Below, in pieces: positions 1 through 64,000 of a DNA stretch of 64,000 bases. Each line of letters starts with the position of its first letter. Position 1 is the first letter of the stretch. Both the position numbers and the translations under genes were made by a program. Under the pieces are notes generated by a model. That model was not told the origin of the DNA, searched no databases, and saw nothing but the letters and a program-made list of their open reading frames with translations. The stretch is taken from positions 8,137,179 through 8,201,178 of the forward strand of contig CAVNZM010000005.1 of NCBI GenBank assembly GCA_963693365.1, read 5' to 3'. Origin of the DNA: Amoebidium appalachense (taxonomy: Eukaryota > Protista > Ichthyosporea).

Positions 1-873
1 CCTTTGCCGTCATGGTTGTGACCCTGGCCGTGAAGCTGGCAGCCGATGGCATCGTGGCCGAGGTGTGTGCAGGGGGGGCTGTGGGCTGGCTGAGGGCAAG
101 TGGGGGCTATTTGCTGACAGGGGGTGGGGGGCCAGCGCCGGAGAGCAGAGGAGATGGGGCTGGCCAACTGGGACCGGTTTGCGCTGGGGTTCGGGGCGAC
201 CATGGTGGCGCTGACGTGCCAGTACAATATACCGGACGCCATCCAGCCGCTGCGCAACAAGGCGGGGGCGCGGGTGGCCACGTTCACAGCGCTGCTGGGG
301 GCGGCCGTGCTCAACCTGCTGCTGGGGCTGGGCGGGGCGCTGGCCTTTGAGCACGCCAGCCAGCTGGTGACCCTGGACTGGGCCGACTACACGGCCTGCG
401 GCAGCGGCTGGGACCCGTGCCCGCGCAGCGCCGTGGCCGTGTTCGTACAGCTGCTTGTGATGCTGTTCCCCGTGGTCAACGTGCTCTCGTGCTTCCCCCT
501 GGTCGTGGTCACCGTGGGCGACAATCTGCGCCACATGGCCGAGGCCGCCGAGCCCCGGCTGGGCGCCCGGCTGCTGACCACACTGTGCCGGCTGTCCGTG
601 GCCGTGCCCCCACTGGTGCTGGCCGGGCTGTTCCGGCGGCTGGACCTTGTGTTCAGCATCACGGGCCTGTTTGGCTTCCTGCTGGCCTTCACCTTCCCGG
701 CCCTGCTGCAGTGGCTGACCGTGACCTTCTGCCTCAGGGCCTGGCCCGACCACCCCCAGGCAGCCACCACCCCGGACACCTGGTCACCCATCAGCAACAG
801 GCCCGTGGTGGGCTGCTGCCTGGCCCTGAGTGTGGCCTGTGTGGCCACGGCCGTCGCCACCCTGTTCAACTAG
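1..873 (+). CDS. TMEM104/SLC38-like amino-acid transporter (Aa_trans family), 3' part only
   Basis: Exon 1-62, GT intron from 63 with CTGAC branch point, then an in-frame exon from 121 or 136 to TAG at 873. Several hydrophobic TM segments. Motifs ALTCQYNIPDAIQP and LFPVVNVLSCFPLVVVTVGDNL resemble TMEM104-type transporters. Confidence 0.75.
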
Positions 874-933
874 CACGTGGCCATGCACACTTCACCCAGC
901 CCCCTTTATTCATGGTGCCGCGCAGCCTGCGGG

Positions 934-2219
934 TCACTTTGCCGGCACAAAGGTGGCCACGGTGCGGCTGCCCTCGCTGCGTGCGGCCTTGGCCAGGCGG
1001 CCAGCGCCCTGCACAAGCTGCTCCAGCTGCCGCACAAGGTTGAACGGCGTGCTGGCCTCCTGGCCCGGCCCGGACTTCTTCTGCACACCCGCACCTGTCA
1101 GCCCACACACACACACAAACAGGGTGTCGGCCCATGGCCCCAGCCCAGTGCAGTGCCAACACACAAACAGACAGCCCGGCAACTACGAGGGTTGGTCTCG
1201 TATGCAAACCAGAGGACGAATGTCTGCACAAGCCCCAGCCACCATAGGCACATAGATAGGCCTGTAGGTTGGGCGGGGTGCTGAGTCACCCGCAATCTAG
1301 ACTGAAGGCACTCGTGGGTGCTCTAACTAGGCTGGCCCGTTGCAGTGCGCCGTAGCAAATAAAGCGGTGCCACACGCAGTCTGCAGGCTCTTGCACCCCC
1401 GCACAGTGTGGCCACTCTGCAGTCCCCCCCCCCCCCCCCCCCCCCCTCCCCCCCTCCCCCCGAGGGCAAATCCTCCCCATGCCAAACACCCCCCTCCTGT
1501 CGAAAAAAAAAAAGCAGGCCGACTGACCGTGATGACAACATTCACGCGGCTGCCTGCAACCCCACCACCCCCAGTCAGCCGGGCCCCTTATGTTGCTGGT
1601 GGCAGGGGGGCAGCAGGGTACCCTGAGCCAGCAGCTGGGCCAGCTTTCTGGCCTTTGTGTCCAGGTCGTGGCCACTAATGGCGCTGGTCAGCCGCAGCTC
1701 GTGCTCCTGCGGGGCCCTGCCGCCGGCCTCCTTGCTGCGAGCGTCCCTCTCGGCCTGCTGCAGCTGCTCCTTGCTCATCAGCCGGCACACGTGGTTGGGC
1801 GGCCCCGACACCTCGACCAGCAGCAGCCCCTTCTCGCTGGCCGCAGCCTGCGCCCCCGCCAACGTGTAGCGCCCTGCAGTGCCCCCTCAGCCCCATGCGC
1901 CCTGCCTCCCCCCTCCCCCGCCCTCAGGCCCCACGCACCCAGGGCCGTGCCGTCGGGGCCCACCAGCAGCAGGCTGGCCGTGCTGTGTGGTGCCTGGTGG
2001 TGGGGCGCCGGCCGCTTGCTGCCTGTCGACATGGCCCGCATCCCCTGCAGGCCCAGCCAGTTCCCTGCTATCAGCTGACAGCCCGACACCGTGCTCTCTG
2101 CTTTAGGGGCAACCACCCCCCCCAGCAAGCCTGGCCGGTGGCCACCCTACCGCTAGGCTGGCTGTCCGGCACTGGTGTGCTGGCCGGCAAACGTTGGCCG
2201 CATATGTTGCCGTGGCCAT
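934..2219 (-). CDS. Translation initiation factor IF-3, organellar (MTIF3-like), multi-exon; start codon uncertain
   Basis: Spliced product LLLVGPDGTALG-RYTLAGAQAAASEKGLLLVEVSGPPNHVCRLM (IF3-N), ELRLTSAISGHDLDTKARKLAQLLAQGSRVNVVIT (IF3-C), last exon 1080-934 ending EGSRTVATFVPAK*. N-terminal region (..GMRAMSTG) resembles a transit peptide. AATAAA on the minus strand at 905-910. Confidence 0.8.
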
Positions 2220-3091
2220 CCCCGTGCGCCCTGCAGCGCCGCGTCAGCCCTTTCGGTCCCGGCTTACGTGCCCAGTTAGTCTAGCCTATCAGACCAAGGG
2301 GGGGGGGGGGGAGGGGGAGGGAAAGGGGGGGCAGGGGGCACCATTTGAGCAGTGCAAAGGTTTGAGGGACTTAGGGGAGGCAAAAAAAAAAAAAGAACTA
2401 AAGAAGGAAGGAAGGAAGGAGGGAGGGAGGGACGGCACGGTGGGTACAGGGTGGGTGGAGGAGGGTGTTGGGGGGGGACGGGAGCGGGGAGGGAGGGGAG
2501 GGGGGGGGGGGGGGAAGTTAGAAGCGCAGCAGGAAGGTCTAGGACAGGTTGAGAAGGATGGAGGCTGGTGGCGGGGGGCCTACCCAGCAGCTGGCAGGCA
2601 CGCAGGCCAGCAGCGAGCCGCAGAGTGGCCATGTTGCCTCACCGCACAGAGTCTGCGCCCGTCGGCTGTCTAGCGTGTGTCTGCCTACGTCTCGTGTGAC
2701 CAGGGACTGTCGCAGGCAGCACGCTACCGCCTACCAGGTGTTGCCTCTCTTACGTTCCCTCCTCTATTCCTCAGCTCAACCGTACTGCTATAAGTACTCC
2801 CATCAGCATCGGATGCCTGATCACCTGCAGGCTGAGCCACGCACATCTTGGAGTGCGCTAAGCGCTGCCGCAGGCTCAGCGGGCAGACTGTGTGTGAGCC
2901 ACAAACAGGCTGTGATCATTCATGAGCCGCCAGCCAGCCCCAGTGGAACAACTTGGACTGCATGCGCAAGCCACCGATGAGCTCGGAGCACTGAGCAGAC
3001 ACACACACACAGCTCCAGGAGCCACCACGCGCGTATGCTGGCGCATGCTGGACACTAAGCGCTCACGCACACACACACCTCGGGCGGCACC

Positions 3092-29467
<26,376 letters not shown>

Positions 29468-30058
29468 CCCCACCCCAACCACCACCACCACCACCACCAC
29501 CACCACCACCATCCTTACCCCCACCCCACCCACCCACCCACCCACCCACCCACTTCCGTCCGTCTTTTGACTCACCTACCCATCTGTATACAGTCACTTG
29601 CACATGCATGCACGCACAACACACACAGAGAGTGAGGGAGGGGGGGAGGGGGAGGGAGAGGGAGAGAGGAGAGGGATAGGGGTAGAGAGAGATAGTGTGT
29701 GTGTGTGGATGTCACGGGCCCGCACACACACGTATGGGCAGAGTGTTGGTGTTCGCCTCCACTCCGTGTTATCATGACAACCATGTCGGTCCCATCTGCA
29801 AGTGCCCATTCAAACCCCACCCAACACCTTTACGTGGGCCTACTCATCCCTGTCTCTTCCCTCTTTCATTTTTCGCTGTTCTTTGTTTCCTTCCCACATT
29901 TCCGTCTCCGAAACCCGCCCACCACTCTCCAGAACCCGCTTCCACTTGTATGACACGCAAGTCCGTGCTGATATCGAATGCACTATGACACCACAACGTC
30001 TGCACGCACACACACACTCACACACTCACTCACTCATTTACGCACTCTGGCACGTAAA

Positions 30059-30135
<77 letters not shown>

Positions 30136-32102
30136 TACAGCCGTGCGCCAACGTCCACGGCTGTCGGTCAGTTTTGGCGACCTTCCATCTGGGGACACGG
30201 CACGGACAAGACCCAAAAAGGGCAAAATGAGCTCCCCACCCCCGGAGCGGCAATAGTATGTGTACGTATGATGGCTGGCGTGGAACGAATGCAACACGCT
30301 GTGTTATTAAGTAGTAACTGGTCCAGGCAAAGTAACAGTGAATGGCCGCAAGCTTGGTGTGTAGTAATTTGCTGATGATTCAGATGTAATATGAAGGATA
30401 AAAAAGCAAAGTTTAACGCTGAATTGTGCAGCACACAGCTGTTGACGTGTGCCAGCGGTATGTATGTAGTGCACCGTGTGTGATGAAATCAAAGTTGAAT
30501 GGAGTTAGGAGGGCTCGCTAATATAATTATTAGGGGAATGCAGTTATGCAAGGCCCAAGTGTATCCGAGTTATAATTAGACTGGCCCTTAAGAATTCTTG
30601 ATCATGGCTGCATGTACAGGCACTCTGGAATTGTGACCGGATGTTATTGGTACCAATTCAATGTAGGCAGGGACGTGTATTGATGCAAACGAGACAATAT
30701 CAATCACGCGACAAAGACGGACGTTAATAAAAGTTGCGAAAAAGACCGACAGGGACACGGCGACAAGATCAGCTGCCAGTGTTTGTACACTGCTCCGAGC
30801 GGCACCATACTCGGCACTGTCATTAAGGTATCGATACTGATTCGATTTCTCCAGCTGTGGTTAAATTTATGTGCATGTATACGTAGGGGGCCCCCCGGCA
30901 GATTCGGCCTTCTTCCACAACCGGGCCGTTTGCGTATGCATGGAGTGCGATAACTTCATTTGTTGAACAGTTGAACCGTTGCAATTTGACATGCCACAGA
31001 CTTCAGTTAGGCACTGCAGATCATTAATCTTGTTTGAATATTAAAGTCTACATACATGTGAAACCATAATACGCCGGCTGATATAAAGCTTGCTTACTGT
31101 ATTTATTAAATGAATTCGCCGTGTTTTTGGAAAATTCGTCTGTCTTCGACTCGCACGTATATTTATGATGTAGGTATAATCAGTCGTGATCACCACGTGG
31201 CCTATCATATGGCATATATATGTCGGTGCCGTCTGCAGCCGATGCCTGACCGAGGCGGTAGGTCATCACCCAGCGCGGCTCTAAAATTTATGTAGACGTT
31301 TTCCCGCCAACTTGCGGCTCTCCCAATCACATTTGGCTCAGGCAGCCAAATATGGCACTACAGATTATAATAGCCAATCAATGTTGGCGTAGATCCCATG
31401 CAGAACATGCGTGGGTGTGGATGCAGCCGTCTGATTGGCACCTAAGGAAGGCTCAGAAATCCCCGATACCTACGTTTGGGGGGTTCAGGTTGCTTCCATG
31501 AAACATTTTCTGGTTGCCTGAAAACTTGAAGCATTCTCAGTGCAAGCGGTTTGTCTTCTAAATCTTTTTTTTTTATACCACGTGGAGCTTTAAGTGTTTA
31601 TTAGATTTTAGGCTTTTATTTCATTTTTATTGTTGGCAGTACGCATCATAATTATGCTACTTCCCAAATGTAAATGGGGCCTCGATATCCGGGCACATCG
31701 GATGAATGCCACTGATCAATAAATCCCAGTCAAGAGAATAAAAAGACACACTCCACAAAAATAATGGTCTTGGGGGAAGCACAGTACTTGCTACCAGCGA
31801 AACATGAATTCGGATAAGAGGGAACATCACCACTCAAAACAGAGCAATATGTATTTTAGAATTTAGAAGGCATTAAAAACACAATGTTGGTAGATTAAGA
31901 CATATAAAGCTCGTCTCATGGCCCAATTTTGCTATGTAAAGACGACTCCCTCGATCAGAACAAGGGGACCTACGCGCAGAATATACAGACTGCACTCGCG
32001 TATTTCATTATATGAAAAAGCTTTACGGCTTATCTTATTGCATATTAGTTATTTTCCCCCAATAAAATTCTGTTTGATCTATTTTGCTAATGATATCCCA
32101 TG

Positions 32103-32137
32103 AGGTATTTTCGGGGTTTACGCTGTTAGGTATTTTC
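32103..32137. mobile_element. 15-bp micro-insertion (GGGGTTTACGCTGTT) between 10-bp direct repeats AGGTATTTTC
   Basis: AGGTATTTTC at 32103-32112 and 32128-32137. The insert is identical to the terminus of the repeat at about 56310 and 63645. Confidence 0.6.
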
Positions 32138-32598
32138 CAGCAGCCATGAGTATTTATCAAATTACTATCAATGTCTGGCATTATCTGCATCGATTCGAAC
32201 GAAACGATTGTGAGAAAAATCCGATCTAGGGGGATGTAACAGTGTCAATAAAAAAGCAGAGGCATCCACACAACAACACGCACACAAAAAAAAAAGAAGG
32301 GAAAGAACCTGTTGTTTGATAGGCCCGTACTGGTCCCGACTGTTGGAGCCCTCTGCGACACCTGTTCCCTGCAACCCCTCGACGTGCAACACACACACGG
32401 TATATCCCCACTGTGCCTGCTTGCTGTGCAGCCAACCTGTGTGGGTGGCTGTCTCTCAGCCCGGTGCCAAGGCTCATTCGCCCTGCCAATCGAAGAAGCT
32501 TGCTGTGTACTTTTGTATCGCATTTCACGGTGAGAAAGAGCAGTGTGTGTTTGTCTGTGTGAGTCTTGGGGGTGGGGGGAGGGGGGGGGGGGGGGGGA

Positions 32599-32633
<35 letters not shown>

Positions 32634-32691
32634 GGGCATGTTCTCTCAACTTCTAGACATCGCAGTGCGGTGACGGACAGATCCCTCTCCT

Positions 32692-32868
<177 letters not shown>

Positions 32869-33411
32869 GTGCGTGTTTGTGTACGTTTGCTTGCGTGTAC
32901 GTGCGTCTGCGTGTACGTCTGCATGTGCATTGTTGTGCCTGCGGGTGTGTGCGTGTGTGTGTACGTGTATATTCCGTGAGCGTCGTTTGTGTGCTAACTT
33001 GTGTTTGGCCGTCTAGCTGCCCATCGATACGTGTGTGCTTGCGTATGTGATGGTGTGGGTGGGTGCCAGGTTGACATATGTGTGTGTGTTTTTTGGCCAT
33101 ATTTTCCCCCTTTCCATTGTCTTTCCACGCACTTAGCAGGGAAAGTGTGGAGGCAGGTTGGGGGGAGGGGGGGGGGGGGGGGGGGGAGGGGGGGGGGAGG
33201 GAGGGAGGGGAGGGGGGGGAAGGGGGGTTAGGTTAGGAGAGTAAGAGTGAAAGTTTTTGACCGAGGGCTGCATGTGCCTTGTCGATTGTATAATACGAAG
33301 TGAAGCAGGCTGCTGCTGCTGCTGTTGGAAATACACACACCAGGAGGGGGTTCAGAGCAGCTGGGGCAGGGCTGTTGCTGTGGGTGCTGACGGCTGGGCC
33401 TGCAGGGTGCC

Positions 33412-34613
33412 ATGGCTGCCGTCGTAGAGTCCCCAATGCAAAAGGTCCCGGGCCCGGCACCTGCTGAGGGCCCGGCAAAGGCCGCAGAGCCCAGCAAGAA
33501 GCAGACCTTCAAATATGAGCTGATACGGCCCGGCATGTTCGAGTCCACAAAGCACTACTGTGAGTGGCTGCCTGCATGATACGATGTGCATAGATGCAGT
33601 AAACAGGCATGCGGTACACGCTATGCATGCCAGGTGTGTGTCCACGCACACAAACACACACACACCCCTTTAGTGACCATACATATGTTACGTCTAAGGT
33701 CTATGATGGAGGTGTGCAGCTTTAACACACAGCATACCGACCGTCAGTGTTGGTCTAGTGGTGTGCAGCCTGCCCAACACAGTACCGGGATTGTTGTTGT
33801 TTTTCCCTGGGGTGTGGGGGAAAACACATATAGCGGGTTGGTGCCATTGGGAGGGTGAGTTGGCTGACCTTTGCCCTGTGCAGACACACGGGTGCTGAAT
33901 GCGCAGATCCACCCCACGGTCAAGTTCTTCATGGGGCTGAGTCCCGAACGCATCGTGGCGCGCTATGCGCACCTGCACCCGCACGTCAACAGGGAGACCC
34001 TGATGGAGGCGCTCCTCTACTCCCCCCACCACCTGCGCTGGGCCGGCTGCGACCTCATGCACACCACCACGGACGCGGGCCACCGCAGCATGGTGGTGAT
34101 CGAGACCAACTCGTGCCCGTCGGGCATGAAGAGCACGCCGCTGTTTGACGAGATGGAGGAGGAGGGCGGCTATGCCACGCTGCTGCGCCGTAGCTTCCTG
34201 GGCTACGTGGACACCATGCAAGACCTGCCCGAGGGGGACCTGGCCGTGGTCTATGACAAGAACTACATGGAGGCCAGCGGGTACGCCGCCTGCCTGGCCG
34301 ACCTGACCGGCAAGCCCGTGCACCTGGTGCCGTTTATGTACAACGACCCCGACCCCCCCGTGCGCTTTGTGGGCGGCGACCAGGCCGCCCTGCCCGTCAT
34401 GGAGATCCGCACCCCTGCCGGCCAGTGGATACCGATTAGGGCCGCCATGCGCTATGTCACCCAGCGCCCCTGGGACCGCATCCCTGCCGTCACCCGCACC
34501 TTCATTCTCAACCCAGTGCTGGCATGTCTGGCTGGCGGCCGAAACAAGGTGTGGGGGGGTGTTCGTATTTGGAAGGGGTAGATGGACTTGGGATGGATAT
34601 ACCTTGTGTGTGT

Positions 34614-34660
<47 letters not shown>

Positions 34661-35926
34661 TTCATTTGAGAAGGGGGTATTGCCAACGGTTAATGGGAAC
34701 AGTGGGCGCCAGGTATGAGAGTGTGTAGGGATGTGATTATCAGGCAGAGAGGAAATGGGGGCCTTAGATATGACTGGGGATAAGAATTGGGTACCAGGTA
34801 TGACTGGGGATAAGAATTGGGTACCAGGTATGAGTGGGGTTTATGGGTACCAGGTATGAGTGGGATAAGAATTGGGTACCAGGTATGAGTGGGGATAAGA
34901 ATTGGGTGCCAGGTATGAGTGGGGATAAAAATTGGGTGCCAGGTATGAGTGGGGATAAGAATTGGGTGCCAGGTATGAGTGGGGATAAGAATTGGGTGCC
35001 AGGTATGAGTGGGGATAAGAATTGGGTACCAGGTATGAGTGGGGATAAGAAGTGGGTGCCAGGTATGAGTGGGGATAAGAATGGGTTATCAGGTATGAGT
35101 TGGGATAAGAATTGGGTGTTAGGTATGAGTGGGGATAAGAATTGGGTACCAGGTATGAGTGGGGATAAGAATTGGGTGTTAGGTATGAGTGGGGATAAGA
35201 ATTGGGTGCCAGGTATGAGTGGGGATAAGAATTGGGTGTTAGGTATGAGTGGGGATAAGAATTGGGTGCCAGGTATGAGTGGGGATAAGAATTGGGTACC
35301 AGGTATGAGTGGGGATAAGAATTGGGTGCCAGGTATGAGTGGGGATAAGAATTGGGTACCAGGTATAAGTGGGTATGAGGGGTTACTAGGTAAGTAGGGG
35401 GTGAGAGGAGGAAGGAGTCCACAGAAGTATGTGTGTGTTTGGGGGGGAAGGGGGCAGCCAAGGTGTTCGATACCTCGTATTTCCTAATACACTAGCCATC
35501 TACACCATAAAACATTCACCAACTTGCAGACTAGGCTGCACATTGAAATCAGAAATATAGGGGGGGGGGGGGGGGGGGGGGGGGGTAATACGGTATGCTC
35601 TCGTGCTTGGGGGTGGCAACTGAGGGCCTTGGGCAGATGGTTGCAGCCAAGGCCTACGACGCATACAACGTGGACCTGCTTGCATCGGGCCTGCACATCC
35701 GCACCCCCCACACCATCCGTGACGTCACATGGGACGACATCCCCAAGTGGGTCGAGCGGTTTGGCGGCTACGCCGTGGTCAAGATCCCCTACTCAAATGC
35801 CGGCCAGGGCGTGTACACCATCACGAACCAGGTACAGGGGCAGGGGTGGTGTAGCCGCACACACCCACTGCGTGCACACAAAGGCACTGTATGCACACAC
35901 ACAGGTGCTGCATGCAAACACACACG

Positions 35927-35962
<36 letters not shown>

Positions 35963-36013
35963 TATGGCCATATGGGGGGGGGGGGGGGGGGGGCTCTGCA
36001 TGCACACATACAG

Positions 36014-36051
<38 letters not shown>

Positions 36052-36152
36052 CACTGCATCCACACACACATGCTCTGCATGCACGCACACACAAAGGCAT
36101 TGCATGCACATACACGGAGAGGCATTGCATACGCACATACACAACCACAGGC

Positions 36153-36193
<41 letters not shown>

Positions 36194-36319
36194 ATTGCAC
36201 ACACACACACACAGGCACGGCATGCACACACACGCAGGCACTGCATGCACACACACACATCCCCCCCCCCCCCCCCCCTCCTACACACACACACACACAC
36301 ACAGAGGCACTGCATATGG

Positions 36320-36362
<43 letters not shown>

Positions 36363-36446
36363 CACTACATATGCACATACACACACACACACACACACAC
36401 AGGCACTGCATATGCACACACACACACACAAGCACTGCATATGCAC

Positions 36447-36481
<35 letters not shown>

Positions 36482-36493
36482 CAGGCACTGCAT

Positions 36494-36534
<41 letters not shown>

Positions 36535-37722
36535 CACCGCATATTCACACACACACAGGCACTGCATATGCATCCACACACACACACACACACACACCCA
36601 GGCACTGAATATGCACACACACACGGGCACTGCATATGCACACACACACAGGCACTGCATGCACACACGGCCATTGTACGCACGTGGCAGCACAAGGCAG
36701 CCACTGGCCCGTCACACTGCCCTTCTCTTGGTGCACTCATGACCCGTGCATATGGGTGGCTGTGCCCCGGGAAGAAGATGGGGTGCAAGGTCGGGGGGGG
36801 CGGGGGGGGTGGGAGGGAGGGTTTGCACCCATACCCTCCGGTGCATCTATGCAGCACAGCCACACGAACATACGCACACACATGCACAGAGACATGCACA
36901 CACACGTTCTGGGACTGCATGGGACACACACACACGCCGACACAGTGTGCACGGCTCATGAGCATACACCTGCACGTGCACTGTGCAGAACCACCCCACT
37001 TTAGGTGCACCACTGTGCCCCCATTGCATGGCCACATGGCCACATGTGTGCATTCATATTAACTGGCGGGGTGCATGTAGGAGGAGCTGCAGGTGTTCCA
37101 GGAGAAGGAGAAGGGGGGCCGCTACGACAAGTTCATAGTGCAGAGCCTGATCAGCAACTTCAAGTGGTGCACGGACCAGGGCGGCACCGTGGGCCGGCTG
37201 TACCACGTGGGCACCATCCCCAACCGCAAGGCCGAGACCTACGTCAGCGACCTGCGCCTCATGCTCAGCGGCAGCACCAAGGGCTTCAGGGTCGTGGGCA
37301 TGTACGCCCGCAGGGCACGGGAGCCCCTCAGCGACCATTTGGGGCCAGGGGCCAGCAGCTGGAGCCAGCTGGGCACCAACCTCAGTGTGGTGCAGGGCAA
37401 CGGCCTGTTCGACACGGAGAGCGACCGGCTGCTGCTGATGGACCGCAAGGACTTCAACATGCTGGGCATGGGCCTGGACGATCTGATCGACGCATACGTG
37501 CAGACCGTGCTGGCCGTGGTGGCCATCGACCGCATGGCCGACCGCCTGACCATCGGGGGCAGATTCAGCAGGCTGCTGTTCAGGTCGGTCAATGATGACG
37601 AGGCACTGCTGGAGGAGATCAAGGACGTGGGCTTTGAGAAGACCCCTGCAGCACTCATGGACTGGATGGGCCTGGCTAGCCCCACAGTCAAGCACGCCAA
37701 TGCGGGGCACGACCAGCAGTAG
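33412..37722 (+). CDS. Circularly permuted ATP-grasp (peptide/amide ligase-like) protein, 549 aa, 4 coding exons
   Basis: Exons 33412-33559, 33884-34548, 35637-35831 and 37081-37722 splice in frame (1650 nt). N-terminal [14 protein letters not shown] precedes [28 protein letters not shown] and GTNL. This is the motif order of circularly permuted ATP-grasps. Confidence 0.75.
34771..35372. repeat. 30-bp intronic minisatellite (GGGTRCCAGGTATGAGTGGGGATAAGAATT)
   Basis: About 20 tandem units with no spacers, inside intron 2 of the ATP-grasp gene. Confidence 0.95.
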
Positions 37723-38421
37723 ACGAAGCACATATCATGGACGCTACTAATTAGGCCTAGGACATACCCTGCACCATGTCAGTTTGTACCACACACCGCA
37801 TGAAAGGACAGATGCCTGGCCTGGGGCCGCCGGCCGGCAGTCACCGGGCACAGAGGGTTTCATGATCTGCTCGAAGAATTCACATGCATATAATCGTATC
37901 TGGATATCTTACGTGCTTGGGCTGATGATACGTGCACTAGTTCTGTACATGGATAATAGACCTGCTTGCATGTGTGCATATTACCGTGAATCAACATGGG
38001 GCATGTGCAGCTATTGCTCGAGCCTGTGGCTCGGTTCATATATATTCCTAGCTTGTGGTACGTGTGGGTCAAGTGTTTCCAAATTGGTGATTGTCCGTGT
38101 TTGCCTCCCTCCCCTCCCGGGGCCTTCCACCCACCCACCCACCATGATTCCCTTCCGGGCCCCGTCGTTTGTGTGAATAGGCATGCAGTCCTGGGGGTGC
38201 CCGGAGGGGTGGGGGTGGAGGGGACTCCTCGGGGGTAATTTGCGTCGTGGGACTTAGTGTACATTAGTGCATCGGATGCTATTATGGTTACTGGGAGGTT
38301 GCTTGACATGAGCTGCATGGACTACTTGTACAGGATGATTGGTCCACACACAATCGATGCATATACGTATACATACACATAATCCATGCATGTACGTATA
38401 CGTAGGGCTACCTTTCCGTTA

Positions 38422-38991
38422 TCTATTAACTAATATTATAACGACCGTTTGACCTTCCCGTAATCTGGCCCAGTGACTAATCACTGACTATGCAACCCGC
38501 GGAGATTTGCATAGCGAAATCAAAAGCCGAAACGCGCATAAAACCAAGCAGCATAGAAGAATATTAACGTGTGGAGGTGTTTGTGTCAAAAAATATAAAA
38601 AGTTTAAGTCTAAAATTGATTCAGAACAAAGTATTAGAGGGCAAAAAGGGAGGTAAGCAGCCGCTACGTGTGGCTGTAGGTGTCAGGGTATGAACTAATG
38701 CAACCCTGAGTCAAAAAGGACCGTTCTCGGCTACATGCCATGGCGCTCGGGTATGACTATTGGTCTAGCAAAAATAATAAAACATCGTAAAAAATCCATT
38801 TTTTTACTTTTCGATAAATGCTATGATAAAAATCACAACGTGCCCGATGCCGATTTCGCCTCCTTTCGATAGTACGTACGACGAATGAACTTGGAGAATT
38901 GGACGCCATAAGTAAATATATCAACCAATGAACACCTTTTGACGCATCAAGTAAATATATCCAACTATGCATGTGACGAGGATGGACACGT

Positions 38992-39028
<37 letters not shown>

Positions 39029-39121
39029 TACGCACACACATTCACTCACACACACCCACACAAACTTAGACACTCGTTCTATTCACTCACACATTCTTTC
39101 GCGCTCACGCACTCTAATCAA

Positions 39122-39196
<75 letters not shown>

Positions 39197-39426
39197 AACA
39201 CACACACAAACATTCACACACACCCATTGTATGCACACACACACACACATTCGCCACACGTGCACACACACACACACACACACAAATACACACCCACACA
39301 CACATGTACACACATACACACACACACACGCATACAAACACACACACAAACATTCACACACACCCATTGTCTTCAGACACACATTCTTTCGCGCTCCCGC
39401 ACTCCAACCAACAACACAACGCACAA

Positions 39427-39477
<51 letters not shown>

Positions 39478-39607
39478 ACCACACACATTCGCACACACAA
39501 CCACATAAAGGCTCCCCATCAATCTTATGTTTCCCGAAAACTTTGCCATACTCATCCACTTTGACTCGTTTTAAGCGGCGGCGACAGCCGGCGCTTAGAC
39601 CTCCTTG
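38422..39607 (+). mobile_element. Non-autonomous Helitron-like element A (about 1.19 kb)
   Basis: 5' end A|TCTATTAACTAATATTATAACG. 3' hairpin AAGCGGCGGC-GACA-GCCGGCGCTT (39573-39596) followed by CTTG|T. The 3' end is nearly identical to elements B and C. No ORF; CA-rich body. Confidence 0.7.
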
Positions 39608-39774
39608 TATACAAGTAGGTCTGTGCGCCGGCTGTCGCCGGCGCCAAAACATAACGAAACAGTTATTGATGTTGGGTTGTGTGGTTGTTACCACTCCCCC
39701 CCTCCCCCCCCCTGCCTGCCCCCCCCACCTCACACATTCCCCTCCCTCCCCTCCCTGGCCCTTTGGCCTCACGC

Positions 39775-39826
<52 letters not shown>

Positions 39827-40417
39827 CCCCTCCCAATCCTGCAGTTGCCGGATCTGCCAAATGTTATGACCCTTTTCCCTTTCATTTAACCCCCCTCCTC
39901 CCCCCTCCCCCCACTCCCCCCCCCCCCCCCCCCCCCCCCCTCCTTCTTTCTGGCCCCCCTCCCACGGGGCACCCTGGGCAGTGGCGGCGGTAGCATCCCC
40001 CCCCCCCCCCCCCCCCCCCCCCCCCGTCGAAATTGCAAAGTGAGGTAATGGGTATGAGCAAATTATGTGGGAAGTGATGGGAGTGGGGCCAGCCCAAATA
40101 AGTTAAATTCATTTATTTTGCCAGAAGGAGGCAGCCTGTATGGCAACTATGAACAGCTAAGTAGGTAAACCTACCCCTCCCCCCCCTTCCCCCCCCTTCT
40201 GCCTTCCCCTCCCCCTTAGAAACCCCCCGCCCCCCTCCCCCCCAGCTACCCCCCCCCCCCCCACCCCTTTTTTTTAATTATTTTGCCATCCCCCCCCCCC
40301 CCCCTCCCCCCTCCCCCTGCTGCCCCCTGTGTCCTTCATGTCAAGGACCTGAATATTTATGACATGGTGCACGTGGTACCAAAAGCAGTGAATGGTGGTG
40401 TGTTGTGATTAATGTAA

Positions 40418-40950
40418 TCAGGGGGGGTTGAAGATATTGCGAATGTAGGGAGAAACGACATTGAAGGTGTAGGCAATGGCATTTGCAGAAATGTCATTTT
40501 CATGTACACAGATAAGTATGTGTCTACGTGTGCGGACACGGCCTAGTGCCACATAGAGTTGACCGTGAGCAAACACAGGAGTACGTAAATACAAACCGCA
40601 GACGTCGAGGGTTTGGCCTTGGGATTTGTTAATGGTGAGTCCGTAGGCAAGCTTTAAAGGATACTGTTTTCTATTCACTGTTACACCTCGGGTTGGTTGA
40701 AATTGGAAGGTAAATCTAGGTATGAGAACAGACTCGACAGATCCTAAGGAATCAACTATGCGGTCGCAACGAATGTAGTAATTGTATAGTTCCCTTATGA
40801 TTAGTTTTGTGCCATTGACCAATTGGTGGTGGATGGAGAGGTTTCGCATGAGCATAACTACAGCACCTACCTTGAAAACGAATTTATGGTCAGGTATTCC
40901 TGGGTGGTGCACTGACGCCAAGAAGTCTTCCGTTGGTGAATTTGACGGGC
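40418..40950 (-). pseudogene. Helitron PIF1-family helicase, C-terminal fragment (5'-truncated)
   Basis: PTEDFLASVHHPGIPDHKFVFKVGAVVMLMRNL..LVNGTKL..VLIPR..RKQYPLKLAYGLTINKSQGQTLDVCGLYLRTPVFAHGQLYVALGRV matches Pif1 domain 2B and motifs V/VI typical of Helitron RepHel. Walker A/B and Rep are absent. Confidence 0.92.
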
Positions 40951-41412
40951 ATAACAATACTCCGGGTAGAAACGCCGGCCACAAATAAGCCAAAATAAAA
41001 GTGTGGTAGCAACTAGACGACTTCTAGGTAATACCGCATCACGAACGAACTGCGGCGCTGTGCGTGGCGTATCGTGCCTAAAGCCCAAAATCCCCCTAAA
41101 TCTATGCGCTTGGCGGAGTTCTGCATACATGATTTTGCGGAATTGGTACGGTGCAGAAGGATTCCGGCAGGGCTGTAATTTTCGCCGTAACGATAGCCAT
41201 ACAACATACATGAAAACGCGCTAACGAATAACTTCGGGTAAAAACCTTCTAGAAATGATTATCAAAAAAAAAAAAAAGAGGGACATAAAAGAGGTGGAAT
41301 TTAGGTCCATTTTCTATAAAAAGGGGACCTTCGTCTTCCTGCTGTCACCACATCCACATTTCAACACCCCGTTCACAGCTCGTTGATTCACGGACAGTGA
41401 CACGTCGTGAAA

Positions 41413-42561
41413 ATGAATCTGCACCCACACATGATGCATGCATCCTTCCTTATGGATGTCCTCTCGGTTGTGATGCTTCCCACCAACCTTAAGCCCGGTG
41501 AGAGGCACACCGCTGCTATGGTCAAGGGCAGGAACACCACCATGTGCCTGAATGCCACGAACAACGCCGAACCCAACATGCAGATCGTCGTCATGGTGTT
41601 CAACAACGAGAAGGACCCCAAGTACTTGGAGATGGCCAAAAACAGTGCTGGTAGCGTCGTCCATGTGCAGGGCCGTTTGTCTGCCAATGTGGAAACATTT
41701 GTCGACCGTAACCGCCCTGGAGCCACCCATGTGATCAAGGGTGCCGGGATCGTCACCCAAGTTGTCTCGGCAGCTCATAAGGCCGCATTCAAGACCATGG
41801 TTGCACCCCACATGTGGAGTGCGTATGGCGCCGTTGTGCTCGGGATTGAGAAAGTCTACAAACCCAAGATCAACCTGACAGACGCCGATGCAGCGCTGGC
41901 AAGTGTGGATATGAAGTGCATGGGGCGCATCTATGAGGTCGGGAATAAGGTGGATCGTTACATTGGTCAACCCGTGTGCATGGTGCGTGCCGTTGCCAAG
42001 ATGCTCCGTAACAAAGACGGCACCCTTGACCACGTACTGGAGGGAGGCATCGTCCAGGCGTCCGGTGAGCTTACCTACATCCAGGGCAAGAACATTTTCG
42101 TTCTCGACACCACTGTGGGTGGGACATGTGTGCTCGTGCGGGGACCGGCTGCCACTACTGCTGCCACACCCACTGGATCCGACATCAAACTGGGCAACCT
42201 GCAGCTGTCTGGGGCGAGCAACTCTGCCCTTCGTGGATTGGCTGCTATTCTATCCTATGATGATGTGAACGAGGAAAACGGGGAGAAGGAAGACATGAAC
42301 GAGGACGAGCCCGTTGCCACCCCTACCAAGAAACGTAAGATGGGGGCAAAGCTTTTCCTGTCGACCGACGACGACGACGTCCCTCTGAAGGATATTGCAG
42401 CCATCAAGAAAACCAAGGACAACGACAATTTGATGGGCCGCGTCAATTCCGATGTTGACGAGCCCGAGGATTCCAATTCGGAGGGAGAAGACGGTGACGA
42501 TGACATCGAGGAAGATTACGGCTTGCTCGATGGTGCAGCCATTTTCAACGTTGAGGATTAA
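41413..42561 (+). CDS. Intronless 382-aa Helitron-borne protein; putative tandem OB-fold ssDNA-binding protein with NLS and acidic tail
   Basis: Uninterrupted ORF with normal composition in AT-rich flanks. Two GxxVxxxGxL motifs (GSVVHVQGRL, GGIVQASGEL) in beta-rich segments, TPTKKRK, and a D/E-rich C-terminus. The ORF is well supported; the fold is inferred. Confidence 0.7.
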   Translation: MNLHPHMMHASFLMDVLSVVMLPTNLKPGERHTAAMVKGRNTTMCLNATNNAEPNMQIVVMVFNNEKDPKYLEMAKNSAGSVVHVQGRLSANVETFVDRNRPGATHVIKGAGIVTQVVSAAHKAAFKTMVAPHMWSAYGAVVLGIEKVYKPKINLTDADAALASVDMKCMGRIYEVGNKVDRYIGQPVCMVRAVAKMLRNKDGTLDHVLEGGIVQASGELTYIQGKNIFVLDTTVGGTCVLVRGPAATTAATPTGSDIKLGNLQLSGASNSALRGLAAILSYDDVNEENGEKEDMNEDEPVATPTKKRKMGAKLFLSTDDDDVPLKDIAAIKKTKDNDNLMGRVNSDVDEPEDSNSEGEDGDDDIEEDYGLLDGAAIFNVED

Positions 42562-43147
42562 CTTCCAGTGCTGCAGTGCCCATAGCCCATTTCCACTATG
42601 TATTGTTTGTAATAATATATTTTGATTTATTTGACGTTATCTAATACTATTGGGGATAGAACAAACAAACCAAAACAATGATGTTCTGTTTAGTTGTGGG
42701 AATTAATTGCATGGAATTTTAATAGCACTGTGTTATCAGTCTAGGGAGAGATTGCCATTGCCGAAGTACCAAGTTTACTTGTGGTCCTCCAAAAACATGT
42801 AGCTGAAAACCACCAAGTGCAATATGTTTTAAATTGCTTGCAAAAATTTTATAATATTATTATTATCTTGTTGTTTTACTTATTTTACAGAACTGTATGG
42901 TAACCCCCTTTGTGATATGTATGGGCACGCAATAAAACTTTCCACGTGCACTGAGTGCCAGGTGGGCAAGATATTTCCGTGCATACTTGCTTATCTTTCC
43001 GTCGAATAAATCCAGTCAAAAGAAAGAAAAATTGGCACCCCCCCGAAATGTTCCCGAACATAAAATCATCATTCTACGGTGTGTGTCAATATACCATGCT
43101 CACAAGTCAGTACTGCAATTATACTATTCTCAGTTTACTTCAAAGCA

Positions 43148-43182
<35 letters not shown>

Positions 43183-43682
43183 CCCCTCTTCCCATTCCCT
43201 GCCCCCCCAAATTTTTTTAAGTTATGCTTTTCATACTCAGTGACTGCAATCATGGCACCCGTGTTTTCTAGATATATTTCCTTTCATTGTGTTCAACGTC
43301 TATGTGTGTGTGTGTGTGTGTGTGTGTGCATGTTTGTGTGTGTGTGAATGTGTGTGTGTGGGCCAAGTTAAGGTTGTATGCGCTTCTTTCTTCTTAGTTG
43401 TTTTTGTATTCTATTCGATTATTACTTTGTGTGTAAATGTGGAAAAAAAACAAATAAAAAAACAACGACCACCGCCCAGCTTGAATCACCCTAGCTCTAG
43501 TGTAAAACAATAATCATTATCAGTCACAAACCCTTCTACTACACTCGCCCCAAATGTCATATTCACATTACTGAGTTGATTTAGTTGTGTTTTTTACTCT
43601 ATTTTTTTCAACAACTGTCTGCTATTAAACAGTAAAATGTACATCTGTTTGTGTGTGTGTGTGTGTGTGTGTGCCACAGGCC

Positions 43683-43730
<48 letters not shown>

Positions 43731-43891
43731 ATATAGAATTTACCGTCCTCATCCCCGTGTCCCCCTAAACCGGTGTTAGCGGACCTTTGAGGTTTTTGTG
43801 ATTGGATTGGTAGTTCTATTACATTAAAATTTTCAAAATGTCGTTGTACCAATGATATAATACGTTGTAAAACAAATGTCGCCGAATTTCT

Positions 43892-44600
43892 CTAAAAAAA
43901 GTGCGTTCCATTCTGGGTTAGAAACCCAGACCGTTTTGATACGGGAATCACCTGATCTCTGCCGTCATTCAGCCCAGCGCGTTCACAGTGAATCCGAAAC
44001 CGCTGGTTTTTTTCTTTTTATTTCAAAGCCCCGAGTACGTACATCCTCTCGGGCCCAACTTTACGGCACTATATTTCAATTTTCTCATTATCAAATATAT
44101 AGTTATTTTAGGCTTTTTCATTAGTATCGCAAGAATATTTAGCGATTTTGATGTCATAAAAACAACTAAGCAACGTTTCGATGGTTTTTGATGCCTCACA
44201 AAATTGCCTTAGGTCCCCTCCAAATTCCGGATTTGAGGTCCGGCACTAAAAAAGGTGCGTTCCATTCTGGGTTAGAAACGAAAACCGTTTTGATACGGGG
44301 ATCACCTGATCTCTGCCGTCATTCAGCCCAGCGCGTTCACAGTAGACTCCGAAACCGCTGGTTTTTTTCTTTTTACTTCAAAGCCCCGAGTACGTACATC
44401 CTCTCGGGCCCAACTTTAGGGCACTATATTTCAATTTTCTCATTATCAAATATATAGTTATTTTAGGCTTTTTCATTAGTATCGCAAGAATATTTAGCGA
44501 TTTTGATGTCATAAAAACAACTAAGCAACGTTTCGATGGTTTTTGATGCCTCACAAAATGGCCTTTGGTCCCCTCCAAATTCCGGATTTGAGGTCCGGCA
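43892..44600. repeat. Tandem duplication of about 354 bp in the 5' subterminal region of Helitron B
   Basis: Units 43892-44245 and 44246-44600 are near-identical. Copy C has a single inverted unit (about 44679-45038). Confidence 0.92.
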
Positions 44601-44653
44601 AACAACGCATTATATATATTGTTAATATAATGCGTTGTTTGCCGGACCTCAAA

Positions 44654-45200
44654 TCAACAATATATATAATGCGTTGTTTGCCGGACCTCAAATCCGGAAT
44701 TTGGAGGGGACCTAAGCCCATTTTGTGAGGCATCAAAAACCATCGAAACATTGCTTAGTTGTTTTTATGACATCAAATTCGCTAAATATTCTTGCGATAC
44801 TAATGAAAAAGCCTAAAATAACTATATATATGATAATGAGAAAACTGAAATATAGTGCCCTAAAGTTGGGCCCGAGAGGATGTACGTACTCGGGGCTTTG
44901 AAATAAAAAGAAAAAAACCAGCGGTTTCGGAGTCTACGTATACTGTGAACACGCTGGGCTGAATGACGGCAGAGATCAGGTGATTCCCGTATCAAAACGG
45001 TTTTCGTTTCTAACCCAGAATGGAACGTACTTTTTTTAGAGAAATTCGGCGACATTTGTTTTACGAAGTACCATATCATTGGTACAACGACATTTTGAAA
45101 CTTTTAATGTAATAGAACTACCAATCCAATCACAAAAACCTCAAAGGTCTGCTAACACCGGTTTAGGGGGACACGGGGATGAGGACGGTAAATTCTATAT

Positions 45201-45275
<75 letters not shown>

Positions 45276-46211
45276 GGCCTGTGGCACACACACACACACA
45301 CACACACAAACACATGTACATTTTAGTGTTTAATAGCTATAGGCAGACAGTTGTTGGAAAAAAATAGAGTAGAAAACACAACTAAATCAACTCAGTAATG
45401 TGAATATGACATTTAGGGCGAGTGTACTAGAAGGGTTTGTGGCTGATAATGATTATTTTTTTACACTAGAGCTAGGGTGATTCAACCTCTCCATCCACCA
45501 CCAATTGGTCAATGGCGCAAAAGTAATCATACAGTTACTACATTCGTTGCGACCGCATAGTTGATTCCTTAGGATCTGTCGAGTCTGTTCTCATACCTAG
45601 ATTTACCTTCCAATTTCAACCAACCCGAGGTGTAACAGTGAATAGAAAACAGTATCCTCTAAAGCTTGCCTACGGACTCACCATTAACAAGTCCCAAGGC
45701 CAAACCCTCGACGTCTGCGGTTTGTATTTACGTACCCCGGTGTTTGCTCACGGTCAACTCTATGTGGCACTTGGCCGTGTCCGCACACGTAGACACATAC
45801 TTATCTGTGTACATGAAAATGACAAAGTTTCTGCAAATGTCATTGCCTACACCGTCAATGTCGTTTCTCCCTACATTCGCAATATCTTCAACCCCCCCTG
45901 ATTACATAATCACAACACACCATCAGTCACTGCTTTTGGTACCACCATGTCATAAATATTCAGGTCCTTGAGATGAAGGACGCAGGGGGCAGCAGGGCGA
46001 GGGGGGGGGGGGGGGGGGGGGGGTTGAAGGGGGAGGGGAAGGGGGGGAGGGGGGGGGGGGGTAGGTTTACCTACTTAGCTGTGCATAGTTGCCATACAGG
46101 CTGCCTCCTTCTGGCAAAATATATAAATTTAACTTATTTGGGCTGGCCCCACTCCCATCACTTCCCACCATCATTTGCTCATAGCCATCCCCGATCACTT
46201 TGCAATTTCGA

Positions 46212-46265
<54 letters not shown>

Positions 46266-46586
46266 TACATAGTGTGCTACCGCCGCCACTGCCCAGGGTC
46301 CCCCGTGGGAGGGGGGCAAGAAAGGGGGGGGGGGGGGGGGGTTAAATGAAAGGGGAAAGGGTCATAACATTTGGCAGATCCGGCAACTGCAGGATTGGGG
46401 GGGGGGGAAGCATGACACACAGGGCCAGGGGGGGGGGGGGGGGGGAAGCGTGAGGCGGGGGGGCCAGGGAGGGGGGGGGGGGCCGGGGGGGGGAGGGGGG
46501 AGGGAGGTAACAACCACACAACCCAACAACAATAACTGTCTCGTTATGTTTTGGCGCCGGCGACAGCCGGCGCACAGACCTACTTG
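44654..46586 (+). mobile_element. Helitron C (about 1.93 kb), inverted and further-deleted sister of B
   Basis: 5' end A|TCAACAATATATATAATGCG. 44654-45485 is the reverse complement of B's 5' arm and 45484-46586 of B's 3' arm. Hairpin at 46554-46573, 9-nt spacer, CTTG (46583-46586)|T. Confidence 0.88.
45486..45901 (+). pseudogene. Second PIF1 helicase C-terminal fragment, frameshifted
   Basis: RKQYPLKLAYGLTINKSQGQTL..HGQLYVALGRV. Relative to B it has an 11-nt deletion near 45530 and a 3-nt insertion near 45825. Confidence 0.9.
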
Positions 46587-46649
46587 TACACATAATCCAT
46601 GCATATACGTATACATACACATAATCCATGCATATACGTATACATACAC
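46587..46649. repeat. 30-bp minisatellite (CATAATCCATGCATATACGTATACATACA-type), right half; left half at about 38346-38401
   Basis: The same unit occurs in the same orientation on both sides of the Helitron cluster. Confidence 0.85.
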
Positions 46650-47012
46650 GACATAGAGAATTTTACTTGCGCAATGCATGCGTACACACATCAGATGAGG
46701 TGTTCTGGCTATTTTGAATGTTTTCGATTGTTAGAACAAGTCCTTTCGGACAGTACAGCATGACACATACACACGACATAAGCCCCCCACACGTGTGCAA
46801 TGCGCACAACCGACAAACAGAATCCACACATGCCATGCATGTATTCCTGGCACACTGTATTTTTACTTTGTACACGAAATACAGAATTCGATGTATGTAC
46901 AGGACATCTTACACTAATGGTATTGACTAGGGATTTATCGAACTGGCTGTGCACGGCTGCTGGCCAAAACCCAATTCAAGCGCAAGTGGGTTGTGTGTAC
47001 CAGCACCCCCCC

Positions 47013-47255
47013 ATGTGGGCTGTGTGGGTAACTAAACCCGTGATCATGTGGGCTGTGTGGGTAACTAAACCCGTGATCATGTGGGCTGTGTGGGTAACTA
47101 AACCCGTGATCATGTGGGCTGTGTAGGTAACTAAACCCGTGATCATGTGGGCTGTGTGGGTAACTAAACCCGTGATCATGTGGGCTGTGTGGGTAACTAA
47201 ACCCGTGATCATGTGGGCTGTGTGGGTAACTAAACCCGTGATCATGTGGGCTGTA
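47013..47255. repeat. 33-bp minisatellite (CATGTGGGCTGTGTGGGTAACTAAACCCGTGAT), about 7 copies
   Basis: Direct tandem repeats with no spacers. Confidence 0.95.
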
Positions 47256-47568
47256 TGGATATGTACCCCCCGACCACAAGTTATGGTGTGTGTGTGTATC
47301 CTCTCTCATGCGGGTTTTGATAAATGCATCCCCACTCAGGTAGGTCGTGTGTATAAGTGCATCCCCAGGAGGGTAGCGTGGATCAGTGTGTCCCCAACCA
47401 TATGGATTGTGAGGATAAGTGCAAGACCAACCATGTTGGTTGTGCATAGTATATGTGTACCTGCATCGTGCGGGTTACATGGATAAGTGCAGGCCCGGTC
47501 ACTATCTCCCAATCCACACCTTTAGGACGTGCCTAGAAAGGCAAGCAGTGGCCGGGTGTTCCTAAGAC

Positions 47569-56042
<8,474 letters not shown>

Positions 56043-56202
56043 CGTGCCGGTTGCTGCCTGCCCTGCGCCCTGTGTGTGATATGTGCCCTGTTCCCTGTGT
56101 CTCTATGCTCAATCGACGCTCCCTGCCACTCCTACCGAATGTCTGCGTGAGCTATAGTGACTGTGCAGGCTGCGCCGGCCCGCCTCTTTTACCCCCGGTC
56201 AA

Positions 56203-56230
56203 TGTGGGCACCCGCCGGCGGGTGCCCACA
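56203..56230. promoter_or_regulatory. Perfect 28-bp palindrome TGTGGGCACCCGCCGGCGGGTGCCCACA upstream of arrestin
   Basis: Self reverse-complementary, about 160 bp upstream of the arrestin ATG. Related GTGGGTACCCAC at about 56268. Function is inferred. Confidence 0.5.
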
Positions 56231-56309
56231 CGATCGCCGCCAAAATCTGTCGCCAATTAGTAAACCAGTGGGTACCCACACCCCCAAAAAAACTGTATAT
56301 ATATCCTTG

Positions 56310-56579
56310 GGGGGGTTTACGCTGTTTACTCGAGGCAAAGAGAACCAGTCTCAGGTATGGGGGGGGGGGGGTTTGCTCGGAATATCCCCTCAGCGGTATA
56401 TCATGATCACGTACATAGATGTCGGGTGGTGACTATATATCAGGGTTTACTTTCTCTACGAGACACCATAAAGACTACAAGGAGAAATCAATTAGTTGGG
56501 GTTCCCCGTTTTTTTTTTTTTTTTTTTTTTTTTTGTTTTTTTTAAAGGGGCTCCCCTCGGGACACTCGGTATCAGCTGG

Positions 56580-56620
<41 letters not shown>

Positions 56621-57350
56621 TGTGTGTGTGTGCGCGTGCGCTATAATTTTGTAGTGTTGTGTTTCTCAAGCCAATCAATACATCTAATAAACAGGTCGTA
56701 GTTACGCGTGTTTAGTATAAAATCAAGGATGTTGTAATTTATATCCTTGAGGAGTCTTTCCGCTCGCAGGGGAAGAGTGGGTGCAAAACCTATGGTTGTA
56801 ACATGAAGTAAACAAACAAAAGCCATGGCGGCTAGTGTTTATTTGAGGGTTTATTAATGAGTTATATGATTTTTTCGATCACCAAAATACAGTATACTTT
56901 TGGGACTCGTCTGACTAGCCAAACATAGGCGTTCGACTGAAGATCTGGATCCAAACAACGTGAGGTTGTGCTCGGGATCCGGCCCCGCTCCCTTCCATCT
57001 ACCAGTATCCCTACGTGCTTTTCTTGCACCTTTCAAATAAAGCCAAAAAAGGTTACAAAAGCAAAGAAGCCTGGCGACAGCCACTTAGAGAAGTGAAAAG
57101 TCACGCCTCAGTCATGGCGGATTCCGCAGCTGTCGGTTTGGGTCCTGTTGTGTTTTGGGCAAGGCCTCCTAAATAGCACACCTTTGGGTGCCGTTTTGCA
57201 CGCGGGAGTGATATTAGTACACATAAAAATAAAAAAGAGTAAGAGTAATTTCCCATGTGTATATATCTGATTCGAAAGCAAAACCTTGCTTACATGTGCT
57301 AACACTTCTCCTAACCTTGCCGTCAGCAGCATGTACCAAGGGAGGAACGG
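56310..57350 (-). mobile_element. Interspersed repeat, probably a degenerate 3' end of a non-LTR retrotransposon
   Basis: 56310-56668 is repeated at 63645-64000. Broken minus-strand frames VARLL..RRDTGRWKG..ERLC and RLLKDINYNILDFILNT..* loosely resemble LINE ORF2 C-termini. No RT core recognised. Confidence 0.45.
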
Positions 57351-57603
57351 CATTATGGTGTTCTATCTTTGGTTCCATTGGCTCTCAAGGCACCAACACT
57401 GTGTATACAACTGCCCAAACATGGGTTTAGTAAACAAACTCACGGTTCTTGACCTACGGTAGGCGTTGTTCAGACCGTTCATTCACGATGTAAGGCCTTC
57501 TTGACCCGACCCATGCACACGTATATGTCTATAAATGGCATCTATTCGGGGCAGAACATTATGCACAGGGCATGCTAACACATACTAATACGGTCCGGAC
57601 AAT

Positions 57604-57636
<33 letters not shown>

Positions 57637-57665
57637 CACAAACACACACAGACACACACACACGT

Positions 57666-57709
<44 letters not shown>

Positions 57710-57865
57710 ACACACGTGACAACACACACACGTGTACACACACACACACACACGTGTACACACACGCATGCACACAGACCCCGCACACGTGTCCACACAC
57801 ACACACAAACTGCTCCGAGCACACACAAACACGTGTGTGCACTGTGACAGGCACATACACACACG

Positions 57866-57950
<85 letters not shown>

Positions 57951-58760
57951 GTGACACACACACACACACACACACATGCACACATGCACGCCCGCGCGCA
58001 CAGACATGTGGCACACCACATACAAGCACTCTGCATATGCACACACGCACCCACAAATACGCACACGAAAACACACACAAACACACACACACACACACAC
58101 GCACACACAAACACACAGACACGTGACACACACACACACACACAAAACCAGGCGCGCGAACCGTTTGAAACAGGTTTGACACAAGCAACATAAGCACGCA
58201 CATGTGCGCATCGTAACCCAGGCACACACACAAAAAACGTTAAAAAATGCACACCACCGTGAACACACACACCTTGATCTACGGACAGACACAGAATACA
58301 CGCACGCGCACACACATGCACACACACACACAGTTACAGACACACGTTGTCACCCAAACAGAACAGATGCCCTATTCACTTGCGCACATATATGACACAC
58401 ACGCACACACACTCTCACGCATGCGTGAACACACACGCGCGTGCACACCGTGTCATACATTTGAGTCAGAACCCACACCGCGCCGGTAATTGTCGGACCG
58501 TGAAACACAAACACACAAACGCACACACATGCACACACACACACACACACACACACATGCACGTGCACACCCACATGCACACACACTGCACGTTACACAC
58601 ACTGTCACGCACACACACACACACACACTAACACACACACACAGACACACACCCACAGACACACGCACACACACGTGACACACACACACACACACACAGA
58701 CACACACGGCCAGTGGCCGATGGGTGATCTATGTCCTGGGTGATCGTTAATTTTTCCGTT

Positions 58761-58832
<72 letters not shown>

Positions 58833-58867
58833 CGCTCTCTCTCTCTTTCTCGCTCTCTCTCTCTCTC

Positions 58868-58898
<31 letters not shown>

Positions 58899-59037
58899 CC
58901 CTATTAGGGGGGAAAGAGGGAGGAAGAGGGAAGAATGAAGGAGAGCGAAGAAGGCAACGAGCAAGATTTCTTGGAGAGAGTGTTGTGATACACCAGTCAC
59001 TGTGATTGCACGTGGGGGGGGGGGGGGGGGGGGGGGG

Positions 59038-59068
<31 letters not shown>

Positions 59069-59961
59069 GGGGGGGTAAGTGTGTGTTGGGTCGCTGTTAA
59101 AGTTTGACAAAGCGTGATGTAACTGCCTTCCGTTTTTTTTGTTACAGAGGTGAGCATGTGTAGAAACCGTGAGGCTTGTTGTCAGTATAAGTTGATAAGT
59201 ATACTTCCCTCCTTACAATAATATAGTGACAATGTAACCATCAGACTGCAATACTCAGCAACGGTTGAAAAGCCCCTTTCCCCCCCTCATCCCCCCTCCC
59301 CTCCTTCCCCTCCTCCCCCCTCCGACCTTCCCCTTCCTGCACCCCTCTCCCTCCCTCTCCCCCTCCCCCTTATCTTTCCCAGGGCCCGACCTTAAAGAAC
59401 CCAACGACTGCTACACCACACGACACACAAACCCGACATTTAAAGCTCCCAAAGGCTACGTTGCAGCCGAAGAGAAGACAAGGGAATGGGGAAGACAACA
59501 ATGATTTACAATATGAAAATGGGCCCCCGGGGGGGGGGGGGGGGGGGGGGGGGGATTAGATTGGCTTTTAGATAATATAAAGTTTTTCGTTGAGAGAGGG
59601 AGGGAGGAAGGGGGGAGAAGAGAGAGGGGGGGGGGGGGGGATGAACTGTATACAACATGTCACCAGAGGCGTGTGTGATTTCAAGAATGCCGGTCGGTTT
59701 TGACAAAAAAAAGATTTTTTTTGCTTTTGTTCTCTCTTACTTTCCTCCCGCCCCCCCCCCCCCCCCCCCCCCCTTTTTTTTTTTACATATAGCCGGGGGA
59801 GGGAGGGGGGGGGGGGGGGGGGGGAGGGGGGGATGATGCGGGATGTGTGGTCACAGTGCACTCAGGAGTTTGTGTGTGCATGCATGTGTGTCAAGTGTGT
59901 ACGTGTGTGTGTGTGTGTGTGTACATGTGTCTGTGTGTGTATGTATGTGTGTGTGTGTTTG

Positions 59962-60013
<52 letters not shown>

Positions 60014-60567
60014 GCGCGCGCGCGCCTGACTGGGTGTGTCACACGTCACGGTACGTGCTTGGGACTAACCGCGTGCTTGGCAAGCCATATGATCAGTCAC
60101 ATTTTGGTTCTGGATACACTATTGAACTATCTCTCTGCTGGGGCACGAAGGCATTTGTTTTTCTCTTTTATCAATCGCGGTCTCGTGAGAACGCCAAGCA
60201 AGATAGGTGTCGGTGCAAAGCCTGCATGATTTGTAGCAAACTTCCATAATACATCAGACACAGTTTACTTATGAAAAGACAGGTTGAGCGCTGCTTAAAG
60301 GTTCAGTGTCTAGCCCCTCATTGTACGCCTGGTAGGCCGCCACCGCCCGCGATCAGATCGGGATCCGGCGAAATGTGGGCACCCAAAGTCCCAAATGTGA
60401 GCACCCACAAAAACCATCATCGTTTGCACATAAAAAAGTTACCAAAACATGACTGTAGACCCCTATAAAACGTATATGTGCGTCAATCCGACACAGTAAG
60501 GAAGCGTTTCATGTAAAAATAGTGGGGTATTAGTTATACTGGCAGAGGAGTAACGCGCTGCCGCAAG

Positions 60568-60595
60568 TGTGGGCACCCACCGGTGGGTGCCCACA
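60568..60595. promoter_or_regulatory. Perfect 28-bp palindrome TGTGGGCACCCACCGGTGGGTGCCCACA upstream of the Stealth gene
   Basis: Self reverse-complementary. Half-sites also at about 60374 and 60396. Function is inferred. Confidence 0.5.
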
Positions 60596-60864
60596 TTTTC
60601 TGACCGGGGGTATGCCTGAGGTGCCAGGCTGTGCAGGCTGTAATCGGCCAAGATCAGCTGGATCGCGACCAGCGGCTCACGGTGATACAAGGCCTCCCTT
60701 GGCCTTGCTGTGATATCAGATATTCGGCACACAAAAACAAACAGGGGACTCTGGAAGCACGAAATCATACACTGTCGTTCACTCTCACTCTCGGTTGGCG
60801 TTGGAACAGAGTCTTGGAGGGACCGTGATAATTGCACACACTAAGCCGCAGGGAGCCAGGGGCC

Positions 60865-61400
60865 ATGGCGGGCAGGTGAGGCCTAGGGCCTATGTGCCAG
60901 GATGGGTGCAACGTGGCTGCTGCTGGCTGTGGCCGCGGCCGTGCTTGCGCTGCTGGCCGCTTGGCTGCCGCCCCAGGCGCCAGCCAGCGAGCAGCCACAC
61001 ACCCCGCCCATACGCGAGGGGCTGGAGTATGAGGGCGCACACACGCACCGCACAGCAGACCCCCCCCCCACCCAGGTGGAGGGCGCCGCAGGCCAACGAG
61101 ACCATCGACGTGGTCTACCTGTGGGTCAACGGCTCGGACCCGGCCTGGCGTGCCCGAAGGGCAGAGACACTGAGGGACATACAGACGCAGGCGGACGCCA
61201 ACGCACACACGGACCAGCGCTTTGCTGACGGTGACGAGCTCAGGTGTCTTGGTTGCCCCCTTCCCGCTCATTACCATACACCAGCACCACCACCGCCACT
61301 ACCCAGCCCAACTTACACACTCCCCCGCCTCCCTCTCCCCCCTCTCTCTGCTCTCTCTCTCTCCCCTCTCTGCCTCTCTCTCTCTCCCTCCCCCCCGCCC

Positions 61401-61466
<66 letters not shown>

Positions 61467-62512
61467 CCTCTCTCGCTCGCTCTCTCTCTCTCTCTCTCGC
61501 TCTGTTGCACCATGTACACATACATGCACCGTACCACAACACACTTTCACTGACACAGACTCGTGCACGGCATGCATGCCTGCATGCAACAGGCGCATGT
61601 GTGCTTTTTCCGTCCAAGCGCACCCACTGACTGTCTGGTTGCAGGCACTCTCTGCGGGCGCTGCTGCACCACGGGGAGGGTCTTGGTGTGGGCACCATCC
61701 ACATAGTGGTTGGCGGTGGGCAGCCGGCCTGGCTGGGTACTCTGGAGGTGGCCGGCAAGCCGCGGGTGAGGGTGGTGAGGGAGGAGGACCTGCTTGCAGC
61801 CGGCCAGGACGAGGGCGAGGCGCCTGGGCGGTGGCCAACGTTCAACAGTAATGCGCTGTTTGCCAAGCTGCACAGGGTGCCGGGGCTGGCCGAGCACTTT
61901 CTGGCCTGGGACGACGACGTGTTTCTGGACGGCAGGGTCGACCAGGCCTGGTGGCTCAGGGCTGGGCGGCCCCGTGTGTTCTGCCAGAAGTTCCACAACG
62001 CCTGCCTGGACGCCCACAGCTGCAGCAACCACAATGCAAACAGCCTGCTGCTAGCCGAGTTTGGGGGCCGGGTGGAGGAGTACCAGGCCCTGTACCATGC
62101 GCCCCTGTGGGTGCACAGGCCCCTGCTGGCCTGGCTGGCCCGTCGCTATGCACAGGAGTGGGCCCGCACGGCCACCAGCCAGTTCCGGGCGGCCAGCGAC
62201 ACCAACGTCAAGCAGGTGTATGCCTGGTACCTCATACGCCTGGCCGCAGACACTGTGCCCCCCCACTGCGAGATAGTGGGCTCACGGGCGGCCCACTATG
62301 TGGACCCTGCCCCGGCCACAGAGGCTCGGGGCCACTATGTGCTGGCCGAGTCGGTGGACGTCAGTGTGCGCAACGTGGGCCGGCTGCAGGGCCTAGCCAC
62401 CAGGCACACGTTCCTCAACCTCAACAACAACGACCAGCCAAGGGGTGGCCCCCTGCAGCACTTTCTGGCTGCCCGCTACCCCTGGCCATCCCCCTATGAG
62501 CACACAGACTAG
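60865..62512 (+). CDS. Stealth-family hexose/pentose-1-phosphate phosphotransferase, type II membrane protein (start 60865 or 60902)
   Basis: N-terminal TM WLLLAVAAAVLALLAAW. CR1 IDVVYLWVNGSDPAW; CR2 RFADGDELRHSLR..PTFNSNAL..LHRVPGLAEHFLAWDDDVF; CR3 YHAPL..TATSQFRAASD; CR4 FLNLNN. Introns 61027-61075 and 61244-61644 restore the frame. Confidence 0.9.
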
Positions 62513-62817
62513 TGTCGTTGTAGCTGTGGTTCGGTGCCTAGCACGCAAAGGTAACGGTTGCGAATGACCAAGCCAAGGAATTATTTTTACCCTAAGTGTG
62601 TCCAAAACGGTTGGAGGTGTCAATGAAAGTACACAATATGTATAGTAATAAACTGAATAAATAACTGCGTTTAGTGTTGACTTTTGCTGCTAAATTCGTT
62701 ATCACTTCCATATTCTGTGTTTGCGAATATTCTGTAAAAACTGCTCCCTGGCTATATGAGTCAACTCAAAGCTTATCGTAAAGGTTGCCTTTCCTTGCAT
62801 GCCCCCCCTCCCTCCTC

Positions 62818-62859
<42 letters not shown>

Positions 62860-63284
62860 TCCCGGCCCAGTTGATGCCCATTTTATATTCATGTGAGTTC
62901 GCACATGGCTTGGGGATCTAGGCAGACACTGCCGTTCAAATAATGGCTCCTTCGAGATCTCACAGATGTCACCTGCATGTGCTGTGCTGAGTCCTGGCCA
63001 GTTCTGGTGCTAAAGGACTCGTCAAGGCCGTTAAAAAAAAAATCCGGGCACGTTGCTAAGTACGTTCATACAGATTGGAACCTGCATACACTCAACGGCT
63101 TACGTGTTTAGAATCTGGTCTCGGACTGACTGTGGCGAATACCACTGTGTGTTTCAAAAAAAAAAGTTTCGACACACCCATCAGCTCACACACACGGATC
63201 TAGAGCATGCCAAAGCTTTAATTAAGCGTCGGCTCCGCCGACCTCAGCTTGCGAACCTTTGTTGTATCTTTTTTATTGCGTGGA

Positions 63285-63326
63285 CACCAAGGCCTCCTAA
63301 GGTGTGGTATTTAGGAGGCCTTGGTG
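63285..63326. other. Perfect 16-bp stem hairpin CACCAAGGCCTCCTAA-N10-TTAGGAGGCCTTGGTG
   Basis: Direct inspection. Confidence 0.85.
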
Positions 63327-63497
63327 GACACTGCCGTAGGCCCAGCCACATTCGACGGCCTACTGCGTTTTCCAGCACAGCCAATCAAATGCAGCCAGTG
63401 ACATATGTACATGCTAGGCAACAATGAGCGCCATCGTAGTATCGTGTCTGTTGAGGACCGTATTGGTTCAGAATCTGGCATGAGCAGCGCCTTAGCA

Positions 63498-63581
63498 TGC
63501 AACCAAGGCCCAGATTTTCACGTCCGAAGGCCGGCCCAGTGCAACCAAGGCCCAGATTTTCACGTCCGAAGGCCGGCCCAG
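63498..63581. repeat. Exact 42-bp tandem duplication
   Basis: TGCAACCAAGGCCCAGATTTTCACGTCCGAAGGCCGGCCCAG, two copies. Confidence 0.95.
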
Positions 63582-63644
63582 TGGATCATGCATCTGGTGA
63601 CATCACATACGTCTGCAAGCAAGTCATGGCATATACATATGCTT

Positions 63645-63920
63645 GGGGGTTTACGCTGTTTACTCGCGAGGCAAAGAGAAACCAGTCTCAGGGATGGGGG
63701 GGGTTTTGCTCGGAATATCCCCTCAGCGGTATATCATGATCACGTACATAGATGTCGGGTGATGACTATATATCAGGGTTTACTAGAATTCTCTACGAGA
63801 CACCATAAAGACTACAAGAGAAATCAATTAGTTGGGGTTCCCCGTTTTTTTTTTTTTTTTTTTTTTTTTTTTTGTTTTTTTTTTTTAAGGGGCTCCCCTG
63901 GGACACTCGGTATCAGCTGG

Positions 63921-63961
<41 letters not shown>

Positions 63962-64000
63962 CGCGCGTGCGCTAGAATTTTGTAGTGATGTGTTTCTCAA
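63645..64000 (-). mobile_element. Second copy of the 56310 interspersed repeat terminus, running off the window
   Basis: High-identity direct repeat of 56310-56668, including the poly-G, poly-T and GT tracts. Confidence 0.85.

Follow-up and report, generated by a model that had tools for sequence, protein, structure and literature searches.

A multi-copy Helitron of Amoebidium appalachense without most of its RepHel carries an orphan antisense gene that may encode a highly diverged ssDNA-binding accessory protein

What does a long uninterrupted gene encode when it sits, in antisense, within a Helitron that has lost most of its RepHel transposase? The window analyzed here, by which we mean the whole stretch of 64,000 nt from contig CAVNZM010000005.1 of Amoebidium appalachense (positions are counted from its first letter), presents such a gene, which an initial annotation had read as an intact, intronless, tandem-OB ssDNA-binding protein of a possibly undescribed Helitron lineage. 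The gene and its parts are:

41413..42561, + strand: orphan ORF, antisense to the Helitron helicase (ATG 41413 to TAA 42561, 382 aa)
41315..41322, + strand: TATA-like box about 90 nt 5' of the ATG, a putative promoter (from sequence)
41434..41790, + strand: beta-rich first half, aa 8-126, a possible SSB-like OB domain (low-confidence AF2, SSB profile, non-significant Foldseek)
41791..42147, + strand: beta-rich second half, aa 127-245, holding GGIVQASGEL; fold unsupported
42259..42558, + strand: acidic tail enclosing the basic TPTKKRK (residue composition)

The ORF is a real protein-coding gene. It runs for its 382 aa without an internal stop, and none of 2000 shuffled versions of the 2.2 kb around it (40901-43100) produced a frame as long (maximum 284 aa). 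Its codons show the positional bias of a gene, with G at 42% of first positions and, at third positions, A at 10% and GC at 67%; this GC3 compares with 45% in the helicase remnant described below and 92% in a host exon; the codon-aligned antisense frame is likewise stop-poor. The motifs on which the first reading was built are all where it had placed them, namely GSVVHVQGRL at aa 80-89 (41650-41679), GGIVQASGEL at aa 211-220 (42043-42072), TPTKKRK at aa 303-309 (42319-42339), probably a nuclear localization signal (NLS), and an acidic tail, with D or E at 34 of the final 100 residues and a C-terminus reading ...AIFNVED. A pair of GxxVxxxGxL motifs turned up in 2 of 20000 shuffles, for a pattern picked after inspection of the sequence. 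The intronless character holds for the DNA frame, RNA covering it in three short pieces; as for the contrast drawn with intron-riddled host genes, the neighboring gene is indeed spliced, but host coding stretches within the window reach ~640 nt, which makes the contrast less than two-fold.

The gene lies within one of three adjacent, related elements, as follows:

39612..44625, - strand: element B, a non-autonomous Helitron of 5014 bp (5.0 kb) delimited by self-comparison and its termini
40418..40951, - strand: open C-terminal remnant of the RepHel Pif1 helicase, ~175 aa with its stop codon (tblastn)
42962..43055, no strand assigned: short very-high-copy repeat in B, downstream of the ORF (depth bin)
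38426..39607, + strand: element A, 1182 bp, non-coding, with only its 3' terminus in common with B (self-comparison)
44654..46586, + strand: element C, 1933 bp, of B's family, lacking the ORF (self-comparison)

Element B starts with TTAAC after an A and closes with a hairpin (39625-39644; 8-bp stem, -13.1 kcal/mol, 13 nt from the end) and the terminus CTTG, a published variant (PMC4289320) and not the usual CTRR, followed by T. From its 5' end it comprises a non-coding region with a 355-bp tandem duplication close to that end, the antisense ORF, a stretch of ~460 nt lacking homology to RepHel, the C-terminal ~175 aa of the helicase and, after a G-rich tail, the 3' end. The helicase remnant is 47-52% identical (tblastn) to its six best RepHel-type matches; 941 longer proteins match it at E<=0.001, with identity up to 53%, and Helitron_like_N is present in many of the 120 listed matches, which bears out the placement of the ORF opposite a Pif1 remnant of RepHel origin. 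RepHel homology ends at ~40951, inside the helicase and short of any RepHel start, and transcription of the ORF divergently from such a start, initially proposed to be across about 450 bp, is accordingly presumptive. Ten RepHel queries (E<=1) found no match to an HUH Rep or other RepHel part in or near B, their three remaining rows being weak and far outside the element.

Element C fuses a B-type 5' region (at 43478) to the Pif1 tail (~40845) at a short microhomology, and as it thereby joins B's 5' region directly to the helicase tail, both ends belong to one family. Against the 5' TC of typical Helitrons, the 5' end reads TTAAC in A and B and is readable as TCAAC in C; a GC-rich hairpin with CTTG closes all three elements, each is preceded by A at its 5' end and followed by T after CTTG, and the 5' and 3' terminal queries show no mutual match that would indicate terminal inverted repeats. 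A and B lie tail to tail across TATA, and B and C head to head with a 28-nt fragment of their shared 5' terminus between them. We classify element B as a non-autonomous Helitron of HLE1 type that has variant ends. Between the helicase tails of B and C there are 5 synonymous changes, 2-3 nonsynonymous ones and one codon difference (P ~0.02 under neutrality), which suggests that the two derive from separate parents with RepHel still working and therefore that C is not simply a deletion of B.

The composite itself (38426-46586) consists of three family members inserted at one another's termini, and two of the DNA runs contain a further copy of A's 5' end placed after a B-type 5' terminus; this hints that the family targets its own ends. 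Copies of a 29-nt unit lie on either side of the composite (38346-38404 and 46588-46675), and an RNA contig runs from this unit into the right flank, perhaps from another strain whose allele is empty, or perhaps as an artefact that the repeat causes in the graph. At 40416-40931, an RNA contig (run X16; 776 nt, depth 170) has 599 other letters replacing the 516-nt helicase tail, with flanks that match almost perfectly, and the contigs of DNA run X1 break at both edges; a sister element with a swapped insert at this position seems to exist. The short repeat at 42962-43055 has numerous distinct flanks and reaches a depth of 345,676 in X1, where a host exon has 187. The cluster lies in or just past the 3' UTR of a spliced, well-expressed host gene (33931-37722, + strand), in which an RNA contig joins 35800-35829 (an exon ending near 35830) to 37079; two of its exons have no Pfam match, and a weak NCBIfam row points to a glutamate ligase (E 0.21).

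The tandem OB folds initially proposed for the product find weak support in the first half and none in the second. A profile of 32 natural SSB domains scores 3.0 bits against aa 1-126, a score equaled by 52 of 3000 shuffles and by 30 of 2162 windows of real proteins, the match being confined to one strand (aa 78-91). Against aa 120-246 it finds no match (1002 of 3000 shuffles are as good), and alignment of the halves of aa 1-250 is no better as an internal repeat than shuffles (448 of 2000). With hhalign the first half aligns to SSB at E 0.012, a value that none of 20 shuffles equaled, the global mode of the program being uninformative. The two AlphaFold2 models have pLDDT of 32 and 42, and the low-confidence order predicted for the first half is four strands, a helix and three strands, with GSVVHVQGRL sitting after the predicted helix; in OB folds, too, this strand motif follows the helix. 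Foldseek and other fold searches with these two low-confidence models yielded no significant match, speaking neither for nor against an OB fold; SSB chains make up 10 of the 44 listed Foldseek rows, all non-significant, and align over 105-122 columns. A homodimer prediction (0.31 against a mark of 0.32) was given no evidential weight. The acidic C-terminal tail of SSBs ends, as a defining motif, in a hydrophobic or aromatic residue. Compared with bacterial and mitochondrial SSBs (PF00436; Rim1; the tandem-OB Deinococcus SSB), the product shares the strand motif at aa 78-91, the beta-rich N-terminus and the acidic tail, whereas it has no significant profile or structure match and a far longer tail, carries an NLS-like patch and does not end in an aromatic residue. 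We give an SSB-like product slightly less than an even chance. Our preferred, if tentative, reading is that the ORF is a gene of a multi-copy Helitron without most of its RepHel and possibly encodes a highly diverged OB-fold ssDNA-binding accessory protein belonging to that Helitron family.

The protein has no homologue among 1.84 billion representatives or in Pfam, PHROGs, NCBIfam, PDB, phages and plasmids, and further searches of IMG/VR, JGI metagenomes and 4515 ORFs of 169 Pif1 loci gave nothing either; PHROGs returned a single row at E 0.19. A word search among proteins of similar length, one with the first half against longer proteins and an exhaustive phmmer search were likewise negative. 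The best ESM Atlas scores (0.85 and 0.76) lie below the 0.9 mark, and the look-alikes are unnamed, mainly fungal clusters (0.83-0.85) that serve as a lead only. RPA OB models of Pfam such as DUF223 or REPA_OB_2 do not match it, in agreement with its description as non-RPA70-looking; as a control, an ORF from Helitron locus L071 matches DUF223 at 2.8e-12, and a second candidate, from L069, matches nothing. By eye, no upstream opposite-strand ORF like this gene (among ORFs of at least 120 aa outside RepHel) is present at the 23 of 36 Rep-bearing loci that have some upstream flank. Elsewhere, a metagenomic RepHel is closely followed on its own strand by a 273-aa ORF (L019:5314-6132) that has no significant Pfam match and is another unclassified Helitron accessory gene, and the RepHel loci L081, L083, L085-L088 and L097 occur in prokaryote MAG records, probably through eukaryotic contamination of the bins.

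This absence of homologues is also what would be seen if the gene were orphan cargo of some other function that had been picked up from an unknown donor and had multiplied as a passenger, as with the cap genes of Pleurotus, a reading that we hold to be nearly as likely as that of an ssDNA-binding accessory. Its GC3, unlike that of either the helicase remnant or the host exon, fits a foreign source, element C moved or persists without it, and the unnamed, mostly fungal look-alikes lean the same way as a lead; orphan genes are known from Pleurotus Helitrons, among which there is a family with CTTG as its 3' end (PMC4289320). It sits less easily with the weak SSB-like signal in the first half, with the pairing of NLS-like patch and acidic tail, which would suit a nuclear nucleic-acid-handling protein, and with the lack of a poly-A tail or clear target duplication around the ORF.

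Published Helitrons offer partial parallels to both readings. The HELIANO survey describes RPA and Ssb-like_OB accessory genes, ssDNA-binding genes being recurrent among accessories; in HLE1, RPA is enriched on the downstream side of RepHel, and HLE2 elements have RPA upstream or Ssb-like_OB. The RPA-like genes are viewed there as dispensable ancient captures (PMC11417382). Like these, our ORF, itself in antisense, is a separate accessory frame beside RepHel; unlike them, it is located 5' of an HLE1-like helicase and matches neither Pfam model. Rice Mothra is an RPA-only element without RepHel, accompanied by a deletion derivative, whose plant Helitron RPA (PHRPA) is a recognizable RPA homologue with eight exons in a family with TC...CTAG ends (PMC4683698). 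It shares with element B the Helitron termini around an intact candidate ssDNA-binding gene without RepHel, and the gene-less derivative; here, by contrast, the gene is a single frame that does not match RPA, a stub of the helicase is left and the ends are TT or TC...CTTG. The Pleurotus elements share orphan genes inside Helitrons (HELPO1 cap genes) and the CTTG 3' end (HELPO2), but the cap genes are downstream of RepHel and well expressed and HELPO2 is without them, a separation drawn from the descriptions (PMC4289320). The novelty first claimed was thus overstated: Helitron RPA/Ssb-like genes (PMC11417382), a RepHel-less RPA-only element (PMC4683698), CTTG ends and orphan cargo are already published, and what is new here is the protein family and its position in the element. 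Searches of the open literature, as distinct from Repbase, subscription journals and supplements such as the HELIANO domain table, which may bear on the point, turned up no description of an SSB-type ORF lying antisense and 5' of an HLE1 helicase, and passages from the Replitron (PMC10288648) and Ectocarpus (PMC12477816) papers hold nothing on this arrangement. The stronger proposal, that of an undescribed TT...CTTG lineage with its own tandem SSB-type OB protein, divergent from RepHel and recruiting Pif1 by its acidic tail, as an independent, plasmid-like acquisition of an ssDNA-binding module by a eukaryotic rolling-circle transposon, seems to us rather unlikely.

The stretch is present in part in 17 of 24 listed sequencing runs, none of them recorded as RNA, and to half or more in 12, across 5 studies; depth and variants were read from 5 of the runs, X17 (one 244-nt piece, depth 2) being left out. 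In DNA run X1, depth is 986-1247 over the ORF, 598 over the main contig of the helicase remnant, 1390-1557 over element A and 187 over the host exon, giving ratios to the latter of 5.3-6.7, 3.2 and 7.4-8.3, respectively (9.3 for A in run X2), which are rough, contig depth not being a copy number. These values suggest ~5-7 copies of the ORF-bearing element and make a single-copy gene unlikely, and the ORF is therefore not a one-off retrocopy of an ordinary host gene, the case that might have undone the initial reading; poly-A and target duplication, sought around the ORF as marks of a retrocopy, were not found. One X1 contig (depth 986) spans 40943-41647, comprising the ORF start and sequence beside the helicase breakpoint.

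A depth over the ORF twice that over the helicase remnant would also fit a separate element, nested in B in place of RepHel, to which the ORF belongs, as would the contig breaks at 40933-40943, the sister sequence in which other letters replace the helicase piece and the very-high-copy repeat. We consider such an element improbable, given that no terminal inverted repeat appears among the 25 longest of 42 pairs, that candidate target duplications amount to four scattered 8-mers and one 9-mer, and that no poly-A lies 3' of the ORF.

The intact frame raises the further possibility that selection kept the gene after RepHel loss, as a trans-acting helper of autonomous copies or a domesticated host gene, for which Mothra is a precedent (PMC4683698). 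The ORF is open where RepHel is deleted and is represented in X16, an RNA run as its splice junction shows, but only as three short pieces of depth 2-4, against 448 for the neighboring host gene, a signal that may reflect either weak transcription or carried-over DNA. Of the eight variants in the ORF, 6 are nonsynonymous and 2 synonymous, and a single run at depth ~2 contributed six; they match the neutral share of 23% synonymous sites and show no sign of selection; the run contigs drop rare variants, so that likeness among copies is not readable from them. As the useless helicase remnant is equally open, youth explains the openness of the ORF, and the frame is probably intact through the young age of the copies. 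The recent origin that had been offered as one explanation stands, whereas the helper or domesticated gene is, we believe, very improbable. A chance open frame, to which the missing homologues and the stop-poor antisense frame might be ascribed, is practically ruled out by the shuffle-beating length, the strong + strand codon-position bias and the TATA-like box upstream.

Helitrons transpose by way of a displaced single strand. Were the product an ssDNA-binding accessory, as we prefer, an autonomous parent elsewhere would supply RepHel, which would nick the 5' end of the element and peel one strand off until it reached the hairpin-CTTG stop. The basic patch would take the ORF product into the nucleus, where its beta-rich N-terminal part would coat the displaced strand and its acidic tail might contact the helicase, comparable to yeast Rim1, an OB protein with a C-terminal tail that binds the Pif1 helicase and stimulates it 4-5 fold (PMC3553982).

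If the fold is not OB, the gene would be one more orphan cargo gene. If, on the other hand, an unrelated-looking SSB has been recruited again, in another position and orientation, this would argue for coating of the displaced strand as a recurring need of rolling-circle transposition, and the gene would provide a small single-frame helper, testable on a Helitron transposase in vitro.
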